Assembly (NCBI GenBank): GCA_002293845.1 | Contig: DBEA01000010.1 | Location: forward strand, 565-64,564 | Reading direction: 5' to 3' | DNA length: 64,000 nucleotides | Origin: Patescibacteria group bacterium UBA918 | Lineage (GTDB): Bacteria > Patescibacteriota > Minisyncoccia > Phycocordibacterales > UBA918 | Shown: positions 1-64,000 of the stretch, piece after piece | How the letters are laid out: each line of letters opens with the position of its first letter | How positions within the stretch are numbered: position 1 is the first letter of the stretch | The notes under the pieces: model-generated | What the model was told of the DNA's origin: nothing | The model's input: only the letters and a program-made list of their open reading frames with translations | Databases searched by the model: none | Made by a program: the position numbers and the translations under genes

Positions 1-1016
1 ATTAGATATTTCTATCCTGTTTTCAAAAACTGCAACCTGAGTGTAGGTTTCATTAATACTATAATCACGATGAATTACGGCATTTGCAACAATCTCTCGA
101 ATTGCATCGGGCGGATACTCGTATCTTTCAACCCTCTTTGTCCCAACTATCTTCGCGCTTAAAGATATGTTTTTAAGTATAAACGCCTGCATGCTCTCAA
201 TTTGTTCATCCAGGCTACCTTCCAATTCAATCTTATCCACGATAGGAGATGCAGAAGTATTACCTTTATACCGAATACAGCGAATAATAAAACGTTTGAA
301 ATCTTTATGCTGCTGTGGAACATTGGAAGAAAATATTAAATATCCTGCATTTGTAGGTGTAAGGACATCATCAACTGAACAGCAAATGCCCACATTTTCT
401 GTGACATGCTTTACAGATCCTACTTGACTCAAAAAACTAGTGTCACGGCCTTTTTTTGTAGCACTTTTCTTTAAGAACTCTTTAATTTTAGGTAAAGACA
501 AATCATTGAAGTTCCCACCAGTAACTGGTAAATGATCGTATTTAAAAGGTGTGGAGTTTCTGATAAACTCTCTAACTTCGTCCGCTGTTAGAACTTTATC
601 GACATTTTTAATTCTTATGCATGCACCATGATGCATTCCCTCAGATTTTCTGTAACAAGGTTTTTTCTCGTCTGCAATTGGCGAAACTATGCAAACTAAC
701 AACTTTTTTCCTTTATATTCAACAACTTCAAATCCAGGATCGGTACAATTAACCATATCTTCACGACAGTAGTTGATTAAACCTTCCTGAAAAGTAGCTA
801 TGTCTTCAATTCCCACAACTTTAAATGTCTTGTCATTATTTTCTTTAACTCCGTACACAATCAAGCCACCGTCTGGTCGATGAGAGAAAGATGAAATAGA
901 TTTCCACACCTGTTTACCAGAAAAACCACCTCTGCCGTCTTTAAATTCTACACATTCAGTTTCAACGCTATTTTGTTCGGCAGAAGCAATGAGTTCCAAT
1001 ATCCTTTCCTTTGTCA
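1..1016 (-). CDS. ATP-binding protein with AlbA_2 (Schlafen-like, divergent-AAA) DNA-binding domain. Only the N-terminal part is in the window; the gene runs off the window start.
   Basis: Reverse-strand ATG near 1016. It is absent from the ORF track because there is no in-window stop. Hand translation gives MTKERILELIASAEQNSVETECVEFKDGRGGFSGKQVWKSISSFSHRPDGGLIVYGVKENNDK..., whose E-x-LEFK block is typical of the AlbA_2 fold. The segment is visibly AT-richer than the rest of the window. Confidence 0.5.
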
Positions 1017-1174
1017 TAATCAGCAAATCATAACATTTATCACTACATCTGTTGCTCTTGTACAAAACTCGGCAAGAAATTGTACTCACTTTCTATAATA
1101 CTGGTTCTAACTTCCAGCAATCCTGTGCACAAATAAAGCACACTAAGTATCGGTAGTCAGCGCGGTCATCATGC

Positions 1175-1180
1175 TATGAT
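1175..1180 (+). promoter_or_regulatory. -10 hexamer TATGAT with a 6-nt spacer (TTTCGC) to ATG 1187, a leaderless-type promoter
   Basis: Direct read of catgcTATGATtttcgcATG. Confidence 0.4.
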
Positions 1181-1186
1181 TTTCGC

Positions 1187-1996
1187 ATGAGGTCTTATAT
1201 ATTCGCGGTCGCGATCATGATGTTCGTCTTGCCGATCGTAGCGACGGCGCAGGCCGGTGGGCTAGTGCCATGTTCAGGTCCGGATTGCACCACTGAGTCG
1301 GTGGTCGGTCTGGTCAATAATCTCATCGACTGGCTCATTTCGGCGCTGGGAGTCATCGCGGTCATCGTGATGGTCTATGCCGGTTTTAAGTTAGTGATGT
1401 CGGCCGGAAACGAGGATGAATGGGGTAAGGCGAAGGAATTGTTCCAAAATGTCATCATCGGCATCATATTGATATTGGCCGCTTGGCTCATAATCGACAC
1501 CGTGTTGAAAGGTCTGACCGGTAAAGGATTGGACGGCTGGACCAAAGAGTTGGCCGCTCCCGTTCCGAATGTGAACAATCCGTCGATCACCGGAAATTCT
1601 AATGTCGCCGGCGCAGGCCAGTATACCGACACAGAGGCACGTCAGGCTTTGGCCGCGGCCGGGATAACGGTATGGGAATCGTCTCCAGGTGCCACTAGCC
1701 TCGCCAATATCAATCAGGCCACGATAAACGAAGCCGTGAGTCTCAAACAGGCTTGTGGTTGTCAGGTGATAGTGACAGGTGGCACGGAGTCCGGAGTTCA
1801 CGCGAGCGGACAATATAGTCACTCTTCAGGTTATAAGATAGATCTCGACGATACATCCGGTCTCAATAATTACATCACGAGCAACTATACCTATGTGGGA
1901 CCACGAAGCGGTGACGGAGCTCTGATGTATCGCTCATCCGATGGCAAGAAAATATACGCTAAGGAAGGGGACCATTGGGACGTGTTGGTGCAGTAA
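1187..1996 (+). CDS. Secreted TrbC/VirB2-like pilin-domain protein with a C-terminal putative peptidase-M15-like (Zn D-Ala-D-Ala carboxypeptidase fold) domain
   Basis: Signal peptide MRSYIFAVAIMMFVLPIVATAQA, then two hydrophobic helices split by a short loop (LISALGVIAVIVMVYAGFKL...VIIGIILILAAWLIIDTVL), as in T4SS pilins. The C-terminal 150 aa carry VTGGTESGVHASGQYSHSSGYKIDLDD, resembling the M15 S-x-H-x-x-G-x-A-I-D zinc-ligand block. Confidence 0.4.
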   Translation: MRSYIFAVAIMMFVLPIVATAQAGGLVPCSGPDCTTESVVGLVNNLIDWLISALGVIAVIVMVYAGFKLVMSAGNEDEWGKAKELFQNVIIGIILILAAWLIIDTVLKGLTGKGLDGWTKELAAPVPNVNNPSITGNSNVAGAGQYTDTEARQALAAAGITVWESSPGATSLANINQATINEAVSLKQACGCQVIVTGGTESGVHASGQYSHSSGYKIDLDDTSGLNNYITSNYTYVGPRSGDGALMYRSSDGKKIYAKEGDHWDVLVQ

Positions 1997-2053
1997 ATTC
2001 GTTAAAAACGAATTTCGAAATGGTATTATGTAGCATATATTCATGCTACGAAA

Positions 2054-2713
2054 ATGAAACAGATAAAGAAGCAAGAAGCGTTTAATTTAAGAAAAAGTGG
2101 TTATTCCTTGAGAGAGATTAGTAAAATGTTAAATATCTCTCAAAGTACAGCCTCTGTCTGGCTCAGAGGTTTGAGGTTGCCCCCTTCTGCGATCAAAGAA
2201 TTGGCAAGGAAGACAGAAAATGGCAGGAGACAAGCTTCGATCGCTAGAAGGGATGAAACGCGCAAGGCCCTAGCAAGCGCAGCGACACTGGCGCAGGAAA
2301 CGAAAAAAAGGGCAAAATATGACAGGGCTGATCTGAAGATAATGTGCGCCATGATCTATCGGTGTGAAGGTTCAAAAACCATGAACGATAGCGCGCTAGT
2401 GTTTACGAATTCAGATCCAGAATTAATATCGTTTTTTCTTAGATTGTTCAGAAAAACCTTTAAAGTAAATGAGGAAAGGTTCCGGGTTTTAGTCCATTTA
2501 CATGACTATCATGACCAAGAAACACAGTTGCGTTTTTGGTCCAAAGTCACTAATATACAACGGTCGCAGTTTTTAAGGCCTTATAAGAAAAGTAATACCG
2601 GCAAGCATAAGAGGTCGAATTACGAAGGGTGTGTTTCATTGCGCTATCACGATGTGAGGATAGCCAGAGAAATACAGGCCTTGGCCAGAATTGTGATGAA
2701 ATCGGGCCTATAG
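2054..2713 (+). CDS. HTH-domain protein with a C-terminal single-motif LAGLIDADG-like endonuclease domain
   Basis: N-terminal HTH (YSLREISKMLNISQSTASVWL). C-terminal LKIMCAMIYRCEGSK resembles the LAGLIDADG motif-2 of the two other HEG ORFs (LRGLIQTDGSV, LRGLYEAEGSL). AT-rich. The TAG stop (2711-2713) lies inside tRNA-Trp. Confidence 0.45.
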   Translation: MKQIKKQEAFNLRKSGYSLREISKMLNISQSTASVWLRGLRLPPSAIKELARKTENGRRQASIARRDETRKALASAATLAQETKKRAKYDRADLKIMCAMIYRCEGSKTMNDSALVFTNSDPELISFFLRLFRKTFKVNEERFRVLVHLHDYHDQETQLRFWSKVTNIQRSQFLRPYKKSNTGKHKRSNYEGCVSLRYHDVRIAREIQALARIVMKSGL

Positions 2714-2774
2714 TTTAATGGTAAAACAGCCGCCTCCAAAGCGGCCGTTCCCTGTTCGAGTCAGGGTGGGCCCG
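2704..2774 (+). tRNA. tRNA-Trp (anticodon CCA)
   Basis: Cloverleaf read by eye: acceptor GGGCCTA/TGGGCCC, D stem GTTT/AAAC, anticodon stem GCCGC/GCGGC with loop CTCCAAA, T arm CCCTG-TTCGAGT-CAGGG, discriminator G. No encoded CCA. Confidence 0.8.
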
Positions 2775-2776
2775 CA

Positions 2777-3673
2777 CTATTTACGCTCCAGAAAAGCGCT
2801 GACTTCAACAGTGATTTTATTGTCGCCGCGATGAAACCATCTGATCTCTCGATCACGTCTCAGCCAGGACATTTGGCGTTTAGAAAACTGCCGGCTCTTT
2901 ATGGTCAGTTCTTCGATCATTTCATTCAAGGGCATGAGGCCGCGAAGATAACGAGAAAGATAACGATACTCAAGGCCAAATTTTTCAAGCCTCTCATGAG
3001 TGACCCCCTTCTTCAGTAGTCGCCTCACTTCCTCTGCCATGCCTGCGTCTAGTCGTTCCAGAATTCTAGTTTTCAATACTTCACCGTGAGTCTCCATATC
3101 TACCATTAATCCGATGGTGAGAATCGCGTATGGACATTCTTTAACCTCTGTCTCCGGGACGCGGCCGAGTGAACGAGCGATCTCAATGGCGCGGATCAGT
3201 CGGCGCGGATTTTCTTTTTCTATAGACTGGGCTCTTGCCGGATCTAGTTTTTCTAATATCTCGAACAATTCGGCGGCACTTTTTTCTTCGAGTTCGGCGC
3301 GCAGTTCCTCGTCGGGCTCAACGTCAGGTAACGACGTTTTGCCTAAGAGAGCATCGATGTAGAAAAAGGTGCCGCCGCAAATTATCGGTAATTTTCCTCG
3401 CGCGATGATGTCGTCGATGGCGAGTAGCGCATCGCGCTTGAAGTCGGCGGCGGTATACACCTCTTTCGGATCGGCGACGTCGAGCAGGTGATGCGGCACA
3501 CCGTCCGTTTCTTTCGGCGTCACTTTGGCCGAGCCGATATCGAGGCCACGATATACTTGCCTTGAGTCGGCCGATATCACCTCGCCATCGAACTTTTTCG
3601 CCAATTCGATCGCCAATCCGGTCTTTCCGGAAGCGGTCGGTCCGACGATGACTATGATCTTAGATTTGGTCAC
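2777..3673 (-). CDS. miaA: tRNA dimethylallyltransferase
   Basis: P-loop IIVIVGPTASGKTGLAIELAKKF and overall MiaA-like sequence. GTG start, with TATATT 7 nt upstream. Confidence 0.85.
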   Translation of the reverse strand: MTKSKIIVIVGPTASGKTGLAIELAKKFDGEVISADSRQVYRGLDIGSAKVTPKETDGVPHHLLDVADPKEVYTAADFKRDALLAIDDIIARGKLPIICGGTFFYIDALLGKTSLPDVEPDEELRAELEEKSAAELFEILEKLDPARAQSIEKENPRRLIRAIEIARSLGRVPETEVKECPYAILTIGLMVDMETHGEVLKTRILERLDAGMAEEVRRLLKKGVTHERLEKFGLEYRYLSRYLRGLMPLNEMIEELTIKSRQFSKRQMSWLRRDREIRWFHRGDNKITVEVSAFLERK

Positions 3674-3731
3674 AAGGGGGAATATACCCCTATGCTGACT
3701 TTTTGTATAGGCTAAGTCGATTTAATTGTAC

Positions 3732-4325
3732 TCAACATATTTGCTCGTTCTCTTTTTTCAAACTTATCTCGGCGATAAATCTATTTACGTCACGAGATAA
3801 CCTCACCGTGTATTTAGGGCGGCTGCTTTTTTGGCTCGCGCTATAAATTTTTGGTTGATAGCCGAGTATTTCCATCATACTCTTCACATCCGTGGCCAGA
3901 TCTAAAATATTATTGGTAAAATTCACCATCTTGTAACCGCGGTCTGAATAGACACTCCCATCTGTCTGTATTAATCCACGAAGGCAAGCTGAGATGTACA
4001 TATTGTCGCGAAATATCCAACCAGGTACTCTGACGTTCTGTTTAAATTTTGAGCCCTTACCCACTTTCCACGGCATATAGATATCTAGTGCGTTTGAATA
4101 CACACTAATGTTGAAATAGGTATCGCGGGGACCGTTTACTTTACTGACTTTATTTTTGGGAAATAGTAAGTTAAGGGCAATACATATATCGTTTTCTATG
4201 CCTGGATAGGCCGCGTCACATGTTATTCGAAGACGTGTGGCACGTTTATTGGGTCTGGATAAATTACCATCGCCCATAGCGACTCCAATGATATATGCCA
4301 AATTTACTTTGGCAGCCATTAGCAT
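3732..4325 (-). CDS. LAGLIDADG homing endonuclease (two-motif, free-standing)
   Basis: Motifs LAYIIGVAMGDGNL and LRGLIQTDGSV. AT-rich. TATAAT 6 nt upstream of the ATG. Lies 35 nt downstream of tRNA-Leu on the same strand. Confidence 0.8.
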   Translation of the reverse strand: MLMAAKVNLAYIIGVAMGDGNLSRPNKRATRLRITCDAAYPGIENDICIALNLLFPKNKVSKVNGPRDTYFNISVYSNALDIYMPWKVGKGSKFKQNVRVPGWIFRDNMYISACLRGLIQTDGSVYSDRGYKMVNFTNNILDLATDVKSMMEILGYQPKIYSASQKSSRPKYTVRLSRDVNRFIAEISLKKENEQIC

Positions 4326-4359
4326 GCCTAGATTATACCCTGGTTGTGCTTCAAAATTG

Positions 4360-4443
4360 TGCCGCGGGAGAGACTTGAACTCTCATGACTGTTTAGGTCG
4401 ATGGGTTTTGAATCCATTGCGTCTACCATTCCGCCACCGCGGC
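4360..4443 (-). tRNA. tRNA-Leu (anticodon CAA), type II with long variable arm
   Basis: Reverse complement GCCGCGGTGGCGGAATGGTAGACGCAATGGATTCAAAACCCATCGACCTAAACAGTCATGAGAGTTCAAGTCTCTCCCGCGGCA. Anticodon loop TTCAAAA, T arm GAGAG-TTCAAGT-CTCTC, acceptor GCCGCGG/CCGCGGC. Close to E. coli leuX. The anticodon stem has one A-C mismatch, or I misread one base. Confidence 0.7.
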
Positions 4444-4582
4444 AAGCAAGAGGAGTTTAGCAGAAATATCGCCTATCCACAAAGCCCTTTTTCCTTATGA
4501 TACAATCTAATAAATCACGAAAAAGGTGACGTTTTTGGGCGAGTGATTTTTCCATTTTGAGATTTCAATTTTAAATTTTCCT

Positions 4583-5734
4583 ATGTCTTTTCAAGGCGAT
4601 TCCATCTTCTGGGTAGAACTCGACAAGATCGTACCGAACCCGTTCCAGCCACGCCGAGAATTCGACGAGGCAAAGCTAAAAGAACTGGCCGAATCGATAC
4701 GCATGTATGGCGTCCTACAGCCTCTCACCGTCACTCGCCGCGAGCGTTCGCGTGACGACGGTACTTTTTTTAGCGAGTACGAACTTATCGCCGGCGAACG
4801 GCGTTTGCGCGCCTCCAAGATAGCAGGATTGTCTCAGGTGCCGGTCATTATCCGCCAGGGAGAACAGACCGAGCAGGAAAAACTCGAGTTAGCCATCATC
4901 GAGAACCTGCAACGCGAGGATCTCAATGCCGTCGATCGCGCGATGGCGTTCCAGCAACTGAATCAGATGTTCAATTTGAATCACGTGCAGATCGCCGCCA
5001 AGATGGGCAGGAGCCGCGAATATGTGTCGAACACACTCAGACTTTTGGCTTTGCCCGAGACCATCTTGAACTCTTTACGTCGCGGCGAGATCAGCGAAGG
5101 ACATGCCCGCGCGCTCTTGATGCTCGCCGACCGACCGCAAGAACAGGACGTCTTATATCGCGAGATCTTGCTCAAGAAGATCTCGGTGCGCGAGACCGAA
5201 CGTATCTCTCGCAAGATCGCCACCGAGAGAGTACGTAAACATCAGTGGCGCGACACGGATCCGACTTTGATCGAGATCGAAAAGAAGTTCACCGAGAGTC
5301 TGGGTACGCGCGTCCAGATCAAAAAGACCGAGTTCGGCGGCACTGTCAGCATCGACTATTTCGACCCTTCCGAATTGCAAAAGTTGCTTTCACTGCTCGA
5401 TAAGCCGTCCGGCGTCGTCGTGACCCCCGGCTCTCTCGAAACCAGCGATACCGTGAGCGACACTTTGAAGGAGGAAGCGGCCGAAGCCAACGAGGTGATC
5501 GCTAAGCTCGAGGAGAATACGCCGCTCGAAGCGGCGTCGTCGGGGCCCTTGCCGCCGGCGCTCGATACCCTGGTCACGCCTCCGGAGGTAGATACATTAG
5601 TGACACCGCCACAAGTTAGGCCTAGAGAGGATATAGTCGTTGAAACTTCGAGGGAGTTACTGAACAAGATCAGTGAGTCTAGAAAGGAGAATGACGAAAG
5701 CGACATGTATTCCATAAAAAACTTCAACGTTTAA
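4583..5734 (+). CDS. parB: ParB/Spo0J chromosome partitioning protein with a long acidic/Pro-rich C-terminal extension
   Basis: ParB box region IVPNPFQPRREFDEAKLKELAESIRMYGVLQPLTVTRR and HTH GLSQ...AAKMGRSREYVSNTLRLL. C-terminal tandem DTLVTPPEV/DTLVTPPQV repeats. No parA adjacent. Confidence 0.85.
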   Translation: MSFQGDSIFWVELDKIVPNPFQPRREFDEAKLKELAESIRMYGVLQPLTVTRRERSRDDGTFFSEYELIAGERRLRASKIAGLSQVPVIIRQGEQTEQEKLELAIIENLQREDLNAVDRAMAFQQLNQMFNLNHVQIAAKMGRSREYVSNTLRLLALPETILNSLRRGEISEGHARALLMLADRPQEQDVLYREILLKKISVRETERISRKIATERVRKHQWRDTDPTLIEIEKKFTESLGTRVQIKKTEFGGTVSIDYFDPSELQKLLSLLDKPSGVVVTPGSLETSDTVSDTLKEEAAEANEVIAKLEENTPLEAASSGPLPPALDTLVTPPEVDTLVTPPQVRPREDIVVETSRELLNKISESRKENDESDMYSIKNFNV

Positions 5735-5736
5735 GA

Positions 5737-5772
5737 GAAATGAAAAGCGGGCCCAGGCCCGCTTTTCATTTC
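5737..5772. terminator. Bidirectional intrinsic terminator (17-bp perfect stem) between convergent parB and rel
   Basis: GAAATGAAAAGCGGGCC-cag-GGCCCGCTTTTCATTTC with A/T flanks. Confidence 0.7.
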
Positions 5773-7305
5773 TCCAATTCCGCGCGGATGTGTCGTCGGG
5801 CCATGGTGGTCTTGGCCGATTCCAGCCACTTGCGCGTCGGTTTTGCGTTCTTCTTGGTCACTATCTCCACAATGTCGCCATTCTTTAGTTCGGTGTCTAG
5901 CGTGACGAGTTTGTTGTTCACTTTGGCTCCCGAGATCTGATTGCCGACCTCCGAGTGGATGGCGTAGGCGAAGTCTATCGACGTGGCTCCGACCGGCAGG
6001 TCTACCACATCACCGATCGGGGTGAATACGAAGATGCGATGCGTGAAAAAATCGTTCCGCATATCCTCGACGAACTCCGCTCCGGAATCCGGCGCGGAAT
6101 ACATTTCGCCGATCTGGCTGATCCATAGCGGGATCTTCATTTTGGCCGGCGCGTCTTTAGCTACGGCCTCGGTCTTGCCGCTACCGCGTCGGGAGAAAGG
6201 GCGGAACAGACTCGGTATGAGCTGAGCGAACCAGTTTTCCGAACGGTTCTGCGATTGGCCGCTCTGGGAGTTTTTGTAGATGATGTGCGAAGCGATGCCG
6301 TACTCCGCTTCCTGATTCATCTTTTCGGTGCGGATCTGAATCTCGAGGATGTTGCCGCTACTGGTAGCTACGGTAGTGTGGATCGATTGGTAACCGTTGG
6401 GTTTCGGGAAGGCGATGTAGTCTTTGACGCGTTGCGGCAACGGCCGCCACATGTCGTGAATCACTCCGAGCACTTTGTAACAATCCTCCATATTGCCCAA
6501 GACCACGCGCATAGCTAAGAGATCGTACACCTGGTCGATGTCCCAGCTCTTGCGCTTCAACTTTTGATAGAGGCTATATAGACCTTTGACGCGATAAGAA
6601 GTATTGAAATTACGGATACCCGCCTCGGCCAGTTTCTTTTGTAAGGCCTTCCGCTCGCGCTCTAGACGCTCCTCGTACTTGCCGATCTTGTTCTTCAAAA
6701 GCTCCAGCACTCGTTTGTGCTCCTCGGGATAGACGTAGGGGAAGGCCAAGTCTTCGAGTTCTTTGCGGATACGGCCCATGCCGAGGCGGTGAGCCACTGG
6801 CACGTATATCTCCAAGGTTTCCCTGGCGATGCGCAGACGCTTCTTCTCCGGCACATGCATGAGGGTCGTCATATTGTGGAGTCGGTCCACCAGCTTGATG
6901 ATCAACACACGAATGTCCTGGCTCGTCGCTACGAACAATTTGCGCAACGATTCGTTGTGTCGATCGCTGCCGTAGTACCTGACAGAAGAGAGTTTGGTCA
7001 CTCCCTCCACCAGGAATAAGATCTCCTCGCCGAAATCGCGACGGATATCCTCTTCGGTGATGTCCGTGTCTTCAATGGTGTCGTGAAGTAGCGCGGCGGC
7101 TACCGTGCGCGCACCCATACCCATCTCAGCGAGGCGGAGGGCCACTGCCGTGACGTGAGTCATATAGGGCTCGCCGGAATAGCGAGTATGGTCAGCGTGC
7201 GCCCTGGCGGCCACGTCGTAGGCTTTGGTGACGAGCGCCTCGTCCTCCTTGGTCGGAGAAGAAAGGTGGCCCACAATATCCTTGACGGAGATCATTCGTT
7301 CAGTA
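5766..7305 (-). CDS. rel: Bifunctional (p)ppGpp synthetase/hydrolase, RelA/SpoT family (HD + synthetase + TGS; short form)
   Basis: HD motif LLHDTIEDT, synthetase region and TGS domain (GDVVDLPVGATSIDFAYAIHSEVG). The track start is 7349. I place the start at the internal ATG 7305 (MISVKDIV...): TATACT sits 6 nt upstream, and the distance to SGEPY matches SpoT N-termini. Confidence 0.8.
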
Positions 7306-7544
7306 TAAAGCGCAAAGGCGAAAGTGGAAAGTGATTCTCGCTTTGACACGATCCGCTAATTGCTCTAGGCTATGTTTTTGGAGAGTAGAGGAGAGGGGAA
7401 TGAAAGAGCCACAGAAGCCGCCGAAACCCCAGATTTGTTCGATATGCGGGTATCGTGTCGCAGTACCTTGCGACACGGGGAAAAAAGGGTATTGCCCCCA
7501 GCTTCGTCAACCTGCACTCAAGTCGGCGAAATAAGAATGACGAA

Positions 7545-7569
7545 ACGGCGCGAGCTCTGCTCGCGCCGT
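7545..7569 (-). terminator. Intrinsic terminator downstream of topA
   Basis: ACGGCGCGAGC-tct-GCTCGCGCCGT followed on the minus strand by a U-rich tract (ttcgtcattcttatttc). Confidence 0.55.
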
Positions 7570-7575
7570 CGTTCG

Positions 7576-9960
7576 TTACTTCATGAGCGCTACAGCTTCC
7601 TCCACCGTCATTTTCTCGACGTCAGTGTCTGATGGAAGCATGATCCGTTTGAAACCGCGTTTGAAATATCGTCCCGACTTTGATTCGTATACGCTGATCA
7701 TCTTCTTGGTCTTCGGGTGCGGACCGACGTCGCGTACCAAGGTTTCCCCCTTTCGGGTGCCCTTTGGTTTTTTCAATATCTCCAGAGCGCGATCAAAAGT
7801 GATGGTGTAGGGATCGTCGCCGTCTTTAGGTTTGAGGGAACGGAAGTCGCCGGCGTGACCGATGTAAGGACCGAACCGGCCGACGTTGGCGATCACTGGT
7901 TCTCCGGTTTCCGGGTGCTGGCCCAACTCCCGCGGCAAGGTTAGATAGGTGAGCGCTTCCTCCAAGGTGACATCTTCTGGCTTTTTGCCTTTAGGTAAAG
8001 AGGCGCGCCGCGGCTTGGGCGCTTTTTTGCCTGCCCGTACCGCTTTGCCGGTTTTCGGGTCTTTCTTGTCGGGCGTCTCGCCTTGCTGAACGTAAGGCCC
8101 GAATCGACCGTTTAGAACGTAGATCGATTCTCCCGTGTCCGGATGTCGGCCGATAGGTTCTTCGGCTTTCACTTCCGAACCGTCGATCAATCTAGAGCCG
8201 GTACATTCGGGGAAGTCGACGCATGATAGGAACTTGCCGCTCTTGCCCAACTTGATCACCATCGGCTTGCCGCAGATCGGACAGGGGAATTCCGCCGGGG
8301 CCGCACCCAGGTTGGTCTGCTTTTCTATGTCTTCCTTACTGGCCAAGTCCTTGAGGAACGGTCCATAAAAATCGCTCAGAGTCTTAACGTAAGTACGTTT
8401 GCCCTCCGCGATCTCGTCGAGTTCGTCCTCCATCTCGCTGGTGAAAGTGTCGGAGATGTAGGTGGGGAAATGGGTTTCGAGGAAAGTCGAGACGACGTCG
8501 CCGGTGTCGGTCGGGATGAGAGTGCGACCTTGTTTCTCCACATAACCGCGCTGGTTCAGCGTCTCCATGATGGAGGCATAAGTGGAGGGTCGGCCGATGC
8601 CGCGCTTCTCGAGTTCTTTGATCAGTCCGGCTTCGGTGTAGCGGTTCGGCGGCTCGGTGGCTTTCTCTTCGATCTTCACTTCGGCGACTCGGGCAGTATC
8701 TCCGATCTTGACCGGCGGCACCTCGGTGTCCTCGCCGCGCGCGGCCAGGTCGACTTTGAGCCAACCGTCGAAAGTGACACGAGAGCCGTTCACCGCGAAG
8801 TCCGGTATTGTTTCTTTAGAGTCTTTCAAATTGATTGTGATCTTGGTGCGCAATACGAGAGCGTCGGCCATCTGCGAGGACATGGTTCGCCGCCAAATGA
8901 GATCGTATAACGCCTGCTCGTCACCGGTATGTCCGGCGCTTTTCACGTTGGCGTTCGTAGGGCGGATGGCTTCGTGCGCTTCCTGCGCCGACTTACTCTT
9001 GGTTTTGTAGACACGCGGTTGAACATATTTCTCGCCATGTTCTTTGTGAAGGATAGCCAAGATCTGTGACAGCGCCGCCTTGCTCATATTGGTCGAGTCG
9101 GTGCGCATGTAGGTGATGAAACCGTTTTCGTATAGTTTTTGCGCGGCCCGCATGGTGCGCGAGGGAGAAAAGCCGAGTCGTGTCGAAGCGGTCTGTTGCA
9201 GGGTCGAGGTGGTGAACGGCGCGCGAGGCGAACGTTTCTGTGACGCCTCCTTCATATCCTTCACTTCCCATGAGTTGGACTCGCCGATCTTTTTGATTCG
9301 ATCCGCTTCCGAGTGCTCCTTAGGTGTTTCGACGCAGGTAAATGGCACGTCCTTGTGGTCTCCAAGTGTTGTAGGTGCCGTCAAGACGAAATATTTCTCC
9401 GGCACGAAGGCGCGAATCTCGCGCTCGCGCTCCATGATGATGCGGAGAGCCGGCGACTGCACGCGGCCGGCCGAGAGTCCGTAACGAACCTTTTTCCAAA
9501 TAAGACCCGACAGATCGTAGCCGACCAGACGATCGAGCACACGCCGCGCCTCCTGCGCCTCTTTGAGATTCATATCGATCGCTCGCGGATGCTGCAAAGC
9601 TTCCTTTACGGCATCTTCGGTGATCTCATGAAAGACGATGCGTTTTAGTTTCTTGTTAGAGCCTTTGATGAGTTCGGCCACGTGCCAGGCGATAGCTTCT
9701 CCCTCTCGGTCGGGGTCGGAGGCGAGTAGCACGGCATCGGCCTTTTTAGCAGCGGCTTTGAGATCGCTGATCACTTTTTCCTTCCCGGGGGAGACGATAT
9801 AACGCGGCACGAAACCGCCGTCGATATCGACAGCGTCCTTGTTGGACTTCGGGAGGTCGCGCACGTGTCCGACCGAAGACTTCACCATATACCCGGAACC
9901 CAGGTATTTGGCGATGGTCTTGGCTTTCGAGGGCGACTCGACTATGACCAGAGTACTCAT
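7576..9960 (-). CDS. topA: DNA topoisomerase I
   Basis: TOPRIM N-terminus MSTLVIVESPSKAKTIAKYLG, catalytic core, C-terminal Zn ribbons (CPICGKPMV...CVDFPEC). dprA lies immediately upstream in the same orientation. Confidence 0.9.
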   Translation of the reverse strand: MSTLVIVESPSKAKTIAKYLGSGYMVKSSVGHVRDLPKSNKDAVDIDGGFVPRYIVSPGKEKVISDLKAAAKKADAVLLASDPDREGEAIAWHVAELIKGSNKKLKRIVFHEITEDAVKEALQHPRAIDMNLKEAQEARRVLDRLVGYDLSGLIWKKVRYGLSAGRVQSPALRIIMEREREIRAFVPEKYFVLTAPTTLGDHKDVPFTCVETPKEHSEADRIKKIGESNSWEVKDMKEASQKRSPRAPFTTSTLQQTASTRLGFSPSRTMRAAQKLYENGFITYMRTDSTNMSKAALSQILAILHKEHGEKYVQPRVYKTKSKSAQEAHEAIRPTNANVKSAGHTGDEQALYDLIWRRTMSSQMADALVLRTKITINLKDSKETIPDFAVNGSRVTFDGWLKVDLAARGEDTEVPPVKIGDTARVAEVKIEEKATEPPNRYTEAGLIKELEKRGIGRPSTYASIMETLNQRGYVEKQGRTLIPTDTGDVVSTFLETHFPTYISDTFTSEMEDELDEIAEGKRTYVKTLSDFYGPFLKDLASKEDIEKQTNLGAAPAEFPCPICGKPMVIKLGKSGKFLSCVDFPECTGSRLIDGSEVKAEEPIGRHPDTGESIYVLNGRFGPYVQQGETPDKKDPKTGKAVRAGKKAPKPRRASLPKGKKPEDVTLEEALTYLTLPRELGQHPETGEPVIANVGRFGPYIGHAGDFRSLKPKDGDDPYTITFDRALEILKKPKGTRKGETLVRDVGPHPKTKKMISVYESKSGRYFKRGFKRIMLPSDTDVEKMTVEEAVALMK

Positions 9961-10015
9961 ATATATAATGATCGTGCCCTACACAAATACCACAGAATCT
10001 CGGAAGGTGAAAATA

Positions 10016-10879
10016 TCAACCAAGTTTTCGGTACATCCCGCCGTCCTCTTTGATGAGGCCGTTCATCTCCATACGCATCAAAATAATAGCGACCGACTCG
10101 GTCGGAAGCTCTGAGCGGCGGATCAAAAGATCGCGTTCTTGCGGTTCGGAAAGCAGGTTGATGATGGTCTGTTCTTCGAGCGACAAAAGGGGAGTGAAAC
10201 TCGGCGCGCGGTCGTCTTTGATCTCGATCCCGAGCGTGTCGAGAATATCGGCCGCTTCGGTGACCGGCCGCGCGCCGAGTTTCATAAACTGATGCGTACC
10301 TTTGGAATTGTCCGAAAAGATGCTCCCGGGCACCACCAGGAGTTCACGATTATAGTCGACGGCGAGACGAGCGGTGATCAGGGAACCGCTTTTTTCGCCG
10401 GCTTCGATTATGAGCGTAGCTTGCGATATTCCCGCCACCAATCGGTTACGCTCCGGAAATGACCAGGTGATGGCCTTGAAATCGGGATCGTATTCGGAGA
10501 GTAGCCCGCCGCCTTCTTCGAGTATTTTGTGCGCCAATCGCAAGTGAGCGCGGGGATAGATGACGCCGTCACTTAAACCGCCGCCGGGAATGGCCAGTGT
10601 GTATAGACCGTTATCGATAGCCGTTTGATGCGCCAGCGAATCGATACCGAGTGCGAGGCCGGATACTATTCCTATATTATGTCCGCGTAGTCCGGAGATG
10701 AGGTGGTCGACGACTTGCTTGCCATAGTTGGTGTATTTGCGCGAACCGACGACCGACAACAGCTTCATTTTCGGGTCGGGCAGCACGCCGCGATAATTTA
10801 GCCGCTTCGGTGGTTGGGGAATTTCAAAAAGGGCTCGGGGAAAATCACTTTTTGCTAGTTCATCGACGGGGAAGTCCAT
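10016..10879 (-). CDS. dprA: DNA processing protein DprA (Smf)
   Basis: VVGSRKYTNYGKQVVDHLISGLRGHNIGIVSGLALGIDSLAHQTAI Rossmann-like DprA core. TAGAAT 7 nt upstream of the ATG. Confidence 0.8.
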   Translation of the reverse strand: MDFPVDELAKSDFPRALFEIPQPPKRLNYRGVLPDPKMKLLSVVGSRKYTNYGKQVVDHLISGLRGHNIGIVSGLALGIDSLAHQTAIDNGLYTLAIPGGGLSDGVIYPRAHLRLAHKILEEGGGLLSEYDPDFKAITWSFPERNRLVAGISQATLIIEAGEKSGSLITARLAVDYNRELLVVPGSIFSDNSKGTHQFMKLGARPVTEAADILDTLGIEIKDDRAPSFTPLLSLEEQTIINLLSEPQERDLLIRRSELPTESVAIILMRMEMNGLIKEDGGMYRKLG

Positions 10880-10902
10880 TCCTTACATTCTAACATCTAA
10901 TA

Positions 10903-10932
10903 CTTGACAAAAATCTTGATTTGTGTATAATA
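10903..10932 (+). promoter_or_regulatory. Near-consensus sigma70 promoter TTGACA-16nt-tgTATAAT
   Basis: cTTGACAaaaatcttgatttgtgTATAATag read directly. No protein gene follows for about 250 nt. Confidence 0.6.
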
Positions 10933-10938
10933 GAAGTT

Positions 10939-11090
10939 GTACCACACACCTACGGCATAGAGTGTGGTATGACCAGGGCGCTTGAGGCGCTCCATTGCTA
11001 GGGGTCGGTTTTTAATTTGAGGGGAGACAGTGCCGACAATGTCTCCCCGTTTCAAGTCTGCGTTAGGTAATCGCAGGCTTTTTCTTTTGT
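10939..11090 (+). ncRNA. Candidate small RNA or structured leader between the strong promoter and an intrinsic terminator (CTGCG-ttaggtaat-CGCAG + GCTTTTTCTTTT)
   Basis: Internal hairpins CCACAC/GTGTGG and GGGGAGACA-gtgccgacaa-TGTCTCCCC. No convincing ORF. The overlapping minus ORF 10897..11124 has no RBS and a low-complexity tail. Confidence 0.3.
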
Positions 11091-11127
11091 CTAAAATCTC
11101 GCTTTGCGCTATTGTATAATCCAAGTT

Positions 11128-11152
11128 AGCTGTGGGCGGCCCGTAGGGCCGC
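11128..11152. repeat. GC-rich tetraloop hairpin GTGGGCGGCCC-gtag-GGCCGCCCAC in the serS 5' region; a member of the terminator-hairpin family but without a U-tract
   Basis: Same stem as the secY terminator at 55172 (GGGCGGCCC-gcag-GGCCGCCC). Confidence 0.5.
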
Positions 11153-11187
11153 CCACCGCTACCACTTTAATTCCTATTTGTTAGCGC

Positions 11188-12489
11188 ATGCTCGACATCA
11201 AATTCATCCGCGAGAATCTGGACATCGTCAAAATGGCGGCCACTAAAAAGAAGATCAAGATCGACCTTGATCGCCTGGTCGCGGTGGACGATTCGCGTCG
11301 CGAAATTATGACGAGACTCGAATCTCGCAAGGCCGAGCAAAACATGGCCAGTAAGCGTATCGCGGCGGAGTCTGAGCCGGGCAAGCGCGCTGTTTTCATC
11401 GGCGACATGCAGAAGCTAAAGACCGAGATCCAAGCGGATGAGGAGGCGCTCAAACCGATCATGGAAGAGTGGCAGGTATTGATGCTTCAGGTGCCGCAGG
11501 TGCCCGACATGACCGTGCCAGACGGCGATAGCGACGCCGATAATGTCGAGGTGAAAAGCTGGGGCGATACCACGCACTTCGATTTCGCGCCGCAGACCCA
11601 CATCGATCTGATGCAGAAGCTCGGCATGGTGGATTTCGACCGCGGCACCAAAGTGCACGGCTTCCGTGGCTACTACCTCATTAACGACGGCGCCCTTTTG
11701 TCTTGGGCCATTTGGAATTACGCCAACGAATTCTTCCTCAAGAAGGGGTTCAGTCCGATGTTGCCGCCGACCATCGTGCGTAAGGCGAACCTATACGGCA
11801 CCGGACACTTACCGAACGACGCCGAAGACGTTTACCATACGCAAGATGACGATTATCTCATCGGTACCAGCGAGGTGTCGACCATGGGCTATTACACCGA
11901 CGACATCCTCGAGAAGTCGCAGTTGCCGATCAAGCACCTTTCTTTCTCTCCTTGCTATCGCCGCGAAGCCGGCAGTCACGGCAAAGACGTCAAAGGTCTC
12001 ATCCGCGTCCACGAATTCTACAAAGTGGAGCAGGTGGTCTTGTGCGAGGCCAGCCACGAAGAGTCGGTTAAGTGGCACGAGTGGATCAATCGCAATACCG
12101 AAGAGTTTATCGAGACTCTCGGTATCCCATATCACACCGTGCTCAACTGCGGCGGAGATATCGGTCAGGGCCAGGTCAAGAAGTACGACATCGAACTTTG
12201 GGTGCCGATGGAACAAAAGTATCGCGAGATCAGCTCGGCTTCCTACTTCCATGATTTTCAAACGCGTCGTTTCAACATCCGTTATCGTGACGAAGACCCT
12301 AACGCGCCTGAGGGCGCGCGGGCCGGAGGAAAACTGCGCTACGCTCACTCCCTAAACTGCACCGCCATTCCGACCCCACGCATCCTGGTTTCGTTGGTGG
12401 AGAATTTTCAGCAAGCCGATGGTAGCGTGAAGATCCCTGAACCGCTCCAGAAATACATGGGCAAGGCCGTTATCTCTAAGGCATCTTAG
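11188..12489 (+). CDS. serS: Seryl-tRNA synthetase
   Basis: N-terminal coiled coil MLDIKFIRENLDIVK... and class II core motifs (…FRGYYL…, GSHGKDVKGLIRVHEF). Confidence 0.9.
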   Translation: MLDIKFIRENLDIVKMAATKKKIKIDLDRLVAVDDSRREIMTRLESRKAEQNMASKRIAAESEPGKRAVFIGDMQKLKTEIQADEEALKPIMEEWQVLMLQVPQVPDMTVPDGDSDADNVEVKSWGDTTHFDFAPQTHIDLMQKLGMVDFDRGTKVHGFRGYYLINDGALLSWAIWNYANEFFLKKGFSPMLPPTIVRKANLYGTGHLPNDAEDVYHTQDDDYLIGTSEVSTMGYYTDDILEKSQLPIKHLSFSPCYRREAGSHGKDVKGLIRVHEFYKVEQVVLCEASHEESVKWHEWINRNTEEFIETLGIPYHTVLNCGGDIGQGQVKKYDIELWVPMEQKYREISSASYFHDFQTRRFNIRYRDEDPNAPEGARAGGKLRYAHSLNCTAIPTPRILVSLVENFQQADGSVKIPEPLQKYMGKAVISKAS

Positions 12490-12525
12490 GTAACCTCCGA
12501 AAACCCGATCCCCGGCCGTGATAAT

Positions 12526-13413
12526 ATGGCCATGATGTTCGGTCGCAAGAAAAGATCGAGACGCAATACTCGTAAATATCGCGGTTCTTTGCCGACGCAG
12601 TTTTGGGTAGGCATGATCTTGTGCGTCGTCTCTATCCTGATCCTTGGTACGGTGTGGTTCGTTACCAGACTCGAATCTTTGACCATCGCCGACGTGCGCG
12701 TGTTCGGCGGTGAGACGATCGATCGCGAAGCGGTCAGGAAAACTGTGACGGCAGAACTCGAAGGCGAATACTATCGTTTGGTGCCGCGGCGCTTCCTCTG
12801 GACCTATCCCGAGGAGGCAGTGCGCGCCAAGGTGAGCGCCTGGCAACGTGTGAGCGGGGTTAGCCTAGCTATTTCGGAGGACGACACACTGGACGTTTAT
12901 CTGGAAGAGTATCTGCCGTACGCGCTTTGGTGCGTTGACGAGTTGAGTGTCGTGCTCTCCCATCCTTGTGTCTTTCTGGATATTTCCGGCCGGGCTTTCT
13001 CGGTGGCGCCACCGCTTATCGGTACCGCCTTGTTGCGCTATCACAACGGTAAGACACCAACGCTCGGGGAGACGCCGTTTTTGGCCGAACTACTAAGAGA
13101 TACCGATCGTTTCGTGTCGGAGCTAAGAGCGCGTTTCGGTTTCGACGTGGCGGTGGTGGAATCGGTCGGCCAAGACGAAGTGTCTTACTATTTGCGCGGC
13201 GGCGGTATCTTAAAGACGACTCTGCGTCGATCGGTCGAAGACACTCTAGACGACCTCACCGTCATTTTGGCCTCTAAACAATTCGAACATATCCGTCCTG
13301 GTAACTTCGCTTACGTCGATCTGCGTTTCGGCGACAAAGTGTTCGTCAACGAACAGGGAGGTCTGGAGGACGAACAGTTAAACGCCGCCTCGGAAGGTGA
13401 GGCGGCGTTCTAG
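12526..13413 (+). CDS. ftsQ: Cell division protein FtsQ/DivIB-like (POTRA domain)
   Basis: Basic N-terminus, one TM helix, POTRA-like VRVFGGETIDREAVRKTV, C-terminal FAYVDLRFGDKVFV matching the FtsQ ISYVDLRY block. The extended -10 TGaTAATAT overlaps the first ATG, so the true start may be Met3/Met4. Confidence 0.65.
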   Translation: MAMMFGRKKRSRRNTRKYRGSLPTQFWVGMILCVVSILILGTVWFVTRLESLTIADVRVFGGETIDREAVRKTVTAELEGEYYRLVPRRFLWTYPEEAVRAKVSAWQRVSGVSLAISEDDTLDVYLEEYLPYALWCVDELSVVLSHPCVFLDISGRAFSVAPPLIGTALLRYHNGKTPTLGETPFLAELLRDTDRFVSELRARFGFDVAVVESVGQDEVSYYLRGGGILKTTLRRSVEDTLDDLTVILASKQFEHIRPGNFAYVDLRFGDKVFVNEQGGLEDEQLNAASEGEAAF

Positions 13414-13429
13414 ATACAGGGCCAGCAAA

Positions 13430-13600
13430 TCATTTGCTGACCAGGGTTTGCTCGACCTTGGCGATCTGGTTCTTCTTGATGGTTTCGGCCACGTCGCGAC
13501 CGGAACTCCAGGCAAAGAACCAGATGAAGGCTATGAGTAGTACCCAGTCGATCAGGTTCACCTGATCTTTGTCGTAACTGTCTTTTGACTCGTTTGCCAT
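13430..13600 (-). CDS. Small membrane protein (56 aa), hypothetical; below the ORF-track size cutoff
   Basis: Perfect SD AAAGGAGGT 6 nt before the ATG. MANESKDSYDKDQVNLIDWVLLIAFIWFFAWSSGRDVAETIKKNQIAKVEQTLVSK, with one TM helix. Confidence 0.55.
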   Translation of the reverse strand: MANESKDSYDKDQVNLIDWVLLIAFIWFFAWSSGRDVAETIKKNQIAKVEQTLVSK

Positions 13601-13673
13601 CGGAACCTCCTTTGGTGGCTATATAATTTAGCCATTATTTTCAACATTTTGCAAGTCGTGTTAGTCTGAGCCG

Positions 13674-14696
13674 GTGAATTTTTGGAAAGACCTGCCAAAA
13701 CCCATATTCGTTTTAGCGCCGATGGCGGACGTCACTGACGCGGCTTTTCGACGGATGATCGCCAAGTATTCCAGACACGCGCGGGCTGACGGCAGCGCAG
13801 GCGGACCGGATGTTTTTTGGACCGAGTTCGTCTCCGCCGACGGCTTGGCCCGGGCGACCGACGAAGGAAAAGCCAAACTCATGGCCGACCTTATCTATAG
13901 TGAAGAAGAGCGGCCGATAGTGGCGCAGTTATTCAGTTCGAACGAAGAATATATGGAGCAAGCCGCCGCACTGTGTCGCGAACTAGGCTTCGACGGCATC
14001 GATATCAACATGGGCTGTCCGGACCGTTCGATCGAAAAGCAGGGTTGTGGCGCGGCCATGATCAAGAATCCGGCGAAAGCTCGTGCCATCATTCGAGCCG
14101 CGAAGCGCGGCGCCGGTCCTTTGCCGGTGTCGGTCAAAACTCGCGTCGGTTACAACAAGGACGAACTTGAAACATGGTTGCCGGAGATCTTGGCCGAGAA
14201 TCCGGCCGTGGTCACGGTGCACGCGCGTACTCGGAAAGACATGTCAAAAGTGCCGGCCAGGTGGGAGAGAGTGACACGCGCGGCCCTGATCCGTAATGAA
14301 CTCAAGAGTGATACTTTAATTTTTGGCAACGGCGACGCCTTGTCGCTTGAAGACGCGAAACAGAAAGCGGAGCTTGCCGGCGCCGACGGCGTGATGTTGG
14401 GAAGGGCCATTTTCGGCAATCCTTGGCTTTTCCATCCACACAAGGACCTGTCGAACGTGTCTCTGGAAGAGAGGTTCAGTGTTCTTGTCGAGCATACCAA
14501 GCTCTTCGAGGAGCTACTGCCGCACAAGAGTTTCGCTATCATGAAGAAGCATTACAAGGCGTACGTGCACGGCTTTCCCGGCGCGGCCGAGCTCCGGGCC
14601 GAGCTGATGGAAGCCAAGGATGCGCGCGAGGTGGAGGTCATCGTTACTGAATATCTTCACCCCAGTGTTAATAAGTGGTGGAGGTTTTGGCGTTAG
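13674..14696 (+). CDS. dus: tRNA-dihydrouridine synthase
   Basis: FVLAPMADVTDAAFRRM FMN-binding signature and TIM-barrel Dus core. GTG start. Confidence 0.85.
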   Translation: MNFWKDLPKPIFVLAPMADVTDAAFRRMIAKYSRHARADGSAGGPDVFWTEFVSADGLARATDEGKAKLMADLIYSEEERPIVAQLFSSNEEYMEQAAALCRELGFDGIDINMGCPDRSIEKQGCGAAMIKNPAKARAIIRAAKRGAGPLPVSVKTRVGYNKDELETWLPEILAENPAVVTVHARTRKDMSKVPARWERVTRAALIRNELKSDTLIFGNGDALSLEDAKQKAELAGADGVMLGRAIFGNPWLFHPHKDLSNVSLEERFSVLVEHTKLFEELLPHKSFAIMKKHYKAYVHGFPGAAELRAELMEAKDAREVEVIVTEYLHPSVNKWWRFWR

Positions 14697-14712
14697 GCCT
14701 TATACTTAAAGC

Positions 14713-14991
14713 ATGACCGAAATTTTGCAAGCGAACGTTTTCTTCTTCATCACGGCCATGTCTGTGGTGGTGTTCACGATCTTCTTATGCGTGGCGATGT
14801 ATCTCGTCATCAGGATATTGCGTTCCGTGCGTAATATCACCGAGCGGATCGAGTCTGGAAGTGAGACCATCGCCGAGGACATCAAGCAGCTTCGTGCCTA
14901 CGTGGCTCAGGGCAGTTTGATATCGCAGATCGTCGGTCTCTTCGTTAAAAGTAAGCGCTCGCGCACACGTGAGTCAGCAGACGAACAGTAA
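14713..14991 (+). CDS. Hypothetical membrane protein (N-terminal TM + coiled coil)
   Basis: ORF with TATACT 6 nt upstream of the ATG. No family recognised. Confidence 0.5.
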   Translation: MTEILQANVFFFITAMSVVVFTIFLCVAMYLVIRILRSVRNITERIESGSETIAEDIKQLRAYVAQGSLISQIVGLFVKSKRSRTRESADEQ

Positions 14992-15208
14992 TAACCAGAG
15001 TTCTGTTCAAAACTACCGCTAGTCTAAAGATTGGCAAAATTTGAGTAGAAATTTTCGAAAACTATTAAGCCATAGACTGCTCTGGTGAAATAGTTTTTGT
15101 AAATTTATGCCGAATTTTGGCAATCGACGACAGCGGAACTACCTATAGATGAATATGTTAGAATTAAATTATTAATTAGTGTTAGTTTTGAACTGAACTC
15201 TACTTCAT

Positions 15209-15625
15209 ATGGCTAAGAATAATTCCAAGAACGACGGCTTGTCAGGTGGCGAGAAGGTAGGCATCGGCGTGGCGCTCACCGCCGCCGCGGTGGCCGCGGC
15301 CGGCTCTTACTTCCTGTACGCCAGTCCGAACGCCGCCAAGAACCGCAAGAAGGTCAAAGGCTGGACCTTGAAGGCTAAGGGCGAAGTGCTCGAAGCTCTC
15401 GAGAAGGCCGGCAAAATGACCGCCGAAGAATATCAGACGCTTTTGGATGGCGTTGTTGCCGGTTACTCGCAGATGAAGAGTGCGTCGAAGGCAGACGTGA
15501 ACGAGTTCAAGAAGGAGATGATGGCCAATTGGCAGAAGATCGCTAAGCAGGCCATGGGAGTCAAGAAGGCCGCCAAGAAATCGGCCAAGAAGGCCGCGTC
15601 AGCCGCTAAGAAAGCCGCTAAGTAG
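15209..15625 (+). CDS. Membrane-anchored protein with a histone-H1-like Lys/Ala-rich C-terminal tail
   Basis: TM segment VGIGVALTAAAVAAAGSYFLY and tail AKKAAKKSAKKAASAAKKAAK. Preceded by a 215-bp AT-rich intergenic region. Confidence 0.55.
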   Translation: MAKNNSKNDGLSGGEKVGIGVALTAAAVAAAGSYFLYASPNAAKNRKKVKGWTLKAKGEVLEALEKAGKMTAEEYQTLLDGVVAGYSQMKSASKADVNEFKKEMMANWQKIAKQAMGVKKAAKKSAKKAASAAKKAAK

Positions 15626-15640
15626 TCGAGTGTTACGTAA

Positions 15641-15671
15641 AACGGCCGGCACTGAAAGTGCCGGCCGTTTT
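15641..15671 (+). terminator. Intrinsic terminator
   Basis: AAAACGGCCGGCAC-tgaaa-GTGCCGGCCGTTTTCG. Confidence 0.7.
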
Positions 15672-15704
15672 CGATTGTCCTGGTAGATTCTAGTTTCCGG
15701 ATTC

Positions 15705-15712
15705 TGTATACT
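15705..15712 (+). promoter_or_regulatory. Extended -10 TGTATACT, 6 nt upstream of the dnaX ATG (leaderless type)
   Basis: attcTGTATACTaacccgATG. Confidence 0.45.
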
Positions 15713-15718
15713 AACCCG

Positions 15719-16756
15719 ATGTCAGACACTTTGGCTCTCTATCGTAAGTATCGCCCCGTTTCGTTTGCCGAAGTGCGCGATCAAGAACATATAGTCTCCG
15801 TACTCGAAGGAGCCGTGAAAAAGCAGGTCTATCCGCACGCGCTCCTATTTTGTGGCTCGCGTGGGACCGGCAAGACCACGCTAGCGCGCATCTTCGCGCG
15901 CGCCATCGGCACGCATGAGACCGACATTTACGAAATAGACGCAGCCTCTAATCGTAAGATCGAACACGTGCGCGATTTGCGCGAGGCGGTGCATACCTTG
16001 CCGTATCAATCTGAAAAGAAGGTCTACATCATCGACGAGGTGCACATGCTCACCACCGAGGCCTTCAACGCGCTTTTGAAAACCCTCGAAGAACCACCGG
16101 CTCATGTGGTGTTCATTCTAGCCACGACCGAAGAAGACAAGTTGCCGGACACCATCAAATCTCGTTGTCAGATCTTCCGTTTCCGAGCTCCCTCGCGCGC
16201 CGTCCTTAAGGAAACGGTTTTAGATATCGCCAAAAAGGAAAAGTTCAAGCTCGATGCCGATGCGGCCGAACTCGTGGCCATCGCCGCGGACGGTTCCTTC
16301 CGCGACGCACTCGGCGTCTTACAGAAAGTCATGATCGCATCCGGAGACGCTAAGGTCACGGCCGACGAGGTGGCGGTCATCATCGGCGCGCCAAAAAAGG
16401 ATCTTTTGATGAAGCTCCTCTTTGCACTGAACGCGAAGAAGGCGGACGATGCCTTGTCCGCGGTGGCCACGGCTTTAAGCTCCTCGGTCGACATGAAGAT
16501 ATTTATGCGTCTTATTTTGGAACGCGTGCGTGCCGTCATGTTGTTGCGCAACCTGCCGGCGCGCCGTGAGGAGATCCTCTCGGCGTTCGGCGAAGACGAT
16601 GGTGTTCGACTTGAAGAGTTCGCTAAAATAGCCGGGTCGCCGATAAACTCCCGCTTGCTCCTGCGCCTTCTTGAGGCCGCGGACATGTCATCGCGTTCGG
16701 AGTTTCCGCATATCGCGCTCGAGATCGCCATCGTCGATCTATGCGAGGAGAAATAG
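15719..16756 (+). CDS. dnaX: DNA polymerase III subunit gamma/tau (short form)
   Basis: Walker A GSRGTGKTT, DEVH box IIDEVHMLT, sensor region ATTEEDKLPDTIKSRCQ. Confidence 0.8.
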   Translation: MSDTLALYRKYRPVSFAEVRDQEHIVSVLEGAVKKQVYPHALLFCGSRGTGKTTLARIFARAIGTHETDIYEIDAASNRKIEHVRDLREAVHTLPYQSEKKVYIIDEVHMLTTEAFNALLKTLEEPPAHVVFILATTEEDKLPDTIKSRCQIFRFRAPSRAVLKETVLDIAKKEKFKLDADAAELVAIAADGSFRDALGVLQKVMIASGDAKVTADEVAVIIGAPKKDLLMKLLFALNAKKADDALSAVATALSSSVDMKIFMRLILERVRAVMLLRNLPARREEILSAFGEDDGVRLEEFAKIAGSPINSRLLLRLLEAADMSSRSEFPHIALEIAIVDLCEEK

Positions 16757-17418
16757 GAGAAAAGACGGTGTTCTTGATCCGCCATGGTGAGACGCGGGCT
16801 AACAAAAGCTACCGTCATCAAGGGCCGATGGAACCTTTGACGGAACGCGGGCGCGAGCAGGTGCGCGCCCTGATCGCTTATTTAAGATCGCAAAACATAG
16901 ACACTCTGATAGCCAGCGACTTCGATCGCGCTCGCGAGACCGCCGATCTGATCGGAAGGGAATTAGGACTCACGTACTCGATCGAGCCGTCGGTCCGCGA
17001 ATTCATTCGGCCGACGTCGCTTTACGGTCGACATTACTTCTCGCCCTCTTCTCTCCGGTACATCCTCGATCTCTATCAAAATCGTTTGAATCTGTTATGG
17101 AACCGCGAAGGAGCGGAGAATCTCGCTCATGTGCGGGGGCGCGTGCGCGACGCCCGGATCATGATCGAATCTTTGCCGGGGAAGCGGGTGGCCGTGGTGT
17201 CGCACCGCATCTTCATGACCATGTTCACGGAGACCGTCTGTTACGACCGGCCATTATCGCTATGGAAGTTCTTCTGGGGTTTTGTAGGGCGAAAGAAACT
17301 GCCGAACTGCGCCGTACTAGAATTCACTTGTTCGTCGTCCGATAGGGGTGACGTGTGCACCTGGCGACTCGAAAAAACCCTCGTTCCGCCGTATAATGTC
17401 ACTCGTACTAAAATATAG
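16741..17418 (+). CDS. Histidine phosphatase family protein (phosphoglycerate-mutase-like)
   Basis: RHG motif FLIRHGETRAN and a second catalytic region. The true start is probably the GTG near 16777, after GGAG. Confidence 0.65.
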   Translation: MRGEIGEKTVFLIRHGETRANKSYRHQGPMEPLTERGREQVRALIAYLRSQNIDTLIASDFDRARETADLIGRELGLTYSIEPSVREFIRPTSLYGRHYFSPSSLRYILDLYQNRLNLLWNREGAENLAHVRGRVRDARIMIESLPGKRVAVVSHRIFMTMFTETVCYDRPLSLWKFFWGFVGRKKLPNCAVLEFTCSSSDRGDVCTWRLEKTLVPPYNVTRTKI

Positions 17419-17442
17419 ACCCCTAATCCTTAAACAAAAAAC

Positions 17443-17718
17443 ATGCATCAAGGAAATTGGAAGTGTAGCGGTTGCGGCGCCACCATCACCGAATTGCCGT
17501 TCGAACCGAGAAGTACCGAAGGATTGAAGTGCCGCGACTGCCACTCCAAGTCTCGCGGCAACGCGCCGCGTCAGAACTCCGACCGTGGCGATCGGCAAAT
17601 GTTCGAAGGAAACTGGACGTGCGCTGGTTGCGGCGCGGCCATCACCAAGCTGCCGTTTATGCCGAGGGATACCACTAACCTCAAGTGTATCGACTGCTTC
17701 AAATCAAGCCGGACATAA
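17443..17718 (+). CDS. Small protein with two tandem CxxC-x17-CxxC zinc-ribbon repeats
   Basis: Internal duplication GNWKCSGCGATITELPFEPRSTEGLKCRDC / GNWTCAGCGAAITKLPFMPRDTTNLKCIDC. Confidence 0.5.
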   Translation: MHQGNWKCSGCGATITELPFEPRSTEGLKCRDCHSKSRGNAPRQNSDRGDRQMFEGNWTCAGCGAAITKLPFMPRDTTNLKCIDCFKSSRT

Positions 17719-17776
17719 GGAAGGGGCGTGCAGGCGCAAGTCATCTAATGGTAGAAAATTTTGCTATTATTAGTGA

Positions 17777-18481
17777 ATGGCGCATATCTCGTGGAGCAAG
17801 GGTCACACAAAGGATACTCACCCCTCGGTTCGGAAAATTTCCGAGACGATGAAGAAGAGGAAGGTGGATAATTTTGCCGCATGGCGTGAGCAAGCCAAGA
17901 AAAAAGGAAAGTTTAAGTCAGTTTACAAGGCTTTGCCGGAGGGCGGCGACTTAGCCGAGTTGATCGGTGTGATTTTGGGTGACGGTCATATTCAAAAGTT
18001 TCCTCGCACCGAAAGGTTGCTGATCTTTTCAAACGCCAACAACCCGGGCTTTGTAAAGCGTTATGCTGATATAGTGGAAAGGTTGTTTGAAAAGAAGCCT
18101 TACGTGTACAAGCAAACATCGAAGAACTGTATACGTATTAGTCTGTACGAAAAACATATCAGTCAGCGATTAAAGATCCCTACAGGTGCGAGAGGTAAGT
18201 TATATTTCTCGGTTCCGCGTTGGGTTATGCGCGATAAAACCTATGTAAAGCGTTACCTTCGAGGTTTGTATGAGGCAGAAGGAAGTCTATCGTTTCATTC
18301 CGCCACGTACACGCATAAATTCATCTTTTCCAATAGAAACGTGTCGCTATTGAAAAATGTCGAAAGATTGCTTAAAGTACTAGGGTTTTCACCCCACTCA
18401 AACAAAGAGAGTGTCCAACTGTCCAGAAAGGACGAGGTGAAGAAAGCCGCCCAGTTGCTACGGTTCAGAGTCTACAAATAA
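17777..18481 (+). CDS. LAGLIDADG homing endonuclease (two-motif, free-standing)
   Basis: LAELIGVILGDGHI and LRGLYEAEGSL. TATTAT 6 nt upstream of the ATG. The stop lies 6 nt before tRNA-Gln. Confidence 0.8.
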   Translation: MAHISWSKGHTKDTHPSVRKISETMKKRKVDNFAAWREQAKKKGKFKSVYKALPEGGDLAELIGVILGDGHIQKFPRTERLLIFSNANNPGFVKRYADIVERLFEKKPYVYKQTSKNCIRISLYEKHISQRLKIPTGARGKLYFSVPRWVMRDKTYVKRYLRGLYEAEGSLSFHSATYTHKFIFSNRNVSLLKNVERLLKVLGFSPHSNKESVQLSRKDEVKKAAQLLRFRVYK

Positions 18482-18487
18482 ATATAT

Positions 18488-18558
18488 TGCCCGGTGGTGT
18501 AAAGGTAGCACGCATGGTTCTGGCCCATGAAATCGAGGTTCGATCCCTTGCCGGGCAG
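18488..18558 (+). tRNA. tRNA-Gln (anticodon CTG), with U1-A72 as in bacterial tRNA-Gln
   Basis: TGCCCGG...CCGGGCA acceptor, anticodon stem CATGG/CCATG with loop TTCTGGC, T arm CGAGG-TTCGATC-CCTTG. Confidence 0.75.
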
Positions 18559-18613
18559 CAAATTTGAGCGACGCTTGAAGAGCATCGCTGTAACATCCGG
18601 TTGTTTCAAAAAA

Positions 18614-18637
18614 GTCCCAACTTCGTCCTAGACGGCC
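18614..18637. repeat. Copy A of a 24-nt direct repeat CCAACTTCGTCCyAGACGGCC flanking dgkA
   Basis: gtcccaacttcgtcctagacggcc; the second copy is at 19009..19033. Confidence 0.5.
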
Positions 18638-18658
18638 AATCGAAGGTATAATGTTCTC

Positions 18659-19000
18659 ATGAAGTACTGGATTAGAAGGTTGTCACATCCATTTCGTGGA
18701 TTGAAGTATGCGTTTGTCCATGATGACGCTACTCAAATAGAATTTGTCTTCGGCCTAATTGGTTTACCAATTGTCTATCGTCTGTTCGACATATCGGTTA
18801 GCGAAATACTGCTACTTACATTTTGCTGGTTTTTTGTGATGGTCACCGAACTACAAAATACGGCCATGGAAATAGCACTGACCAAGATTCATCCAGAACA
18901 TGACAAGGAAATTGGGCTTAGTAAAGACCTAGCTTCTGGGGCTGTGATATGGGCATCAGTATTTGGGTTGGTCTGTCTCGGTTTCGTGATCCTGAACTAG
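18659..19000 (+). CDS. dgkA: Diacylglycerol/undecaprenol kinase (prokaryotic DgkA family)
   Basis: TELQNTAMEIAL and SKDLASGAVIW match the E. coli DgkA EILNSAIE and SGRAKDMGSAAV blocks. TATAAT 6 nt upstream of the ATG. Confidence 0.8.
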   Translation: MKYWIRRLSHPFRGLKYAFVHDDATQIEFVFGLIGLPIVYRLFDISVSEILLLTFCWFFVMVTELQNTAMEIALTKIHPEHDKEIGLSKDLASGAVIWASVFGLVCLGFVILN

Positions 19001-19008
19001 TTAATCAT

Positions 19009-19033
19009 GGTTCCAACTTCGTCCCAGACGGCC
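19009..19033. repeat. Copy B of the dgkA-flanking direct repeat
   Basis: ggttccaacttcgtcccagacggcc, followed by hairpin CCAGAC-n10-GTCTGG. Confidence 0.5.
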
Positions 19034-19359
19034 CCCTAGTCTGGACTATGTTTAACCCATACTGTACAGTCTTTTTAGATACGTATTCCGGCCACGGGAA
19101 TCGTGGTGCTGTAAAGTGAGAGATCTGATGAACATTCTAAGGCGACGGGGAATCGAGAACCCATCTGACCATCTCGTTTCCCCTGTAGGGAAGCGACTGC
19201 GCGCTCCGGAAAGCGAGATATTCCGCGCCGCCGATGAGGTGGAGGCCGGGTTTGCCACGCTTCGCTATCTATGAATCCCGAAACGGGCGGTCTGGAAAGG
19301 CCGCCCTTTCACTTTATACAAAATCCTCCTTCATCCCGGACGGCCAAGGAGAAACACTG

Positions 19360-19686
19360 CTATTGCAAAGTTGCGAGGGTGAGTACTATCGCCGTCACTA
19401 TGCCGAAGAGGCCGATGGTCTTGAAAAAGTAAGACACGGCTTCCGCTCGTTTATTATCGACGAGTAAGGATACTGGTTGGTAAAAGAACAAGAACGCCAT
19501 CACGGCCGCGGAAAAAACGAATAACGACATAAAGCCGACGCCGTCGATCCAGGTGTCAGGGGTGTCGTGACGGATCGACTCGATAAAGCGCAAAAACACG
19601 GACACGGCGCCGATGTAAGCGACCGCCAAACCGGCGTTTAAAAACGGATGCCATTTCATACGCTCATTATAACTCCGTAGAGCCAT
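19360..19686 (-). CDS. Hypothetical membrane protein (3-4 TM)
   Basis: ORF with hydrophobic segments; divergent from the putative copper module. Confidence 0.45.
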   Translation of the reverse strand: MALRSYNERMKWHPFLNAGLAVAYIGAVSVFLRFIESIRHDTPDTWIDGVGFMSLFVFSAAVMAFLFFYQPVSLLVDNKRAEAVSYFFKTIGLFGIVTAIVLTLATLQ

Positions 19687-19740
19687 CGAAGGTTATTGGT
19701 CGGGTTGTAATGACAGCCCCAGGAACGCTATAATGGAATT

Positions 19741-20109
19741 ATGAGAGTTTTTGTGTCGGTCGCCCTCGTGGCCCTCCTCGCTTTCTTGACCGTAGCGACG
19801 CTCGGTGTCTATCTTTCTTCCGCCGCGCCCGATCACCATGACGCGGGCTGTCCCCTCATGGTCGGACAGGCGACGATCTGTGTCGGCTCGCCGCTAGCGC
19901 ACCTCGATCACTGGCAGGATGTCTTTGTCGCGGTGATCGTGAATACGTTCGCGCTCTTCGCGATGGTGATTTTGGTGGTTACCGTCTTGCCGTTCAGGCT
20001 TCCGGACAAGAGACGCGCGCGCGTCGATTCGCGTCCGCCCGAACCTGACCGTCCGCCTCTCTTTCAAGAACTTTTTTCACAAGGAATACTTCATCCTAAA
20101 GCGCCGTAG
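19741..20109 (+). CDS. Membrane protein with His/Cys cluster (putative metal-binding)
   Basis: Two TM segments flank PDHHDAGCPLMVGQATICVGSPLAHLDHWQD. TATAAT 6 nt upstream of the ATG. Confidence 0.45.
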   Translation: MRVFVSVALVALLAFLTVATLGVYLSSAAPDHHDAGCPLMVGQATICVGSPLAHLDHWQDVFVAVIVNTFALFAMVILVVTVLPFRLPDKRRARVDSRPPEPDRPPLFQELFSQGILHPKAP

Positions 20110-20150
20110 TGTCGCCGCCGATCTATTATCGATTAACTAATTCTAAATTC

Positions 20151-20741
20151 ATGGAAAGAAACACTATCGTCGTCGGCTTAGTCGCTCTGCTTCTCGGTTT
20201 GGGCACCGGTTACCTCGTTTGGAGCACTAGCGTGCCCGCCGAGGATGGCTTCGGACATCGGATGTCCGATGGTTCAATGATGGATCAAGACATCGATCGG
20301 CACTTTATCGTTCAGATGATCCCGCATCATGAAGGCGCGATCGCGATGGCCAAGATCGCGCTCGAGCGTTCGAAGCGGCCGGAGATCTTGTCCTTAGCAA
20401 ACGGCATCATCGAAGCGCAGGAAAAAGAGAACGGCGACATGCGCGCTTGGTACCGCTCTTGGTTCGGTGCCACTCCTCCGGAGGGAGGCATGGGGATGAT
20501 GCATATGGGCGGGATGGAAGGAGACACGAACGTGCTACAAAACGTGTCTGAAGCGCATTTCGACCGCGAATTCATCGAACAAATGATCCCGCATCATGAG
20601 ATGGCCATAATGATGGCCGAGATGCTTCGGGCTTCCACCGTCCGCGACGAGATGAAGGAATTGGCGAACAACATCATCACGTCGCAGTCGCGAGAGATCG
20701 AGATGATGCGCGGTTGGCTCACTAGTTGGTACGGCCAATAA
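20151..20741 (+). CDS. DUF305 (CopM-like) periplasmic metal-binding protein with a Met-rich segment
   Basis: Two copies of FIxQMIPHHExAIxMA and MGMMHMGGMEG. The start is moved to ATG 20151 (MERNTIVVGLV signal peptide). Confidence 0.7.
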   Translation: MERNTIVVGLVALLLGLGTGYLVWSTSVPAEDGFGHRMSDGSMMDQDIDRHFIVQMIPHHEGAIAMAKIALERSKRPEILSLANGIIEAQEKENGDMRAWYRSWFGATPPEGGMGMMHMGGMEGDTNVLQNVSEAHFDREFIEQMIPHHEMAIMMAEMLRASTVRDEMKELANNIITSQSREIEMMRGWLTSWYGQ

Positions 20742-20753
20742 TCTCCTTGGTAT

Positions 20754-22268
20754 ATGAAAAATTCATATCTGCTCGTGGGAGCAGGGCTGGCATTCGTGAT
20801 CGTCATAACGGGCGTCATGCTTTACCTAGAGCCCAAGAAAGATTCTTCAGTCTCAGAGAAAATCTACGTGGCCCTAGAGGGAGATGGCGCGGTCGGTGTG
20901 ATCGATGGGAATAAAAGCAAGCTCGTGAAGACAATTTCGCTCACCGACGAACGAACCGGCACCATGTACATGCCGCACAACGTGCAGGTATCACTCGACG
21001 GGAGTGTCGTATGGGTGACCGCGAATGCGATGGCCGAAATGGAGCACCAAAGCTTCAGATTCCTCAAGACGGCGCAGGCGGACGGAGGTCACGAAGATTC
21101 CGAGACGGAAAGCGATCAGCTTATCGCGATAGATCCGAGCACGGATATGATCGTCCGGAGAATCCCGATAGCGATCGGACAGCATCTCGCTCATGTGGTG
21201 CAGTCTGCCACCGACTCGGCGGTTTTTGTAGCGGCGCAGGAGACCGACATGATCTACGTGGTCGATGCGGATTCTATGACGCTAGAACGAAGCATTAAGT
21301 TGCCGGAAGGTAGCGGCCCGCACGGAATGCGCCTTTCGCCAGATGATCAGACTCTCTACGTCGCCCTCATGAGCGGAGAGGCGCTTGGTATGGTCGACAT
21401 CAATTCGGGGACAGTCGATAGTCAACCGCTTAATGGCGGTGCCGTGCAAACGGCGGTTACGCCAGACGGTTCGCGAGTCGCCGTTTCGGTGTATGACTCC
21501 TTGAGTATTGGAGTATACGATACGGGGAAGAGGTCACTCTCGTATGTAAAGCTCCCCGAGGGATCGCAAGGTCCAGTGCAACTGTACCCGACTAAGGATT
21601 CGCGCTTCGTGTACGTGGCCGACCAGGGGACGCTGAATGGGCGCCGTGCGAACGATAAGCTTTTCAAGATCGACCTTGAGACGCTGGCGGTCGCCGAAAC
21701 GATCGAGGTCGGAAGAGCTCCTCATGGTGTCGCCCTCAATAGAGGCGGTGATAGGGTTTATGTGACCAACCTCGAAGACGGTTCGGTTTCCGTGGTCGAC
21801 ACCGGGGCGGCGCAGGAGATCGCGAGAGTCAAGGTAGGTAAAGAACCGAACGGGGTGAGCGTGTGGAACGGGAGAGAGGATCGATCTTCCGTCGGAGCGC
21901 TCGAAGGCGTAAAGATCACCGTATACAAATCGCCGACCTGCGGATGTTGCGGGAACTACGTCGCCGAACTTAGACGACAGGGCGCGGAAATCACCGTGGA
22001 GGAGATCTCGGAGGCTGCTCTTACGGAGAAGAAAGCCGCGCTCGGCGTGCGCCCCGAACTGGAAAGTTGTCACACTTCGGTTATGGACGGCTATGTGATC
22101 GAGGGGCATGTCCCTGTGGAAGCGATAGCAAAACTACGCGCTGAACGGCCCCCGCTCGCAGGTATCGCATTGCCCGGTATGCCGGCAGGAAGTCCGGGCA
22201 TGTCCGGAATCAAATCTGAACCCTTTGCCGTGCAAACGCTCGAAGGAGATCTATTCGGGAACTTCTGA
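20754..22268 (+). CDS. Fusion protein: YVTN-type beta-propeller repeats plus C-terminal DUF411 (CopG-like CxCC copper-resistance domain)
   Basis: Repeated YV.D/YVTN blocks. The C-terminus VYKSPTCGCCGNYVAELRRQG...ESCHTSVMDGYVIEGHVPVEAIAKL...GIALPGMPAGSPGM matches the DUF411 pattern YKSP.CGCC...SCHT...GY.IEGHVP...P.MP.GSPGM. Confidence 0.7.
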   Translation: MKNSYLLVGAGLAFVIVITGVMLYLEPKKDSSVSEKIYVALEGDGAVGVIDGNKSKLVKTISLTDERTGTMYMPHNVQVSLDGSVVWVTANAMAEMEHQSFRFLKTAQADGGHEDSETESDQLIAIDPSTDMIVRRIPIAIGQHLAHVVQSATDSAVFVAAQETDMIYVVDADSMTLERSIKLPEGSGPHGMRLSPDDQTLYVALMSGEALGMVDINSGTVDSQPLNGGAVQTAVTPDGSRVAVSVYDSLSIGVYDTGKRSLSYVKLPEGSQGPVQLYPTKDSRFVYVADQGTLNGRRANDKLFKIDLETLAVAETIEVGRAPHGVALNRGGDRVYVTNLEDGSVSVVDTGAAQEIARVKVGKEPNGVSVWNGREDRSSVGALEGVKITVYKSPTCGCCGNYVAELRRQGAEITVEEISEAALTEKKAALGVRPELESCHTSVMDGYVIEGHVPVEAIAKLRAERPPLAGIALPGMPAGSPGMSGIKSEPFAVQTLEGDLFGNF

Positions 22269-22288
22269 CTGTTTCGCTGTGTACCAAA

Positions 22289-22315
22289 AGGCCGCCCGCA
22301 GGGCGGCCTTTTGGC
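22289..22315. terminator. Bidirectional intrinsic terminator AAAAGGCCGCCC-gcag-GGCGGCCTTTT
   Basis: Perfect stem with A-run and T-run flanks. Confidence 0.75.
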
Positions 22316-22349
22316 GACCATAGCAATCGAAAAATGCTATGATGTCCGT

Positions 22350-22880
22350 GTGAAGACGATAATTATAATTTTCGCGCTAGTACTTTTGGCTGCCGGCTCT
22401 TTCTTTTTGAGTAAAAACGACATAGAAGATATTCCGAGCGAGAACGCCGATCAAAAAGCCGACCAAAAGACGGAAGAATCACCGACCTCTTCTACGGCAA
22501 CGTCGGTGACTCTCGATCTAAGTGGCCAGAATCTGACCAAGGTTCCTGATTCCGTATTCAAACGAACCGATGTCGAGGAGTTGGATCTTTCACATAATGC
22601 TCTCAGTGGAGCTTTGCCGGCCGAAGTGCGCCAGCTGCGAAACTTGCGCGTTCTTGATCTTAGCGACAACGATTTGACCGGCGTGCCGGCCGAGGTCGGA
22701 CAACTCGCTCGTTTGGAGGTGCTAGATCTGTCGAATAACCCGATTACGGGTCTACCGTACGAGATCGGTAACTTGAAAAACCTGCGCGTGCTCGACCTGC
22801 GCGGTACGGATTACGCCGCCGCGGATCTGGAGGTGATCAAAAAAGGTCTGTCGGAAGAAGTAGAGATCAGGACCGACTAA
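22350..22880 (+). CDS. Secreted leucine-rich-repeat (LRR) protein
   Basis: LxxLxLSxNxLxG repeats (LDLSHNALSGALP, LDLSDNDLTGVP, LDLSNNPITGLP). The track start 22311 is a TTG inside the terminator T-run. I prefer GTG 22350, with TATGAT 6 nt upstream. Confidence 0.65.
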   Translation: MKTIIIIFALVLLAAGSFFLSKNDIEDIPSENADQKADQKTEESPTSSTATSVTLDLSGQNLTKVPDSVFKRTDVEELDLSHNALSGALPAEVRQLRNLRVLDLSDNDLTGVPAEVGQLARLEVLDLSNNPITGLPYEIGNLKNLRVLDLRGTDYAAADLEVIKKGLSEEVEIRTD

Positions 22881-22952
22881 ACGGTCGGGACCTCTTCGAT
22901 CGCGCTGTTTTTATCAGTTCGCGATCGAAGAACTATGCGGTAGAATGTCCAC

Positions 22953-23258
22953 ATGAAAACAACATTGATCGCGCTTGTGGCGCTCGTACTAATCGCCGGA
23001 GGATATTATTGGTACTCGCAAAACATGATAGGCGAGGAGGTGAAGATAGAAGAGGAAGAGACTCAGATCGAGGACAACTCTCCGACGCAAGGCAAGCTCG
23101 ATATCAATGCGGTATGCGAAGGCGCGTTGGCTTACATGACTTTCCCGGACGGCGAGAGCGCCGAAGCGTTCGTGGAGGAATGCAAAGCAGGCGAACATCC
23201 GGAAGTGATCGAACGCTACAAGGCGGAGATGAATATAGGTAACGATAAGGCTATATAA
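22953..23258 (+). CDS. Small secreted hypothetical protein
   Basis: Signal peptide MKTTLIALVALVLIAGG. TAGAAT 6 nt upstream of the ATG. Confidence 0.5.
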   Translation: MKTTLIALVALVLIAGGYYWYSQNMIGEEVKIEEEETQIEDNSPTQGKLDINAVCEGALAYMTFPDGESAEAFVEECKAGEHPEVIERYKAEMNIGNDKAI

Positions 23259-23488
23259 AGAAAGCTCGGAAACACCGTTCGGCAAAACCAGGCGGTGTTT
23301 TGTCGATCGTCCGAACGTCCTACCGGTACCCTGCGAGTAGCGGAAGGCGATGTGGCTATTTTCAAAGACGTACTTTTATGGTCAAGAGATCGTCGGGCGG
23401 GGTTTCGGGTGAGGTATTTGTTATACTAGCTTTACTGTGTACGATCGGGGAAATTCGTATGCGCGATTACAGTTTAACGATCATTCCT

Positions 23489-24400
23489 ATGAATAAAATA
23501 TCCATCACTTCTTACAAAACCGCCGTGTTGGCGTTCGCGACGATCGCTCTTTTCGGGGCGTCTTACGTGTTCGCGGCGAGCACGGTCGTCGTCACCGGCG
23601 ATACTTCCGCCGGCGAGAATCAGCCGGGCTGGATGTTCAATCGTGACGTCAGTACCGCCACCCCTTACGAGTTCAACGAGAATGCGGCCAGCATCGGCAG
23701 CGGCAGCGTCTATGTGCTTCCGATCGGCGCCAATCCGTCTGACAAGTTCATCGCTGAAAACTTCATCAACACGCCGATATCGAACGTCAATTCGATATCG
23801 TACGACTTCTTGATCGGCAGCGGCGGCGACGCTTCCGACGAGAACGAATTCTACATGAACGTCTACGCCAACTTCGGCGTTTCGGCGGACGACAAGTTCT
23901 ATGATTGTCGTTACAACATCGTGCCGACTACGGGCTCGACCGGAGCGTTCACGACCGTCACTTTCGACCCTAATCAGTCGTATCCGGTGACGACCCGCGG
24001 CGGCGCCAGCGCTTCGCCATTTCCTTGTCCGGCCAAACCGGCCGATATGGACCTATCGAGCCCCGGCTCGAACATCCGAGCGTTCGCTCTTAACTTAGGC
24101 GACACGACCGCGAACGATCAGGGACTCGATGGACACTTCGATAACGTGGTGGTCGACCTCGACGGCGGGGTGACCATCTACGATTTCGAGGCACCGGTCC
24201 CCAACCCTGAATCGTTGTCTGATTGCAAGAAGAACGGCTGGAAGAAGTATAAGTTCAAGAATCAGGGACAATGCATCGTGTACGTGACGACCGGCAAAGA
24301 CAGCCGTAATCCTAATTTTGGCATCAGCTTCGAGCTTTTCGGCAAGACCTACAACGTGAATCCTCTCGGCACGAACATCAAAGAGATCATTTATCGGTAA
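23489..24400 (+). CDS. Secreted hypothetical protein (Gly/Ser/Asp-rich; no recognised domain)
   Basis: The start is moved to the internal ATG 23489 (MNKISITSYKTAVLAFATIALFGASYVFAAS signal peptide). The track start is 23300. Confidence 0.5.
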   Translation: MNKISITSYKTAVLAFATIALFGASYVFAASTVVVTGDTSAGENQPGWMFNRDVSTATPYEFNENAASIGSGSVYVLPIGANPSDKFIAENFINTPISNVNSISYDFLIGSGGDASDENEFYMNVYANFGVSADDKFYDCRYNIVPTTGSTGAFTTVTFDPNQSYPVTTRGGASASPFPCPAKPADMDLSSPGSNIRAFALNLGDTTANDQGLDGHFDNVVVDLDGGVTIYDFEAPVPNPESLSDCKKNGWKKYKFKNQGQCIVYVTTGKDSRNPNFGISFELFGKTYNVNPLGTNIKEIIYR

Positions 24401-24417
24401 GCAGACGATGGTAGCGA

Positions 24418-24450
24418 AAAACCGCCCGGCTTTGCCGGGCGGTTTTTCTC
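24418..24450. terminator. Intrinsic terminator GAAAAACCGCCCGGC-tttg-CCGGGCGGTTTTTC
   Basis: Perfect hairpin with A/T flanks between convergent genes. Confidence 0.75.
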
Positions 24451-24459
24451 GATGGGGTG

Positions 24460-24666
24460 CTATTGCTTCGATAGCTTCATCGAAGTGGCGGCCATATAGA
24501 TGGCAGACAAACCGACCAAAGCGTACACGACTCGTGAGATAGTGGACATGTCGCCGAAGAGGGTAGCTACCAGATCGAGATCCAGTACGCCCACCAATCC
24601 CCAGTTCAAGCCTCCTACCACCACTAGGACCAGAGCGACCCAGTCCACGGCGTTGAGCTTATTCAT
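24460..24666 (-). CDS. DUF378 family small membrane protein
   Basis: VVVGGLNWGLVGV signature of DUF378. Confidence 0.7.
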   Translation of the reverse strand: MNKLNAVDWVALVLVVVGGLNWGLVGVLDLDLVATLFGDMSTISRVVYALVGLSAIYMAATSMKLSKQ

Positions 24667-24925
24667 GATTTGTGTGATTTTTCATGTGTAAAAGCGCCTC
24701 GACCTTGACACATATGCGCATATACAGTCTATCACCAATGCACATGTTGTGGGTAGCTGAGGGTGTATAAAACTTACAAAGATGTGACACCGGTTAGTTA
24801 TAGTTATATCAGCGAGTGTCACACAGGTATGATATAGACGACTTGTGTCGCAGTTTGTGGTGGTGTGGCCGTCGACGAGCTTCGGTTGTAAAATATCATC
24901 ATTGTCCGATGTAGTAACATAGAAT

Positions 24926-25252
24926 ATGAAAAACGATATTTTGATGACCACCACTTTCGATGTTCCTGGTCGTGAGATCGCGGAGATTTTGGGTGTGGTC
25001 CGAGGCAACACTATCCGCGCGCGTCATATCGGCAGCGACATCGGCGCGGGTCTTAAAAGCCTCGTCGGTGGCGAGATCAAGGGCTACGTCAAAGCTATGA
25101 CCGAAGCGCGAGAAGAAGCGATGCAAAGGATGGTCGCAGAGGCGGAATCGCTCGGCGCCGATGCTGTGGTGGGGGTACGCCTCACTGGTTCTCAGATAAT
25201 GGCCGGTGCGGCCGAGATATTGGCGTACGGGACGGCGGTCAAGCTACGCTGA
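24926..25252 (+). CDS. YbjQ/UPF0145 family protein
   Basis: MKNDILMTTTFDVPGREI...DAVVGVRL... typical of UPF0145. Confidence 0.75.
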   Translation: MKNDILMTTTFDVPGREIAEILGVVRGNTIRARHIGSDIGAGLKSLVGGEIKGYVKAMTEAREEAMQRMVAEAESLGADAVVGVRLTGSQIMAGAAEILAYGTAVKLR

Positions 25253-25253
25253 T

Positions 25254-25856
25254 ATGAATGATTCGAAATCGGATAAGCGACCGGTTTCGACCTACTTACC
25301 TTTTGTCGGACTGGCACTGGGTTTCTTGGCGGTGTCGGTATTCTTTTGGTTCTTTCCTCCCGAGGAGGCGATCGAAATCGTAGGGGTCGAGAATTCCTAC
25401 TTGGTCCTTTTCCTGTTGGCGTTTTTCTCGGGACTGTTGGCCTTTAGCGGCATACCGTATCATTGGGTACTGATAGCTTTCGCGGTCGGTGGCCTCGAAC
25501 CCTGGCTTCTCGGTCTGGCGGCTGCGACCGGCGTCATTATCGGTGATTCGACTTCGTATCTGGTCGGCTACTACGGACATCACGTGGTACCCGATAAATT
25601 GCGCGGGTCGATAAACAGACTGTCGTCGTTCATGCATCGTCATCCTCGACTGGTGCCCGCATTCTTTTTCGTCTACGGTTCGATCGCTCCGTTTTCTAAC
25701 GATCTCGTAGGCATCACCACTGGCGTGGCTCGTTATCCTTTCTGGCGGGTGATGTTGCCGCTCGGTTTAGGTAATTTGGTCTTTAATACGACCTTGGCTT
25801 ATTTCGCCGTCAATGCTTACAGCGTCATCGAAACCTTTTCGGGATGGTTGCCGTAG
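25254..25856 (+). CDS. DedA/VTT-family membrane protein (paralog 1)
   Basis: IIGDSTSYLVGYYG and the downstream RLVPAFFFVYGSIAPF... align to the DedA core. The start is moved to ATG 25254, just after the ybjQ stop. Confidence 0.6.
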   Translation: MNDSKSDKRPVSTYLPFVGLALGFLAVSVFFWFFPPEEAIEIVGVENSYLVLFLLAFFSGLLAFSGIPYHWVLIAFAVGGLEPWLLGLAAATGVIIGDSTSYLVGYYGHHVVPDKLRGSINRLSSFMHRHPRLVPAFFFVYGSIAPFSNDLVGITTGVARYPFWRVMLPLGLGNLVFNTTLAYFAVNAYSVIETFSGWLP

Positions 25857-25909
25857 ATTCTGACAGTTGTATACTTGATATCGGTACCTGAAACTAACCA
25901 CAAATAATC

Positions 25910-26404
25910 ATGAAGACATACTTGATCGGAGCAGGCATCTTAGCAGTCGTGGCAGTAGGCGCATTGGTGTTTTGGTACATCGGCGACGACAAGGAGCTGC
26001 CAGTTCCTGCCGAGACCGAGGAAAAAGCATCACCGGACGTCATGGGGGCCACCGATACGTCGCTCGTCGGTACTTCGTGGACCTGGCTCTATACCGAATT
26101 AGAAGGTGGAGATAGGATCACCGCCCCTTCCGGTGATCGTTTCGTGCTCGGTTTCGAGTCCGATGGACGCATGTCGAGCATCACCGATTGTAATACCGTC
26201 AGTGGCAGTTATGTCGTCGACGGTGATCAAATCTCTTTTGCGCAAATGAGCATGACCAAGATGTTCTGCCAAAACTCCATGGAAAGTGACTATATCGATC
26301 AATTGTCATCCGTGGCGTCTTATGTCATTGAGGGTAGCCTCCTCGAGATGAGTCTCAAGGAAGATGGTGGGGTGATGGTCTTTATAAAAGTGCAAGGGAA
26401 GTAA
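25910..26404 (+). CDS. META/HslJ-like domain (DUF306) secreted protein
   Basis: LVGTSWTWLYTE...DRFVLGFESDGRMSSITDCNTVSGSY pattern. Confidence 0.6.
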   Translation: MKTYLIGAGILAVVAVGALVFWYIGDDKELPVPAETEEKASPDVMGATDTSLVGTSWTWLYTELEGGDRITAPSGDRFVLGFESDGRMSSITDCNTVSGSYVVDGDQISFAQMSMTKMFCQNSMESDYIDQLSSVASYVIEGSLLEMSLKEDGGVMVFIKVQGK

Positions 26405-26417
26405 GAAGAAGCGTCGT

Positions 26418-27008
26418 ATGAAGAACACCGTCGTCATCGTAGGTTTGACAGCGGCCGCCATCGCTTTGCTGTGGTTTTTGTCGACCAATCCTCTTTCTTC
26501 GCTCTTACCGGCCAACATGGATAATGGACGCCCGGCCGATATTTCCAGTATCAAATCGTTTAGAGATTGCGAGCAGGCTGGTTTTCCGGTTCGGGAAAGC
26601 TATCCGCGACAGTGCGCCTTGCCCGATGGCCGCGTTTACGCAGAAGAGATCGTGGTCGAGCCGACTTACAAGAATGCCAGCGCGGACATGATCAGGATCG
26701 ACAACCCGCACCCAGGAGGCGTGGTCGGAAAGGAGTTCGTCGTTACCGGGGACGCGCGTGGTAGTTGGTTTTTCGAGGCCTCTTTCCCTATCGATATAGT
26801 CGGGGAGAACGGCAACATCATCGGGGGTTCTTTCGCGACGGCGGAGGGGGAGTGGATGACCACCGATTTCGTGTCTTTTAAATCCGAGATCATCGACTTG
26901 CCGTCGGCCTATACCGGACCGGCTTGGTTGGTGCTCAAAAAGGACAATCCATCCGGCCTTCCCGAAAACGACGCCTCCGTGTGGGTGCCGATAGTAGTGG
27001 AATACTAG
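26418..27008 (+). CDS. Secreted protein with Gmad2-like immunoglobulin-like domain
   Basis: Signal peptide plus a beta-rich C-terminal region. Weak family assignment. Confidence 0.4.
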   Translation: MKNTVVIVGLTAAAIALLWFLSTNPLSSLLPANMDNGRPADISSIKSFRDCEQAGFPVRESYPRQCALPDGRVYAEEIVVEPTYKNASADMIRIDNPHPGGVVGKEFVVTGDARGSWFFEASFPIDIVGENGNIIGGSFATAEGEWMTTDFVSFKSEIIDLPSAYTGPAWLVLKKDNPSGLPENDASVWVPIVVEY

Positions 27009-27029
27009 TCGATTCCATAGATTGAAGTC

Positions 27030-27344
27030 ATGAAAGGAAAAACTTTTGGTGCCAGAGTAGTTGAACTGGCCCTAACTATCCCGTGCGGCCGGGTGACGAC
27101 TTACGGGGATCTGGCTCGTGCCGCCGGCGGCACGCCGATGACCGCACAAAGCGTCTCGGGCATATTGTGGCGCGCCGAAGAAAATGGTGTCAAAGGTATC
27201 CCATGGCATCGCATCGTCTACAGTGACGGCCGGGCTTGGTTTGACGAAACGCATCGCGAAGCGCGTTTGGAGTTATACAAAAAAGAGAAAATCAAGATCG
27301 ACGAAAATGGCAAAGTGGTCGATTTTGACGAGATCCGCTTCTGA
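27030..27344 (+). CDS. MGMT-family DNA-binding protein (alkyltransferase-like; PCGR instead of PCHR)
   Basis: TIPCGRVTTYGDLARAAG with the Cys retained and His replaced by Gly. TAGATT 6 nt upstream of the ATG. Confidence 0.65.
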   Translation: MKGKTFGARVVELALTIPCGRVTTYGDLARAAGGTPMTAQSVSGILWRAEENGVKGIPWHRIVYSDGRAWFDETHREARLELYKKEKIKIDENGKVVDFDEIRF

Positions 27345-27384
27345 TATTTTGATCAGTTCGAGACTTTGCCTCGAAATTCCGGTT

Positions 27385-27414
27385 TTAAAACTACCTGTTA
27401 ACAGGTAGTTTTAA
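27385..27414. repeat. 30-bp perfect AT-rich palindrome TTAAAACTACCTGTTAACAGGTAGTTTTAA (family P, copy 1)
   Basis: Direct read; GTTAAC centre. Confidence 0.8.
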
Positions 27415-27443
27415 TTTCTACACATAATTAAAACAGGGCCAAA

Positions 27444-27481
27444 CGAACGAAAACATACGGTTAACCGTATGTTTTCGTTCG
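27444..27481. repeat. 38-bp perfect palindrome CGAACGAAAACATACGGTTAACCGTATGTTTTCGTTCG (family P, copy 2)
   Basis: Direct read; GGTTAACC centre; shares AAAAC-TAC..GTTAAC..GTA-GTTTT with copy 1. Confidence 0.8.
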
Positions 27482-27541
27482 GATCCGAAATGACAGCGGT
27501 ATCGTCAGTTGTTTCGAAATTGAAAGTTCGAATCCGTCTTT

Positions 27542-28279
27542 TTATTTGTAAGGGTCCTTTTGAGCGTAGATGGAGACCGTGCGGCGCTTTCGAGCCTTAC
27601 CGTGCGAGCGGTGTTTGTGGGAGCGATAGATCTTGTGTACTAGAAATTTATCCGTCAAAAAATCGACGAGCTCTTCTTCGCCATAGGCATGTTCATACAC
27701 CCCGATCACCGGGTGAATGTAACTACCAGGTTCGTCCGCCGGGTGGTCCTTGATGAGTCGTTCGGTATGTAGGTCGTCATCGCGAAGGAAGGTTTTCAAA
27801 AACAGCCATCCGCCCGGGCGCAAGACTCGGTGAATCTCGTCGCGAAGGTGCTCGCGCTCGGCGGCTTTAAGGAAGTGTGAGGTCATCATATCGAGGACGA
27901 GGTCCTTGGAAGAGTCGTCGAGCGGAAGATCGCCAGCTATGCTTCTGGCTTCGAAGGAGAGGGGAAGGCCATCTGCGGCTCTCTTGGCCTCGGCGATGGC
28001 CGCCGTGGAAATATCAAAACCATTGCCGCGGGCTCCGAGTTCGCGCGCCAAAAAAACGAGATTGCGACCGTTGCCACACCCGAGATCTAACATCTCGGTC
28101 TTCTGACCCAGAGGGAACTCGGTTTTTTGCCGTGCCTGCCAGCGCACGAACTTGGCGAGGTCTTCGCTTTCTTCGCTCGAGAGCGCTAAATGCTCGCCGC
28201 CGGAAGCGTACTCACTGTCCCAAAAAGCCACGCCGTGGCGCTTCCTTTTCTGCTTTCTGATGAATGGTCTTTTGGCCAT
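27542..28279 (-). CDS. Class I SAM-dependent methyltransferase
   Basis: Motif I LDLGCGNGRN; acidic motif II. Confidence 0.75.
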   Translation of the reverse strand: MAKRPFIRKQKRKRHGVAFWDSEYASGGEHLALSSEESEDLAKFVRWQARQKTEFPLGQKTEMLDLGCGNGRNLVFLARELGARGNGFDISTAAIAEAKRAADGLPLSFEARSIAGDLPLDDSSKDLVLDMMTSHFLKAAEREHLRDEIHRVLRPGGWLFLKTFLRDDDLHTERLIKDHPADEPGSYIHPVIGVYEHAYGEEELVDFLTDKFLVHKIYRSHKHRSHGKARKRRTVSIYAQKDPYK

Positions 28280-28312
28280 ATTAGATGGTACAATAGCATG
28301 CGTATGCGAATC

Positions 28313-28425
28313 CCGTTAGAGACCGCGGTCGCGGCTGTGACGGCGCATTAGGGAAGGAATATCCTAATCTTAACAATTTATAATCTTAAGCGGGAAGCGG
28401 GCGACCGCGACCTGTCTCTAACGGG
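28313..28425. promoter_or_regulatory. ~22-bp inverted repeat (CCCGTTAGAGACCGCGGTCGC ... GCGACCGCGACCTGTCTCTAACGGG) bracketing a 60-bp AT-rich core with TATAAT, in a divergent promoter region
   Basis: Direct read; the right arm ends at the DsbA-like start codon. Confidence 0.5.
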
Positions 28426-29055
28426 ATGAAAAAACACTTTTGGAAGGTCGTCGCTTTCGTGGCTCTACTACTCATTGCTGGGTCCTTTATTTATTCACAA
28501 AAGGCGAGCGAGCAGGCCAACGAAGGCGTGATTCTAGAGGCTAGGATCAAGGGAAACCCTGAGGCCAAGACGGTTTTGGTGGAGTATAGCGACTTCCAAT
28601 GTCCGGCTTGTGCCCAGTTCTATCCTGTGGTCAAGGAAATCATCGGGGAACACGGCGACGATCTTAAAGTTGAGTATCGTCACTTTCCGCTCATAAACAT
28701 CCATCCCCAGGCGGTACCGGCGGCCAAAGCCGCCGAAGCTGCGGGCGTCCAGGGAAAATTCTGGGAAATGCACGACAAGTTGTTTGACAACCAGGCGACT
28801 TGGAGTCGTGCTTCTAACCCATCCGCCTACTTCAACCAGTACGCCGAGGAGATCGGCCTCGACGTCGACCAGTTCAAGCGTCATAAGGATTCTTCCATGA
28901 TAGCCGACGCCATTAATGATAGCTTCAATGAGGCTCGCGATCTGGGATTTACGGGTACCCCCACCTTCATGTTGAACGGGGAGGTGATGGAATTCGACAC
29001 TTTCGAGGAGTTTAAGAGTCAGATCGAGGCGGCGATCGCGGCCGACCCTTCCTGA
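28426..29055 (+). CDS. DsbA-family thiol:disulfide oxidoreductase (CPAC active site)
   Basis: Signal/TM anchor plus thioredoxin fold with FQCPAC. Confidence 0.8.
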   Translation: MKKHFWKVVAFVALLLIAGSFIYSQKASEQANEGVILEARIKGNPEAKTVLVEYSDFQCPACAQFYPVVKEIIGEHGDDLKVEYRHFPLINIHPQAVPAAKAAEAAGVQGKFWEMHDKLFDNQATWSRASNPSAYFNQYAEEIGLDVDQFKRHKDSSMIADAINDSFNEARDLGFTGTPTFMLNGEVMEFDTFEEFKSQIEAAIAADPS

Positions 29056-29130
29056 TTTTCAAAAAGAGCGAATTCGTGGCCTAATGAGCGTCGAGGCCGA
29101 TAACGTGCTAGCATTTTCGCTTCCAAAGCT

Positions 29131-30414
29131 ATGCCAAAGAAACAACGGAACATCATCGCCTATGTCTCTAAGGTGTCTCCCGACATCATTGCCGACATCC
29201 GGACGTGGGAAAAAGAGACCGGTGAGAGGTATCGGATCATGTTGATCGAGAACTCCGCACGGAAGATGACCAAAAGACAGTCTGGTGCTACCTTGGACGG
29301 GGTCAATATCGTGCTCTCGGTCGATTTTACCAGCGACTCTGCTCTTCAAGAGGCGCTGGCTCCATACCAAGATCAGCTGTGCGCCATCACTAGCCGTGTG
29401 GAATCGTATTTGGCCGATTTCATCAAGATCATACCGTTCGTTCCGTATCTACATACGCCCACGCCTGAATCGCTCCAATGGGCTAGCGACAAGCGCTTGA
29501 TGCGTCGACATTTTCGAGTGGCAGATTCCTCTATTACTCCTAAATACGCTTTGGTCAAGGATGCTAGCGATACAGAACTCGAACGTGTGGTCGGCCAGAT
29601 CGGTTTTCCGTTGATACTCAAGCCTACCAACTTAGCCCAGAGTCTGTTGGTGAACGTTTGTCATCATCAGGATGAATTGCGTAAGGTGGCGAAAGAGGTA
29701 TTCAGAGAGATAGAAAAGATCTACGCTGAAAATGGCCGGACCGAGCGCCCGCGCGTGCTAGCCGAGCAATACATGGAAGGTTTGCAGTATTCGATCGATG
29801 CCTATGTGTCCGCTCGCGGCAAAGTGACCTGTTGTCCTTTAGTTCGCCAGAAGACCGGACACGACATCGGCCGCGACGATTTTTTCGGATATCTGCAGTC
29901 GACTCCGACCGCGCTATCGTCGGCCACGGTGAAAAAAGCCGAGGAGGTGGTTAAGCGCGGAGTCCATGCCCTAGGTCTTCGTAACACTACTGTCCACGTC
30001 GAATTGATGCGCATCGACAATACTTGGAAGATCATTGAGATCGGCGCGCGCATCGGAGGATTCCGACCGCAGCTCCACCGTCTTTCTTGTGGCATCAATC
30101 ACGGCATGAACGATGTGCTGGTCCGTATGGGACGCCAACCGGTCGTGCCGCGCCGCTGCCGCCGCTTCGCGGCGGCGATGAAATACTATGCCAAGGAAGA
30201 GGGTGAGATCGTCAGTATTTTGGGACTTAAGAAGATCGAGAAACTAACTTCCTTCCACAAGATAGAGATGCGCAAGAAGCGCGGCGACCGGAGCGTTTTC
30301 GCTAAAAACGGCGGCGGCGCTATTTTCGTGCTGTATTTAGTGAACGATTCTCGTTCGGACTTGTTGGCAGATATTAGACGAGTTGAGGAGGCGGTACGGG
30401 TAAGAGTGGCATGA
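29131..30414 (+). CDS. ATP-grasp domain ligase (large, with N-terminal extra domain)
   Basis: GFPLILKP, EQYMEG, IEIGARIGG ATP-grasp blocks. Confidence 0.65.
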   Translation: MPKKQRNIIAYVSKVSPDIIADIRTWEKETGERYRIMLIENSARKMTKRQSGATLDGVNIVLSVDFTSDSALQEALAPYQDQLCAITSRVESYLADFIKIIPFVPYLHTPTPESLQWASDKRLMRRHFRVADSSITPKYALVKDASDTELERVVGQIGFPLILKPTNLAQSLLVNVCHHQDELRKVAKEVFREIEKIYAENGRTERPRVLAEQYMEGLQYSIDAYVSARGKVTCCPLVRQKTGHDIGRDDFFGYLQSTPTALSSATVKKAEEVVKRGVHALGLRNTTVHVELMRIDNTWKIIEIGARIGGFRPQLHRLSCGINHGMNDVLVRMGRQPVVPRRCRRFAAAMKYYAKEEGEIVSILGLKKIEKLTSFHKIEMRKKRGDRSVFAKNGGGAIFVLYLVNDSRSDLLADIRRVEEAVRVRVA

Positions 30415-30421
30415 TGTCAGT

Positions 30422-31294
30422 ATGAAGATCGCGATAATGACCTCACGTGTGATAGAGGAGATCAAGGGACTCACTGAAGAGTTGCGGACCCGCGGACACG
30501 AGGTAACGCTTTGGCCGCTTGATCAAATCAAACCAGAAATGTTCGTCGACGGATCGCTAGCTACTGAGCTGTCTCGGTTCGATCTTGTTTATTATCGTTC
30601 AGGATTTTCCGATGCCGGAGCCTTCGAACTGGGTCGGTTACTAGAAAAGACGCCGGGTCGTCTGATCAATAGAGCCGTCTTTAGACCGCTCACATCCAAC
30701 AAGATCCATCAAGCCATCGCTTCCATCAAATGCGGCATCGCCATTCCGCCGACTTTTATAGGTCGAAATGTTTCCTTTGATACTTTAAATAAAGAGTTCG
30801 GTCTACCTTTTATATTAAAGGCCGCGCACGGTATCCAGGGCGATAAAGTATTTTTGATCCACGATAAAGACACTTATAATAAGCGACTGGATGAGGTATC
30901 GAGTGAAGTGATGTTTCAGAAATTCATCCCTAACGGCGGCGACTACAGGGTTTTTGTATTGGGAGGCGAGGTTCATGACATCTTCAAGCGCGTGGCCGCC
31001 GAAGGTAATTTCAAAAACAACATGGCCCTTGGCGCACGAGGAGTACGAGTGACCGATGTGACGATGCGTAAGAGGTTGGCGGCGATCGGTACTACCATAG
31101 CAAAAAGCATGGAAATCGAGATTGGAGGCATTGATGTCATAGAATCGTCTGAGGATGGACAGTTGTATTTTCTAGAAGTGAATGTCAATCCAGGATGGAG
31201 AGGACTCGATTCTACTTTAGGCGGAAACACCGCTGCTACCGTGGCGGATTATTTTGAACGTCTGCTCAAATCATCCAGCACCACATTGCTATAA
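30422..31294 (+). CDS. RimK-like ATP-grasp ligase
   Basis: GLPFILKAAHGIQGDKVFLI, YRVFVLGGEV, YFLEVNVNPGW. Confidence 0.7.
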   Translation: MKIAIMTSRVIEEIKGLTEELRTRGHEVTLWPLDQIKPEMFVDGSLATELSRFDLVYYRSGFSDAGAFELGRLLEKTPGRLINRAVFRPLTSNKIHQAIASIKCGIAIPPTFIGRNVSFDTLNKEFGLPFILKAAHGIQGDKVFLIHDKDTYNKRLDEVSSEVMFQKFIPNGGDYRVFVLGGEVHDIFKRVAAEGNFKNNMALGARGVRVTDVTMRKRLAAIGTTIAKSMEIEIGGIDVIESSEDGQLYFLEVNVNPGWRGLDSTLGGNTAATVADYFERLLKSSSTTLL

Positions 31295-32142
31295 ACTCTC
31301 TCCACGTCGAAACCTGCCGCCGGACTAAAAATGTCCATTTGTGGCGCTTTATTGACCTCAAAGACAAGAGGTCCTCTTTCTGTTCTTACTAGATCAACGC
31401 CAGCTACCCGCAGTTCGGCCTTCTCGGCAGCCCCGATGCATATCGATTCCTCTTCGGCGGATATGGGTATCTTTTCCGGTTTGCCTCCTTGCGATACGTT
31501 GTTGTAAAACCCGTCGGAGCTAGATCGTTTGATAGCCGCGATGATCTTACCATCAAACACGAACACTCGAATATCATGGTCGTTCGGTATATATTCTTGT
31601 ATGAGCGTAAGCTCCGAGTCTTGTTTTATGTGTGTCTCTAAGCTAGCTTTGTCTTCCACTTTCCACACGTTTTTTCCCTTTGAACCGGTTTTTTTGACTA
31701 CGACCGGAAATTGCAATCGCTGTTCAATGTAGGTTTTATTTTTTTCGTATGAATGAGGTGTCACGATAAGAGTGTTAGGTACCTTGATGCCATTTAGAGG
31801 TAAAGATACCATCATTGTGATCTTGTCTGCCGTCTTATCAGAGACCAGGTTCGCTCCATCGATGAAGATCGGCACCTTCTCTTGTAGTATCCGACCGATC
31901 AGATAGGTTCGATAAGTATCTTTGTTGGTTCTCTTTATTAGGTAGGCCGTGTCATTGGTCGGCAAGGGCGCGTTATCATGTATCACGCATACAACAGAGT
32001 CCGATTCGTACCCGATCGAAATGATACAATCTCTAGTCAAAACGTTTTCTGTAGATATTTCTTGTTCAGCCGCTAAAGTGCGAAATAGTTCAAAGAAATG
32101 AATCGGATCATCGCCATTCATCACAATTATATGCTTGATCAT
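31249..32142 (-). CDS. RimK-like ATP-grasp ligase (AT-rich; convergent, overlapping the previous gene by 46 nt)
   Basis: QFPVVVKKTGSKGKNVWKV, IRVFVFDGKII, VFEVNKAPQ. Confidence 0.65.
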   Translation of the reverse strand: MIKHIIVMNGDDPIHFFELFRTLAAEQEISTENVLTRDCIISIGYESDSVVCVIHDNAPLPTNDTAYLIKRTNKDTYRTYLIGRILQEKVPIFIDGANLVSDKTADKITMMVSLPLNGIKVPNTLIVTPHSYEKNKTYIEQRLQFPVVVKKTGSKGKNVWKVEDKASLETHIKQDSELTLIQEYIPNDHDIRVFVFDGKIIAAIKRSSSDGFYNNVSQGGKPEKIPISAEEESICIGAAEKAELRVAGVDLVRTERGPLVFEVNKAPQMDIFSPAAGFDVERVYSNVVLDDLSRRSK

Positions 32143-32198
32143 ACTTGCGGATTATACCCTCGATTCATTAACAGGCATAATATTGTTATAATACTCAA

Positions 32199-32759
32199 AT
32201 GATCCGTACTCGTGATTTCGCCGTGTTTTCGGTCGCGCTGGTGTTTCTACTTTCCGTATTGACGGCCACGGTGGCTTATGATCTTTGGGGAACGTCCGGA
32301 CAGGTAGCCGCCGTTGTCAAATTCGCCGATAATGCGCCGGTCGAAGGGGCGGTGGCCGACAATAAAGACATCGATCGAGAGGGTAACATCGAAAGGTTGA
32401 GATCCAAGATCGCGGCCGGGGAGGGTGACAGCCGAGCCGGGGCGCCGGTATTTACTTCGGTCGACGATATTCCCGCGAATGATACGGTCACGTCGACCGA
32501 CGACTCTCCGGCCGAATCGGTGATGATCGGCAATACCATGGATGGCGGAGCGCTTTTCAGTGATGGGTTATGGCGCTTCATCGGATTCGGGTCTTATGAA
32601 CAGATCGGTATGGCCCTAAACGGCACGCCGATCTTCGGCGCGCGCGCTGACAGCATGTCCCTCGACGCTTGCGGAGGTGTCGACGATGGTTCGGGCTATA
32701 AACTTTACTTGCAGACGAACAGGGAAGTGGATGCGGCATGCTTCACGCAAGTTCGGTGA
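32199..32759 (+). CDS. Secreted hypothetical protein
   Basis: TM/signal segment AVFSVALVFLLSVLTATVAY. TATAAT 6 nt upstream of the ATG. Confidence 0.5.
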   Translation: MIRTRDFAVFSVALVFLLSVLTATVAYDLWGTSGQVAAVVKFADNAPVEGAVADNKDIDREGNIERLRSKIAAGEGDSRAGAPVFTSVDDIPANDTVTSTDDSPAESVMIGNTMDGGALFSDGLWRFIGFGSYEQIGMALNGTPIFGARADSMSLDACGGVDDGSGYKLYLQTNREVDAACFTQVR

Positions 32760-32762
32760 TGT

Positions 32763-32791
32763 TTGCAAAAGTGTATAATTTGTGATATAAT
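32763..32791 (+). promoter_or_regulatory. sigma70 promoter TTGCAA-17nt-tgaTATAAT
   Basis: tTTGCAAaagtgtataatttgtgaTATAATtat. Confidence 0.5.
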
Positions 32792-32829
32792 TATAGAAGC
32801 AGTTTTGTTTAAAAACCAGGGAGGCGGGA

Positions 32830-33327
32830 TTGAAAAATCGAATCAAATTCCGGCCTCTAGGGCCGGTGGCGAAGGCCGCCGATTCTGCCATGTATCCGTT
32901 CATGCGGATATCGATGGAGTTGAATGGCACGGCCGACGAATCACCACAGATGACTCATTGGTGGAATAATCAAAAACTATCCACCAGCGATGTCGGCCAT
33001 CTCGACCAGGATCTGGTCGCAAAGGTCAATGGTGACCCTACGGCTTGGAGGTTGCCCGGTGGACTCAGGCATTTCCCCTGGATCGGCTGGCAACGGTATG
33101 TGGTGCTGCGGCCGAGAACCTGGGTATACACGTGGTACGTAGGCTGGGTCACGCACGACGTTATCGGTATATCGCGGATCCCCATCGTGGGTCCGGTGAA
33201 AACCCTGCGCGGCCCGGAGGAGACGATTTTCTTTGCCGTCGATGCCGCCGGGCAGCAGTTGGCCATCGAAGTGGTCGGTCGAGGGAAGCTCGGAGACGGT
33301 AAGTTTCCGACAGTGCCGCTTCATTAA
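32830..33327 (+). CDS. Hypothetical Trp-rich protein
   Basis: GGGAGG upstream and a terminator downstream (33335-33363). Competing antisense ORFs exist. Confidence 0.4.
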   Translation: MKNRIKFRPLGPVAKAADSAMYPFMRISMELNGTADESPQMTHWWNNQKLSTSDVGHLDQDLVAKVNGDPTAWRLPGGLRHFPWIGWQRYVVLRPRTWVYTWYVGWVTHDVIGISRIPIVGPVKTLRGPEETIFFAVDAAGQQLAIEVVGRGKLGDGKFPTVPLH

Positions 33328-33382
33328 GTTTGGGGGGGCGCGAGCGATCGCGCCCTTTTTGCGTCTGTTATAATTCAGATCA

Positions 33383-34612
33383 ATGTCAGACAAAAAATTT
33401 CCGAACGGATTTTATTGGGGTGCCGCCACGGCCAGTTACCAAGTCGAAGGTGGCATAGAGAATACCGATTGGGCCAAGGCGGCCAGAGAAGGTCGGGTGC
33501 CGGCCTGTGGACGCGCTTGCGATCATTATCATCGCTACGAGGCTGATTTCGATATTGCCAAGGAACTAGGCCACAATGCACATCGGCTTTCGGTCGAGTG
33601 GGCGCGCATCGAGCCGGAAGAAGGTAGGTTCGATGAGGTGGCGATAGAACACTATCGAGAGGTACTCAATGCCCTACACACACGTGGTATCACGCCGTTC
33701 ATCACCATCTGGCACTTCACTTTGCCACTATGGTTTTCGGAAACCGGCGGTTTCGAGCGTAAAGATTCACCGGAGATATTCGCCCGCTACTCTGCTTATG
33801 TGGTAGAGAAATTAGGTGATTTGTGTGTCAGCTACTCAACTATCAACGAAGCCCTACCGTTTACTTCCAATGGTTGGCGACGTGGTACCTGGCCTCCTTT
33901 CAAGAAGTGGCCGGGAATAGATAGAGTAGGCGTACCTACTTACAGTAACTTTCACAAGATGGAAGAAAAAGTGGGTATTGTAAATATATTCAAGTACTTC
34001 CGGGTACTTCGCAATTTAGCCAAAGCCCACAATAGGGCCTATGACGCTATCAAGAGGGTTCGTCCAGAGGTGGAAGTTGGTATCGTTCACCACGTGATAC
34101 TCTTTCATTCCAACGGAAGCTGGTTGAATGATCTGAAGGCTAAGTTTATGAATTGGCACTGGACACACCAGCACTTAGGAAGAGTTTACAAGAGATGTGA
34201 CAATCTGGGACTTAATTATTATCTACATAAGAAGTTCGGTGACACCCGTACATATCGAAAGACCGATATGGACTGGGACGTCTACCCAGAAGGAATTTAC
34301 GAAGCATTGAAAATGCTGTGGCGTTACAAAAAACCGATATACATCACCGAGGCGGGAGTTGCCGACGACGATGATGATATTCGCGCCGATTATATAAAAA
34401 CACAAGTGGAAGCTACTCGTCGCGCACTCCAAGAAGGTGTCGACGTCCGTGGACACATGTATTGGTCCCTTCTCGATAATTATGAATGGGCGCTCGGATT
34501 CGACAAGCGTTTCGGCTTGGTCGAGATCGATTATGACACCTTGGAGCGAAAGATCCGCCCTTCCGCTTATGTGTACAAGAAAATTATCGAGCAGAACGGC
34601 ATAGTAGAATGA
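33383..34612 (+). CDS. Glycoside hydrolase family 1 (beta-glucosidase-like)
   Basis: N-terminal signature FPNGFYWGAATASYQVEGG and ITENG-like region YITEAGVA. Confidence 0.85.
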   Translation: MSDKKFPNGFYWGAATASYQVEGGIENTDWAKAAREGRVPACGRACDHYHRYEADFDIAKELGHNAHRLSVEWARIEPEEGRFDEVAIEHYREVLNALHTRGITPFITIWHFTLPLWFSETGGFERKDSPEIFARYSAYVVEKLGDLCVSYSTINEALPFTSNGWRRGTWPPFKKWPGIDRVGVPTYSNFHKMEEKVGIVNIFKYFRVLRNLAKAHNRAYDAIKRVRPEVEVGIVHHVILFHSNGSWLNDLKAKFMNWHWTHQHLGRVYKRCDNLGLNYYLHKKFGDTRTYRKTDMDWDVYPEGIYEALKMLWRYKKPIYITEAGVADDDDDIRADYIKTQVEATRRALQEGVDVRGHMYWSLLDNYEWALGFDKRFGLVEIDYDTLERKIRPSAYVYKKIIEQNGIVE

Positions 34613-34716
34613 GTTGACAGTTGTCAGTGATGAGTGGCACTTATAGTGTGTCCGCCGAAACAGCGAAGCTGTTTCGGCCAACTAAAACCTATAACCTGAA
34701 ACCTATAAACTAAATT

Positions 34717-35649
34717 ATGACTTGGATATTCCTGGTGGTCGGAGCACAGGTAGTGAACGCGGTGGTAGCGATCGCCGACAAATACTTAGTGACCGACAAG
34801 AAGCAGTTGTCGAGTCCTTTCGTCTACGCCTACTACACTTCCCTTGTCACCGCCTTTTGGCTCCTGGTGTATTTCTTGGGATTCATTCCATTTTTTCAAG
34901 ACTACGGCTTGCCTAGCCTCTACAATATCCAAATACCCACTTTGGAAGTGGTCGCGCTGGCCTTCTTCTCGGCCTATACTTTCTTCATGGCACTGGTGTC
35001 TCTCTACGGCACCCTGAAGCGCGCCGATACCTCCGACGTGATGCCGGTCGTCGGCGCCGTGTCGGCCATTAGTACGTTCGGTCTCTCGTTTCTGTTCCTA
35101 GGGACGCATCATTCTCCCGACTTCGTCTGGGGCATCGCACTGCTAGCTATCGGTACTTTTCTGGTGTCGCATCTACGTTTCTCGAGCAATATCGCGCTCG
35201 CCGCGGTCCATAGCGGTCTTTTCTTCGCCCTCCACTACATCGCTATGAAGGGTATGTTCATCGCCACCAACTTTGACGACGCTTTCTTCTGGTCGCGGAT
35301 CGCACTCGTGCTGTTCGCGTTGTCGTGGCTCTTAGTACCGAACTACCTCACTCTCATCAAACAGGAGAACAAGCGGACCAGTCGCCGCACCGGTTTCTTG
35401 GTCTTCGGCAACAAGATCATGGCCGGCGTCGCGTCGTTCTTGATCCTCAAAGCCACCGATTGGGGCGACGTGGCCGTGGTACAAGCCTTAGACGGACTCA
35501 AGTTCGTGTTCATTCTCATCATCGGTCTCATATTCGCCCGTTTCTTGCCGGACGCAGTGAGAGAAAAGGATCGTAGTTTCAAAACGGTCATGCGCAAATT
35601 CATTTACGTCACCGTCATCCTGGTAGGTTTCATCCTACTGTTCCGTTAG
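34717..35649 (+). CDS. Polytopic membrane protein, EamA/DMT-like transporter (putative)
   Basis: About 10 TM helices in two halves. Confidence 0.45.
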   Translation: MTWIFLVVGAQVVNAVVAIADKYLVTDKKQLSSPFVYAYYTSLVTAFWLLVYFLGFIPFFQDYGLPSLYNIQIPTLEVVALAFFSAYTFFMALVSLYGTLKRADTSDVMPVVGAVSAISTFGLSFLFLGTHHSPDFVWGIALLAIGTFLVSHLRFSSNIALAAVHSGLFFALHYIAMKGMFIATNFDDAFFWSRIALVLFALSWLLVPNYLTLIKQENKRTSRRTGFLVFGNKIMAGVASFLILKATDWGDVAVVQALDGLKFVFILIIGLIFARFLPDAVREKDRSFKTVMRKFIYVTVILVGFILLFR

Positions 35650-35690
35650 AGAGGCGATCGGTCGCTGATCGGCATCGTTCATAAAATCAC

Positions 35691-36746
35691 ATGTCAGGAA
35701 AAAGACCAGTTAAAAAACGTTCAAACCGCTCGTTCTTTTCGACCGGGTCTTTGTGGATGAAGATCGTGCTGATTTCGATTTTAATCATCGCTTCTCTAAC
35801 TGCGACCGTCTCTTGGTTGGCCGCAAAACCGGTGCCGGAAAGAATCGTGTACGGTATGTCTTTCAATACCCCTTACGCTCATGAACTCGGCCTACCATGG
35901 AAAGACGTTTATGACGCTGTTATCGACGATCTTGGCGTCCGTCATTTGCGTTTGGCCGCTCATTGGCCGATGGTAGAACCTGCTGACGGCGTGTATAACT
36001 TCGAAGAAATGGATTATCAGGTGCGCCGGGCCGAAGAGGTAGGAGCGGATGTCATCTTCGCGCTCGGCCGCCGTTTACCCCGCTGGCCAGAGTGTCACGT
36101 GCCCGAATGGGGAGCGTCCTTGCCGTGGGAACGACAGAAAGACGAGATCAGGGATTATTTGAGAGTGGTAGTCGACAGGTACAAAGATAGTCCGGCCATA
36201 ATCTATTGGCAGGTGGAGAACGAACCTTACCTGGAAGTCTTCGCCAAAGAGCACTGCAACGAGCTGGATGAAGAGTTCTTGATCGAGGAGATCGAGTTGG
36301 TGCGCTCGCTTGATCCCACTCGGCCGATCATGGTGACCGACAGCGGCAACTTGGGCTTATGGGCCGATGCTTATAAGCACGGCGACGCCTTCGGCACCAG
36401 CGTCTATGTGTATTTCTGGAATCCGGAGTTGGGGCAATTCAAAACAGTTCTGCCGCCATGGTTTTATCGCGTGAAAGAGAATTTGATCTCATTGTTTTAT
36501 GGTGACAAACCCACTTATTTGATCGAGTTGTCGGCCGAGCCGTGGCTGTTGGAGCCGGTCGTGAACGTCGATATCGAGACCCAGTACTCTCGGATGAATC
36601 TCGAAAAGGTGGATGAGATCATTGCTTATGCGCGGGAAACCCGCTACGATAAGCAATACTTATGGGGTGCCGAATGGTGGTACTGGCTCAAAGAAAAGGG
36701 GCATCCGGAGATATGGGAAAGAGGCAGGGAGTTGTTTAAAAAATAA
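35691..36746 (+). CDS. Glycoside hydrolase, clan GH-A (GH42/GH35-like), membrane-anchored
   Basis: HWPMVEPADGVYNFEEMD and WQVENEP catalytic acid region. Confidence 0.6.
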   Translation: MSGKRPVKKRSNRSFFSTGSLWMKIVLISILIIASLTATVSWLAAKPVPERIVYGMSFNTPYAHELGLPWKDVYDAVIDDLGVRHLRLAAHWPMVEPADGVYNFEEMDYQVRRAEEVGADVIFALGRRLPRWPECHVPEWGASLPWERQKDEIRDYLRVVVDRYKDSPAIIYWQVENEPYLEVFAKEHCNELDEEFLIEEIELVRSLDPTRPIMVTDSGNLGLWADAYKHGDAFGTSVYVYFWNPELGQFKTVLPPWFYRVKENLISLFYGDKPTYLIELSAEPWLLEPVVNVDIETQYSRMNLEKVDEIIAYARETRYDKQYLWGAEWWYWLKEKGHPEIWERGRELFKK

Positions 36747-36756
36747 TAGTTAGATC

Positions 36757-37893
36757 ATGAATACCTATTTGAATTCTATCATGCGTCGGTTGGCCGGCGC
36801 CGCAGGCGCCGGCCTTCTCGTGGCCTTTTTACCATTTTCGGTCTCCGCAGAGACCGTAGTGCGTACCGGTAATTCGGTTTCGGTAGAGGTGGATCAAATG
36901 GTCGAAAACGATTTTTATGCCGCGGGCGGTAGTGTGAGTAATTCCGGACAGATCAAAGCCGACATGAGCGCCGTCGCCGGCTCGCTCACCGTGAACGGTC
37001 AGATCGGCGCGGACCTGTTGGCGGTGGGAGGTACGGTGCAGGTACATGCTCCGGTCAAGGACGATGTCAGAGTGGTGGCTGGCGAAACGGTCATTGCGAG
37101 CGATATCGGCGGCGACGTGTTCGTCATCGGCGGAACTTTGAAAGTATTGTCTTCCGCCAAGATCGCGGGTGACGTCTACTTTTACGGCGGTGACGTCGAG
37201 ATCGCCGGTATCGTCAAAGGCCGGGTCATGGGCCGGGCAGAGTCGTTCACTATAAGTAGCGCTGTGGGAGGAGTCGACGTCGGCGCGGTCAAAGTGGAGC
37301 TCCTGGAAGGAGCGGCGATCGCGGGTGACGTTTCTTACTCCTCGCCCCGCGACCTCTATCGCGCTCCAGGAGTGTCGATCGGCGGGGAGATAGTGAAAGG
37401 TGCAATGCCGGTTTCAGATACGGAAGCTAACGGCAGTTTCCCAGTGGTCTTTTTTGCCATCTGGCTGTTCACCACTTTTTGCTTCTTCTTACTCTTCCGC
37501 ACGGCCATCGAAAGCGTCTTAGCGGCGGTCAAGAAAGAGACGCTCAAAATGGGCCTGGTAGGGGCCGTCGCGGCCGTCGCCGGGCCGGTTATCGGTATCG
37601 TGTTGATGGCCACCGTTCTAGGTATTTGGTTGGGTGTCTTGAAGATTCTTTTATCTCTAATTTTGTTCATAGTCACCATGACCTTACTCCCGATCATGGC
37701 AGGCGGCTATGCTCTTTCATGGTGGAAGCCCAATCGTCGTTTGGATGCCGTCACTGTGGTCACCGGCATGGCGATCGTTATGGTAGCGACGGTGATTCCT
37801 GTCGTGGGCGGTTTGTTGATCTTCGTTGGTTATGCGGTCACGCTTGGCGCTATATTGTATCTGGCATATCAGAAGGGTAGAGGGTTGATTTGA
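36757..37893 (+). CDS. Bactofilin-like (polymer-forming cytoskeletal) repeat protein with a C-terminal multi-TM domain
   Basis: Repeated G-D-V..IGG beta-helix-like blocks, then about 5 TM helices. Confidence 0.5.
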   Translation: MNTYLNSIMRRLAGAAGAGLLVAFLPFSVSAETVVRTGNSVSVEVDQMVENDFYAAGGSVSNSGQIKADMSAVAGSLTVNGQIGADLLAVGGTVQVHAPVKDDVRVVAGETVIASDIGGDVFVIGGTLKVLSSAKIAGDVYFYGGDVEIAGIVKGRVMGRAESFTISSAVGGVDVGAVKVELLEGAAIAGDVSYSSPRDLYRAPGVSIGGEIVKGAMPVSDTEANGSFPVVFFAIWLFTTFCFFLLFRTAIESVLAAVKKETLKMGLVGAVAAVAGPVIGIVLMATVLGIWLGVLKILLSLILFIVTMTLLPIMAGGYALSWWKPNRRLDAVTVVTGMAIVMVATVIPVVGGLLIFVGYAVTLGAILYLAYQKGRGLI

Positions 37894-38102
37894 CAAACCC
37901 ATCGATTTCATTTAATCTGCGAACAGCCTGCGCTCCTCGAAAAGTCGGGTGGCTCGCGTCATCGGGGAAGTCGACTGGAGGGGCTGTTGCGAACTCCCCG
38001 GTTCCTGAAGTCCCTTTCGACTTATGACGTATCACCAAAGGTCACCCAGACAATCAAGGTCCAGGTCAGGCCGATGCGCGAGCATCGGCCTTTTTCTTTG
38101 CT
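37894..38102 (+). ncRNA. Structured GC-rich leader ending in an intrinsic terminator (GGCCGATGC-gcga-GCATCGGCC TTTTTCTTT) 12 nt before the HAD gene. Candidate riboswitch or attenuator.
   Basis: Nested stems CGTCAT..ATGACG and AAGTCGA..TCGACTT, GNRA loop, no ORF. TACAAT 6 nt before ATG 38114. Confidence 0.3.
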
Positions 38103-38113
38103 ACAATACTCTT

Positions 38114-38800
38114 ATGCAGAAACCGGTGGCTTTTTTCGATATCGACGGCACGGTGTTTCGTTCCAGCTTGCTCATCGAGTTGGTCGATGAACTTATAAAT
38201 CGGGGAATTTTTCCGGCGAGCGCGCGCGAGATCTATGCCGATCGCAGGCAGGCCTGGCAGGACCGAGAAGGTAGTTACGAGAATTATATCGACGGAGTCA
38301 TCGAGGCTTTCCGAACGCACATCAAAGGAGTTTTTTACGGCGATCTGGCCGATGCCGGCCGCGAGGTGGTCGCCGTTCAAAGCAAACGTGTCTATCGTTA
38401 TACCCGCGATCTTATCAAAGAACTAAAAGCCGACGGGTATCATCTGGTAGCCATCTCACAGTCGCCGAAATCGATGTTGGACGATTTTTGCCGGCAGTAC
38501 GGATTCGATAAAGTTTACGGTCGTATCTATGACATCGGCCCGCAAGATCGTTTTCTAGGCACCGTTACCGATGAGCATTTGATAGCCAACAAGGCCAATA
38601 TAGTAGCGCGCGTGTTCGAGGACTCCAGCCTCACTCGTCTCGGTTCCGTGGGCGTCGGTGATACCGAAGGTGATATACCGCTTTTGGAAGCCGTAGAAAG
38701 GCCGATATGTTTCAATCCGAACAAGAGACTTTTCGATCACGCTAAGCGCATGGACTGGCCAGTGGTGGTGGAAAGAAAGGATGTCATCTACGAGCTCTAA
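38114..38800 (+). CDS. HAD-IB family hydrolase (phosphoserine-phosphatase-like)
   Basis: Motif I FFDIDGTV, motif IV GVGDTEGDIPLL. The start is moved from 38024 to ATG 38114. Confidence 0.7.
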   Translation: MQKPVAFFDIDGTVFRSSLLIELVDELINRGIFPASAREIYADRRQAWQDREGSYENYIDGVIEAFRTHIKGVFYGDLADAGREVVAVQSKRVYRYTRDLIKELKADGYHLVAISQSPKSMLDDFCRQYGFDKVYGRIYDIGPQDRFLGTVTDEHLIANKANIVARVFEDSSLTRLGSVGVGDTEGDIPLLEAVERPICFNPNKRLFDHAKRMDWPVVVERKDVIYEL

Positions 38801-38817
38801 ATGTTACGATAAGCAGT

Positions 38818-39036
38818 ATGTCAAGCAAAAAGCTTTATCGAAGTCGTGAAAACGTCATCGTCGCCGGAGTGATGAGTGGCTTCGCTGAGTATTTTCATCA
38901 TGATCCGACCTGGTGGCGGTTGGGCTTCGCGGCTTTCCTCATCGCTACCGGCTTCATGCCGGGCGTGTTGATATACATTGTCGCCTGGATACTGATGCCG
39001 CTTCGGCCCACGGCTTCTTTTGACTACGAACAGTGA
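38818..39036 (+). CDS. PspC-domain membrane protein
   Basis: KLYRSRENVIVAGVMSGFAEYFHHDPTWWRLGF matches the PspC domain consensus. Confidence 0.75.
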   Translation: MSSKKLYRSRENVIVAGVMSGFAEYFHHDPTWWRLGFAAFLIATGFMPGVLIYIVAWILMPLRPTASFDYEQ

Positions 39037-39046
39037 CTATATAATT

Positions 39047-39679
39047 ATGGAACTTGAAAGGAACGAACATGCCACCGCCGACTTGTCTGCGATCTCGAAG
39101 CGTTCGCAGGTCGTGCGTACTTTGACCGCGAACGATGTCATCTTTTGGGGCTCGGACGCGTTCATTTCGGTGGCGTTGGCGCTCTTTGTGGTCACTTTCA
39201 TCGAAGGTGCGACCATCTTGAACGTAGGTATCGCGCTCATGATCCATCGGGTGGTCGGAGCGCTATCCGCCGTGCCGATAGGGAGATGGTTCGACACTCA
39301 TCGTGGCTACATCGACGAAGTGCGGGGACTGTCTTTTGCCTGCCTGGCGGCGGGTTTTTGCTACATTTCGCTCAGTTTCGCCACGGCGATATGGCAACTT
39401 TATCTCGCCATGCTGTTTTTGGGATTTTTCTCCACCGTCAATTTGGCGGCGTGGCGCATTCTTTTTTACAACAACGTCGGCAAGAAGAATTTCGGACAGA
39501 CAATCGGCGTCTACCAGATGCTCTTCTCTTTAGGTATCGGCCTTTTCTTGGCTGTCGGCGGCTTCACCGGCGATCGCTATGGATACGATACGGTCCTCAT
39601 GCTCGGCGGTTTCATGATGATCTTCGGCAGTCTGCTCCCGTTGTTGATTCGCGGATACTTCGAGCCTAAAGGTAAATAG
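39047..39679 (+). CDS. Half-size MFS-like membrane protein (6 TM)
   Basis: Hydrophobic profile; the start is moved to ATG 39047. Confidence 0.4.
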   Translation: MELERNEHATADLSAISKRSQVVRTLTANDVIFWGSDAFISVALALFVVTFIEGATILNVGIALMIHRVVGALSAVPIGRWFDTHRGYIDEVRGLSFACLAAGFCYISLSFATAIWQLYLAMLFLGFFSTVNLAAWRILFYNNVGKKNFGQTIGVYQMLFSLGIGLFLAVGGFTGDRYGYDTVLMLGGFMMIFGSLLPLLIRGYFEPKGK

Positions 39680-39715
39680 TTAGAGGTTTATAATTCTAGT
39701 TCGTCTTCGGCACGC

Positions 39716-39745
39716 TAAAGGCCGGCCCGTAGGGCCGGCCTTTAT
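39716..39745. terminator. Bidirectional intrinsic terminator AAAGGCCGGCCC-gtag-GGCCGGCCTTTA
   Basis: Perfect hairpin between convergent genes. Confidence 0.75.
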
Positions 39746-39767
39746 CATTCGTGCCTGCATCTACTAA

Positions 39768-41783
39768 CTAGATACCGATCAGCACCGGAATGACCATTGG
39801 GGTCTTGTTGGTGCGCTGCATCAAGAAGCCGGAGACGGTATTGGTCAGCTCGTCCTTGACGTAGTCGAGGTCCAAAGGATGCATGTTCTCAGTCTGCTTC
39901 TCCACTGTGCGCTTGATGAGGGTGCGCGCCTCGGACAATAACTGCTGGTTTTCGCGCAGATACACGAAACCACGAGAGATGATGTCGGGGGATTTGCGGA
40001 GTTTTCCGGTCTTGGTGTTCACTGTGGCAATGATGACGAACATGCCGTCCTCGGCCAAAGTCTGACGGTCGCGCAATACCACCTCTTGGCGGGTACCGAC
40101 GGTGAAGCCGTCGACCAACACCATTTCGGTCGGGGCCTTTTCCTTATGGACGATGAGTTCATCGCCGTTTCTGATGTCGATGATCGAGCCGTTGTCCGGG
40201 ACGACGATATTCTCGCGCGGAAAGCCGTTTTGGATGGCGGCATACATGTGGCTCTTCAAGTGGTAGTGGTGTCCATGGACCGGGATCAAGAATTTAGGCT
40301 TGACGGCGTGATGCACCCACACGAGTTCTCCGGCATTGCCGTGACCTGACGAGTGAACGGCGGTAGTGCGATAGTTGATGACACGGACGTTGCGGCGATA
40401 AATGTTGTCCTTGAGTTTCTGGACAGCGATCTCATTACCGGGAATCACGGAGGAGGACAGCACCACGGTGTCGCGCTCGGTCAAAGTGATGAACTTATGC
40501 TTGTCGGTGGCGATGCGCATCAAAGCGGCGAATTCCTCGCCCTGCGCGCCGGTCGACAGAATGACGATGCGATCGGAAGGATAATCGCCCATATCGCCGG
40601 CGTTGATGAATATCTTATCGTCAACGTCGATAAGCTTGGCTAGGCGCGCGATATCGATGTTGGTCTTGATACTGCGTCCCTCCAGCACCACTTTTTTGCC
40701 GTATTTTTCGCACGACTTAATGACGGCGGTTAGACGCTCGAATTGCGAGGCAAAGGTACCGATGATAAGGCGGCCGGTGGCGTCCTTTATGATCCTGTCG
40801 AGTGTCGCCAACACTTCGCCCTCGGGCGCAGAGAAACCTTCACGATCGGCGTTCGTGGAATCGCAGATCAGAACCAGGTTGTTGTTCTGACCGACCTTTT
40901 CCCAATCAGCCTTTTCATCGGCCGCCACATCTCCGTTTTCGTGGGTGAGGCGGATGTCACCGGTTAAGACCACGTCGCCGTACTTGGTCTCGACCGATAC
41001 GCCCATGGCGTCAGGAATCGAGTGGGTGACCGGGAAAGTTTTGATCTTGGTTTTACCGATGGTAAAAGAGTCGCCTTCTTTAATCACGTGGATATCTACT
41101 GGGTCGAGATGAGGAAACTCTTCCTGTCTCTTCTTGATCATTAGCGACGTGAGGTATTGGGTGTAGATCGGCGGATTGCCGATGCGTTCCATGACGAAAG
41201 GGATGCCGCCGATGTGGTCGAGGTGGCCGTGAGTGACGACCAAAGCGCGGATCTTGTGTTTGCGCTCCTCGACGTATTGAGTGTTCGGCAGTATGTAATT
41301 GATGCCCGGAGCGTTCGACTCTTCGGAAACGAATTGGAAACCGATGTCGAAGATAATAAGATCGTCCTTGGTCTCGACGACCGTCATGTTGCGGCCGATC
41401 TCTTCCACGCCCGATATCGGGATGATGCGGACAGTGTCGTCGTCCATGATCTCCGGTAGTTTGGGCGCGCGTTCGTCGGTCACCGTGATGCGATGTTGCA
41501 ATGCCGGGGCTTTAGTGGCGCGGCGCTTGTGAGCAAAGCGAGAGGGTCGTTTGCCATTGCCGCGAGAGCTGTCGCGTCCGGATCGTGGCGAAGAACCGGG
41601 CGATCTGGCTGGAGCGCCCGGTGCAGCGCCGTTGCCTGCGCCCGTAGGCGAAGCTGGCGATCGTCCGCCGCGCGCACCGGTGGTGCCGCTGAAGCGGCGG
41701 CCGCCGCGGCCACGAAAGCCGAAACTGCGTCGGCGGTTCCCGCCTCCTTGCGGTTTGTTGTTGGTATTGTTGGTGTCGTTCAT
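39768..41783 (-). CDS. rnj: Ribonuclease J (MBL + beta-CASP) with Arg/Gly-rich N-terminal extension
   Basis: HxHxDH motif VTHGHLDHIGG, beta-CASP region, low-complexity RGG N-terminus. Confidence 0.85.
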   Translation of the reverse strand: MNDTNNTNNKPQGGGNRRRSFGFRGRGGRRFSGTTGARGGRSPASPTGAGNGAAPGAPARSPGSSPRSGRDSSRGNGKRPSRFAHKRRATKAPALQHRITVTDERAPKLPEIMDDDTVRIIPISGVEEIGRNMTVVETKDDLIIFDIGFQFVSEESNAPGINYILPNTQYVEERKHKIRALVVTHGHLDHIGGIPFVMERIGNPPIYTQYLTSLMIKKRQEEFPHLDPVDIHVIKEGDSFTIGKTKIKTFPVTHSIPDAMGVSVETKYGDVVLTGDIRLTHENGDVAADEKADWEKVGQNNNLVLICDSTNADREGFSAPEGEVLATLDRIIKDATGRLIIGTFASQFERLTAVIKSCEKYGKKVVLEGRSIKTNIDIARLAKLIDVDDKIFINAGDMGDYPSDRIVILSTGAQGEEFAALMRIATDKHKFITLTERDTVVLSSSVIPGNEIAVQKLKDNIYRRNVRVINYRTTAVHSSGHGNAGELVWVHHAVKPKFLIPVHGHHYHLKSHMYAAIQNGFPRENIVVPDNGSIIDIRNGDELIVHKEKAPTEMVLVDGFTVGTRQEVVLRDRQTLAEDGMFVIIATVNTKTGKLRKSPDIISRGFVYLRENQQLLSEARTLIKRTVEKQTENMHPLDLDYVKDELTNTVSGFLMQRTNKTPMVIPVLIGI

Positions 41784-41808
41784 TTTAGTTTTCTTAAAGG
41801 TGATAACT

Positions 41809-43530
41809 TCATTTCGTAAATATGGGCCAGACTCCGCTCTTGTACATGTACCACTCGGCGATGTTGCTCCAGCGTTCGCTCGGTCTTTGTATCTTTTCGA
41901 ACTCGGCCGTCTTTACCTCTTCGGCTACGGCGTATGAAAACGAGGGCGAGAAGAGGAAGATAGCCGGCATGTCGTGCTCCACTTCGTCCACGAACTGATC
42001 GATGAGTCTGTCGCGTTCGTCCGTCGAGGTGGCCACGCGCATTTTGGTGACCAAACTATCGACATTGATGTTGGCGTATAAAGAAACGTTGAGCCCTGGA
42101 TCTTCGCGACTGGACGAGTGCCAGAAAGGATACAGGTCGAGAGAACGTCCGACGTCCATACCGAATAGCAACGCCTGGTAATCTCTCGGTCTGATGATCG
42201 TTTGTACCAGATCGCTTTGCTCGTAGAATTCGAAAGAAACATCTGCACCCAGCGCGCGCCAGGTAGCAGTCAGGTTTTCCGCGGCCTTTTCGAACAAAGA
42301 GCCGTTGGCCGAACGCACGGTGAATTTAAGAGGAGTTTCTTGGCCGTCGATGGTTTTTTTATAAACTCCATCCGGTCCTAAAGACCATCCGGCTGTTTCC
42401 AGTATCTCTCGTGCTCGTGTCAGCCTCTCTTCCGGAGCGAGTTCTTCCGGCTCCTCCTCGTTTAAGCCGGCCGGCAAAGGCGATAAATCCGGCTCGCCAT
42501 AACCCCCGACAGCGGCCTCGATCAAGGTGCGGCGATCGAGGGCGGTCGACAAGGCTCGTCTGACGGATAAGTCGCGCAATACCGGGTTGCGATTTTGATT
42601 CAAGAAGATGGCGAAGATGCGCGGCAAGGTCTCAGAAACCAGGTAGTGGCGGTCGCTGTCGACGGCCGATAACGATTCCTCACTCAAGGCAGCGGTCGCC
42701 GTTATCTCATCGTTGTGTAAAGCATCGGCCACAGCCTGTTCGTTTTGATAGAAGCGTACGATTATCCTGTCGATATGAGGTTCAGGACCGTAGTTATCGG
42801 CGGCTCGGAGGTCGTATTCGGAGACCAATCCGGCCTCGTTTCTTTTTACCGCCTTGATGTAATAAGGACCACTGCCTACAGGTTCGATATTATGCTGGCT
42901 GAACGGCAATTCTTCCTCGGTGAGCGAACTCCAAATATGGCGCGGTAGAATGCCCACGGTGAGATTGTCCTTGAACGGCGTGTATGGATTTTCTAGAACG
43001 AGATTTAGTTCGTATGGACCGATCACTTCGACCGTGACACCGCTCCAGTTGCCTCGGAGTGGCGACTTTAGTTCTGGATTTTGTATCAACCCGATAGTGA
43101 AAGCCACGTCGTCGGCCGTTACCGAAATGCCGTCGTGAAAACGAGCGTCCTGCCGCAAGATTATATTGTAGACTCGGCCGTCATCGGAGATGGTGAGAGA
43201 CTCTGCGAGGTCGTTCTCGAGGTCACCCGCCGGAGTGAGTTTCATGAGTCCGCTATAAGTGAGCGCGACCAGGTCATGGTCGGCACGCGTGATCGCCAGG
43301 ACCGGATTTATGAATCGCGGACTGCCGACGACACCTTCGGTCAGGGTACCTCCCTCCACAGGCACTTCCACCAAAAATGAGCGTCCCCAAGAGTATATGA
43401 ATAGGCTGAGGCTGACCAAGAAAAGGGCCAGTAAGCTGAAAAACACAGCTCGGTCTGAAGCTTTCAACGAATCGATATAACCGAACAGACGATCAAAAGT
43501 TCCGAAACGCTTCGGAGGATGTGGGTTCAT
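41809..43530 (-). CDS. ABC transporter substrate-binding protein, family 5 (peptide/nickel type), orphan
   Basis: SBP_bac_5-like sequence with an N-terminal TM anchor. No adjacent permease genes. Confidence 0.65.
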   Translation of the reverse strand: MNPHPPKRFGTFDRLFGYIDSLKASDRAVFFSLLALFLVSLSLFIYSWGRSFLVEVPVEGGTLTEGVVGSPRFINPVLAITRADHDLVALTYSGLMKLTPAGDLENDLAESLTISDDGRVYNIILRQDARFHDGISVTADDVAFTIGLIQNPELKSPLRGNWSGVTVEVIGPYELNLVLENPYTPFKDNLTVGILPRHIWSSLTEEELPFSQHNIEPVGSGPYYIKAVKRNEAGLVSEYDLRAADNYGPEPHIDRIIVRFYQNEQAVADALHNDEITATAALSEESLSAVDSDRHYLVSETLPRIFAIFLNQNRNPVLRDLSVRRALSTALDRRTLIEAAVGGYGEPDLSPLPAGLNEEEPEELAPEERLTRAREILETAGWSLGPDGVYKKTIDGQETPLKFTVRSANGSLFEKAAENLTATWRALGADVSFEFYEQSDLVQTIIRPRDYQALLFGMDVGRSLDLYPFWHSSSREDPGLNVSLYANINVDSLVTKMRVATSTDERDRLIDQFVDEVEHDMPAIFLFSPSFSYAVAEEVKTAEFEKIQRPSERWSNIAEWYMYKSGVWPIFTK

Positions 43531-43587
43531 GGGTATAGATGGTAATGGTAAGCCCTGGAATTCGACCGCGAGGTCGCGGCGTCTAGA

Positions 43588-43830
43588 CTAAGCGACGACG
43601 TTCAAGATGGCAGAGAGTACGAAAAGTATCGCCAACACGATGGAAAGACGAAATAGGAAAAGCTCACCGCCACGGCGCTTGTGAAAGGCCGCGCTGAAAT
43701 TGTCACCTCCGAAGGCTCCGCCGAGACTCGATCCGCGCTGCTGGAGAAGGATGGCCGCTACCAGAAGGACGGAGAGAATTATCTGAATGTAAGGCAGGAT
43801 CGGAACTACGACTGTTCGGACGAATTCCAT
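43588..43830 (-). CDS. secG: Preprotein translocase subunit SecG
   Basis: ILLQQRGSSLGGAFGG motif; two TM helices. Confidence 0.7.
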   Translation of the reverse strand: MEFVRTVVVPILPYIQIILSVLLVAAILLQQRGSSLGGAFGGDNFSAAFHKRRGGELFLFRLSIVLAILFVLSAILNVVA

Positions 43831-43940
43831 GTCGGACATAGAATAACACAAGCTCTTGAAAAGGCAAAGTATCGCTCTTATAATGGACGCGCCCTAAGAG
43901 AAGGGCGTTGTTAACAAATAATTTCGGAGCTTTTTTATCT

Positions 43941-44249
43941 ATGTCAGAAATAAACCTGAAACCCCTCGCCGATCGCGTCGTGGTGCGTCCACTGACCGAT
44001 GAAGAAGCGGGTAACGTATCGAACTCGGGCATTATCATCCCGGACACCGCCAAGAAAGACAAACCGGAACAAGGAATCGTGGTCGCCGTCGGTGCCGGGA
44101 AGTGGGACGAGGACGGAGAGAAGCGCATACCGCTCGAAGTCAAAGAAGGAGATAAAGTCATCTTTCGAACTTGGGGCGAGGCGACCAAATTGAACGACAA
44201 GGAGTATTGGATACTTTCGGAAAGCGACATTTTAGCAGTTGTCAGTTGA
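43941..44249 (+). CDS. groES: Co-chaperonin GroES
   Basis: MSEINLKPLADRVVVRP...GIIIPDTAKKDKPEQGIVVAVG. Confidence 0.9.
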   Translation: MSEINLKPLADRVVVRPLTDEEAGNVSNSGIIIPDTAKKDKPEQGIVVAVGAGKWDEDGEKRIPLEVKEGDKVIFRTWGEATKLNDKEYWILSESDILAVVS

Positions 44250-44344
44250 TAGTTTTTAGTTGTCAGTAACGCTTCGCGTTTATGATGACGGTCAAGCCGT
44301 CGCCGTCACTAAAACCTATCATCTATAAACTAAAACCTAGATTT

Positions 44345-45988
44345 ATGGCCAAACAAGTGATTTTCGACGAAGAGGTGAAGAAGAAATTGAAAAAAGGCGT
44401 CGACACGGTCGCGAACGCGGTCAAGGTCACGCTCGGCCCCCGCGGTCGTAACGTCATCCTGGATAAAGGCTACGGCGGACCGACGATAACGAACGATGGT
44501 GTTTCCATCGCCAAAGAGATCACCCTGAAGGACAAGTTCGAGAATATGGGAGCCGAGATCGTCAAAGAGGTGGCGACTAAGACCAACGAACTCGCTGGCG
44601 ACGGTACCACCACCGCTACGGTACTCACTCAGGCATTGATCCACGAGGGCTTGCGACAGACTTCGATGGGACTCAACTCAATGGCCGTCCGTGCCGGTAT
44701 GGAACATGCCGCTGTCGACGTGGTCGAGGCTTTGAAGGCGATGGCAACTAAGATCAAATCGGGAGACGAGATCAAACAGGTAGCGACCATTTCGGCCGAG
44801 AGCGCCGAAATCGGTGAGAAGATCGCTGAGACCATCGAAAAGGTAGGCAAAGACGGCGTGGTGACGGTCGAGGAAGGTCAGTCCTTCGGTATCGAAACCG
44901 AGTTCACTGAAGGCATGGAGTTCGATAAGGGTTACGTGTCGCCATATATGGTGACCAACTCCGAACGCATGGAGGCAGAGCACAAAGACGCGCAGATTCT
45001 CATCACTGATCAGAAGGTGTCGTCAGTCAAAGCGATCTTGCCTCTCTTAGAAAAGGTGGCTCAGAGCGGTCGCAAAGAACTGGTCATTATCGCGGACGAT
45101 ATCGATGGTGAGGCTTTGACCACCTTCGTCATCAACAAGTTGAAAGGCGGGTTCTCCGTGCTGGGCATCAAAGCCCCGGGATTCGGCGATCGCAAAAAAG
45201 AAGTGCTTCAGGACATCGCCATCATGACCGGTGGACAGGTAGTGACCGAAGATCTCGGTATCAAACTCGAGAACGCCGAACTGTCGCACCTCGGCAAGGC
45301 GGAACGAGTCGTTTCCACCAAAGACGACACGATCATAGTCGGCGGCGGTGGCGATAAGAAGACGATCGACGACCGTGTGTCCGCGTTGCGCACTCAATTA
45401 GAAAACACCACTTCCAAGTACGATAAGGAGAAGCTCGAAGAGCGCATCGCCAAGCTCTCGGGCGGAGTGGCCGTTTTGCGAGTCGGTGCCGCTACCGAGA
45501 CCGAGATGAAATATTTGAAGCTCAAGATCGAGGACGCGGTAAATGCCACTAAGGCCGCCATCGAAGAGGGTATCGTGCCGGGCGGCGGCACCGCGCTCAC
45601 TCGCGCCGCCGCCAAGGTGGAGAAAGAGATCCTTGGTAAGAAAGATCTCGGCCGCGAAGAGATGGTCGGTTACAACATCGTCCTCAAGGCTCTCGAAGTG
45701 CCGCTCAAGCAGATCGCCGACAATACCGGCAAGATCGACGGTGCGGTCGTCGTCGATAAGGTGAAGAATTCGAACGGCAACGCCGGATTCGACGCTTATA
45801 AGGGCGAGTTCGTGGACGACATGATCAAGGCCGGCATCATCGACCCGGTCAAGGTCGAGCGAGCCGGTGTCCAACACGCCGTGTCCGCCGCCGCCATTCT
45901 CCTCACTTCCGAGGCGGCCATCGCCGATGAGCCTGAGGAATCGAAGCCGCAGATGCCGGATATGGGAGGTATGGGCGGAATGTACTAA
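44345..45988 (+). CDS. groEL: Chaperonin GroEL
   Basis: [11 protein letters not shown]...[10 protein letters not shown]... and C-terminal GGM repeats. The start is moved to ATG 44345. Confidence 0.95.
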
Positions 45989-46126
45989 AACTCCCAAAAT
46001 GAGCGAATTTACATTCGCTTCGGCCGGGCCGCTCGTCACCGTATATTAAATACGGCTCCATCGCGGCCCAACCTCCAGCGAACTCAACTTCATCTCATTT
46101 AGAAAGTTTCAAACACCTACGACAAG

Positions 46127-46158
46127 AAAATCCGCGGGCCGAAGGCCCGCGGGTTTTC
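46127..46158 (+). terminator. Intrinsic terminator CCGCGGGCC-gaa-GGCCCGCGG TTTT
   Basis: Follows groEL. Confidence 0.75.
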
Positions 46159-46184
46159 CGTATTAACTTTGTTATACTTCGGCT

Positions 46185-46622
46185 ATGAAAACACGTTTCC
46201 CGTACGTTTGCGCCGTCTTTTTGCTACTGATTGAAGACGGAAAGATATTGTTGCAGAGACGGTTTCAAACAGGTCATGAAGATGGCAATTATGGAGTGCC
46301 TTCTGGACACATGGATGGTGGCGAAACTCCAAGAGAGGCTTGCGCCCGAGAGTGTGCCGAAGAAATTGGCATCAAAATCCGACCTGAAGATTTAACTATG
46401 GTTCATACAATGTATCGATCTAGCGAGAACGAACGCGTTGATTTCTGTATGACCGCCAGTCGTTATGAAGGCGAGGTACAGAACATGGAAACACACAAAT
46501 GTGACGACTTACAGTGGTTTCCGCTCGACGCATTGCCAGACAATACGATTGATTACGTACGTCAAGCGATTACGGCCTATCAGAAGGGCGTGACATATTC
46601 GGAATATAAACCAGCTGACTAG
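46185..46622 (+). CDS. NUDIX hydrolase
   Basis: Nudix box GETPREACARECAEEIG. TATACT 6 nt upstream of the ATG. Confidence 0.8.
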   Translation: MKTRFPYVCAVFLLLIEDGKILLQRRFQTGHEDGNYGVPSGHMDGGETPREACARECAEEIGIKIRPEDLTMVHTMYRSSENERVDFCMTASRYEGEVQNMETHKCDDLQWFPLDALPDNTIDYVRQAITAYQKGVTYSEYKPAD

Positions 46623-46851
46623 CTGAAAGGTGTGACGGTTGACATTTTCTCCCGTTTCCCGTAGTATGGCCCCGTTCCGAACTGTTGCCCGAAAGCCCCT
46701 GGCAGGGCCTTCGGCGCGGTACACTCTCTCGTCGGGAACCTGTGCGGGGTAGGCCGTTACCTTCTTCCACACAGGGTTCTGACAAAGACCCTATATAAGT
46801 CACCGCCTGCACCAATTTTTGCGGATTTGGATGCAGAACGCGGCGGACGAG

Positions 46852-46900
46852 GAAAATATGGCGAGCCGTATACCCATACGGTGAGCCATATTTTACCGAA
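46852..46900. repeat. Long imperfect hairpin X (GAAAATATGG-cgag-CCGTATaccCATACGG-tgag-CCATATTTTAC), 45 nt upstream of rpsS
   Basis: Shares the inner stem and internal loop with hairpin Y at 60864..60915; the outer stems differ but stay complementary. Confidence 0.6.
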
Positions 46901-46938
46901 GTCTAACAAAGTTATGTGCCAAATCCGCGTAAATTGAT

Positions 46939-47283
46939 ATGTCACGATCTATATATAAAGGCCCATACGTAGACGAGCGCCTGCTCAAAAAGATCGCCGG
47001 CAAGAAGCCGGGATCGGTCGGCGCCATCAAGACTTGGTCGCGCGACGCTATGATCTCTCCGGAAATGGTGGGATTCACCTTCGGCGTGCACAACGGAAAG
47101 ACCCACGTCGAGGTCTTGGCCACCGAGGAAATGGTGGGCCATCGACTCGGAGAGTTCTCACCGACCACCAAGTTCCTCCGCCACGGAGGTAAGATGCAGA
47201 AGGAGATGGACGTGAAGAAGAAGGAGGCTGAGATCCAGGCCGCCAAAGCCGCCAAGGAACCGGCCGCTGCCGCTAAGAAGTAA
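46939..47283 (+). CDS. rpsS: 30S ribosomal protein S19 (with Lys/Ala-rich C-terminal extension)
   Basis: GHRLGEFSPTTKFLRHG block. Confidence 0.9.
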   Translation: MSRSIYKGPYVDERLLKKIAGKKPGSVGAIKTWSRDAMISPEMVGFTFGVHNGKTHVEVLATEEMVGHRLGEFSPTTKFLRHGGKMQKEMDVKKKEAEIQAAKAAKEPAAAAKK

Positions 47284-47609
47284 TGGACACCATGAAAGCA
47301 ATTCTCAAAAACTATCGCCAATCTCCCCGCAAGGTTCGCTTGCTGGCCGACTTGGTGCGCGGCAAGAAAGTGACCGACGCCTTGCGTACGCTCAGTTTCG
47401 TCGATAAGCGCGCCTCGGGGCCTTTCATCAAGGTGATCAACTCCGCGGTCGCTAACGCCAAGACCACCGGTCGTGCAGTCGAGACTTTGAAGATCGCCAA
47501 GGTCGCGGTCGATAAGGGCATGACCTATACTCGTTTCATGCCTCGCGCCCGCGGTTCGGCCTCGCCGATCAATCGTCGCAGTTCGCACATCACGATCGAA
47601 CTCAAGTAA
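47283..47609 (+). CDS. rplV: 50S ribosomal protein L22
   Basis: Sequence and operon position. Confidence 0.9.
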   Translation: MDTMKAILKNYRQSPRKVRLLADLVRGKKVTDALRTLSFVDKRASGPFIKVINSAVANAKTTGRAVETLKIAKVAVDKGMTYTRFMPRARGSASPINRRSSHITIELK

Positions 47610-47646
47610 TTTCTAAATCCTAGATTCTAGCTTCTAAATTCTAATT

Positions 47647-48417
47647 ATGACTCACGTCGCTCATCCATTCATACAACGCATCGGTGTCAACCGCGATTGG
47701 CGCAGTCGTTGGTTCGCTACCGATCCGAAGCGTTTTCGTGAATATCTGCGCACCGACGCGGCGATCCGCAAGTACCTCGGCAAGAAGCTCAAAGGTATGT
47801 CGGTAGACTTCGTGGAGATCGAGCGCGACAAGAAGACCATCCGAGTTATCATCAAGAGTTCTCGCCCCGGGTTGGTTATCGGTCGTTCCGGTGAAGGCGC
47901 GACCAAAATCAATAAGGAGATCGATCAGTTGCTTCGTACCTTGAAGCTGACCGAGAAGCCGGAGATCAAGATCGACATCGAGGAGATCCGCTCGCCGGAG
48001 CTATCTGCCGAAATTACCGGTCAGATGGTCGCTGAAGGCCTGGAAAAGCGCATGCAGTTCCGTCGCGTCCTCAAGCAGACCATTGAGAAAGTGATGGCCA
48101 ATCGCGACGTGAAGGGAGTGCGCATCATGATGTCTGGTCGCTTGGGCGGCGCTGATATGTCGCGTGTCGAGGAGCTCAAGAAGGGACGTATTCCTCTTCA
48201 GACTTTGCGCGCCGACATCGACTTTGCTCGCGTGCGCGCCAACCTTCCTTACGGAGTGATCGGTATCAAGGTATGGATCTATCGTGGCGACATCTTCGAG
48301 GACCGCAAGGCCGGTCAGGCCGCGGCGCCAGCTCGTGATTCGCGTTCTACCGAGCGTGCCCCACGCGAATCTTCCGACCGACGTCCGCGCGCACCTCGTA
48401 GCGGTGCTAGAAGCTAG
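47647..48417 (+). CDS. rpsC: 30S ribosomal protein S3
   Basis: KH domain and operon position. Confidence 0.9.
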   Translation: MTHVAHPFIQRIGVNRDWRSRWFATDPKRFREYLRTDAAIRKYLGKKLKGMSVDFVEIERDKKTIRVIIKSSRPGLVIGRSGEGATKINKEIDQLLRTLKLTEKPEIKIDIEEIRSPELSAEITGQMVAEGLEKRMQFRRVLKQTIEKVMANRDVKGVRIMMSGRLGGADMSRVEELKKGRIPLQTLRADIDFARVRANLPYGVIGIKVWIYRGDIFEDRKAGQAAAPARDSRSTERAPRESSDRRPRAPRSGARS

Positions 48418-48441
48418 AACCATAAACTTAGAACCTAAATT

Positions 48442-48870
48442 ATGTTGTTTCCTAAGAAAGTAAAACACCGAAAGTGGCAAGTAGGCCGCAAGAACGAGGC
48501 CAAGTTGTCTCGTCCCGACACTCGCGGCATCACCGTGGCTTTCGGTTCGTATGGTCTAAAGGCCACTGCCCCGGCGCGCGTGAAGTCCAATCAGATCGAG
48601 GCGGCTCGCCGCGTGATCTCGCGCACGCTCGGCAAGACCGGCCGCGTGTGGATTCGCATTTTCCCGGATCGCCCGGTCACTAAGAAGGCCGCCGAGACTC
48701 CGATGGGTAAGGGAAAGGGCGATCCCGATCACTTCGTATTCGAAGTGGCTCCTGGTCGAGTTTTATTCGAAGTGGACGGCGTCTCCGAAGACATCGCCCG
48801 CGAAGCGATGCGTAAGGCGACCGCCAAGCTACCTCTTAAGGGTCGCTTCGTAGCTCGCGACTCCGAGTAA
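48442..48870 (+). CDS. rplP: 50S ribosomal protein L16
   Basis: Sequence and operon position. Confidence 0.9.
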   Translation: MLFPKKVKHRKWQVGRKNEAKLSRPDTRGITVAFGSYGLKATAPARVKSNQIEAARRVISRTLGKTGRVWIRIFPDRPVTKKAAETPMGKGKGDPDHFVFEVAPGRVLFEVDGVSEDIAREAMRKATAKLPLKGRFVARDSE

Positions 48871-48890
48871 TAAAGCTAAGCATTTCCATT

Positions 48891-49091
48891 ATGACCAAGA
48901 TGAATGACATCAAGAAAATGAAGGACGCCGAGCTCGCCTCGTTCGTGGCCGAGAAGCGAGAAGCGATCCGTTCTTTCCGGTTCGGCACCGGCGGTCAAAA
49001 CGTGAGTGCCGCCCGTACCGCCCGAAAGGACGTCGCCCGCGCGCTTACCGAGCTTAAGTCTCGCGCTACCTCTAAGACCGTGACCGAGTAA
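48891..49091 (+). CDS. rpmC: 50S ribosomal protein L29
   Basis: Sequence and operon position. Confidence 0.85.
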   Translation: MTKMNDIKKMKDAELASFVAEKREAIRSFRFGTGGQNVSAARTARKDVARALTELKSRATSKTVTE

Positions 49092-49102
49092 ACATATTCC
49101 AT

Positions 49103-49360
49103 ATGGCAAAAGATATTAAAACTGAAAACATCAAAGGTCGCGTGCTTCAGGGCACGGTGGTGGCATCGAAGATGCAGGACACCTGCACGGTGGCAGTCGA
49201 ACGTTACGTCAAGCACCCCAAGTACAAGAAGTTCGTCCGTTTGACGAAGAAGTTCTTGGTGCACGATCAGGGTAACACCGCGGTCGTTGGCGAAAAGGTC
49301 TCCATCGTCGAGACTCGTCCGATCTCGAAGCGCAAGCGTTTCGCCCTCCTAAGTAAATAA
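49103..49360 (+). CDS. rpsQ: 30S ribosomal protein S17
   Basis: Sequence and operon position. Confidence 0.9.
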   Translation: MAKDIKTENIKGRVLQGTVVASKMQDTCTVAVERYVKHPKYKKFVRLTKKFLVHDQGNTAVVGEKVSIVETRPISKRKRFALLSK

Positions 49361-49366
49361 AGGCTT

Positions 49367-49738
49367 ATGATTCAACCTCAAACTCTCGTAAAGATCACAG
49401 ATAACTCCGGCGGTAAGATCGGCCGCGTGTTCAAGGTGCTCGGAGGTTCCAAGAAGCGCTATGCCGAGCTGGGCGAGATGGTCGTGCTTTCCGTGCAGAC
49501 CGCCGAACCGCGCAAGCTCGTTAAGAAGAAGGACGTGGTTTACGGAGTGGTCGTCCGTCAGCAGAAACCTTTCCGCCGCGTCGACGGTTCGTACGTATCT
49601 TTCGATGACAACGCGGTGGTCTTGGTCGACAAGGAGAAGAAGGAACCAAAGGCCAACCGTGTGTTCGGCCCGATTCCACGCGAACTCGCCGAGGCCGGTT
49701 ATCAGAAGATCGTTTCCCTCGCTCCGGAGGTCGTCTAA
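49367..49738 (+). CDS. rplN: 50S ribosomal protein L14
   Basis: MIQPQTLVKITDNSGGK. Confidence 0.95.
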   Translation: MIQPQTLVKITDNSGGKIGRVFKVLGGSKKRYAELGEMVVLSVQTAEPRKLVKKKDVVYGVVVRQQKPFRRVDGSYVSFDDNAVVLVDKEKKEPKANRVFGPIPRELAEAGYQKIVSLAPEVV

Positions 49739-49756
49739 TCTTGTAACTATCGTCAT

Positions 49757-50056
49757 ATGAAAATCAAGAAAGGAGACAAGGTGGTGGTGCTGTCCGGTAA
49801 GGACAAAGGCAAGACCGGTAATGTGGAGAAAGTTTTTCCGAAGACCGGCATGGTATTGGTCGAAGGCGTTAATGTCGCCACCAAGCACCAGAAGAATCGC
49901 CGTGTCCGCTCTCAAGGACAGGTGATCAAGAAGTCCGTACCGGTCAATGCTTCCAACTTGGCTTTGGTCGAGGGCGATAAGGCCGTTAAGGTCGGCTATA
50001 AGATCGAAGAAGGCAAGAAGGTTCGCGTCAATCGCAAGACCGGCAAGGCGATCTAG
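49757..50056 (+). CDS. rplX: 50S ribosomal protein L24
   Basis: KOW motif KIKKGDKVVVLSGKDKGK. Confidence 0.9.
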   Translation: MKIKKGDKVVVLSGKDKGKTGNVEKVFPKTGMVLVEGVNVATKHQKNRRVRSQGQVIKKSVPVNASNLALVEGDKAVKVGYKIEEGKKVRVNRKTGKAI

Positions 50057-50083
50057 GTGTCTCGATAAAATAATTTTATAAAC

Positions 50084-50632
50084 ATGAAAACTCTAAAAGA
50101 AAAACTCAGCGGTGCCTTCGAGGCCTTGAAGTCGGATTTGGGCTATACCAATGTCATGCAGGCTCCTCGCTTGGAGAAGGTCGTCGTCTCGGTCGGCGTC
50201 GGCAAGATCGACGATAAGGCGAAGAAGGAAGCGATCTTCGAACGCTTGTCCCGTATCACCGGCCAGAAACCTTCCCCTCGACCGGCCAAGCAGTCGATCG
50301 CGTCCTTCAAGCTTCGTCAGGGCGACATCATCGGCTATCAGGTGACGCTTCGAGGCGAGCGCATGCATCACTTCCTCGACAAGCTGATCCACATCGCTCT
50401 CCCGCAGACTCGCGACTTCCGCGGACTCAAGACCACCGCCATCGATGAAATGGGTAACATCTCGCTGGGCATCAAGGAACATACCATTTTCCCGGAGACC
50501 GCCGACGAGGACATTCGCGACGTTTTCTCCCTCGCTATCACTTTGGTCACTACCGCCAAGAACAAGAAAGAGGCTGAGGCTTTTCTCCGCCACATCGGAC
50601 TTCCATTGCAGAAGGAGGAGGCTACTGTCTAA
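50084..50632 (+). CDS. rplE: 50S ribosomal protein L5
   Basis: Sequence and operon position. Confidence 0.9.
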   Translation: MKTLKEKLSGAFEALKSDLGYTNVMQAPRLEKVVVSVGVGKIDDKAKKEAIFERLSRITGQKPSPRPAKQSIASFKLRQGDIIGYQVTLRGERMHHFLDKLIHIALPQTRDFRGLKTTAIDEMGNISLGIKEHTIFPETADEDIRDVFSLAITLVTTAKNKKEAEAFLRHIGLPLQKEEATV

Positions 50633-50640
50633 ATTTTTTA

Positions 50641-50690
50641 CAGCAAAAGTAAAGCCGCCGGCCTATGGCCGGCGGCTTTACTTTTTGCTG
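50641..50690 (+). terminator. Strong intrinsic terminator inside the spc operon (AAAGTAAAGCCGCCGGCC-tat-GGCCGGCGGCTTTACTTTTT)
   Basis: 17-bp perfect stem plus T-run immediately after rplE. Confidence 0.75.
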
Positions 50691-50907
50691 AAATCTGGTA
50701 ATGTTGGCCTCGTTGTGGAGTGCTGTTAGATGCCTAAAAAGGCGGCGTTCCATAGGCCCGAAAGGGCTGTTTATAAGCAAAGCAGGTCGGCACATCTAGC
50801 CGATACCACTTTGAACCAGTTTACAGTTACAAGTTTTTAGTTTTCAGTGTCGTCGTTGGCGACCGTTTACTAAAAACTAAAAACTGACAACTAATAACCT
50901 AAACTGA

Positions 50908-51093
50908 ATGGCTCGAACATCGATCAAGGTTCGTGCTACTCGGACTCCGAAATATAAGAGTCGAGTGGTGCGTCGTTGCGTCCAGTGTGGCCGCAAACAC
51001 GGATACATGCGAGATTTCGATCTCTGCCGTATCTGTTTCCGCGAACATGCCCATGAGGGTTTGATACCGGGCGTTAAGAAGAGCAGCTGGTAA
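50908..51093 (+). CDS. rpsZ: 30S ribosomal protein S14 type Z (zinc-binding, 61 aa)
   Basis: [23 protein letters not shown]. Confidence 0.9.
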
Positions 51094-51099
51094 TAGAAA

Positions 51100-51215
51100 T
51101 CCCAAAATTGGCGCATATGCACGGGTTTCAGAAATTTCTCTCAGTCGCCGTAGGTTAGTCTACGTCTTCCTCGCGAAATTCCTTCCAACCCGCACATCTG
51201 CATTCAATTTTGAAA
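51100..51215 (+). repeat. Spc-operon intergenic repeat, copy 1 (~115 nt, about 90% identical to copy 2)
   Basis: ttggcgcatatgcacgggtttcagaaatttctctcagtcgccgtaggttagtctacgtcttcctcgcgaaattccttccaacccgcacatctgcattcaattttg. Confidence 0.8.
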
Positions 51216-51233
51216 TTCCTAATCAATTAATGT

Positions 51234-51620
51234 ATGGATACAATTGGAGATTTCATCATCCGGCTTAAGAACGCCGGGGCAGTGGGACACGAAGAAGTGT
51301 CGTTGCCGCACTCGAAGATCAAAGAAGCGATCGCCGAAAAGCTCGTCGCCGCCGGCTACCTGGCCTCAGCCCGAGTAGAAGGCAAGGACGTCAAAAAGAC
51401 GTTAGTGGTGTCCTTGCGTTACGACGCCGGCCGACACGCTATCGCCGACGTACAGCGCGTTTCAAAGCCCGGTCGAAGGCTTTATGCAAAGGTAGAGGAG
51501 ATTTATCCGGTAAAGTTCGGCAAGGGTCACCTGATCCTCTCGACTCCTAAAGGTATTTTGACCGACAAGGAGGCGAAGGCGGAAAAGGTGGGCGGCGAAC
51601 AGTTGTTTAAGATCTGGTAG
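51234..51620 (+). CDS. rpsH: 30S ribosomal protein S8
   Basis: MDTIGDFIIRLKNAG. Confidence 0.9.
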   Translation: MDTIGDFIIRLKNAGAVGHEEVSLPHSKIKEAIAEKLVAAGYLASARVEGKDVKKTLVVSLRYDAGRHAIADVQRVSKPGRRLYAKVEEIYPVKFGKGHLILSTPKGILTDKEAKAEKVGGEQLFKIW

Positions 51621-51624
51621 GCTT

Positions 51625-52158
51625 ATGTCACGACTTGGAAAACAACCGATCACTTTGCCCGCGGGCGTCGAGGCGACCTTTGTCGATGGAGTTTTGACCA
51701 TCAAGAAGGGTAACAACGTCCTCACTCGCGAGATGAAGGATGATGTGGAGGTTAAGGTGGATGGCACTACCATTACCTTGGCACCGCAGGCTGGTAGCGA
51801 ACTCGCCGCCGCTTTGTGGGGCACTTACGCCGCTCACGTTCGTAACATGATCGCGGGGGTGACCGAGGGCTTTAAGAAGATTCTCGAGATCGAGGGCGTC
51901 GGCTATCGCGCCGAACTGAAAGGCAACAAGCTCGTCTTGTTGATGGGTTACTCGCATCCGGTGGAGATGGAAGTGCCGACCGGCATCACCGTCGTCGTCG
52001 AGAAGGGAGTCGTCACTATTAGCGGCATCGACAAAGAGGCGGTCGGACAGTTCGCCGCCAACGTGCGCAAGGTGAAGGAACCGGAGCCTTACAAGGGCAA
52101 AGGTATTCGATATCAGGGCGAGTATATTATCAGAAAGCAGGGCAAGAAAGCCGTTTAA
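51625..52158 (+). CDS. rplF: 50S ribosomal protein L6
   Basis: MSRLGKQPITLPAGVE. Confidence 0.9.
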   Translation: MSRLGKQPITLPAGVEATFVDGVLTIKKGNNVLTREMKDDVEVKVDGTTITLAPQAGSELAAALWGTYAAHVRNMIAGVTEGFKKILEIEGVGYRAELKGNKLVLLMGYSHPVEMEVPTGITVVVEKGVVTISGIDKEAVGQFAANVRKVKEPEPYKGKGIRYQGEYIIRKQGKKAV

Positions 52159-52164
52159 AAATCC

Positions 52165-52281
52165 AAAAGTTGACGCATATGCACGGGTTTCAAAAATTTC
52201 TCTCGGTCGCCGTAGGTCAATCTACGTCTTCCTCGCGAAATTTCTTCCAACCCGTACATCTGCATTCAATTTTGTCTTTTT
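52165..52281 (+). repeat. Spc-operon intergenic repeat, copy 2
   Basis: ttgacgcatatgcacgggtttcaaaaatttctctcggtcgccgtaggtcaatctacgtcttcctcgcgaaatttcttccaacccgtacatctgcattcaattttg. Confidence 0.8.
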
Positions 52282-52304
52282 AAATCACTGTCTTAAACAA
52301 AGTT

Positions 52305-52661
52305 ATGGCAACTACAAAAACCCAACTCAAAAAGGCTCGCCGCACTTCGCGACACGATCGCATCCGCGCGCGCGTGATCGGGACGGCCGAAAAACCTCGC
52401 TTGGCGGTGTTCAAGAGCAATGTCGCTCTTTATGCTCAGCTCATAGATGATGCCTCCGGAAACACTCTGGCAGCAGCGGACACTCGTAAACAAAAAGGGG
52501 CTAACCTGATCGAACGAGCGACGGCGTTAGGTGCGGAAATGGCCAAAGAAGCCAAAAGTAAAGGAATCGAGGCGATCGTGTTCGATCGCGGAGGTTTCCG
52601 TTATCAGGGCGCCGTAGCCGCTTTGGCCGATGGCGCCCGCGAAGGAGGGCTCAAATTTTAA
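52305..52661 (+). CDS. rplR: 50S ribosomal protein L18
   Basis: Sequence and operon position. Confidence 0.9.
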   Translation: MATTKTQLKKARRTSRHDRIRARVIGTAEKPRLAVFKSNVALYAQLIDDASGNTLAAADTRKQKGANLIERATALGAEMAKEAKSKGIEAIVFDRGGFRYQGAVAALADGAREGGLKF

Positions 52662-52711
52662 CTCCGGTTAAAGTTCGTAACACTACTTACTAATTTCTAT
52701 TCACTAAAAAC

Positions 52712-53341
52712 ATGCAGGAAGCTAAAACAGTCGAAGAGACAAATGAGACGGTAGCTACCGTCGCCGATGCACCTGCTGGCGAAACTCCGACGAGCGACGC
52801 TGGCACTAAAGGTAACGAACGCGGGTTCGGTAATCGTCGAGGAGGAGATAGGAACGATCGTCGCAACCCGCGTCGTCCTCGTCGTGGAGGCGGGCGTGAG
52901 GCGCGCGTGCGTCCGGAGTTCGACCAGAAGATAATTTCTATTCGTCGCGTGACCCGCGTGATGGCCGGCGGACGTCGTTTCTCGTTCTCGGTCGCTATGG
53001 TCATCGGTGACAAAAAAGGTCGCGTCGGTGTCGGCATCGGTAAGGCCGGCGACACCCAGCTCGCCATCGAGAAGGCGGTACGCGATGCCAAGAAGCACAT
53101 GATCACCGTACCGATGGACGAGCATAGCCGTATCGCTCACGATGTGGAGAAGAAGCTATCCGCCAGCCGCGTGATGATCATGCCGGCTCCCGGGCGCGGT
53201 CTCGTAGCTGGTAGTTCCGCTCGAACGGTACTCGAAATGGCCGGCGTCAAGGACGTCACCGCCAAGCTCTTGTCGCGCAGTAAGAACAAACTTAACAATG
53301 CTCGCGCTACCATTGAGGCGCTGAAATTACTAAAAGCTTAA
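52712..53341 (+). CDS. rpsE: 30S ribosomal protein S5 (with Arg/Gly-rich N-terminal extension)
   Basis: S5 dsRBD and C-domain. Confidence 0.9.
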   Translation: MQEAKTVEETNETVATVADAPAGETPTSDAGTKGNERGFGNRRGGDRNDRRNPRRPRRGGGREARVRPEFDQKIISIRRVTRVMAGGRRFSFSVAMVIGDKKGRVGVGIGKAGDTQLAIEKAVRDAKKHMITVPMDEHSRIAHDVEKKLSASRVMIMPAPGRGLVAGSSARTVLEMAGVKDVTAKLLSRSKNKLNNARATIEALKLLKA

Positions 53342-53351
53342 ATAGACCACC

Positions 53352-53795
53352 ATGCAGTTAAATCAACTAAAATCAGCTTCGGCTAAAAAGACCGCCCGTC
53401 GCATCGGTCGTGGTGGTAAGCGCGGTAAGATGTCCGGTCGCGGACATAAGGGCCAGACCGCTCGTGCCGGTAATTCCACTCGTCCCGAGATGCGCGAGCA
53501 GATCAAGAAGATCCCTAAATTGCGCGGACATGGCGTCAATCGCGCCGAGGCCGTCAATGCCGAGCGCGTGCGCCCGATCGTGGTCAACCTTTCGGCCTTG
53601 GCCGTATTGGAAGCCGGTGCGGTCGATCCTAAGATTCTAGTGGCCGCCGGTATAGTCTCCTCTAAAGGCAAAAAGACCCCGCTAGTGAAGATCTTGGGCA
53701 CTGGCGAAGTTACTAAGAAATTCACGATCACCGGCTGTCTAGTGTCGGCTTCGGCTAAAGAGAAGATAGAGAAGGCCGGCGGTGAAGTGAAGTAG
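53352..53795 (+). CDS. rplO: 50S ribosomal protein L15
   Basis: GRGGKRGKMSGRGHKGQ. Confidence 0.9.
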   Translation: MQLNQLKSASAKKTARRIGRGGKRGKMSGRGHKGQTARAGNSTRPEMREQIKKIPKLRGHGVNRAEAVNAERVRPIVVNLSALAVLEAGAVDPKILVAAGIVSSKGKKTPLVKILGTGEVTKKFTITGCLVSASAKEKIEKAGGEVK

Positions 53796-53869
53796 GTTAC
53801 AGGGTGTAGGGTTTAGGGTATAGTAGTACCGTTTAGACCCTGAACCCTAATCCCTGAATCCTAATCATT

Positions 53870-55141
53870 ATGTCAACATTCCTACACAAACTGAAAGTGG
53901 CTTTTACGGACGAAGCGATCCGTAGGCGATTGTTGTTCGTTCTGGGCGCTCTGTTCGTCTTTAGGGCCTTGTCGACGATTCCGATTCCGGGAGTCGACCA
54001 TCTCGTATTGGAGCAGTTTTTCGCCAATAACCAATTTCTCGGTCTCTTGAACATTTTTTCCGGCGGCGGCCTAGCGAACCTGTCGATCATCATGCTCGGC
54101 GTCGGTCCGTTCATCACCGCTTCCATCATCATGCAGTTGTTGACAGTGATGTCTCCCAAGATGAAGAGCCTATATACCGAAGAGGGAGACGCAGGTCGCG
54201 CTCGGTTCACCCAATACTCCCGTATGTTGACCGTACCGCTCTCCGTCCTCCAAGGCTACGGCTTTTTGACCCTGTTACAGAGCCAAGGCGTCATTTCCGG
54301 CCTGAGTTTGTTCGCTTTCGCCACAAACGTGGTCTTAATCGCGGCCGGCTCCATACTCCTCATGTGGATCGGAGAGTTGGTGACGGAATATGGCATCGGA
54401 AACGGCGTTTCGATCATTATCTTCGCCGGTATCGTCGCCGGTCTCCCGGCGACCGTAAGCCAGTTGGCTTTTGCCTATAGTCCGTCGCAATTGCCGCTTT
54501 ACATCGGTTTCGGCCTCTTGGCTCTGGCAGTCATCTATGCTGTCGTGATTATGACCGAGGCGGAACGTCCTGTCCCTATTACGTACGCTAAGCAGAGTCG
54601 CGGCGGTATGACCTACGGCGGCACTTCTTCTTACATCCCACTGCGCCTCAATCAGGCCGGCGTCATCCCGATCATCTTCGCCATGTCGATCCTATTGTTC
54701 CCGCAGATGTTGATCAACGTGCTCGCCACTTTCGACATAGGCGGTCTCGATCGAGTTTCCGGAGCGATCACCTCGTTTTTGAACAATCAGCCGGTATACG
54801 CCGCCGTCTATTTCGTCTTGGTGATACTGTTCGCTTTCTTCTACACCGCGGTCACCTTCGACCCGGACTCCATGGCCAAGAACTTGCAACGTAACGGCGC
54901 ATTCGTTCCCGGTCTTCGCCCCGGTGCCGCTACGGCCGAGTATTTTGGCGGCCTCATCACCCGGTTGACTTTAGTAGGCGCGGTCTTTCTGGGCCTCGTG
55001 GCCGTACTGCCTCTTGGTATGCAGATGGCGACCGGTATCGCGGCTCTGGCCATTGGCGGTACCGCGCTCCTCATCGTAGTGAACGTGGTTTTGGACCTCT
55101 TGCGAAGGGTTGATGCCCAGGTGGCAATGAGGGAATATTAG
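53870..55141 (+). CDS. secY: Preprotein translocase subunit SecY
   Basis: 10-TM SecY sequence and operon position. Confidence 0.95.
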   Translation: MSTFLHKLKVAFTDEAIRRRLLFVLGALFVFRALSTIPIPGVDHLVLEQFFANNQFLGLLNIFSGGGLANLSIIMLGVGPFITASIIMQLLTVMSPKMKSLYTEEGDAGRARFTQYSRMLTVPLSVLQGYGFLTLLQSQGVISGLSLFAFATNVVLIAAGSILLMWIGELVTEYGIGNGVSIIIFAGIVAGLPATVSQLAFAYSPSQLPLYIGFGLLALAVIYAVVIMTEAERPVPITYAKQSRGGMTYGGTSSYIPLRLNQAGVIPIIFAMSILLFPQMLINVLATFDIGGLDRVSGAITSFLNNQPVYAAVYFVLVILFAFFYTAVTFDPDSMAKNLQRNGAFVPGLRPGAATAEYFGGLITRLTLVGAVFLGLVAVLPLGMQMATGIAALAIGGTALLIVVNVVLDLLRRVDAQVAMREY

Positions 55142-55164
55142 AACTTCCAGACTCAGGAAAAAAC

Positions 55165-55200
55165 AGGGCGGCCCGCAGGGCCGCCCTGTTTTTTCCTCTA
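55165..55200 (+). terminator. Intrinsic terminator AACAGGGCGGCCC-gcag-GGCCGCCCTGTTTTTTCC
   Basis: Perfect stem plus T-run after secY. Confidence 0.8.
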
Positions 55201-55215
55201 AAAATCTGTTAATCT

Positions 55216-55794
55216 GTGGATGTGAAAAACGCTGACACGCGGTATCAAAGCATCATCTTCATGGGAAAGACCGGGTGCGGAAAAGGTACTCAAGCACACC
55301 GCTTGGCGGCAGACTTCGGCTACGATCTTTTCTCTACCGGCGACCGCGTGCGCGCGTTAAGCAACGAGGACACTTCCCTCGGTCGCCATATCAGGGATAT
55401 CCACATGAGCGGCTGGGTGCCTGAATGGCTGGCTAGTTATCTTTTTGCCAAGGCAATTTTAGAGGAGGACATCGATCATGGTTTGGTCTTCGAGAGCGTG
55501 GCCAGGAAGCCGGAAGAGGCTAAGAAACTCCATGAGATGCATCACATGCTCAATCGTTCCTACGTGGTTCTGCACTTGGATGCCGCGGACGAGGTGGTGA
55601 TCGATCGAATGCGCAAACGCCAGCGCGACGCTTCCGATTCTGAAGAGAACATCAAGAAACGGTTACAGGCTTTTTATGACGAAACCGTCCGTTCACTCGA
55701 GTTTTTCCGAGAGCAGGGCAAGGTCGTCGATATCGATGCCACCAGATCACCGGACGAAGTGTATCAAGAAGTGTTAAAAGCTATCGCCAAGTAA
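55216..55794 (+). CDS. Adenylate-kinase-family NMP kinase, divergent paralog (LID/NMP-binding motifs altered)
   Basis: P-loop GKTGCGKGTQ, STGDRVR. ESVARKP replaces the canonical DGFPRT. Confidence 0.65.
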   Translation: MDVKNADTRYQSIIFMGKTGCGKGTQAHRLAADFGYDLFSTGDRVRALSNEDTSLGRHIRDIHMSGWVPEWLASYLFAKAILEEDIDHGLVFESVARKPEEAKKLHEMHHMLNRSYVVLHLDAADEVVIDRMRKRQRDASDSEENIKKRLQAFYDETVRSLEFFREQGKVVDIDATRSPDEVYQEVLKAIAK

Positions 55795-55795
55795 C

Positions 55796-56392
55796 ATGCG
55801 ACCTACGACAGTCATATTCATCGGTCCCCAAGGAAGCGGTAAGGGGACTCAGATTGAGAAACTCGATCAAGTACTGCGCGGAAAGGACCCCACTAGACGC
55901 GTGGTCGACATCCAGACCGGTCGACGCTTTAGGGCCATGGCCGCTTCCGGCGAGGGTTACACGGAAAAACACGTGCAAGCGACACTGAACACCGGTGTGC
56001 TACAGCCCCTGTTTCTTTCGACCGTGCTGTGGGGCGATGCTATGCGCACTCATCTCGACAACGAGTGTCACTTGCTCATCGACGGTTTCCCGCGGGTTAT
56101 AGACGAAGCCAAGGTTTTGGAGTCGGCCCTGAGGTTCTACGACCGCAATCCGGTCGACATCATTTACCTTGATACCCCGGAGGAGGTGGTGCGTGGTCGT
56201 ATGACGAGCCGCGCTCGACCCGATGACACCAAAGAGTCCATAGAAGAACGACTTAGATGGTACCGTGAGGAGACCTTGCCGGTAGTGGAGTATTACCGCG
56301 TCAGACCGAACGCGCATGTTCATGATATAGACGGCACCGTCTCCATAGACGATGTGCACCGTGCTATTTTGAACGCTCTTAATTTGGCTTAA
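55796..56392 (+). CDS. adk: Adenylate kinase (short-LID type)
   Basis: GPQGSGKGTQ, LIDGFPR, classic position after secY. Confidence 0.85.
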   Translation: MRPTTVIFIGPQGSGKGTQIEKLDQVLRGKDPTRRVVDIQTGRRFRAMAASGEGYTEKHVQATLNTGVLQPLFLSTVLWGDAMRTHLDNECHLLIDGFPRVIDEAKVLESALRFYDRNPVDIIYLDTPEEVVRGRMTSRARPDDTKESIEERLRWYREETLPVVEYYRVRPNAHVHDIDGTVSIDDVHRAILNALNLA

Positions 56393-57166
56393 ATGGCTAT
56401 CACTATCAAGACCAAAGAAGACATCGCTAAGTTGCGAAAGGGTGGAAAGATCCTCGCAGGTATTTTGGACGAACTGGAAAAGGAGGTGGTCCCTGGGAAC
56501 ACCACCCTAGACGTCGACGATCGCGCCATGGAACTGATCGAGGCGGCCGGTCTTGAACCCATGCTCCTCGGTTATCAGCCTAGTTTCGCCCCTAGGCCGT
56601 ATCCGGCGGCCACATGCGTCTCGGTCAACGATGTCGTCGTTCACGGTATTCCTAACGAAAAACCCCGCACTTTCAAGGATGGCGATGTTGTCAGTGTCGA
56701 CTTGGTGATCGGCTATGACGGTATGGTGTTGGATTCTTGCCGCACTGTTATTTGTGGAAACGGCGACAGCGAGGCCGAGGAGTTGCTCGAGGTGACCAGG
56801 AAGGCCCTCAAGGCCGGCATCGCCGCCGTTCGTCCGGGTCGCCATGTCTCCGATATCGGGGCCGCCATCGAGAAGGTCGTACCGGCAGGTTACGGTATCG
56901 TCGAGGCTTTGTGCGGACATGGCCTCGGTTATTCTCTTCACGAAGAGCCGCAGATTCCGAATTACGTCATCAGAGGCTACAAAGGCGCGCTCTTGAAGCC
57001 GGGAATGGTGTTGGCGATCGAACCGATGATCATCCACGGCGACAAGGACGTGGTCTTCGATGAACGAGATGGCTATGCCGTGCGCTCGGCAGATGGCCAT
57101 GTGGCCGCGCATATGGAGCATACGGTCCTAGTGACCGAAAAAGGCGCGGAGGTCCTAACTCGCTAA
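56393..57166 (+). CDS. map: Methionine aminopeptidase type I
   Basis: Pita-bread fold motifs; classic position. Confidence 0.9.
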   Translation: MAITIKTKEDIAKLRKGGKILAGILDELEKEVVPGNTTLDVDDRAMELIEAAGLEPMLLGYQPSFAPRPYPAATCVSVNDVVVHGIPNEKPRTFKDGDVVSVDLVIGYDGMVLDSCRTVICGNGDSEAEELLEVTRKALKAGIAAVRPGRHVSDIGAAIEKVVPAGYGIVEALCGHGLGYSLHEEPQIPNYVIRGYKGALLKPGMVLAIEPMIIHGDKDVVFDERDGYAVRSADGHVAAHMEHTVLVTEKGAEVLTR

Positions 57167-57227
57167 ATATCGTTTTGTCTTTTGGTTTTTTCGTGCTATC
57201 CTCACGTGACTTTAGAAACCAAACGTT

Positions 57228-57833
57228 ATGAATAAATTGCCACATCAAGAAAGATCCCTCGTGCTCTTGAAGCCGGACGCCGTACAGCGTAGCCTTATCG
57301 GCGAGGTTGTCGGCCGTTTCGAGCGCGTCGGCCTCAAGGTGGCCGCCATGAAAATGGTCATGGCCACAGAGGAACAACTCATCACTCATTATAATAAGAC
57401 CGACGAGTGGTATGAAAGAAAGGGCAAGGGTATCGTGGCCGATATGGAGGCCCATAAGATCCCGGTCACCAAGGAACCGATCGAGTACGGCAAAGATATC
57501 ATTCGCAACATGGTGAAGTACATGACCGCCGCGCCGGTCGTCGCCATTGTGCTCGAAGGCAATCAGTCGGTGGCGGTAGTGACCAAGCTGGTCGGTACGA
57601 CCGAACCCTCCACTTCGGACGTGGGCACCATTCGCGGCGATTACACGCTCGATTCGTACTCTCACGCCACCATCGAGAATCGCGGCGTGCGCAATTTGAT
57701 CCACTGTTCCGAATCCCCGGCCGAGGCCGAACGCGAGATGGCCATTTGGTTCACGGACGGCGAGATGATGAAGTACGCTACGGCTCAGGAACGCATCATG
57801 TACGACGTCAACCTGGATGGATCGAACGAATAA
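57228..57833 (+). CDS. ndk: Nucleoside diphosphate kinase (long form with ~60-aa insertion)
   Basis: LVLLKPDAVQRSLIGEVV...NLIHCSESPAEAEREMAIWF. Confidence 0.8.
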   Translation: MNKLPHQERSLVLLKPDAVQRSLIGEVVGRFERVGLKVAAMKMVMATEEQLITHYNKTDEWYERKGKGIVADMEAHKIPVTKEPIEYGKDIIRNMVKYMTAAPVVAIVLEGNQSVAVVTKLVGTTEPSTSDVGTIRGDYTLDSYSHATIENRGVRNLIHCSESPAEAEREMAIWFTDGEMMKYATAQERIMYDVNLDGSNE

Positions 57834-57856
57834 TTGAAATTTCATTAAGAAACAAA

Positions 57857-57890
57857 AAGCGGCGGGCCGAAAGGCCCGCCGCTTTTTGCC
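57857..57890 (+). terminator. Intrinsic terminator AAAAGCGGCGGGCC-gaaa-GGCCCGCCGCTTTTTGCC
   Basis: After ndk. Confidence 0.8.
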
Positions 57891-57899
57891 CGTGTTATG

Positions 57900-58145
57900 A
57901 TTTTCAGAGGACTGATAAAGCATGTTCCGAGTTATGCAACATTTAGGGCTGCCTTTAGACTCGGTTTCCTATGAGAATCCCTCGGGACTTTCAGACAGTT
58001 ACCGGTACGGGTGCCCACCTGGCACAGCGCCGGGGACATGCTCAGTCCGACGAATTCGCCTCCATTCTCGCCGTAAAGACGACGTTGTGGTGAGAGTGGA
58101 GGCGGATTCTGAAAGCTCCGTCTGTTGACGGAGCTTTTGTATTTT
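57900..58145 (+). ncRNA. Terminator-bounded ~220-nt segment ending in hairpin AAAGCTCCGTC-tgttg-ACGGAGCTTT TGTATTTTT. Candidate sRNA or attenuator, or a 68-aa ORF (57922..58128).
   Basis: No conserved protein features in the ORF. The second terminator is 20 nt before the next gene. Confidence 0.3.
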
Positions 58146-58166
58146 TCGACGTGATAAAATCGATAC

Positions 58167-58553
58167 ATGATAAAGCCGGTCACTACAATCTTCGTCATAT
58201 CCGCTTCGATACTGGCCACCACTAATTATTTGGCCATCGAGTTCTATCTATATTGGTATTATCCGTGGATCGATCTGGTCACTCATTTTCTCGGCGGAGC
58301 GGTGGCCGCCTTAGGGGCGTTTTCTTTGAAGGACTTTTGGCCGCGATTTCCAGGACGAGCACTTCGTTTATCTATAATCATCACTTTCGTGTTCCTGGTG
58401 GCCGTAGCTTGGGAGGCCTTCGAGGTTTGGGCCGGCATTTCTATGAACGAACCGGGGTATGCTTTAGACACGGTGCTGGATCTCATCATGGGTCTATCGG
58501 GCGGTGGCGTCGGGTATTTTGTCGGCCGTAACGTGAGAGATTTAGACCTATGA
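58167..58553 (+). CDS. Hypothetical membrane protein (4 TM)
   Basis: tgATAAAAT 6 nt upstream of the ATG. Not CrcB-like or SMR-like by motif. Confidence 0.5.
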   Translation: MIKPVTTIFVISASILATTNYLAIEFYLYWYYPWIDLVTHFLGGAVAALGAFSLKDFWPRFPGRALRLSIIITFVFLVAVAWEAFEVWAGISMNEPGYALDTVLDLIMGLSGGGVGYFVGRNVRDLDL

Positions 58554-59911
58554 CCTCGAAACTAGGTTTCTACGGAGGAGTGGGAAGCGTCACCGGCGCC
58601 AATTTCTGGCTCGATACCGGCGGCTCCCAGATCGTGGTCGACTGCGGCCTGGTGCAGGGCGACCGGTTCGACATGGAGGTTAACGCCGAGGATTTCGCCT
58701 TCGACCCTAAGGCCGTGAACACCCTTCTTGTCACTCATGCCCATGCCGACCACATCGGCCGCGTGCCCAAGCTCGTTCGCGACGGTTTTTCGGGCAAGAT
58801 ATATTCGACCGAACCCACTCGGGCACTGGCCGATGTGATGTTGCGCGACGCATACAGAGTGATGGTCTATGAGTCTGAACGTTATGGCTCGCCGGTTCTT
58901 TACGACGAGGCGGACATCGACCAGGCCTTGGCACTCTGGAACTCGGTCGAGTACGAAGAACCTTTAAGTTTGCCCGACGGCGTGACGGCCAAGTTTAAAG
59001 ACGTCGGCCACATTTTGGGTTCCGCTTCGATCACGCTCAGTCGCGATGATCGGTCGATCGTGTTCAGCGGGGACATCGGCAACGTGCCCCAGCCTTTACT
59101 CGATGCCCCGGTCGTCCCTGTCGGCTATGATTATTTGGTCATGGAGAGCGTATACGGCGATCGGCGCCATGAGGAGGTAAAAGAACGGTCCGATCTATTG
59201 CGTCACCACATCGAGGACACTATTAAAAAGCGGGGTACTCTGATCATTCCGGCGTTTTCCCTGGAGCGCACTCAAGGCATGCTGTTCGAGATCAACAATC
59301 TGGTGGAATCGGGGGCGATCGCTCCGATACCGACTTTCCTCGATTCGCCATTGGCGATTGCCGTCACTGAGATATATCGTGATCGCACCAATTACTTGCG
59401 TCGCGAGGTCAGAGAGCAGATCGCCAACGGCGACGACATCTTCGACTTTCCTAAACTCAAGTTCACGCGTAGCGCCGCTGATTCGGCTCTGATCGGAAAA
59501 GAGAAGGGAGCGAAGATCGTCATCGCCGGCAGTGGCATGTCGCACGGTGGGCGTATTTTAGGCCATGAACAGCGATATCTCGAGGACCCGTCCACCACGC
59601 TCCTCTTGGTCGGCTACCAGGCCGTCGGGTCGGTCGGCCGCCGGCTACAAGACGGCGCCAAGAGCCTCAAGATCGACGGCATCAAAGTGAAGGTAAAAGC
59701 CAAGATCGCGGTGATCCGCGGCTGGTCCGGCCATGCCGACCGCGATCAGCTCGTCGACTTCGTCGCCCAAGGCGGCGGGAAGGCTAAGCAGGTTTTCGTG
59801 ACTATGGGCGAAGAGCGCTCCTCGTTGTTCTTGGTCCAGCGTCTCCGCGATTATTTAGGCGTCAACGCCGTGGCTCCGAGCGCGGGGGAGGTGGTAGAGA
59901 TCGAGTTTTAG
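58550..59911 (+). CDS. MBL-fold beta-CASP family nuclease (RNA-metabolising metallo-beta-lactamase, RNase J/CPSF-like)
   Basis: HAHADHIGR motif plus beta-CASP region. Confidence 0.7.
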
Positions 59912-59924
59912 TAAAATATCAACA

Positions 59925-60416
59925 TTGACCATGGCTCATAATAACTATTATCTTGATTTTTGTGTCGATACTTATGTAGTCAATGGAGACTCGGTTTTGC
60001 TTCGGTTGCACGAAAAATACAATTACTGGGGTTCTCCCGGCGGTCACATCGACCCGGGAGAAGATGCTAATGAGGCTGCTGTGCGCGAAGTTTGGGAAGA
60101 AGTGGGTCTTAAGATTAGTTTGGTAGGTCCTGCTGATTGGGTTAAAACGGATACTGAGACTAATAAAGATCTTGTACCACCCCTTTTTATCAATAGGCAC
60201 TCAATAAGTGCGACCCATGACCACACGGCCTTGGTTTTTATTGCTGAGTCCGAATCAAGAGATATAAATCCTCAGACTGAGGAAGATAAAAACAAAGCCG
60301 CTGCATGTCGCTGGGTGACTCAGTCTGAACTTGACGATTTACTCAAGGACGACCCGAGAATGCGTCCGGAGATCCACCGCTACGCTTCCACTGCTTTACG
60401 GCTCGTTAATAAATAA
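59925..60416 (+). CDS. NUDIX hydrolase
   Basis: [23 protein letters not shown]. Confidence 0.8.
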
Positions 60417-60450
60417 CAAAGCCCCGCGCCGAAGGCGCGGGGTTTTGTAT
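60417..60450. terminator. Bidirectional terminator AAAGCCCCGCGCC-gaa-GGCGCGGGGTTTTGT
   Basis: Perfect hairpin between convergent genes. Confidence 0.75.
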
Positions 60451-60474
60451 ACTGCGAGTCGAGTCACTGCGCGA

Positions 60475-60819
60475 CTATTTGACCTGATCCACGATTCTCT
60501 GGAACGCTTCCGGACGATCCTTGGCCAAGGTGGCGAGGATCTTGCGATCGACAGCGATACCCTTATCTTTCATCGTCTTCATGAAAGTGCTGTATTTGAG
60601 GCCTTGGGCCTTTAGGGCCGCATTGATGCGGGTGATCCAAAGTGCGCGGAAATCGGCCTTCTTGTCCTTGCGGTGCGCGAAGGCGTAGGTCTGCGCGTGA
60701 TGAATGGCCTCGATCGCTTGGCGTTTCTTCTTGGAGCGGCCGAAGCGGTAACCTTTGACTTGTTCGAGGATGTTGCGACGGCGCTTCTGGGCCATCAATC
60801 CTCCTTTGACACGGGACAT
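60475..60819 (-). CDS. rplT: 50S ribosomal protein L20
   Basis: MSRVKGGLMAQKRRRNILEQVKGYRFG. Confidence 0.9.
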   Translation of the reverse strand: MSRVKGGLMAQKRRRNILEQVKGYRFGRSKKKRQAIEAIHHAQTYAFAHRKDKKADFRALWITRINAALKAQGLKYSTFMKTMKDKGIAVDRKILATLAKDRPEAFQRIVDQVK

Positions 60820-60863
60820 AAATTAGTAAGTAGAAATTAGAAAGTAGTAAGTATGGGCAAAAC

Positions 60864-60915
60864 TTTCACAGTTATGGAAATTCGTAGGGTTGGAGGAAAG
60901 TTTGTGAGCGAGCCG
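60864..60915. repeat. Long imperfect hairpin Y (GGAAAGTTTGT-gagcgag-CCGTATacagaCATACGG-tgacga-ACAAAATTTCC) in the rpmI-rplT spacer
   Basis: Paralog of hairpin X at 46852..46900. Confidence 0.6.
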
Positions 60916-60960
60916 TATACAGACATACGGTGACGAACAAAATTTCCGAAACCCAAGAAT

Positions 60961-61158
60961 TTACTTAGCTGTGGGAGTTTTGGGAAGGAAACGACGGGTA
61001 ATGCGCTTGCTGTAATTCAATACCTGAGTGCGCTTGCGACGAAGACGTTGCTGGCCGCTCTGGCGGGCGTTGAAGTGGTTCTGTCCGGGCTTCCTGGCCA
61101 CCAGCTTACCGTTCTTCGTCACCTTGATTCTCTTGGTATAACTTTTATTTGTCTTCAT
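60961..61158 (-). CDS. rpmI: 50S ribosomal protein L35
   Basis: MKTNKSYTKRIKVTKNGKLVARKPGQNHF. The start is moved to the internal Met; the track start is 61200. Confidence 0.8.
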   Translation of the reverse strand: MKTNKSYTKRIKVTKNGKLVARKPGQNHFNARQSGQQRLRRKRTQVLNYSKRITRRFLPKTPTAK

Positions 61159-61231
61159 AATGTTTTCGATTTTCGGGGTATTCTGTCGGAGAAGCGACAA
61201 AAGTGCCTAGAAATATACCGCAAAAAAACCT

Positions 61232-61831
61232 TTAAATCAACCCCCCTTCGATGAGCTCGTCCAAGGACTTCTTTTTGGCCCTCTTGGCCTCCTCGGCGGC
61301 GGTTTCGGTCGGTTTAGGGTACGTTTTCACCACGTCGATCTCGCGACCCTTTTCGAATTTGGCTTTACCTTCGCGTTCCAAGGTGACGGTGTAGCCCTTA
61401 GGGCTTTTTTTGATCGGATCGGCGATCTTGTATTCGATCGGGATGATCTTGAGGAAGCGCTCCAGACGATCGGTGAGGAAGGCCGGTTCCATGTACTTGT
61501 AGCGTCCCGACAAGAACAGGTCCACTTTGACGCGATGTCCCTCCGAGAGCCATTCGGCCGCACGGCGAGCCTTGAGTTGCTGATCGTGGTCGCCGGTGAT
61601 CACCTTGACCTGTACCGACTTGGTCTCGGTGACGTGGGACTTGCTCTTTACCTCGCTGGCCTTCCTTTTGGTCTCATATCGGTACTGACCGAAGTCCATG
61701 ATCTTGGCGACCGGGGGATTGGCGTTCGGACTGATCTCGATGAGGTCGAGTCCGGCCTCGTCGGCCGCCTTTAATGCCTCATCTAGTAGCAACACCCCCA
61801 GATTTTCGCCTTTGGCGCCGATCACGCGCAA
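61232..61831 (-). CDS. infC: Translation initiation factor IF-3. The track ORF begins at a TTG; the true N-terminus extends upstream with a probable non-AUG start.
   Basis: In-frame upstream codons encode ...DRTRINRAIRAKE-LRVIGAKGENLGVL, matching the IF3 N-domain (E. coli RINGEIRAQEVRL). Classic infC-rpmI-rplT order. Confidence 0.85.
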   Translation of the reverse strand: MRVIGAKGENLGVLLLDEALKAADEAGLDLIEISPNANPPVAKIMDFGQYRYETKRKASEVKSKSHVTETKSVQVKVITGDHDQQLKARRAAEWLSEGHRVKVDLFLSGRYKYMEPAFLTDRLERFLKIIPIEYKIADPIKKSPKGYTVTLEREGKAKFEKGREIDVVKTYPKPTETAAEEAKRAKKKSLDELIEGGLI

Positions 61832-62032
61832 CTCCTTCGCCCTGATGGCGCGATTGATGCGAGTACGATCCTTTTGGTTGTAGCTTGGTCGCGGATTGTT
61901 CAGATTTTTTTCTCTTAATGACTAAAAGGCGGAGCGCTTATTAGTGCATGGAATATAACACAAAATAGGGAATAGTGAATAGGGTTTTGGTGATGCCCTT
62001 AATATAGGCTGTTCCCAATCATAAAAATGACT

Positions 62033-62069
62033 ACGGTAAAATGTACCTGTAAACAGGTACATTTTACGT
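62033..62069. repeat. AT-rich palindrome ACGGTAAAATGTACCTGT-a-AACAGGTACATTTTACCGT (family P, copy 3)
   Basis: Shares TAAAA..TACCTGTwAACAGGTA..TTTTA with the copy at 27385. Confidence 0.75.
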
Positions 62070-62079
62070 CGGACTTTGA

Positions 62080-62472
62080 CTAGGTTCTGCCATGATGTCC
62101 GCACTTGCATCCGTACGGTTTAATGTATTCGTCGAAGTAGACCTTTCCATAGTCATAAGTGAGCTCTTCGCCGGCCTTGATCTTCCGCTTGGCCTCTATC
62201 CCGATCTCGTTCGCGTCGGTATAGTGCACGGCTTCGCAATTGGGGCGGCAGGAATGATTAATGTAGCGGGCCAGATTGGACCTTCCCGATCCGTCGATGG
62301 TCCATTTCTCGTCCAGGTCGAACTGATAGCGGTTCGGCTTCCTGTCCGCTTCCGCGTGGCTGATCTTTTTGCCGGTATATTCGATGATCAGATCGCCCTT
62401 GTCCCAGTCGCGCAACGTCTTGAGGCCGAGACCGGCGCTCGATTTGAATACTTTGAAATCCTTCTTCGACAT
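62080..62472 (-). CDS. SET-domain protein (putative protein-lysine methyltransferase) with Cys-rich post-SET
   Basis: NHSCRPN, ELTYDY, CKCGHHG. Confidence 0.7.
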   Translation of the reverse strand: MSKKDFKVFKSSAGLGLKTLRDWDKGDLIIEYTGKKISHAEADRKPNRYQFDLDEKWTIDGSGRSNLARYINHSCRPNCEAVHYTDANEIGIEAKRKIKAGEELTYDYGKVYFDEYIKPYGCKCGHHGRT

Positions 62473-62520
62473 AATAGCGACGATACTAACATGCTTTGAT
62501 CGTCTGTTAAAATAAAGCGC

Positions 62521-63117
62521 ATGTTCGAATGGATACTACACGTCATCGAGGTCGGAGGATATGGCGGCATCTTCACGTTGATGGTGCTTGAAAACGTCTT
62601 TCCTCCCATTCCGTCGGAGGTGATCCTGCCGCTCGCCGGTTATTCAGTGGCCACTGACGGCATGAGTCTCTTATCGGTGATCATGGTCGCGACTTTGGGT
62701 ACGGTGGTCGGCACTATGCCCTGGTATATAGCCGGACGGGTTTTCGGCGCTCGTCGGCTGAAGGCTTTGTCCGTGCGCTATGGTCGGTGGCTAACGCTTT
62801 CTCCTAGCGATATCGAGGCGGCCGAGGCTTGGTTTCAAACGCATGGAAAGAGGGCGGTCTTGTTCGGTCGTCTCATTCCGACCGTGCGCACGCTCATCTC
62901 GGTACCGGCCGGAATCGCGCATTTGCCGCTCCCGACCTTCCTCCTGTACTCCTTCGTCGGTAGCTTGCTGTGGACGTCGTTGCTGACTTATCTCGGTTTC
63001 ATACTTGGCAATCAACACGAGCGCGTGGCGGAATACCTGAATCCGGTTTCCGACCTCGTCATTTTGGTGATCGTGGCGGTCTATCTCTATCGCGTCGTCA
63101 CTTTCAAGGTTAAGTGA
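62521..63117 (+). CDS. DedA/VTT-family membrane protein (paralog 2)
   Basis: DedA core; TAAAAT 7 nt upstream of the ATG. Confidence 0.7.
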   Translation: MFEWILHVIEVGGYGGIFTLMVLENVFPPIPSEVILPLAGYSVATDGMSLLSVIMVATLGTVVGTMPWYIAGRVFGARRLKALSVRYGRWLTLSPSDIEAAEAWFQTHGKRAVLFGRLIPTVRTLISVPAGIAHLPLPTFLLYSFVGSLLWTSLLTYLGFILGNQHERVAEYLNPVSDLVILVIVAVYLYRVVTFKVK

Positions 63118-63150
63118 AAAAGCGTGAAAGGCCGAAGGCCTTTCACGCTT
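63117..63150. terminator. Bidirectional terminator AAAAAGCGTGAAAGGCC-gaa-GGCCTTTCACGCTTG
   Basis: Perfect hairpin between convergent genes. Confidence 0.7.
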
Positions 63151-63766
63151 GCTCGATGTTCGTCTCTACCCAATCGACGATGTCCGACCAGGAATGGACA
63201 CGCGTCACCCCCGCCGGCGTATGGGTGCGATTCCAAGGCCGGTCGGGGAGGAGGACGGGAATAGCGTGACCGGCTACTTCGGTCGCATGCCGGAGCGCGT
63301 CATCGATGAGTACGACGGCACCGATCTCACGACAGACCTCAGATTTTGAGCGAGGTTTTGTGCCAGCATCGGCCGCGTAGATGTTGGTGAAATGAAAGTC
63401 GTGGAAGAGTTCCGGGAAGTGGCGGTCGAGCCATTCGAGAGTGTGTTCGCGGACCGAGGTTGGTCGACTGGTGACGATCTGGAGCGAGTGCGAGCGCGAT
63501 AGTTTTTCGATGGCGTTGACGGCTCCCGCAACCGGTTCCACTAGCTGATGTTCGGCAGATACGTAGAAGCTCTTGGCCCGAGTGGTCATCGTGTCTTTAT
63601 CACAGCCGTACACCACCTCCCAGTTGTCGTAGTTGATGAGCTGGTCGAAGGTGAGGGTGGTACCGTGGACACTGTTGTGAAAATCCAGAAAGCCGGCGTT
63701 GAACTCCATCAGCACGTCGTCGAAATCGACAGCGATGACTTTCTTGTTGTTGGAGCGGTCTTTCAT
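63143..63766 (-). CDS. 5'(3')-deoxyribonucleotidase (HAD superfamily, NT5C-like)
   Basis: IAVDFDDVL motif I and overall NT5C-like sequence. Confidence 0.7.
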   Translation of the reverse strand: MKDRSNNKKVIAVDFDDVLMEFNAGFLDFHNSVHGTTLTFDQLINYDNWEVVYGCDKDTMTTRAKSFYVSAEHQLVEPVAGAVNAIEKLSRSHSLQIVTSRPTSVREHTLEWLDRHFPELFHDFHFTNIYAADAGTKPRSKSEVCREIGAVVLIDDALRHATEVAGHAIPVLLPDRPWNRTHTPAGVTRVHSWSDIVDWVETNIEQA

Positions 63767-63812
63767 GGCGGTGATGGAAGAAAATATATCATGAGAAGGG
63801 TGGGGTATAGAA

Positions 63813-63845
63813 AGGCCCGGCGCGCAAGCGCGCCGGGCCTCGATT
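63813..63845. repeat. GC-rich hairpin GGCCCGGCGCG-caa-GCGCGCCGGGCC
   Basis: Direct read. Probably the terminator of a minus-strand gene whose 3' end (…TIETPDSDD*) lies at about 63853 and continues past the window end. Confidence 0.4.
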
Positions 63846-64000
63846 CGAACGGTCAGTCGTCCGAGTCTGGAGTCTCGATCGTCTGCTGAACCGGGAAGTG
63901 CGTCCCCGGAGCCACGGACGTTGTGCGGCGGGGGATGGTCTTCGTGTGATGGACAGGCTTACCCTCCCGCGGTAAGGCGCTGTCATACAGCCCCGGTCGG

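Follow-up and report, generated by a model that had tools for sequence, protein, structure and literature searches.

The LAGLIDADG gene described here, from a window of 64,000 nt of UBA918 contig DBEA01000010.1 (the whole stretch analysed; coordinates are window positions, position 1 being its first letter), is best read as a free-standing homing endonuclease gene (HEG) that targets tRNA-Gln, with mostly vertical inheritance and patchy loss, and we regard this reading as probable. The usual view is that homing endonucleases can reside in an essential, conserved gene only by means of an intron or intein. The bacterial lineage considered here appears to show another solution for an RNA gene, in which the HEG interrupts a tRNA gene but has a complete tRNA at its own 3' end, so that splicing is unnecessary. 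The layout recurs in about 80 related species of ultra-small CPR bacteria, having been maintained in dozens of them, and is accompanied by what looks like an arms-race signature, compensatory recoding of the tRNA D stem; the genome has two more families, each devoted to another tRNA.

All features named in the first-pass annotation of the window are present where it placed them (Table 1). The LAGLIDADG ORF at 17777..18481, the TATTAT 6 nt before its ATG and the tRNA-Gln 6 nt past its stop were confirmed; ARAGORN and Rfam also agree with the tRNA-Gln(CTG) call, of which only the end coordinate needs correction, 18558 being one base short of 18559. The description of the ORF as AT-rich holds as well (41-47% G+C vs 55-58% upstream). 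The downstream DAGK gene has an equally low G+C content. What had been overlooked is an orphan tRNA-Gln fragment upstream. Because this orphaned 5' piece lies upstream and the tRNA downstream, the ORF is located within a tRNA-Gln gene and not, as the annotation had it, merely beside one.

Table 1 Features of the window discussed in the text
Feature	Position	Strand	Remarks
HTH and putative single LAGLIDADG-fold domain ORF, 219 aa	2054..2713	+	last 10 nt overlap tRNA-Trp(CCA)
tRNA-Trp(CCA), partner of the HTH-LAGLIDADG-fold ORF	2704..2775	+	
Second LAGLIDADG gene, 197 aa	3732..4325	-	PF14528, 1.4e-12; 34 nt downstream of tRNA-Leu(CAA); TATAAT 6 nt before ATG
tRNA-Leu(CAA), partner of the second LAGLIDADG gene	4359..4443	-	
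Tandem zinc-ribbon protein, 91 aa	17443..17718	+	PF23477 and TIGR04272, two copies; a neighbour outside the element
Orphan 5' fragment of tRNA-Gln gene	17741..17755	+	window keeps the recognisable D-arm part only: TCATCTAATGGTAGA; canonical TCGTCTAATGGTAGGA
-10-like hexamer TATTAT, putative leaderless mRNA-tRNA promoter	17765..17770	+	6 nt before ATG
LAGLIDADG endonuclease gene, free-standing, two-domain (monomeric), 234 aa	17777..18481	+	PF14528 LAGLIDADG_3, E = 3.5e-8 (Pfam)
tRNA-Gln(CUG), complete	18488..18559	+	ARAGORN; Rfam RF00005, 57.7 bits; 6 nt past ORF stop

The position of the ORF was compared in 80 species-level Paceibacteria (CPR) genomes with a homologue of the 234-aa protein; below, loci with the ORF are called LAG+ and loci without it LAG-less. 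In 74 of the 80, tRNA-Gln(CUG) follows on the same strand and starts mostly 1-9 nt (mode 3-4) after the stop codon, whereas the remaining six contigs end within 80 nt, five of them showing the first bases of the tRNA. The earlier view that the juxtaposition of HEG and tRNA is not coincidental is thus borne out, the junction being position-exact and family-wide in independent genomes. The few nucleotides between stop codon and tRNA are too short for a separate promoter, and the tRNA-Gln of LAG+ genomes probably lacks one of its own. Since an HMM (A1) scan of the LAG+ loci found no relative beside Thr, Gly, Asp, Met, Ser or Pro tRNAs, the A1-type LAGLIDADG gene is tied to one tRNA. Contigs often break at the tRNA-Gln/LAGLIDADG locus.

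The left edge of the insertion is marked by the orphan, which in most loci lies some 30 nt upstream of the ATG and covers the acceptor strand and the D arm, ending near nt 24. The canonical tRNA-Gln(CUG) gene sequence includes TGCGGGATCGTCTAATGGTAGGAC..., and the 16-mer TCTAATGGTAGGAAAA is found about 30 nt before the ATG with at most two mismatches in 50/81 loci and at most four in 63/81. The full 23-mer TGCGGGATCGTCTAATGGTAGGA is present upstream of the ORF, with five edits or fewer, in 23 loci, one of which (L030) matches at 23/23 positions; outside these positions, in LAG+ loci totalling 798 kb and LAG-less loci totalling 768 kb, this 23-mer is almost confined to tRNA-Gln genes. The fragment was absent from 120 LAG-less loci. 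It retains the canonical D arm, and its conservation exceeds that expected of a neutral relic, which suggests a function of its own. Downstream of the orphan lies the -10 box: TAnnnT occurs within 16 nt of the ATG in 62/67 loci, the commonest spacer being 6 nt. A consensus promoter scan called no -35 element for the TATTAT of the window, and the orphan itself was rejected as a -35 element on account of its spacing and its misfit to TTGACA.

That the ORF encodes an endonuclease-type LAGLIDADG protein, as first proposed, is supported by its sequence and by its predicted structure. It contains the motifs LIGVILGDG and LRGLYEAEG, preceded at the N-terminus by some 55 aa that form a conserved basic extension. 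In 20 diverse homologues (56-68% identity) D69 and E168 are invariant, so that each motif helix ends in a catalytic acidic residue. The AF2 model (pLDDT 89.9) has as its best Foldseek match I-DmoI (9.5e-9, aligned across both domains), with I-Tsp061I and the intein endonuclease domains of PI-PfuI and TliVMA also among the top matches; WhiA is also among the matches but ranks below the true endonucleases. Neither an HTH match (Pfam) nor PF14527 was found in the ORF, and libraries of defence systems gave only weak 'HEase' matches. Judged by fold and catalytic residues, the protein can be classified as a monomeric, two-motif LAGLIDADG homing endonuclease, with cleavage predicted. It has more than 1000 homologues, the best 120 having identities of 56-73% and lengths of about 232 aa, and the family, with a mean column identity of 68%, is strongly conserved. 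It probably represents a lineage specific to Paceibacteria (CPR) with the tRNA-Gln(CUG) gene as its fixed home. Only two of the 80 copies are disrupted (an in-frame stop in L061 and a frameshift in L079), which together with the strong conservation is unusual for a purely selfish gene gone to fixation.

The resident tRNA of the window has the D stem GTG/CAC in place of the canonical GTC/GAC. In all loci compared the D stem is Watson-Crick paired, and that of the resident tRNA has been altered through compensatory substitutions. A D stem other than GTC occurs in 66/75 LAG+ vs 57/118 LAG-less loci (p = 8e-9, phylogeny not corrected for), and the types TGC, GGC, ATC and TTC occur in 44/75 vs 6/118 (p = 7e-17, likewise not corrected for phylogeny). 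The contrast is weaker within a low-GC, CPR-like subset, where the canonical D stem was found in 11/22 LAG-less vs 7/75 LAG+ loci (p = 9e-5). Since 7-9 LAG+ loci still have the canonical D arm in the resident tRNA, a change of the D stem alone cannot be the whole of the immunity.

LAG-less relatives with the same prfB-ftsE-ftsX synteny carry an uninterrupted tRNA-Gln and no ORF; these empty sites include L176 (ftsX stop 59 nt before the tRNA), L134, L128 and L123. L112 is a further empty site. The four that have both FtsE and FtsX (L176, L134, L128 and L123) nest among LAG+ loci in the FtsE+FtsX tree, and in metagenome loci sampled by their tRNA the ORF was present in 0/118, with a search pattern that fits 60/75 LAG+ tRNAs. 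The existence of related genomes with the same synteny but without the ORF makes the mobile-element reading of the LAGLIDADG gene, which was part of the first interpretation, plausible. Within the species of the window no presence/absence polymorphism was seen, 3/3 same-species contigs carrying the ORF. Distances between the proteins correlate weakly but significantly with those of the host markers FtsE+FtsX (Mantel r = 0.32, 0/5000 permutations), the large clades being roughly congruent, and are uncorrelated with distances between the resident tRNAs (r = -0.09). Because the protein tree tracks the host markers and not the resident tRNA, recent horizontal movement has no positive evidence in its favour; vertical descent has probably prevailed over a long period, with the element lost here and there. 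Movement of ORF and tRNA as one unit was rejected on the uncorrelated distances. For the pairs L043/L077 and L004/L006, horizontal transfer was considered on the basis of incongruence at the protein level and rejected, the divergence of the DNA being similar in ORF and flanks; the comparisons of these pairs show indels or an inversion between ORF and flanks.

The only other tRNAs in the window, Leu(caa) and Trp(cca), also have neighbouring ORFs of LAGLIDADG type, putatively so for Trp(cca). The 197-aa ORF is 29% identical to the 234-aa ORF (BLASTP 1e-17) and belongs to a family with 315 homologues; in 5/5 loci that were looked up, tRNA-Leu(caa) is located directly upstream of the family's gene. 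The Leu-linked ORF and the Trp-linked ORF, the latter with a putative LAGLIDADG fold, stand for two more families, each with a tRNA of its own, and the association with tRNA is specific to each LAGLIDADG family. The three-fold recurrence of the HEG-tRNA pairing, to which the first-pass annotation had drawn attention, is therefore real in that the other two tRNA neighbours behave alike. Downstream of the Leu-linked ORF no tRNA-Leu fragment was detected in six loci, and a search for tRNA-Trp fragments upstream of the Trp-linked ORF gave only an inverted 3'-like piece in L206, which did not score above the shuffle maximum.

These observations can be combined in a tentative mechanism. The enzyme would recognise and cut the canonical tRNA-Gln gene around the junction of D arm and anticodon stem, after which the ORF would be copied in by repair, with the tRNA-derived sequences on either side serving as homology arms. 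A full tRNA copy would be regenerated or retained downstream, and tRNA function would thereby be preserved, while this copy may evade cleavage by its altered D stem. Transcription of the tRNA would start at the endonuclease promoter, with the tRNA forming the 3' end of a leaderless mRNA from which RNase P frees it, and the orphan half-site by the promoter may double as an operator for the protein. If true, this represents a new mode of HEG persistence, a source of natural meganucleases with tRNA-gene targets and a natural case of a nuclease that may constrain the evolution of tRNA sequences.

Different explanations of the same anatomy deserve consideration. The first-pass annotation proposed a mobile cassette in which the upstream 91-aa ORF is an accessory factor that lands with the LAGLIDADG gene beside tRNA genes. 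The ORF indeed contains two tandem copies of a zinc ribbon, with the repeat unit GNW(K/T)C(S/A)GCGA(T/A)IT(E/K)LPF(E/M)P...LKC(R/I)DC, and belongs by its matches to Pfam PF23477 zf_Tbcl_2 (55.1 bits, cut-off 27, two stretches) and NCBIfam TIGR04272 'CxxC-x17-CxxC' (54.9 bits, cut-off 36) to this family, having its four cysteines as two CxxC pairs, although the spacer counts 18 residues and not the 17 given earlier. The two genes share a strand with 58 nt between them, L079 and three same-species contigs have the pair as well, and some members of the LAGLIDADG family have a fused N-terminal zinc finger, of another kind than the ribbon (a weak Ros/MucR match). Against this, a regex scan found a zinc ribbon near the LAGLIDADG gene in only 2/80 loci (directly upstream in L079 and 1.7 kb downstream in L009), so that 78 have no such ORF nearby; the HEG is conserved without the zinc-ribbon gene, the converse of the separation that the annotation had named as telling against its proposal. 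Furthermore, the orphan falls between the two genes, a sigma-70-like promoter match of its own (TCGAAA-17-TATAAT, 17369..17397) precedes the zinc-ribbon ORF, and the PF23477/TIGR04272 family of small zinc-binding proteins also occurs in archaea, including Methanosarcina, with zinc binding shown for family members in M. mazei (PMC12704099). The zinc-ribbon gene is thus a neighbour unrelated to the LAGLIDADG element and outside any cassette; for the family as a whole the joint cassette is refuted, and it is very improbable as an explanation. Even less credence can be given to an ORF encoded in a self-splicing tRNA intron with the orphan as its 5' exon. A 5' tRNA piece does lie upstream, and group I introns are common in tRNA genes of Patescibacteria, some with HEGs (PMC13011429), but Rfam detected nothing other than the tRNA between 17300 and 18700 at E <= 1, the downstream tRNA is complete by itself, the stop codon is just 1-9 nt away from it, and the -10 box lies downstream of the orphan, the acceptor strand of which is often unable to pair with the resident 3' end (TGCGGGA vs TGGAGGG in L030). 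An origin from two adjacent tRNA-Gln(CUG) genes, of which the upstream copy was destroyed by the HEG from nt ~25 on while the downstream one remained, is a variant of the main model without an element-borne duplication. It would give the same final anatomy of orphan 5' piece, ORF and complete tRNA, and the lack of correlation between tRNA and protein divergence fits an independent host gene, but we consider it improbable: none of the LAG-less relatives sampled has tandem tRNA-Gln genes, and the tight, constant junction of stop codon and tRNA is easier to understand if ORF and tRNA 5' end came together.

Domestication carries more weight, although on balance we find it unlikely. An ancient insertion into tRNA-Gln would have been kept for use by the cell and would no longer move, the protein acting either as a regulator of the tRNA-Gln/ORF promoter, with the orphan D arm as operator, or as a nuclease against incoming canonical tRNA-Gln DNA. 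Such a role would agree with the protein's having kept its length and sequence over a long time in many candidate orders, the rarity of disrupted copies, the host-phylogeny signal in the protein distances, the preservation of the wider prfB-ftsE-ftsX synteny, the conservation of the orphan at a fixed distance from the -10 box, and the fact that the only visible promoter for the tRNA comes from the ORF. However, domesticated relatives such as WhiA have lost the catalytic acidic residues, both of which are invariant here; the protein also lacks the C-terminal HTH of WhiA, and the gene is dispensable, as illustrated by the LAG-less lineages nested among LAG+ ones and by the tRNA-sampled loci, all devoid of the ORF. 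A joint reading, quite unlikely, makes the three tRNA-linked genes more than selfish: Paceibacteria would retain them as nucleases against canonical tRNA-Gln(CUG), tRNA-Leu(CAA) and tRNA-Trp(CCA) genes, the cell's own copies being recoded by compensatory stem changes, in a restriction-like or toxin-immunity-like manner. The recoded tRNA gene would then be the equivalent of 'methylation', the orphan an operator or decoy, and the target foreign DNA, whether from phages, competitors or the epibionts' host bacterium.

With respect to the preferred reading, that of a free-standing HEG targeting tRNA-Gln, several known systems allow comparison. I-DmoI, I-Tsp061I and the endonuclease domains of PI-PfuI and TliVMA likewise have two LAGLIDADG domains in one chain, with a catalytic acidic residue closing each motif helix. 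I-DmoI and its kin are archaeal and encoded within rRNA introns or inteins, whereas the present ORF is free-standing in a bacterial tRNA gene and carries the extra N-terminus; the 234-aa protein resembles these enzymes only marginally in sequence (17-19% identity; E = 0.02 to I-DmoI). The free-standing HEGs of fungal mitochondria, LAGLIDADG ORFs flanked by C-terminal duplications of cob or atp6, also lie between a functional and an orphaned partial gene copy, and neither layout requires an intron, since regeneration of the gene takes place at the DNA level (PMC6279837). The fungal elements are organellar and sit in protein genes, of which they duplicate the 3' part; in the present case the setting is bacterial, the gene a tRNA gene and the orphan 5', with the functional copy downstream on the ORF promoter. 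LAGLIDADG insertions in rRNA genes of CPR bacteria (PMC11270868) share phylum, superfamily and the preference for conserved RNA genes, but are often in group I introns, and tRNA is not mentioned in that paper, whereas the genes found here are intron-less and tRNA-specific. Association of a free-standing gene with tRNA genes is also known from phage T4 SegB and the 'intronless homing' of free-standing phage HEGs, which spread by cutting HEG-less alleles and co-converting the flanks (PMC2988022, PMC13096335). SegB, however, is a GIY-YIG enzyme encoded between the genes of a phage tRNA cluster, with neither a split tRNA nor an orphan, and on a phage instead of a chromosome. Genomic islands and prophages that integrate at tRNA genes use the tRNA as a landing site too, with a duplicated part that restores function. 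They rely on tyrosine integrases, and what they duplicate of the tRNA is its 3' part; the LAGLIDADG element is a single gene without integrase and it is the 5' part that is duplicated. A search for published descriptions of LAGLIDADG genes in or beside the tRNA-Gln, tRNA-Leu or tRNA-Trp genes of CPR bacteria found none, subscription journals being outside its coverage.

WhiA is a LAGLIDADG-derived transcription factor with a C-terminal HTH, in which the catalytic acidic residues are missing. It shares the LAGLIDADG fold with the 234-aa protein, which differs in keeping the catalytic residues and in having no C-terminal HTH. Several database records nevertheless name these proteins 'WhiA', which looks like annotation spill-over, and the preferred reading, if true, would explain a class of 'WhiA' and hypothetical annotations in CPR genomes.

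The link between the LAGLIDADG ORF and tRNA-Gln is a property of the whole protein family, and the arrangement of homing endonuclease gene (HEG) and tRNA is both more structured and more widespread than supposed in the first-pass annotation. A species-level scan with one genome per species yielded 80 loci with a homologue (LAG+ loci), in which the protein is 49–67% identical to that of the window and which include Kaiser-, Yonath-, Niyogi-, Taylor-, Nomura-, Zambryski-, Nealson-, Azam-, Jorgensen- and Portnoybacteria. A tRNA-Gln(ctg) lies 3' of the ORF and on the same strand in 74 of the 80, with a gap between stop codon and tRNA that is mostly 1–9 nt (mode 3–4; 6 nt in the window); in the six exceptions the contig stops less than 80 nt from the gene, and the first tRNA bases are visible in five of these. 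No relative of the family was found beside Thr, Gly, Asp, Met, Ser or Pro tRNAs in an HMM scan (A1) of the LAG+ loci. In about one in nine contigs the 3' terminus falls within the tRNA-Gln or coincides with its end (loci L006, L018, L031, L035, L051, L053, L065, L066 and L067), which suggests strain heterogeneity or a repeat in the assemblies.

All features described earlier for the window were recovered, i.e. the double zinc-ribbon ORF, the LAGLIDADG ORF with its TATTAT box, and the tRNA-Gln. The window has three tRNA genes and each of them has a LAGLIDADG-type neighbour; this three-fold recurrence, which had been held to argue against coincidence, is genuine and involves three separate families, each specific for a single tRNA species. 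The G+C content of the LAGLIDADG ORF is 41–47% as compared to 55–58% upstream, and the low values run on into the downstream diacylglycerol-kinase gene (18659..19000, PF01219; region 18560..19100), so that the compositional dip is wider than the inserted gene.

Features of the tRNA-Gln-linked locus in the window
Feature	Position	Remarks
Zinc-ribbon sigma-70-like match TCGAAA-17-TATAAT	17369..17397	promoter scan
Zinc-ribbon ORF, 91 aa	17443..17718	two tandem units; PF23477 and TIGR04272
Orphan tRNA-Gln D-arm remnant TCATCTAATGGTAGA	17741..17755	between zinc-ribbon stop codon and -10 box
-10-like TATTAT	17765..17770	6 nt ahead of LAGLIDADG ATG
LAGLIDADG ORF, 234 aa	17777..18481	Pfam PF14528 LAGLIDADG_3
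tRNA-Gln(ctg)	18488..18559	ARAGORN; Rfam 57.7 bits

The proposal that the zinc-ribbon gene forms one mobile cassette with the HEG did not hold. Its tandem build was read correctly; the ORF scores 55.1 bits with Pfam PF23477 (cut-off 27, two stretches) and 54.9 bits with NCBIfam TIGR04272 'CxxC-x17-CxxC' (cut-off 36). Counted directly, each of the two units has a spacer of 18 residues instead of 17. Only two of the 80 LAGLIDADG loci have a zinc ribbon of the same kind nearby, L079 immediately 5' of the LAGLIDADG gene and L009 1.7 kb 3' of it, and none was found in the remaining 78. In the window the zinc-ribbon gene has a sigma-70-like match of its own; it is a bystander of the LAGLIDADG gene. 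In the species of the window itself the pair is retained on three contigs, which is unsurprising among close relatives. Zinc binding by members of this gene's family was described for Methanosarcina mazei (PMC12704099). The Gln-linked ORFs of loci L030, L034, L037, L054, L057 and L069 carry a fused N-terminal domain of ~67 aa (CKLCG...H..xH); such a fused CxxC...HxxxH finger gives a weak Ros/MucR match (E about 1e-3) and is a module different from the tandem zinc ribbon.

The LAGLIDADG protein has more than 1000 homologues, of which the best 120 are 56–73% identical, nearly all 232–234 aa long, and derived from Parcubacteria/Paceibacteria metagenome-assembled genomes. Across 20 aligned homologues column identity averages 68%; the acidic residues closing the LAGLIDADG motifs (D69 and E168) are invariant, and so is a large part of a basic, ~55-aa N-terminal extension. 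The AlphaFold model (pLDDT 89.9) has I-DmoI as its top Foldseek match (9.5e-9), with further matches to I-Tsp061I and intein endonuclease domains and with WhiA ranking below these, and I-DmoI is also the closest solved structure by sequence (E = 0.02). The motifs with their invariant residues and the I-DmoI-like model identify the protein as a LAGLIDADG enzyme of the monomeric, two-domain kind, with its active-site signature intact and its activity predicted. The WhiA identity used by several databases was rejected; the JGI label 'DNA-binding transcriptional regulator WhiA' on many members of both LAGLIDADG families (protein records P0015, P0051, P0121 and others) is probably a mis-annotation, since the catalytic residues are kept and the C-terminal HTH of WhiA is absent.

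Alignment of the upstream regions on the ATG revealed a conserved block, (TTGCGGGA)TCGTCTAATGGTAGGAAAA, followed by a TATAAT-like box ~6 nt before the ATG. It represents the 5' portion of a tRNA-Gln gene, from the 5' acceptor strand through D stem and D loop into the start of the returning D-stem strand; the likeness ends at about nt 24, beyond which the sequence is A-rich and diverged. Its 16-mer core is present upstream with at most two mismatches in 50 of 81 loci and with at most four in 63, and the full 23-mer (at most 5 edits) in 23 loci, the match being 23/23 in L030. Bar about three stray matches, the 23-mer occurs in 798 kb of LAG+ loci only in tRNA-Gln genes and at this upstream position, and in 768 kb of loci that lack a homologue (LAG-less) only within tRNA-Gln genes. 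Judged from sequence, the ORF thus lies within a tRNA-Gln gene, the upstream 5' piece being an orphan and the resident tRNA downstream being complete. The -10 box, found in 62 of the 67 loci with a spacer that is most often 6 nt, is located 3' of the orphan, a position that points to a leaderless mRNA. Since there is no room for a tRNA promoter, the tRNA would be co-transcribed with the ORF and then released by RNase P.

An intron-encoded ORF was considered and rejected: no intron was found at the locus in an Rfam search even at E <= 1, the downstream tRNA is complete, and the -10 box lies 3' of the orphan. The acceptor strand of the orphan and the 3' acceptor strand of the resident would be unable to pair in many loci (in L030 the orphan acceptor is TGCGGGA and the resident 5' strand TGGAGGG). 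In the finger-bearing family members the orphan lies upstream of the lengthened ORF. A doubled orphan was seen 30–70 nt upstream of the ORF in L071 (TTGCCAGATCGTCTAA then TTGCCGGGTCATCTAGTGGTAGGAAAA) and L052, which would fit two successive insertion events.

Metagenomes were sampled with a tRNA-Gln(CUG) pattern that is also matched by 60 of the 75 ORF-linked tRNAs, and none of the 118 tRNAs thus sampled had the ORF upstream. Some 50 LAG+ loci share a wider synteny of prfB-ftsE-ftsX, then 0–5 kb, then ORF and tRNA, and several of the LAG-less sampled loci have a CPR-like look and the same prfB-ftsE-ftsX synteny. The LAG-less locus L176 has an uninterrupted tRNA-Gln 59 nt past the end of ftsX, with a similar layout in L134, L128 and L123, and in L112 there are 14 nt between the end of dnaX and the tRNA. 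Empty loci fall amid occupied ones in a neighbour-joining tree of FtsE+FtsX (L176 beside L011 and L013, L134 beside L050), and two of 80 copies are disrupted (an in-frame stop in L061, a frameshift in L079). The nested empty loci, the absence from the sample and the disrupted copies thus mean that the LAGLIDADG gene is dispensable and patchy. The correlation of protein distances with FtsE+FtsX distances is weak but significant (Mantel r = 0.32; 0 of 5000 permutations), and there is none with resident-tRNA distances (r = -0.09). Seemingly incongruent cases are no evidence of transfer, since DNA divergence in them is alike in ORF and flanks, with indels or an inversion between. An old insertion with mainly vertical inheritance and losses fits these data, and re-invasion may have occurred now and then.

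The ORF-tRNA-Gln module is inverted relative to prfB-ftsE-ftsX between the close relatives L004 and L006 (FtsE+FtsX distance 0.09); L043 and L077 are set apart by an indel of 1.2 kb immediately 5' of the module and share no homology 3' of the tRNA. A small GIY-YIG-like ORF (~80–100 aa, YVYxL...GxT...R...H, by eye) occurs beside tRNA-Gln(CUG) in two LAG-less loci, ending 14 nt inside the tRNA in L123 and lying ~0.5 kb downstream in L176, and the tRNA-Gln site may attract other nuclease genes.

The orphan D arm, TCGTCTAATGGTAGGA(C), is also the commonest tRNA-Gln(CUG) D arm across the sampled bacteria, the D stem being GTC in 61 of the 118 LAG-less cases. The resident D stem of LAG+ loci is Watson-Crick paired in every case and seldom canonical (GTG 21, TGC 15, GGC 14, ATC 12, GTC 9, TTC 3, GTA 1). 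Non-GTC stems are found in 66/75 LAG+ versus 57/118 LAG-less loci (p = 8e-9), and TGC, GGC, ATC or TTC stems in 44/75 versus 6/118 (p = 7e-17); within a low-GC CPR-like subset, the canonical D arm occurs in 11/22 tRNAs without the ORF versus 7/75 with it (p = 9e-5; kinship is ignored in all three tests). The functional copy has thus been recoded repeatedly by compensatory change, and the canonical sequence survives in the dead one. Such a pattern would be expected if the functional copy were escaping a D-arm-reading nuclease, which provides a candidate testable target and an apparent nuclease–tRNA arms race.

The sequences show the layout of the locus, a fixed site with empty alleles, a catalytic signature that is intact, a conserved -10 box and a recoded D stem. 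From these a mechanism can be envisaged in which the enzyme would cut canonical tRNA-Gln genes near the junction of D arm and anticodon stem, and the ORF would be copied in by repair with the tRNA-derived flanks on both sides as homology arms. The orphan length of ~24 nt is close to the minimum for RecA-dependent recombination. The complete tRNA downstream would be regenerated or retained, turn resistant, and thereafter rely on the ORF promoter. Since the orphan is conserved beyond what is expected of a neutral relic and its distance to the -10 box is fixed, it may double as operator for the LAGLIDADG protein, in the way that I-TevI represses its own promoter. The main rival explanation, a domesticated LAGLIDADG protein, would account for the strong conservation of the protein, the few pseudogenes and the vertical signal, but invariant catalytic residues and a dispensable gene argue against it.

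Fold and active site of the Gln-linked protein, with activity predicted, are shared with monomeric LAGLIDADG homing endonucleases. The closest layout is that of free-standing HEGs in fungal mitochondria, located between a gene and its orphaned partial duplicate (cob, atp6; PMC6279837), whereas in the present case the ORF resides in a bacterial tRNA gene and it is the 5' part that is orphaned. In CPR bacteria, LAGLIDADG genes occur in rRNA insertions (PMC11270868), and group I introns, mostly without HEGs, in tRNA genes (PMC13011429); the orphan-ORF-tRNA arrangement is absent from both descriptions, and no published description of it was found in the literature covered, subscription journals lying outside that coverage.

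The Leu-linked ORF (3732..4325, minus strand) shares 29% identity with the Gln-linked enzyme; its family has 315 homologues of ~190 aa. A tRNA-Leu(caa) is located directly upstream on the same strand in all five loci looked up (L201–L205), and the neighbourhood parB - tRNA-Leu - ORF - miaA is conserved. No tRNA-Leu fragment was found downstream of the ORF in these loci or in the window (3732..4443, minus strand), and in both a TATAAT lies ~6 nt before the ATG. Upstream of the Trp-linked ORF of locus L206 (~100–125), tgcgggcccacgaggaatcgaacc resembles an inverted 3' piece of tRNA-Trp (T arm and acceptor strand), with a score that does not exceed the shuffle maximum, and near 2005..2035 the window has merely a decayed trace of this piece.

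Follow-up and report, generated by a model that had tools for sequence, protein, structure and literature searches.

What does a set of apparent copper-binding proteins do at a locus that has no copper pump beside it? The question is raised by a trio of co-oriented genes at positions 19741-22268 (+ strand) of a 64,000-nucleotide stretch from Patescibacteria group bacterium UBA918, hereafter the window. A first-pass annotation made from the letters alone had described three genes here, and we found all three ORFs on the + strand at those positions. They encode a small two-helix membrane protein (sTM), a CopM-type DUF305 protein and a beta-propeller fused to a CopG/DUF411 domain. All three proteins have N-terminal hydrophobic anchors. 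Patescibacteria have a single membrane, and thus no periplasm to confine soluble copper-binding proteins. The identical fusion protein is present on at least seven contigs, of which the four listed come from four different samples with gene order unchanged, and about 31 clusters, counted at 90% identity, share its architecture. In public data a 107-kb contig encodes this identical protein. This argues that the trio is neither a chance ORF nor an assembly artefact.

The middle gene (20151..20741, + strand) encodes 196 residues starting from the ATG at 20151. The alternative GTG start at 20109 is probably not the true one, because the homolog from a syntenic relative that is 86% identical (locus L002) aligns from the ATG. 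The product scored above the curated cut-offs with PF03713 (142.4 bits; cut-off 27) and, in two stretches, with the NCBIfam CopM model NF049983 (110.1 bits; cut-off 90). Both FIxQMIPHHE repeats and the Met-rich segment GMGMMHMGGMEG, which had suggested a DUF305/CopM-like protein in the first place, are present, and that assignment stands. A PDB search yielded a full-length match to CopM of Synechocystis sp. PCC 6803 (5FEJ; E=1.8e-38, residues 39-196), whose two HH-containing repeats and Met-rich linker are also found here; the N-terminal hydrophobic membrane anchor is MERNTIVVGLVALLLGLGTGYLVW. Synechocystis CopM binds Cu(I) outside the cytoplasm with a KD of about 3e-16, confers copper resistance alone, and protects the cell without a pump (PMC4335983). 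By analogy, the protein of the trio is a putative extracytoplasmic high-affinity Cu(I) binder. Its genetic setting differs, as Synechocystis copM is part of the copMRS operon with a two-component system, whereas in relatives of the trio the gene lies 3′ of a CsoR-controlled ATPase gene and no regulator was found in the window.

The third gene (20754..22268, + strand) encodes a 504-residue protein composed of a membrane anchor (residues 4-24), a seven-bladed propeller (36-371) and a CopG/DUF411 domain (383-504), with a mean pLDDT of 88.5 in the AF2 model. Its seven four-stranded blades are of the YVTN/YncE type, with matches to PF21783 YNCE (49.7 bits; cut-off 27.1) and to the YVTN repeat model TIGR02276 (80 bits; cut-off 27.85). 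The C-terminal domain (21900..22265, + strand) matched PF04214 at 81.4 bits (cut-off 27; residues 436-483) and contains CGCC (residues 396-399), SCHT, GHVP and PGMPAGSPGM; across 29 fusion proteins, the CxCC, SCHT, GHVP and PGMPxGSPGM motifs are at least 90% conserved. The fusion proposed initially was thus borne out, both domains being recovered above cut-offs with every quoted motif. In the comparison with L002, dN/dS was 0.125 for the whole fusion and 0.095 for its DUF411 part.

CopG binds a Cu4 cluster through its CxCC motif and adjacent conserved Met residues, and interconverts Cu(I) and Cu(II). The C-terminal 122 residues of the fusion align with Pseudomonas aeruginosa CopG (6WIS) over 104 residues (E=3.1e-21; residues 386-491 onto 6WIS 3-106), and the motifs are aligned and conserved. 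Similar cluster chemistry is therefore putative in this domain by likeness to CopG. However, CopG is small and soluble and is found in the periplasm of Gram-negative bacteria, whereas the domain described here is the C terminus of a membrane-anchored 504-residue propeller protein in a single-membrane host, and not a small stand-alone secreted protein. That such a fusion is unusual, as had been remarked, agrees with the counts: about 31 clusters contain it, versus at least 2,829 DUF411 clusters, the best 120 of which are all stand-alone proteins of 120-195 residues. As described for CopG (PMC7558416), the domain is linked genetically to copA-type pumps; the same review cites a proposed role of CopG in copper delivery to multicopper oxidases. 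We down-weighted the idea that the fusion merely serves to anchor CopG in the membrane: stand-alone DUF411 proteins of 130-190 residues are common in Patescibacteria, and they also occur in copper-pump clusters of other members of the group.

The first-pass annotation had suggested that the fusion may indicate a scaffold or chaperone role. The propeller is not a generic scaffold carrying a grafted DUF411 domain; it is itself a conserved copper-operon component. The domain (20859..21866, + strand) has a hub ring made of H75, H147, H190, Q232, Q276, H324 and N366, one residue per blade at the start of the innermost strand (DSSP of the AF2 model). Of 85 distinct members of the propeller family, 83 have exactly this ring; E42, N76, N91, D121, H144, R193, D290, Q291 and N339 are also conserved in the family. 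The ring is not found in the generic YVTN propeller 1L0Q, where the aligned P-x-G positions are occupied by M/Q/L/K/S/A/Y. A disordered insert rich in His, Met and acidic residues (residues 93-120; 21030..21113, + strand; pLDDT below 50 for residues 95-116 in the AF2 model) separates strands B and C of blade 1 and is a candidate capture loop or lid above the hub. Family-wide, the blade-1 loop contains 7.0% His, 5.9% Met and 12% Glu, versus 1.8, 1.9 and 4.8% elsewhere. From a search of a representative library only single-stretch matches were retained, giant multi-repeat YVTN proteins being set aside; the DUF411 and DUF1573 profiles were built on domain envelopes without the propeller part.

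This propeller represents an uncurated, unstudied family tied to copper pumps. Of the 85 loci, 45 have a copper ATPase gene at most six genes away, and 56 have a copper-linked gene of some kind. In two Moraniibacteriota species (representative P0369), CopA, a transmembrane segment and the propeller form a single ORF, one such ORF being L074:5619-9050, and a fusion of the propeller to a Met-rich segment is located in an island having two multicopper oxidases. Other members have a DUF1573 tail with TSCMCT, GMPGH and AHGPQG motifs, or are joined to other Cys/Met/His-rich domains. DUF411 is thus one among several interchangeable metal-motif domains attached to the propeller. A Pfam scan of the alternative C-terminal tails and of a 72-residue protein encoded at one of the related loci (L004) returned no family. 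DsbA-like genes are present near the propeller gene in 11 of 85 loci. Methylococcaceae homologs with the same ring are found in nitrate, nitrite and NO gene clusters rather than copper clusters, directly 3′ of narGHJI, 5′ of narK-narK or 5′ of nnrS. We found no relevant literature pairing YVTN proteins with copper, or Patescibacteria propellers with copper.

We compared the propeller with others of established function. Similar to the zinc metallochaperone AztD (6CMK/6N01; rank 8 in the Foldseek search, E=2e-15), it would be an extracytoplasmic propeller handling a metal for a transporter, but AztD differs in its metal and its transporter type, an ABC importer, and the NF038015 score (18.4 bits; cut-off 400) rejects identity with it. 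The PQQ-dependent catabolism-associated propeller was discarded likewise (TIGR03866, 89.1 bits; cut-off 287.3), as was L-NosZ (NF052460, 56 bits; cut-off 700), with which only blades 3-5 align. NosZ and thiocyanate dehydrogenase are seven-bladed propellers with a copper centre at the hub. In contrast, the hub of the propeller described here has four to five His residues besides Gln and Asn, the protein lacks a cupredoxin CuA domain, and its fold similarity to those enzymes is generic for propellers. From the conservation of the ring and its genomic company we infer that the hub may be a copper site, and the way in which the propeller would work is deduced in the same manner; a hub of this composition would suit a non-copper ligand, or catalysis, just as well. 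A tentative proposal is that the propeller represents a new class of extracytoplasmic copper proteins, in which the hub and the His/Met-rich lid would form a copper site docking at the exit of the P1B pump and taking Cu(I) straight from it, with swappable C-terminal domains (CopG, CMC-motif Ig, HxH/HTHD) that would process the metal.

The first gene of the trio (19741..20109, + strand) encodes sTM, a two-helix membrane protein of 122 residues. The His/Cys cluster PDHHDAGCP...CVGSPLAHLDHWQD that had drawn attention to it is present as quoted. In family alignments, the outward loop contains an invariant Cys (C37) and a near-invariant one (C47), with His and Trp besides, and the C-terminal tail has the conserved motif LFQELFSQGILHPK. 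A profile search returned no Pfam or NCBIfam match for sTM, and the AF2 model, of low confidence (pLDDT 66.5), has helices at residues 2-28, 51-86 and 107-117. The family comprises 167 clusters; the 120 matches listed are all unannotated, and the few that are named belong to Patescibacteria. In 30 of the 85 loci, the sTM gene is immediately 5′ of a DUF305 or propeller gene. The sTM protein is only 58% identical to its L002 counterpart, versus 86-88% for the neighbouring proteins, and compared with locus L011 its dN is 0.047, where the neighbours have about 0.003, and its dN/dS is about 1. This divergence far beyond that of its neighbours, and a dN/dS of about 1 in a pump-less lineage, suggest that the role of sTM is possibly being lost here.

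Relatives of the trio show what is missing from this locus. The gene order in L002 is csoR, the gene for a 638-residue ATPase, then those for a 122-residue sTM, DUF305, the fusion and a leucine-rich-repeat (LRR) protein; L006 and L007, which are 51% identical, have the same order. Other arrangements comprise an HMBD-ATPase, 72- and 132-residue proteins, the fusion and a multicopper oxidase (L004), or the fusion accompanied by DsbA, CsoR, a cupredoxin and, 6.5 kb downstream, an ATPase (L001). The ATPases of the relatives pass the copper P1B model TIGR01511, and the L002 pump has a His-rich N terminus and a CPH motif. Among 14 non-redundant loci with the DUF411 fusion, 11 have a copper P1B-ATPase gene within six genes, and each of the 14 has one or more copper-linked neighbours. 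Thus, neither a failure of the DUF411 and DUF305 profiles nor a non-metal context, both named beforehand as grounds for rejecting a copper module, was encountered.

The regulatory features of the relatives point in the same direction. In L002 and L006, the -35 and -10 hexamers 5′ of csoR flank a CsoR box, ATACCCCNNNGGGGTAT. This box occurs exactly once per locus in 14 loci, the palindromes having been read directly off the sequence and their arms being short, and the published Staphylococcus aureus CsoR site ATACCctggGTGGGTAT matches it (PMC10233261). csoR, its operator and the P1B-ATPase gene are all present in L002, L006, L012, L013, L016 and others, with a tRNA-Gln gene 5′ of csoR in L002 and L006. 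In the window we found neither CsoR nor a P1B-ATPase, either by tblastn queried with a relative's two proteins or by a profile search of all ORFs, and the CsoR box is absent even with three mismatches allowed. The absence of a P-type ATPase or CusA next to the trio, noted at the outset, can therefore be extended to the entire 64 kb. The accompanying statement that the export partner is unknown holds in part: in relatives the partner is a CsoR-controlled ATPase of the CopA/CopB type, and at the present locus there is none, the gene having been lost. The pump-less layout recurs on independent contigs.

By blastn, synteny with L002 is interrupted where positions 5702-9019 of L002 correspond to 17711-19771 of the window. 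This replacement segment (17711..19771), in place of the csoR and P1B-ATPase block of syntenic relatives, contains a LAGLIDADG ORF (17777-18481; Pfam), a tRNA-Gln(CTG) gene (18488-18559; tRNA search), a diacylglycerol kinase gene (18659-19000; Pfam) and a membrane ORF on the - strand (19360-19686). A consensus scan placed a terminator-like hairpin (19285..19306, + strand; 9-bp stem with seven G-C pairs) 3′ of the diacylglycerol kinase gene, which would shield the trio from + strand transcription coming from upstream. A promoter-like site, TTGTAA-18-TATAAT (19705..19734, + strand; 10 of 12 consensus matches), has no CsoR box and ends 6 nt ahead of the ATG at 19741, suggesting a leaderless or nearly leaderless transcript. 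Downstream of the trio, a membrane-anchored LRR protein is encoded at 22362..22880 (+ strand; LRR_8, E=2e-22). The scan detected no terminator-like site between the fusion gene and this gene, and one 3′ of the latter (22882-22902). The LRR gene, present among the loci compared only in the window, L002/L003, L011 and L092-95, is probably co-transcribed with the trio and specific to this lineage; its product is not counted among the copper components.

The loss of the pump and regulator might mean that the trio is a decaying, functionless remnant. The disappearance of csoR, the operator and the ATPase gene from the locus and the dN/dS of about 1 of sTM inside a pump-less lineage are in line with this. 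However, all three ORFs are intact and every diagnostic motif is retained. The CopM and fusion genes are under purifying selection (dN/dS about 0.13), with values of 0.095-0.14 for CopM, the propeller and DUF411 and 0.14 for the CopM/DUF305 gene against L002, and the flanking housekeeping genes have 0.13-0.14 in the same comparison. With, in addition, the identical protein in different samples, a strong promoter-like site directly 5′ of the trio and the precedent of Synechocystis CopM functioning without a pump, decay is very unlikely. Even more improbable is a role of the fusion in adhesion or as a scaffold at the cell surface, with a thioredoxin-like, Cys-rich C terminus that takes part in thiol-disulfide chemistry and not in copper handling. 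By structure as well as by sequence, the propeller does match the Methanosarcina S-layer YVTN domain 1L0Q best, an LRR gene follows the fusion gene, and DsbA-like genes are frequent neighbours. Nevertheless, 1L0Q has no hub ring, the LRR neighbour is limited to one lineage, the C-terminal domain aligns to CopG with all cluster-ligand motifs and not to DsbA or thioredoxin active sites, and elsewhere CopA or Met-rich segments are joined to the propeller in one protein.

A different role for copper would be catalytic. The propeller might be a cuproenzyme and not a copper sink, its hub copper being loaded by the adjacent P1B-ATPase and the CopG or CMC-motif Ig domain acting as an electron-transfer or copper-insertion module, as in the propeller-plus-cupredoxin arrangement of nitrous-oxide reductase; the substrate might be a nitrogen oxide or another small molecule. 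A polar ring invariant at only about 40% sequence identity resembles an active site, the Methylococcaceae homologs lie beside narGHJI, narK-narK or nnrS, the lactonase-type NosZ model gives a partial match, and CopG has been proposed to supply copper to multicopper oxidases (PMC7558416). Against this, the NF052460 score is far under its cut-off, the conserved His are only four to five and there is no cupredoxin domain. Moreover, the Patescibacteria operon is under a CsoR box, which implies induction by excess copper and fits detoxification, and the partners of the propeller, Met-rich repeats and CopM, are of kinds that typically sequester copper. We thus consider an enzymatic function rather unlikely.

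The likely answer is that the trio is the extracytoplasmic half of a copper-efflux operon typical of Paceibacteria (Patescibacteria) that has lost its pump and regulator here, and that it captures and holds, or oxidises, Cu(I). In its complete form, the operon runs from the CsoR operator and csoR through the P1B copper ATPase gene to the genes for sTM, CopM and the propeller, the last either carrying a metal-motif domain or lacking one. Unrelated DNA 3′ of tRNA-Gln has taken the place of the operator, csoR and the pump gene in this lineage, and the remaining genes would have acquired or kept a promoter of their own. Cu(I) arriving on the extracellular side of the membrane, whether exported by a pump encoded elsewhere or supplied by the environment, would be caught by the Cys/Met/His loop of sTM, the high-affinity Met/His sites in CopM and the propeller loop rich in His and Met. 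Next, the hub of the propeller and the CxCC tetracopper site in the tethered CopG domain would receive it, and there it might be held or oxidised to less toxic Cu(II), preventing re-entry. The fusion places on one polypeptide two components that are encoded by separate genes of such an operon in other Patescibacteria.

This efflux module resembles copXL/copBL of Staphylococcus aureus in its single membrane, CsoR box, His-rich CopB-type pump and tethered extracellular protein. There, CopL is a surface lipoprotein suggested to bind copper and stop its re-uptake, and the pump is a CsoR-controlled P1B-3 ATPase (PMC10233261). CopL, however, is set apart by its description as a different protein family, and the locus studied here has three extracellular proteins versus one, and no pump.

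To our knowledge, the handling of Cu(I) after its release by a P1B pump is poorly understood outside Gram-negative bacteria, single-membrane cells having no periplasm for soluble chaperones. The present locus and its relatives point to a recurrent, membrane-tethered and uncharacterised Patescibacteria set made of a two-helix Cys-loop protein, CopM and a propeller whose hub is conserved. Testable hypotheses on the order of copper hand-over follow from the natural CopA::propeller and propeller::CopG fusions, and the pump-less arrangement provides a natural experiment on whether extracellular copper binding or oxidation is useful alone. The presence of the propeller in methanotroph nitrate and NO clusters hints at a broader role. 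If the proposed function is true, single-membrane bacteria would have, in the propeller, a dedicated outward acceptor for a copper ATPase, the first of its kind, and together with sTM the propeller would represent a lineage-wide solution outside current schemes of copper homeostasis.

The first-pass annotation had marked three co-oriented genes in 19741-22268 of the window as a putative copper-handling module, and all three ORFs could be read from the window as described. The first (19741-20109, + strand) encodes a small membrane protein of 122 residues. The second product was recognized as a DUF305/CopM-like protein, and this identity holds, with 142 bits against PF03713 (Pfam; cut-off 27) and 110 bits, in two stretches, against the CopM model NF049983 (NCBIfam; cut-off 90); Synechocystis CopM (PDB 5FEJ) matches it over its full length (E=1.8e-38). 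It more likely has 196 than 210 residues, because the alignment with its syntenic homolog begins at the ATG at position 20151 (+ strand). The third gene (20754-22268, + strand) encodes the 504-residue protein in which a propeller had been thought to precede a C-terminal DUF411 domain. The YncE/YVTN propeller PF21783 (49.7 bits; cut-off 27.1), the YVTN repeat TIGR02276 (80 bits; cut-off 27.85) and DUF411 (PF04214; 81.4 bits, cut-off 27) were all recovered. Pseudomonas CopG (PDB 6WIS) aligns to residues 386-491 (E=3.1e-21), and the CGCC, SCHT, GHVP and PGMPxGSPGM motifs are all kept in that alignment. In an AlphaFold2 model from 60 homologs (mean pLDDT 88.5), residues 4-24 are an N-terminal helix and residues 36-371 a propeller of seven blades with four strands each (28 in all); residues 95-116 are a disordered insert, and 387-503 fold into an alpha/beta C-terminal domain. 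Patescibacteria have a single membrane, and the N-terminal hydrophobic anchor would therefore place the protein on the outer face of that membrane, without a periplasm to confine soluble proteins.

Our literature search found no study of the propeller-DUF411 fusion, although it is already in public databases under the automatic names "DUF411 domain-containing protein" or "YVTN family beta-propeller protein." The architecture is rare and restricted to a narrow clade: it comprises approximately 31 clusters at 90% identity, for which a single representative remains at 50% identity, and the close homologs all come from Patescibacteria metagenome bins. The DUF411 domain alone as a query gave 2,829 matches, the best 120 of which are all stand-alone proteins of 120 to 195 residues, many from Patescibacteria, in agreement with the earlier remark that DUF411 is usually small and stand-alone and its fusion to a propeller unusual. 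In both cases examined, the stand-alone gene belongs to a copper-pump cluster (MFP, RND, DUF411 and ATPase in one, DsbA, DUF411 and HMA-ATPase in the other). The conserved element of the system is the propeller, which is found elsewhere alone (~375 residues) or with a C-terminal DUF1573 domain (~520 residues).

Scanning one genome per species identified 425 propeller relatives. Genes were called in 91 loci and labelled with seed-built profiles, and 85 non-redundant loci were counted. A P1B-ATPase lies within six genes of the propeller in 45 of the 85, and at least one copper-linked gene (ATPase, CsoR, DUF305, multicopper oxidase or small membrane protein) neighbours it in 56; some csoR genes escaped the crude gene calling, so both counts are minima. 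The neighbourhoods of the homologous fusions are copper contexts, with a pump within six genes of 11 of the 14 DUF411 fusions; the exceptions are the window, its close relative L011, and L001, where the pump is 6.5 kb downstream of the fusion. The pumps, CsoR and other copper genes beside the homologs thus support and sharpen the copper reading of the trio.

The relatives contain a copper operon. The window is syntenic with L002, a contig labelled Paceibacteria_UBA918 whose fusion is 86% identical, and the gene order there is CsoR, a 638-residue P-type ATPase, a 122-residue small protein, DUF305, the fusion and an LRR protein. The same order, CsoR, ATPase, a 135-residue small protein, DUF305 and fusion, is found in L006 and L007, where the fusion is 51% identical. 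In L004 and L005, an HMBD-ATPase is followed by 72- and 132-residue proteins, the fusion and a multicopper oxidase, with CsoR, a second ATPase, DsbA and DsbB in the vicinity; in L001 the order is a 140-residue small protein, the fusion, a DsbA-like protein, CsoR, cupredoxin and ATPase. The ATPases of these operons pass the copper P1B model TIGR01511, and the L002 pump has a CPH motif and a His-rich N terminus. A palindrome is located between the -35 and -10 hexamers 5′ of csoR (ATACCCCGTGGGGGTAT in L002, TATACCCCATAGGGGTATA in L006). The CsoR-box pattern ATACCCCNNNGGGGTAT has exactly one occurrence in each of 14 loci and agrees with the CsoR site published for Staphylococcus aureus, ATACCctggGTGGGTAT (PMC10233261). 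A 72- to 73-residue membrane protein ending in ...IATIHHMMLEK.G.II, which matched no Pfam family, is encoded 3′ of the copper ATPase in 10/85 loci (e.g., L004:9267-9485 and L008:6761-6982).

Pump, regulator and operator have been lost from the window. Nucleotide synteny with L002 extends up to window position 17711 and resumes at 19771; the intervening segment corresponds to L002 5702-9019, which carries a tRNA-Gln, the operator, csoR and the ATPase. In the window it holds a LAGLIDADG ORF, tRNA-Gln, a diacylglycerol kinase and a minus-strand membrane ORF. The LAGLIDADG-type ORF (17777-18481; free-standing, 234 residues) lies just 5′ of the tRNA-Gln and is missing at the syntenic position of L002. 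Neither CsoR nor an ATPase was found in the 64-kb window by tblastn with L002 queries or by profile searches of all its ORFs, which extends to the whole window the first-pass statement that no pump is adjacent, and no CsoR box was found there with three mismatches allowed. The pump-less arrangement is real, because at least seven contigs encode the identical fusion protein, and the four compared, from four different samples, have the same layout; L011 shares it. By consensus match only, a promoter-like TTGTAA-18-TATAAT ends 6 nt 5′ of the ATG at 19741, downstream of a terminator-like hairpin (19285-19306). Relative to L002, dN/dS is 0.14 for the DUF305 gene and 0.125 for the fusion, whose propeller and DUF411 parts give 0.11 and 0.095, respectively; flanking housekeeping genes have 0.13 to 0.14. 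The CopM and fusion genes are under purifying selection, and the trio is a remnant of a Patescibacteria cop operon, without pump or CsoR, that is still maintained.

The tRNA-Gln(CTG) is immediately 5′ of the cop cluster (window 18488-18559, L002:6150-6221, L006:6396-6467), in distantly related genomes and despite different flanking genes, and the L001 cluster is flanked by a serine recombinase and tRNA-Ser. The cluster may move around as an island or use tRNA genes as insertion sites. Also in the window are a 91-residue protein with two tandem treble-clef zinc-finger repeats (PF23477; 17443-17718), conserved in L002, and, about 7 kb downstream of the trio, an ATP-grasp and RimK/glutathione-synthetase-like gene cluster (29131-32142) adjoined by a DsbA-like gene (28426-29055).

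Across the family, the propeller is coupled to copper pumps and copper motifs by fusion as well as by genetic linkage. In two Moraniibacteriota species, a single ORF of 1141 to 1143 codons (L074:5619-9050, L078:5625-9050) encodes a complete CopA (a P1B-ATPase with an HMA domain and CPC motif), a single additional hydrophobic helix and the propeller; representative P0369 has the same structure. Since P1B pumps end in the cytoplasm, the extra helix would put the propeller outside, beside the pump. P0382 and P0510 have a signal sequence and a strongly Met-rich segment (MMNMSDM...MSMSGMNMPHTSMSGMDMSHMSMSGMMM) before the propeller. The P0510 gene (L096:8001-9509, on a 1.28-Mb contig of GCA_034675525.1) lies in an island that also encodes two multicopper oxidases and a DUF1573 protein and contains transposase genes; its translation with table 11 differs from the query, which may reflect a different genetic code or start. 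The C-terminal DUF1573 Ig-like domain (L009:7995-9554 and 17 other loci) has conserved TSCMCT, GMPGH and DPAAHGPQG motifs, which suggest metal binding and are not mentioned in the Pfam description of DUF1573. Two kinds of His-rich tails matched no Pfam family: HxHP...HTHD...H.E, of ~110 residues, which is fused to the propeller C terminus in L038:7974-9599 and L057:5988-7481 and is a separate gene right 3′ of the propeller in L008 (9136-9621), and GAGPGGHHREG in L025.

The propeller itself carries a conserved hub. Among 85 distinct family members, which include gammaproteobacterial propellers at ~40% identity, 83 share H75, H147, H190, Q232, Q276, H324 and N366, and E42, N76, N91, D121, H144, R193, D290, Q291 and N339 show little or no variation in the same set. 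According to DSSP of the model, the ring residues occupy position 2 to 4 of the innermost strand, one per blade (72-79, 145-150, 189-194, 230-235, 274-279, 323-328 and 365-371), and the others lie at second-strand ends or in the loops that follow. Given the usual propeller topology, all would face one central pocket. In contrast, at the aligned P-x-G positions 1L0Q, a generic YVTN propeller, carries M, Q, L, K, S, A and Y, and the ring is therefore specific to the copper-associated family. The disordered insert of blade 1, between its second and third strands, is rich in His (7.0% versus 1.8% elsewhere in the domain), Met (5.9% versus 1.9%) and Glu (12% versus 4.8%), and contains at least two His or Met in 82/85 members.

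The 122-residue small membrane protein matched no Pfam or NCBIfam family. Judged from its sequence, two hydrophobic helices flank the loop HHDAGCPLMVGQATICVGSPLAHLDHWQ and are followed by a basic tail ending in LFQELFSQGILHPKAP; a low-confidence model has two long helices plus a third, short one at the C terminus. A profile built from six operon-linked copies identified 167 clusters, the best 120 of which are unannotated proteins of 84 to 195 residues without a Pfam family; the few clusters with a source name are from Patescibacteria. C37 is invariant, and C47 and the C-terminal motif F-S-x-G-I-L-x-P-K are at least 90% conserved. The gene is directly upstream of DUF305 or the propeller in 30/85 loci. 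The protein is 58% identical to its L002 copy, versus 86 to 88% for its neighbours, with a dS three times theirs. Between window 19741-20109 and L011:888-1247, 8% of residues differ (dN 0.047, dS 0.045, dN/dS near 1), versus ~1% or less for CopM and the fusion (dN ~0.003), and both dN and dS are each ~10 times those of the neighbours. This divergence would reflect either a different recombination history or relaxed constraint after pump loss.

We propose that Cu(I) at the outer face of the membrane would be captured by the Cys/Met/His loop of the small membrane protein, CopM and the propeller loop, and would pass to the propeller hub and the CopG cluster, where it would be retained or oxidized. 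The two known parts of this mechanism have support in the literature: CopM binds Cu(I) with a KD of ~3e-16 and confers resistance alone (PMC4335983), and CopG holds a tetracopper cluster via CxCC and Met residues and was proposed to oxidize Cu(I) (PMC7558416). One set of homologs does not fit the copper reading. In Methylococcaceae/Gammaproteobacteria bins, propellers with the same hub ring are encoded directly 3′ of narGHJI (L072, L075), with an HPP-CBS protein on one side and a double NarK transporter on the other (L053, L056, L071), or 5′ of nnrS (L077), a context of nitrate, nitrite and NO rather than copper. Another reading of the identical hub in such positions is that it could be a catalytic copper site or could have a function not specific to copper. 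More widely, the trio brings to light an uncurated, copper-associated propeller family and its unannotated partner membrane protein.

Follow-up and report, generated by a model that had tools for sequence, protein, structure and literature searches.

A candidate peptide-ligation module of three linked ATP-grasp ligases in Paceibacteria

RESULTS

Three adjacent ATP-grasp genes in a Paceibacteria chromosome

Three adjacent genes for ATP-grasp ligases, g1, g2 and g3, may form one linked module for ribosome-independent, stepwise peptide ligation that is typical of Paceibacteria (CPR) and yields a likely acidic product, a reading to which we assign an even chance. The genes lie in a 64,000-nt stretch of DNA (hereafter, the window), which belongs to a Paceibacteria/Kaiserbacteria (CPR) chromosome. 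A first-pass annotation had proposed a candidate peptide or polymer ligation system at this site, and the conserved linkage between g1 and RimK-like genes strengthens that proposal.

The putative core ligase is g1 (29131..30414, + strand, 427 aa), an ATP-grasp protein with a predicted L-amino-acid-ligase (LAL; BacD/BL00235-type) fold. It is followed by two accessory RimK-superfamily ligases, g2 (30422..31294, + strand, 290 aa; 'g2-type' clade) and the convergent g3 (31249..32142, − strand, 297 aa; 'g3-type' clade). The coordinates and lengths of all three reading frames agree exactly with those of the first-pass annotation, as does the 46-nt convergent overlap between g2, which ends at 31294, and g3, whose stop codon ends at 31249. 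The overlap (31249..31294) codes for the C-termini of both proteins. The same 46-nt overlap recurs in three related loci (L013, L017 and L018), although the proteins there are only 54-59% identical to those of the window. The intergenic gaps around the cluster are 75, 7, −46, 56, 70 and 55 nt; because the gap between g1 and g2 is just 7 nt, these two genes are probably co-transcribed. A structure scan between the convergent genes g2 and g3 found no terminator or promoter above the shuffled expectation.

The GC content of the 69 genes in the window averaged 0.530 (sd 0.042). With a value of 0.437 (z = −2.19), g3 was the lowest of the cluster and the fourth lowest in the window, and g2 and g1 had values of 0.473 (z = −1.35) and 0.526, respectively. 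The GC drop noted at first reading is thus real but modest, and g3 does not stand alone in it. GC-poor mobile-type genes (LAGLIDADG and HTH) also occur in the window. The neighbors were as first described: a DsbA-like protein (Pfam Thioredoxin_4, 4.6e-27; DSBA, 3.6e-20), a TM-anchored 186-aa protein with a weak YHYH match at the family level and a 165-aa hypothetical protein. No RimB or RimA gene was present in the window. An anti-phage defence system was rejected, as PADLOC-DB contained no match for g1, g2, g3, the two downstream hypothetical proteins or the cassette families described below.

Predicted fold and conservation of g1

Pfam searches bore out the original assignment of all three proteins to the ATP-grasp superfamily, with every ATP-grasp match exceeding the gathering score: g1 matched PF13535 (ATP-grasp_4) at 1e-20, and g2 and g3 matched PF08443 (RimK) at 7.5e-26 and 5.6e-36, respectively. 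The g1 match to the Pfam family LAL_C2 was weak (22 bits, cutoff 29.4). When a profile of the g1 family was compared with BacD, the match reached 5.7e-15 and the alignment extended across the KPT.LA.S and IE.(G/A)AR..G motifs.

The AF2 model of g1 had a pLDDT of 86.5. Its top Foldseek matches were 3vot, 3vmm, 3wnz and 4wd3, with TM scores of 0.68-0.78 over ~430-490 columns; the match to 3vot had an E-value of 3.8e-28 and TM scores of 0.75-0.78, and that to BacD a TM score of 0.77. According to this model, g1 has the full-length three-domain LAL fold (N-terminal, central ATP-grasp and C-terminal domains). Because the model matches BL00235, BacD and RizA from end to end, the 'extra N-terminal domain' that had been attributed to g1 is the ordinary N-domain of this fold. 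The NCBIfam equivalog models scored far below their cutoffs (BacD, 38 bits versus 850; DdaF, 28 versus 840). At the position of BacD W332, a residue whose role is indicated by the title of PDB entry 3wo1, g1 has an aromatic residue, F311. The net charge of g1 is +19, and the median of its family is +23, located mostly in the C-terminal half.

No other gene of the block is as conserved as g1, which shows 79-87% identity in near relatives and was recognizable in at least 147 species-level genomes. The dN/dS ratios of g1 and g2 were ~0.05-0.06 between L017 and L018 (~0.06 for g2), values that are rough because dS is saturated. This pair alone was informative: every comparison with the window was saturated, and g3 contains Ns in one of the two loci.

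g2 and g3 belong to two RimK-like clades

Against TIGR00768 (RimK family alpha-L-glutamate ligases, cutoff 143.4 bits), g2 and g3 scored 120.2 and 146.1 bits. g2 aligned end to end with the RimK structures 5zct/7qyr. The AF2 model of g3 (pLDDT 92.3) matched RimK best (5zct, 7.7e-20), followed by LysX/ArgX, with PsnB and AMdnB ranked lower. Residues K100, K141, R189, N213, D248, E260 and N262 (RimK numbering) were invariant in 23 g2-type and 22 g3-type sequences, so both enzymes appear catalytically intact from their sequences. Five of them (K100, K141, D248, E260 and N262) cover the ATP-binding Lys and the Mg-binding acidic or Asn positions expected of the ATP-grasp superfamily. R189 of RimK binds the terminal carboxylate of the acceptor, and the acidic chain of S6 or poly-Glu is guided along an arginine belt (R8, R64, R96, R98 and R102; PMC10375531). 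In both clades, R8, R96, R98 and R102 had non-basic replacements, and R64 was retained in 14/23 g2-type and 5/22 g3-type sequences. The lack of an arginine belt, together with the neutral or acidic net charges of g2 (0) and g3 (−5), argues against these enzymes handling a long polyanion themselves.

The sequences of g2 and g3 place them in two ancient RimK-like clades of Paceibacteria that appear to have diverged long ago. Where two RimK-like copies were present, each clade contributed one in 7/8 loci, L067 being the exception, and the arrangements of the copies differed, both in strand and in the side of g1 on which they lay. The AT-richness of g3 had been taken as a sign of its separate acquisition. 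As stated, this claim does not hold: the two clades are ancient, g3 keeps the same position and overlap in relatives, and g2 is GC-poor as well. A recent foreign origin of g3 alone was therefore rejected on the clade tree and the conserved position and overlap. What the data support instead is that the accessory cassette as a whole turns over, or is replaced, from one related genome to another, and cassette-level exchange within Paceibacteria is plausible.

Amide ligases and peptidases adjoin g1 in related loci

Gene neighborhoods were compared across 56 related loci in which both flanks of g1 spanned at least 3.5 kb. A partner amide ligase or peptidase directly adjoined g1 in 47 of them; RimK-like genes were found in 35, with two copies in seven. 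Partner genes sat on either side of g1, always immediately adjoining it, and the cassettes consisted almost exclusively of amide ligases and peptidases (five identifiable families and the uncharacterised cl18). The cassette families comprised g2-type and g3-type RimK-like proteins, modules resembling the G and M domains of cyanophycin synthetase (CphA), peptidases of MATCAP/QEGLA-like and RimB-like type, and cl18, which had no match in Pfam, NCBIfam, PDB profiles or PADLOC. g1 had no adjacent partner in 9/56 loci, indicating that it can work by itself or with partners whose genes lie elsewhere, and partner content was patchy across the g1 tree. In L012 and L015, the RimK slot was occupied by a member 26-29% identical to g2.

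The CphA G-domain-like ATP-grasp partner aligned with positions 213-448 of cya_phycin_syn, and the CphA M-domain-like Mur ligase partner with positions 479-860 (E = 2.6e-45). They scored 60 and 155 bits, respectively, against an equivalog cutoff of 850 for cyanophycin synthetase. Both adjoined g1 in L041 and L048, and the M-like partner occurred alone in L016. The latter begins at the M domain, and thus is without a UDP-binding N-domain, and fitted the cyanophycin-synthetase M domain (155 bits) far better than MurE (73). The net charge of the G-like partners was +19. The QEGLA/MATCAP metallopeptidase and RimB-like retropepsin partners scored 63 bits each, below the curated equivalog cutoffs in both cases. 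Domain fusions were seen in distant relatives of g1: P0339 and P0323 carried a C-terminal RimB-like domain (PF05618; 55 and 44 bits) and P0371 a weak N-terminal one, all in proteins just 30-33% identical to g1, and P0354 and P0379 (~30% identical) were fused to GT4/GT1 glycosyltransferases.

The region is strongly syntenic in Paceibacteria, though heterogeneous, and its conserved neighbors are of envelope type (DsbA, a secreted YHYH-like protein, GH1, a GH42-like protein and a polytopic membrane protein). Given this synteny, some of the co-location could stem from gene order passed down by descent or from a hot spot for insertions. In L092 and L094, however, a g3-like RimK began 1-8 nt after a g1 ortholog (43-44% identity), among GDH, PBP2 and GreA; the usual synteny was absent but the ligase pair was kept. 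The efp gene was divergent and next to g1 in L009, L019 and L020.

Searches for an acceptor, carrier or precursor

The first-pass annotation had reported no rpsF or precursor peptide nearby, and our searches concur. The window contained no rpsF and no free small ORF at 28.9-33.4 kb, where every ORF of at least 20 aa overlapped a large gene, and none of its ORFs encoded an acidic tail at the C-terminus. No precursor ORF was found near g1 in 96 sequences (the window and 95 related loci). In all ORFs of these sequences (1.5 Mb), phmmer returned no match to S6 or LysW homologs; the scope of this negative result is limited because the queries (E. coli and B. subtilis S6 and T. thermophilus LysW) were approximate sequences and the flanks were ~10 kb. 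Thus, across the 96 sequences, neither rpsF nor another known substrate was consistently adjacent to the cluster.

The more familiar activities that the first-pass annotation had listed as options or checks (S6 glutamylation, graspetide maturation and LysX-like ligation) failed against equivalog models and genomic context. As S6--L-glutamate ligase RimK (NF007764, cutoff 331 bits), g2 and g3 scored 60.5 and 81.3 and had no arginine belt. As LysX/ArgX (TIGR02144, cutoff 275.6), they scored 73 and 98, with no LysW-like ORF found; as graspetide maturases (TIGR04185 and TIGR04187, cutoffs 350-425), 22-27, with no precursor ORF. Glutathione synthetase GshB (TIGR01380; g2 51.5 and g3 37.1 versus 299) and cyanophycin synthetase as a single N+G+M polypeptide (~32 for both versus 850) were rejected likewise.

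DISCUSSION

In the proposed module, g1 would be the core enzyme that, by analogy with other ATP-grasp ligases, activates a carboxylate as an acyl-phosphate and joins an amino acid. g2 and g3, as a lineage-variable accessory set, would add residues singly to the same growing chain. The product would most likely be a short acidic (Glu/Asp-rich) oligo- or poly-amino-acid; we infer this acidity, the sequential action on one product and the order of the steps. It might be free, comparable to poly-alpha-glutamate or cyanophycin, or be attached as a tail to the C-terminus of a protein whose gene lies elsewhere, and we somewhat favor the free form. The cassette in the window consists of three ligases alone; in other lineages, the core is paired with CphA-like G/M modules or with peptidases of RimB-like and MATCAP/QEGLA-like type, which would trim the chain. 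The charges of the g1 family (+23) and the CphA-G-like partners (+19) would suit an anionic substrate; this evidence is circumstantial, and high net charge could just as well serve to bind nucleic acid or an acidic glycan.

The module can be compared with several known systems. The positive belt of RimK binds poly-Glu (PMC10375531), and RimB both trims Glu residues off poly-Glu tails and has a stimulating effect on the synthesis of poly-alpha-Glu (PMC11957791). As in the RimK/RimB system, an ATP-grasp enzyme would add residues and a dedicated peptidase remove them; g2 and g3 are folded like RimK and retain its full set of catalytic residues, and RimB-like proteases adjoin g1 orthologs or are fused to g1 relatives, in parallel with the published RimB-RimK hybrid (PMC11957791). 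Unlike in that system, the RimB-like protease is coupled to the LAL-fold g1 and not to a RimK, and g2 and g3 lack the belt, fail the S6-ligase equivalog and have no link to rpsF that we could find. With the L-amino-acid ligases (BacD/YwfE, BL00235 and RizA), g1 shares the predicted three-domain fold (TM 0.75-0.78) and sequence motifs, and consecutive ATP-grasp ligases, RhiM followed by RhiC, build a tripeptide in rhizocticin synthesis (PMC13579937). However, the identity of g1 to these ligases is just 17-18%, and it is unusually basic (+19 to +23). It lies outside any natural-product cluster, as a chromosomal gene widely conserved in a lineage of symbionts with reduced genomes, and its partners are RimK-/CphA-type ligases and peptidases instead of genes for precursor biosynthesis or export.

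Resemblance to CphA1 lies in sister loci, where stand-alone G-like and M-like proteins fill the slot of g2 and g3, and in the use of two different ligase modules to build a poly-amino-acid. In contrast to CphA1, these modules are split into separate genes without the CphA N domain (60/155 bits versus 850) and are absent from the window, and no cyanophycinase gene was seen. g2 and g3 also match LysX models and structures, and LysX/ArgX are RimK-family ligases acting on a terminal carboxylate, but no LysW-like carrier was found in the window or related loci and no genes of lysine or arginine biosynthesis (LysY/Z/J/K) were seen. Graspetide maturases (MdnC/PsnB-type) share the ATP-grasp fold, and PsnB and AMdnB are lower-ranked structural matches of g3, whereas g2 and g3 are closest to RimK and LysX by both structure and sequence and are without a precursor ORF. 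We found no account of such a system in Patescibacteria in the literature; similar neighborhoods in other phyla may be described already.

A more specific version of this model, which we regard as possible but doubtful, holds that Paceibacteria have a hitherto unrecognized assembly system consisting of ATP-grasp-type enzymes alone, in which a basic LAL-fold enzyme has become convergently RimK-like and rapidly exchanged plug-in ligases (RimK-type A/B, split G/M and cl18) diversify its product between closely related symbionts. The product would again be an acidic chain or tail, with RimB-like or MATCAP-like trimming. If this version is true, the product could be a variable surface or storage peptide polymer of importance for host interaction.

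Alternatively, the ligase(s) could extend the C-terminus of a protein encoded elsewhere (S6, EF-P or a cytoskeletal protein), with peptidases in sister lineages removing the tail, much as RimK/RimB act on RpsF or TTL/MATCAP on tubulin. This cycle is unlikely, though it has more in its favor than the other rivals. RimK, LysX and TTL each have protein C-termini as their targets, the R189 equivalent is invariant in g2 and g3, and efp divergently adjoins g1 in the three loci mentioned above. The RimB-like and MATCAP/QEGLA-like families include characterised trimmers of protein tails (PMC11957791 for RimB; the Pfam description for MATCAP). In the 96 sequences, no rpsF or LysW homolog lay within ~10 kb of g1, which speaks against such a cycle, as do the lack of an acidic tail on any ORF in the window and of the RimK arginine belt in g2 and g3, and the failure of the S6-Glu ligase equivalog (60 and 81 bits versus 331). 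That no acceptor gene lies nearby does not settle the matter, because E. coli rimK is not known to adjoin rpsF either. Also against a protein tail, characterised members of the LAL fold, which g1 shares, use free amino acids or small peptides, and the CphA-like G and M partners point to a free polymer.

It is improbable that the module decorates the envelope or cell wall, with g1 amidating a carboxylate (of a uronic acid or a muropeptide-like unit) and the accessory ligases extending a stem or side peptide, by analogy with pseudomurein or peptidoglycan side-chain ligases. The envelope-type synteny (DsbA, YHYH-like, GH1, GH42-like and polytopic membrane proteins) would fit such a role but is heterogeneous and is lost in L092 and L094, where the ligase pair stays, with PBP2, a further point in favor, nearby. 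The glycosyltransferase fusions (P0354 and P0379) would also fit but are in relatives only ~30% identical to g1. A Mur-ligase-like partner is present in three loci (L016, L041 and L048), in keeping with such a role, but it fits the CphA M domain (155 bits) far better than MurE (73) and is without the UDP-binding N-domain. The matches of g2 and g3 to the pseudomurein ATP-grasp model NF053643 point the same way but are negligible (17-22 bits versus a cutoff of 500).

Least probable is that the three enzymes are independent, g1 being a housekeeping (e.g. dipeptide) ligase and the RimK-like genes passengers in a recombination hot spot. In its favor, g1 stands alone in 9/56 loci, conservation is far higher in g1 than in its two neighbors g2 and g3, partners are distributed patchily over the g1 tree, the slot in L012 and L015 holds a divergent RimK member (26-29% identical to g2), and g2 and g3 share a low GC content with mobile-type genes of the window (LAGLIDADG and HTH). 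Against it, the insertions are non-random (nearly all amide ligases or peptidases of the five families plus cl18), adjoin g1 directly on whichever side they lie, include a g1-RimK pair that survives at 1-8 nt spacing in a context sharing no other gene, and come from a repertoire in which a RimK-partnering protease family is fused to g1 relatives.

CPR/Patescibacteria genomes are tiny and have few biosynthetic enzymes. Given this scarcity, the 79-87% identity of g1 and its presence in at least 147 species-level genomes, g1 is likely to be important to CPR. If it belongs to an ordinary dipeptide pathway, the result is a useful but unremarkable annotation. The data define a system composed of a conserved core ligase of predicted LAL fold, swappable partner ligases and tail-trimming peptidases. 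If its product is an acidic peptide polymer or protein tail, RimK/RimB- and cyanophycin-type chemistry would extend to a new fold and a new phylum, and the unannotated families cl18 and bacterial QEGLA/MATCAP-like proteins would gain a function.

Three adjacent ATP-grasp genes in an ordinary chromosomal setting

The three ORFs lie at 29131-30414 (+; g1, 427 aa), 30422-31294 (+; g2, 290 aa) and 31249-32142 (-; g3, 297 aa), exactly the coordinates and lengths given in the first-pass annotation, and Pfam assigns each of them to the ATP-grasp proteins. g1 matched ATP-grasp_4 (1e-20) and, weakly, LAL_C2, and g2 and g3 matched the RimK domain (7.5e-26 and 5.6e-36, respectively) with only 28% identity to each other. 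The ORF coordinates confirmed that the convergent g2 and g3 overlap by 46 nt. The reported drop in GC is real at g3 (0.437, z = -2.2, fourth lowest of the 69 genes in the window; mean 0.530, sd 0.042), but it is modest in size and g2 is low as well (0.473, z = -1.35), with g1 at 0.526. Three genes have a GC below that of g3: those for a LAGLIDADG protein and an HTH protein, both of mobile type and beside tRNA genes, and that for a diacylglycerol kinase. Next above g3 in the ranking comes another LAGLIDADG gene. The genes for the two LAGLIDADG_3-domain proteins and the HTH protein, at 3732-4325(-), 17777-18481(+) and 2054-2713(+) with GC of 0.41-0.45, directly adjoin tRNA-Leu (4359-4443), tRNA-Gln (18488-18559) and tRNA-Trp (2704-2775), respectively, and may be free-standing homing-endonuclease-type elements.

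The neighbors are those previously described, a DsbA-like protein and hypotheticals, the latter comprising a membrane-anchored protein of a weakly YHYH-like family and a 165-aa protein. As the earlier reading also had it, rpsF is absent from the window and no free small ORF that could encode a precursor peptide was found in 28.9-33.4 kb. Named homologs and contigs nearly identical to it assign the window to Candidatus Kaiserbacteria / Paceibacterota, within CPR/Patescibacteria. The remainder of the window is ordinary chromosome (TopA, RelA/SpoT, SerRS, Dus, DprA, ParB, GroEL, SecY and RNase J), and includes a T4SS_pilin-domain protein (1187-1996(+)) and a gene pair encoding DUF4142/DUF305-type and beta-propeller+DUF411 proteins (20109-22268(+)), which may be metal-related.

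Family assignment of the three ligases

The g1 family profile aligned with BacD (5.7e-15) and BL00235 (5.6e-12) through the KPT.LA.S and IE.(G/A)AR..G motifs, and the AF2 model of g1 (pLDDT 86.5) superposed on the L-amino-acid ligases (LALs) 3vot (TM 0.75-0.78), BacD (0.77) and also RizA. Because this match extends over the whole length of the model, what had been taken for an extra N-terminal domain is the standard LAL N-domain. g1 satisfied none of the NCBIfam equivalog models. A word-indexed search found >773 homologs, whose identity was 78-100% within the near clade and some 50% over Paceibacteria as a whole, and an exhaustive search gave 185 representative clusters at E <= 1e-30. The family is strongly basic (median net charge +23, top ~8% of local ORFs), with the charge concentrated in residues 201-427. 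Partner proteins resembling the G domain of cyanophycin synthetase (CphA) are similarly charged (+19), and the basic charge of both would be in keeping with a substrate that is an anionic chain.

The RimK-like designation of g2 and g3 was upheld by Pfam, by alignment and by structure, but only g3 (146 bits) just passed the rimK_fam subfamily cutoff of 143.4 bits, and g2 (120 bits) fell below it. g2 aligned with RimK from end to end, and the AF2 model of g3 (pLDDT 92.3) was nearest to RimK, then to LysX/ArgX and then to graspetide ligases. Equivalogs for S6 ligase, LysX, MptN, CofF, GshB, cyanophycin synthetase and graspetide maturase all failed by a wide margin. Relatives were fewer than for g1 (only 17 detectable ones for g2, and about 15 close ones for g3).

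When 23 g2-type and 22 g3-type sequences were mapped onto E. coli RimK as reference (PMC10375531), K100, K141, R189, N213, D248, E260 and N262 were invariant. The arginine belt R8/R96/R98/R102, which guides poly-Glu or S6 in RimK (PMC10375531), was absent, and these ligases carry a neutral or acidic net charge. Judged by sequence, g2 and g3 resemble competent enzymes for attaching discrete residues, not processive poly-Glu tailing enzymes. Between the related loci L017 and L018, dN/dS of g2 was about 0.06 with saturated dS; by codon comparison, g2 is under purifying selection.

A variable cassette around a stable core

With g1 as the anchor, we collected 80 loci from species-level genomes, called and clustered their ORFs, and counted partners in the 56 loci with enough flank. 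The syntenic order is methyltransferase, DsbA, [cassette], g1, [cassette], YHYH-like, (PolB-exo-like), 165-aa family, GH1, membrane protein, GH42-like and DUF8173, where the cassette varies in content and directly adjoins g1, to its left or right and on either of the two strands. RimK-like genes were found in 35/56 loci (two copies in 7), CphA G-domain-like ATP-grasp genes in 8, CphA M-domain-like Mur ligases in 3 (match to cya_phycin_syn positions 479-860, E 2.6e-45), QEGLA/MATCAP-like metallopeptidases in 4, a RimB-like retropepsin in 1, and an unannotated 265-aa family (cl18) in 6; nine loci had no cassette member beside g1. Examples of the peptidases are the RimB-like protein at L009:9331-9750 and the MATCAP-like protein at L085:7636-8964.

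The stand-alone M-domain proteins (Mur_ligase_M+C) adjoin g1 at L041:6545-9969, L048:7617-9816 and L016:8674-9930, beside G-domain-like proteins as a split CphA-like pair in the first two and alone in the third. The cl18 family (~265 aa; L068:1221-2015(-) and 12 other loci) fills the partner slot in 13 loci; it carries an invariant H-G-x-D-x-N-P-Y-G...K...C motif (alignment A2) and matched nothing in Pfam, NCBIfam, PDB profiles or PADLOC. In a ~60%-identity Kaiserbacteria clade, efp (elongation factor P) is divergent from and adjacent to the g1 ortholog (L009:7333-7974(-), likewise L019 and L020), with RimB-like and MATCAP-like genes on the opposite side of g1 in L009 and L019. In another Kaiserbacteria genome, where g1 lacks a cassette, a tandem pair of Peptidase_M14 (carboxypeptidase) genes and a SET-domain gene lie 5-6 kb upstream of it (L011:1675-3859). 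The YHYH-like secreted or membrane-anchored protein, which follows g1 or the cassette in 56/82 loci, is 186 aa in the window (32199-32759(+)), shorter than the median of its family (~260 aa). In 40 loci it is followed by a PolB-exonuclease-like gene (PF10108), which is missing in the window's clade.

The RimK-like gene tree has two deep clades, and 7/8 two-copy loci hold one copy from each (L067 is the exception), in tandem, convergent or g1-flanking arrangements. The 46-nt overlap is kept at its exact length in L013, L017 and L018. Because of this pairing and the conserved overlap, g3 did not arrive recently on its own, contrary to the separate acquisition first proposed. Identity to near relatives was 79-87% for g1 and 54-59% for g2 and g3, and in L012 and L015 the RimK-like gene in the slot shared just 26-29% identity with g2. 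Even among members of the clade that includes the window, partner sets differed (two RimK-type partners, A+B; A alone; Mur-like alone; A+cl18), and RimK-like genes were low in GC above all in higher-GC genomes. These sequence comparisons indicate that an accessory cassette has been turned over or exchanged among Paceibacteria around a stable core.

Interpretation of the module

The best-supported model, to which we give even odds, is a linked, stepwise peptide-ligation module in which g1 would be the core and g2 and g3 accessory ligases. Its product would probably be a short acidic oligo- or poly-amino-acid, free or borne as a protein tail. RhiM and RhiC provide a precedent for consecutive ATP-grasp ligases (PMC13579937), resembling the stepwise action proposed for g1-g3. 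We found no published account of the g1/RimK-like module in the literature covered, outside which the main earlier survey of amidoligase neighborhoods lies.

A cycle dedicated to tailing a protein is unlikely, though the most probable of the alternatives. The ligases showed no steady adjacency to a known substrate, and no S6 or LysW homolog was present in the flanks of g1, out to about 10 kb, in the window or the loci compared; a PADLOC search also returned nothing. Peptide decoration of an envelope glycan or the cell wall is less probable still. It is favored by the envelope-type synteny around g1 and by distant g1 relatives fused to GT4 domains. In P0354 and P0379 (768 aa; ~30% identity to g1) the fused domains are GT4/GT1 glycosyltransferases, which hints that some family members may act on glycans.

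Returning to the linked module, in L092 and L094 a g1 ortholog (43-44% identity) is followed 1-8 nt on by a g3-like RimK gene among GDH, PBP2, GreA and AspRS, with no other gene shared with the window. The glutamate dehydrogenase gene is divergent from this pair (L094:4359-5606(-), L092:4353-5603(-)), a possible hint of glutamate as substrate. Nearly all genes inserted beside g1 encode enzymes that form or cleave amide bonds. Some distant relatives of g1 carry a fused PF05618 RimB-like domain (P0339, P0323 and, weakly, P0371), in agreement with the adjacency of g1 to a RimB-like gene in L009 and L019 and in parallel with a published RimB-RimK hybrid (PMC11957791). RimB is the characterized enzyme to which this g1-coupled protease is related, and polyglutamate is its specific substrate (PMC11957791). 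At the level of gene order and domain fusion, the conserved pair, the amide-bond inserts and the RimB-like fusions argue that the linkage is more than mere synteny, and make a hot spot of unrelated enzymes improbable, the least credible reading of all.

The candidate peptide or polymer ligation cluster first noted is real and shows somewhat more structure than could be read from the sequence by itself, but the proposed g1-g3 module stays inside known enzymology.
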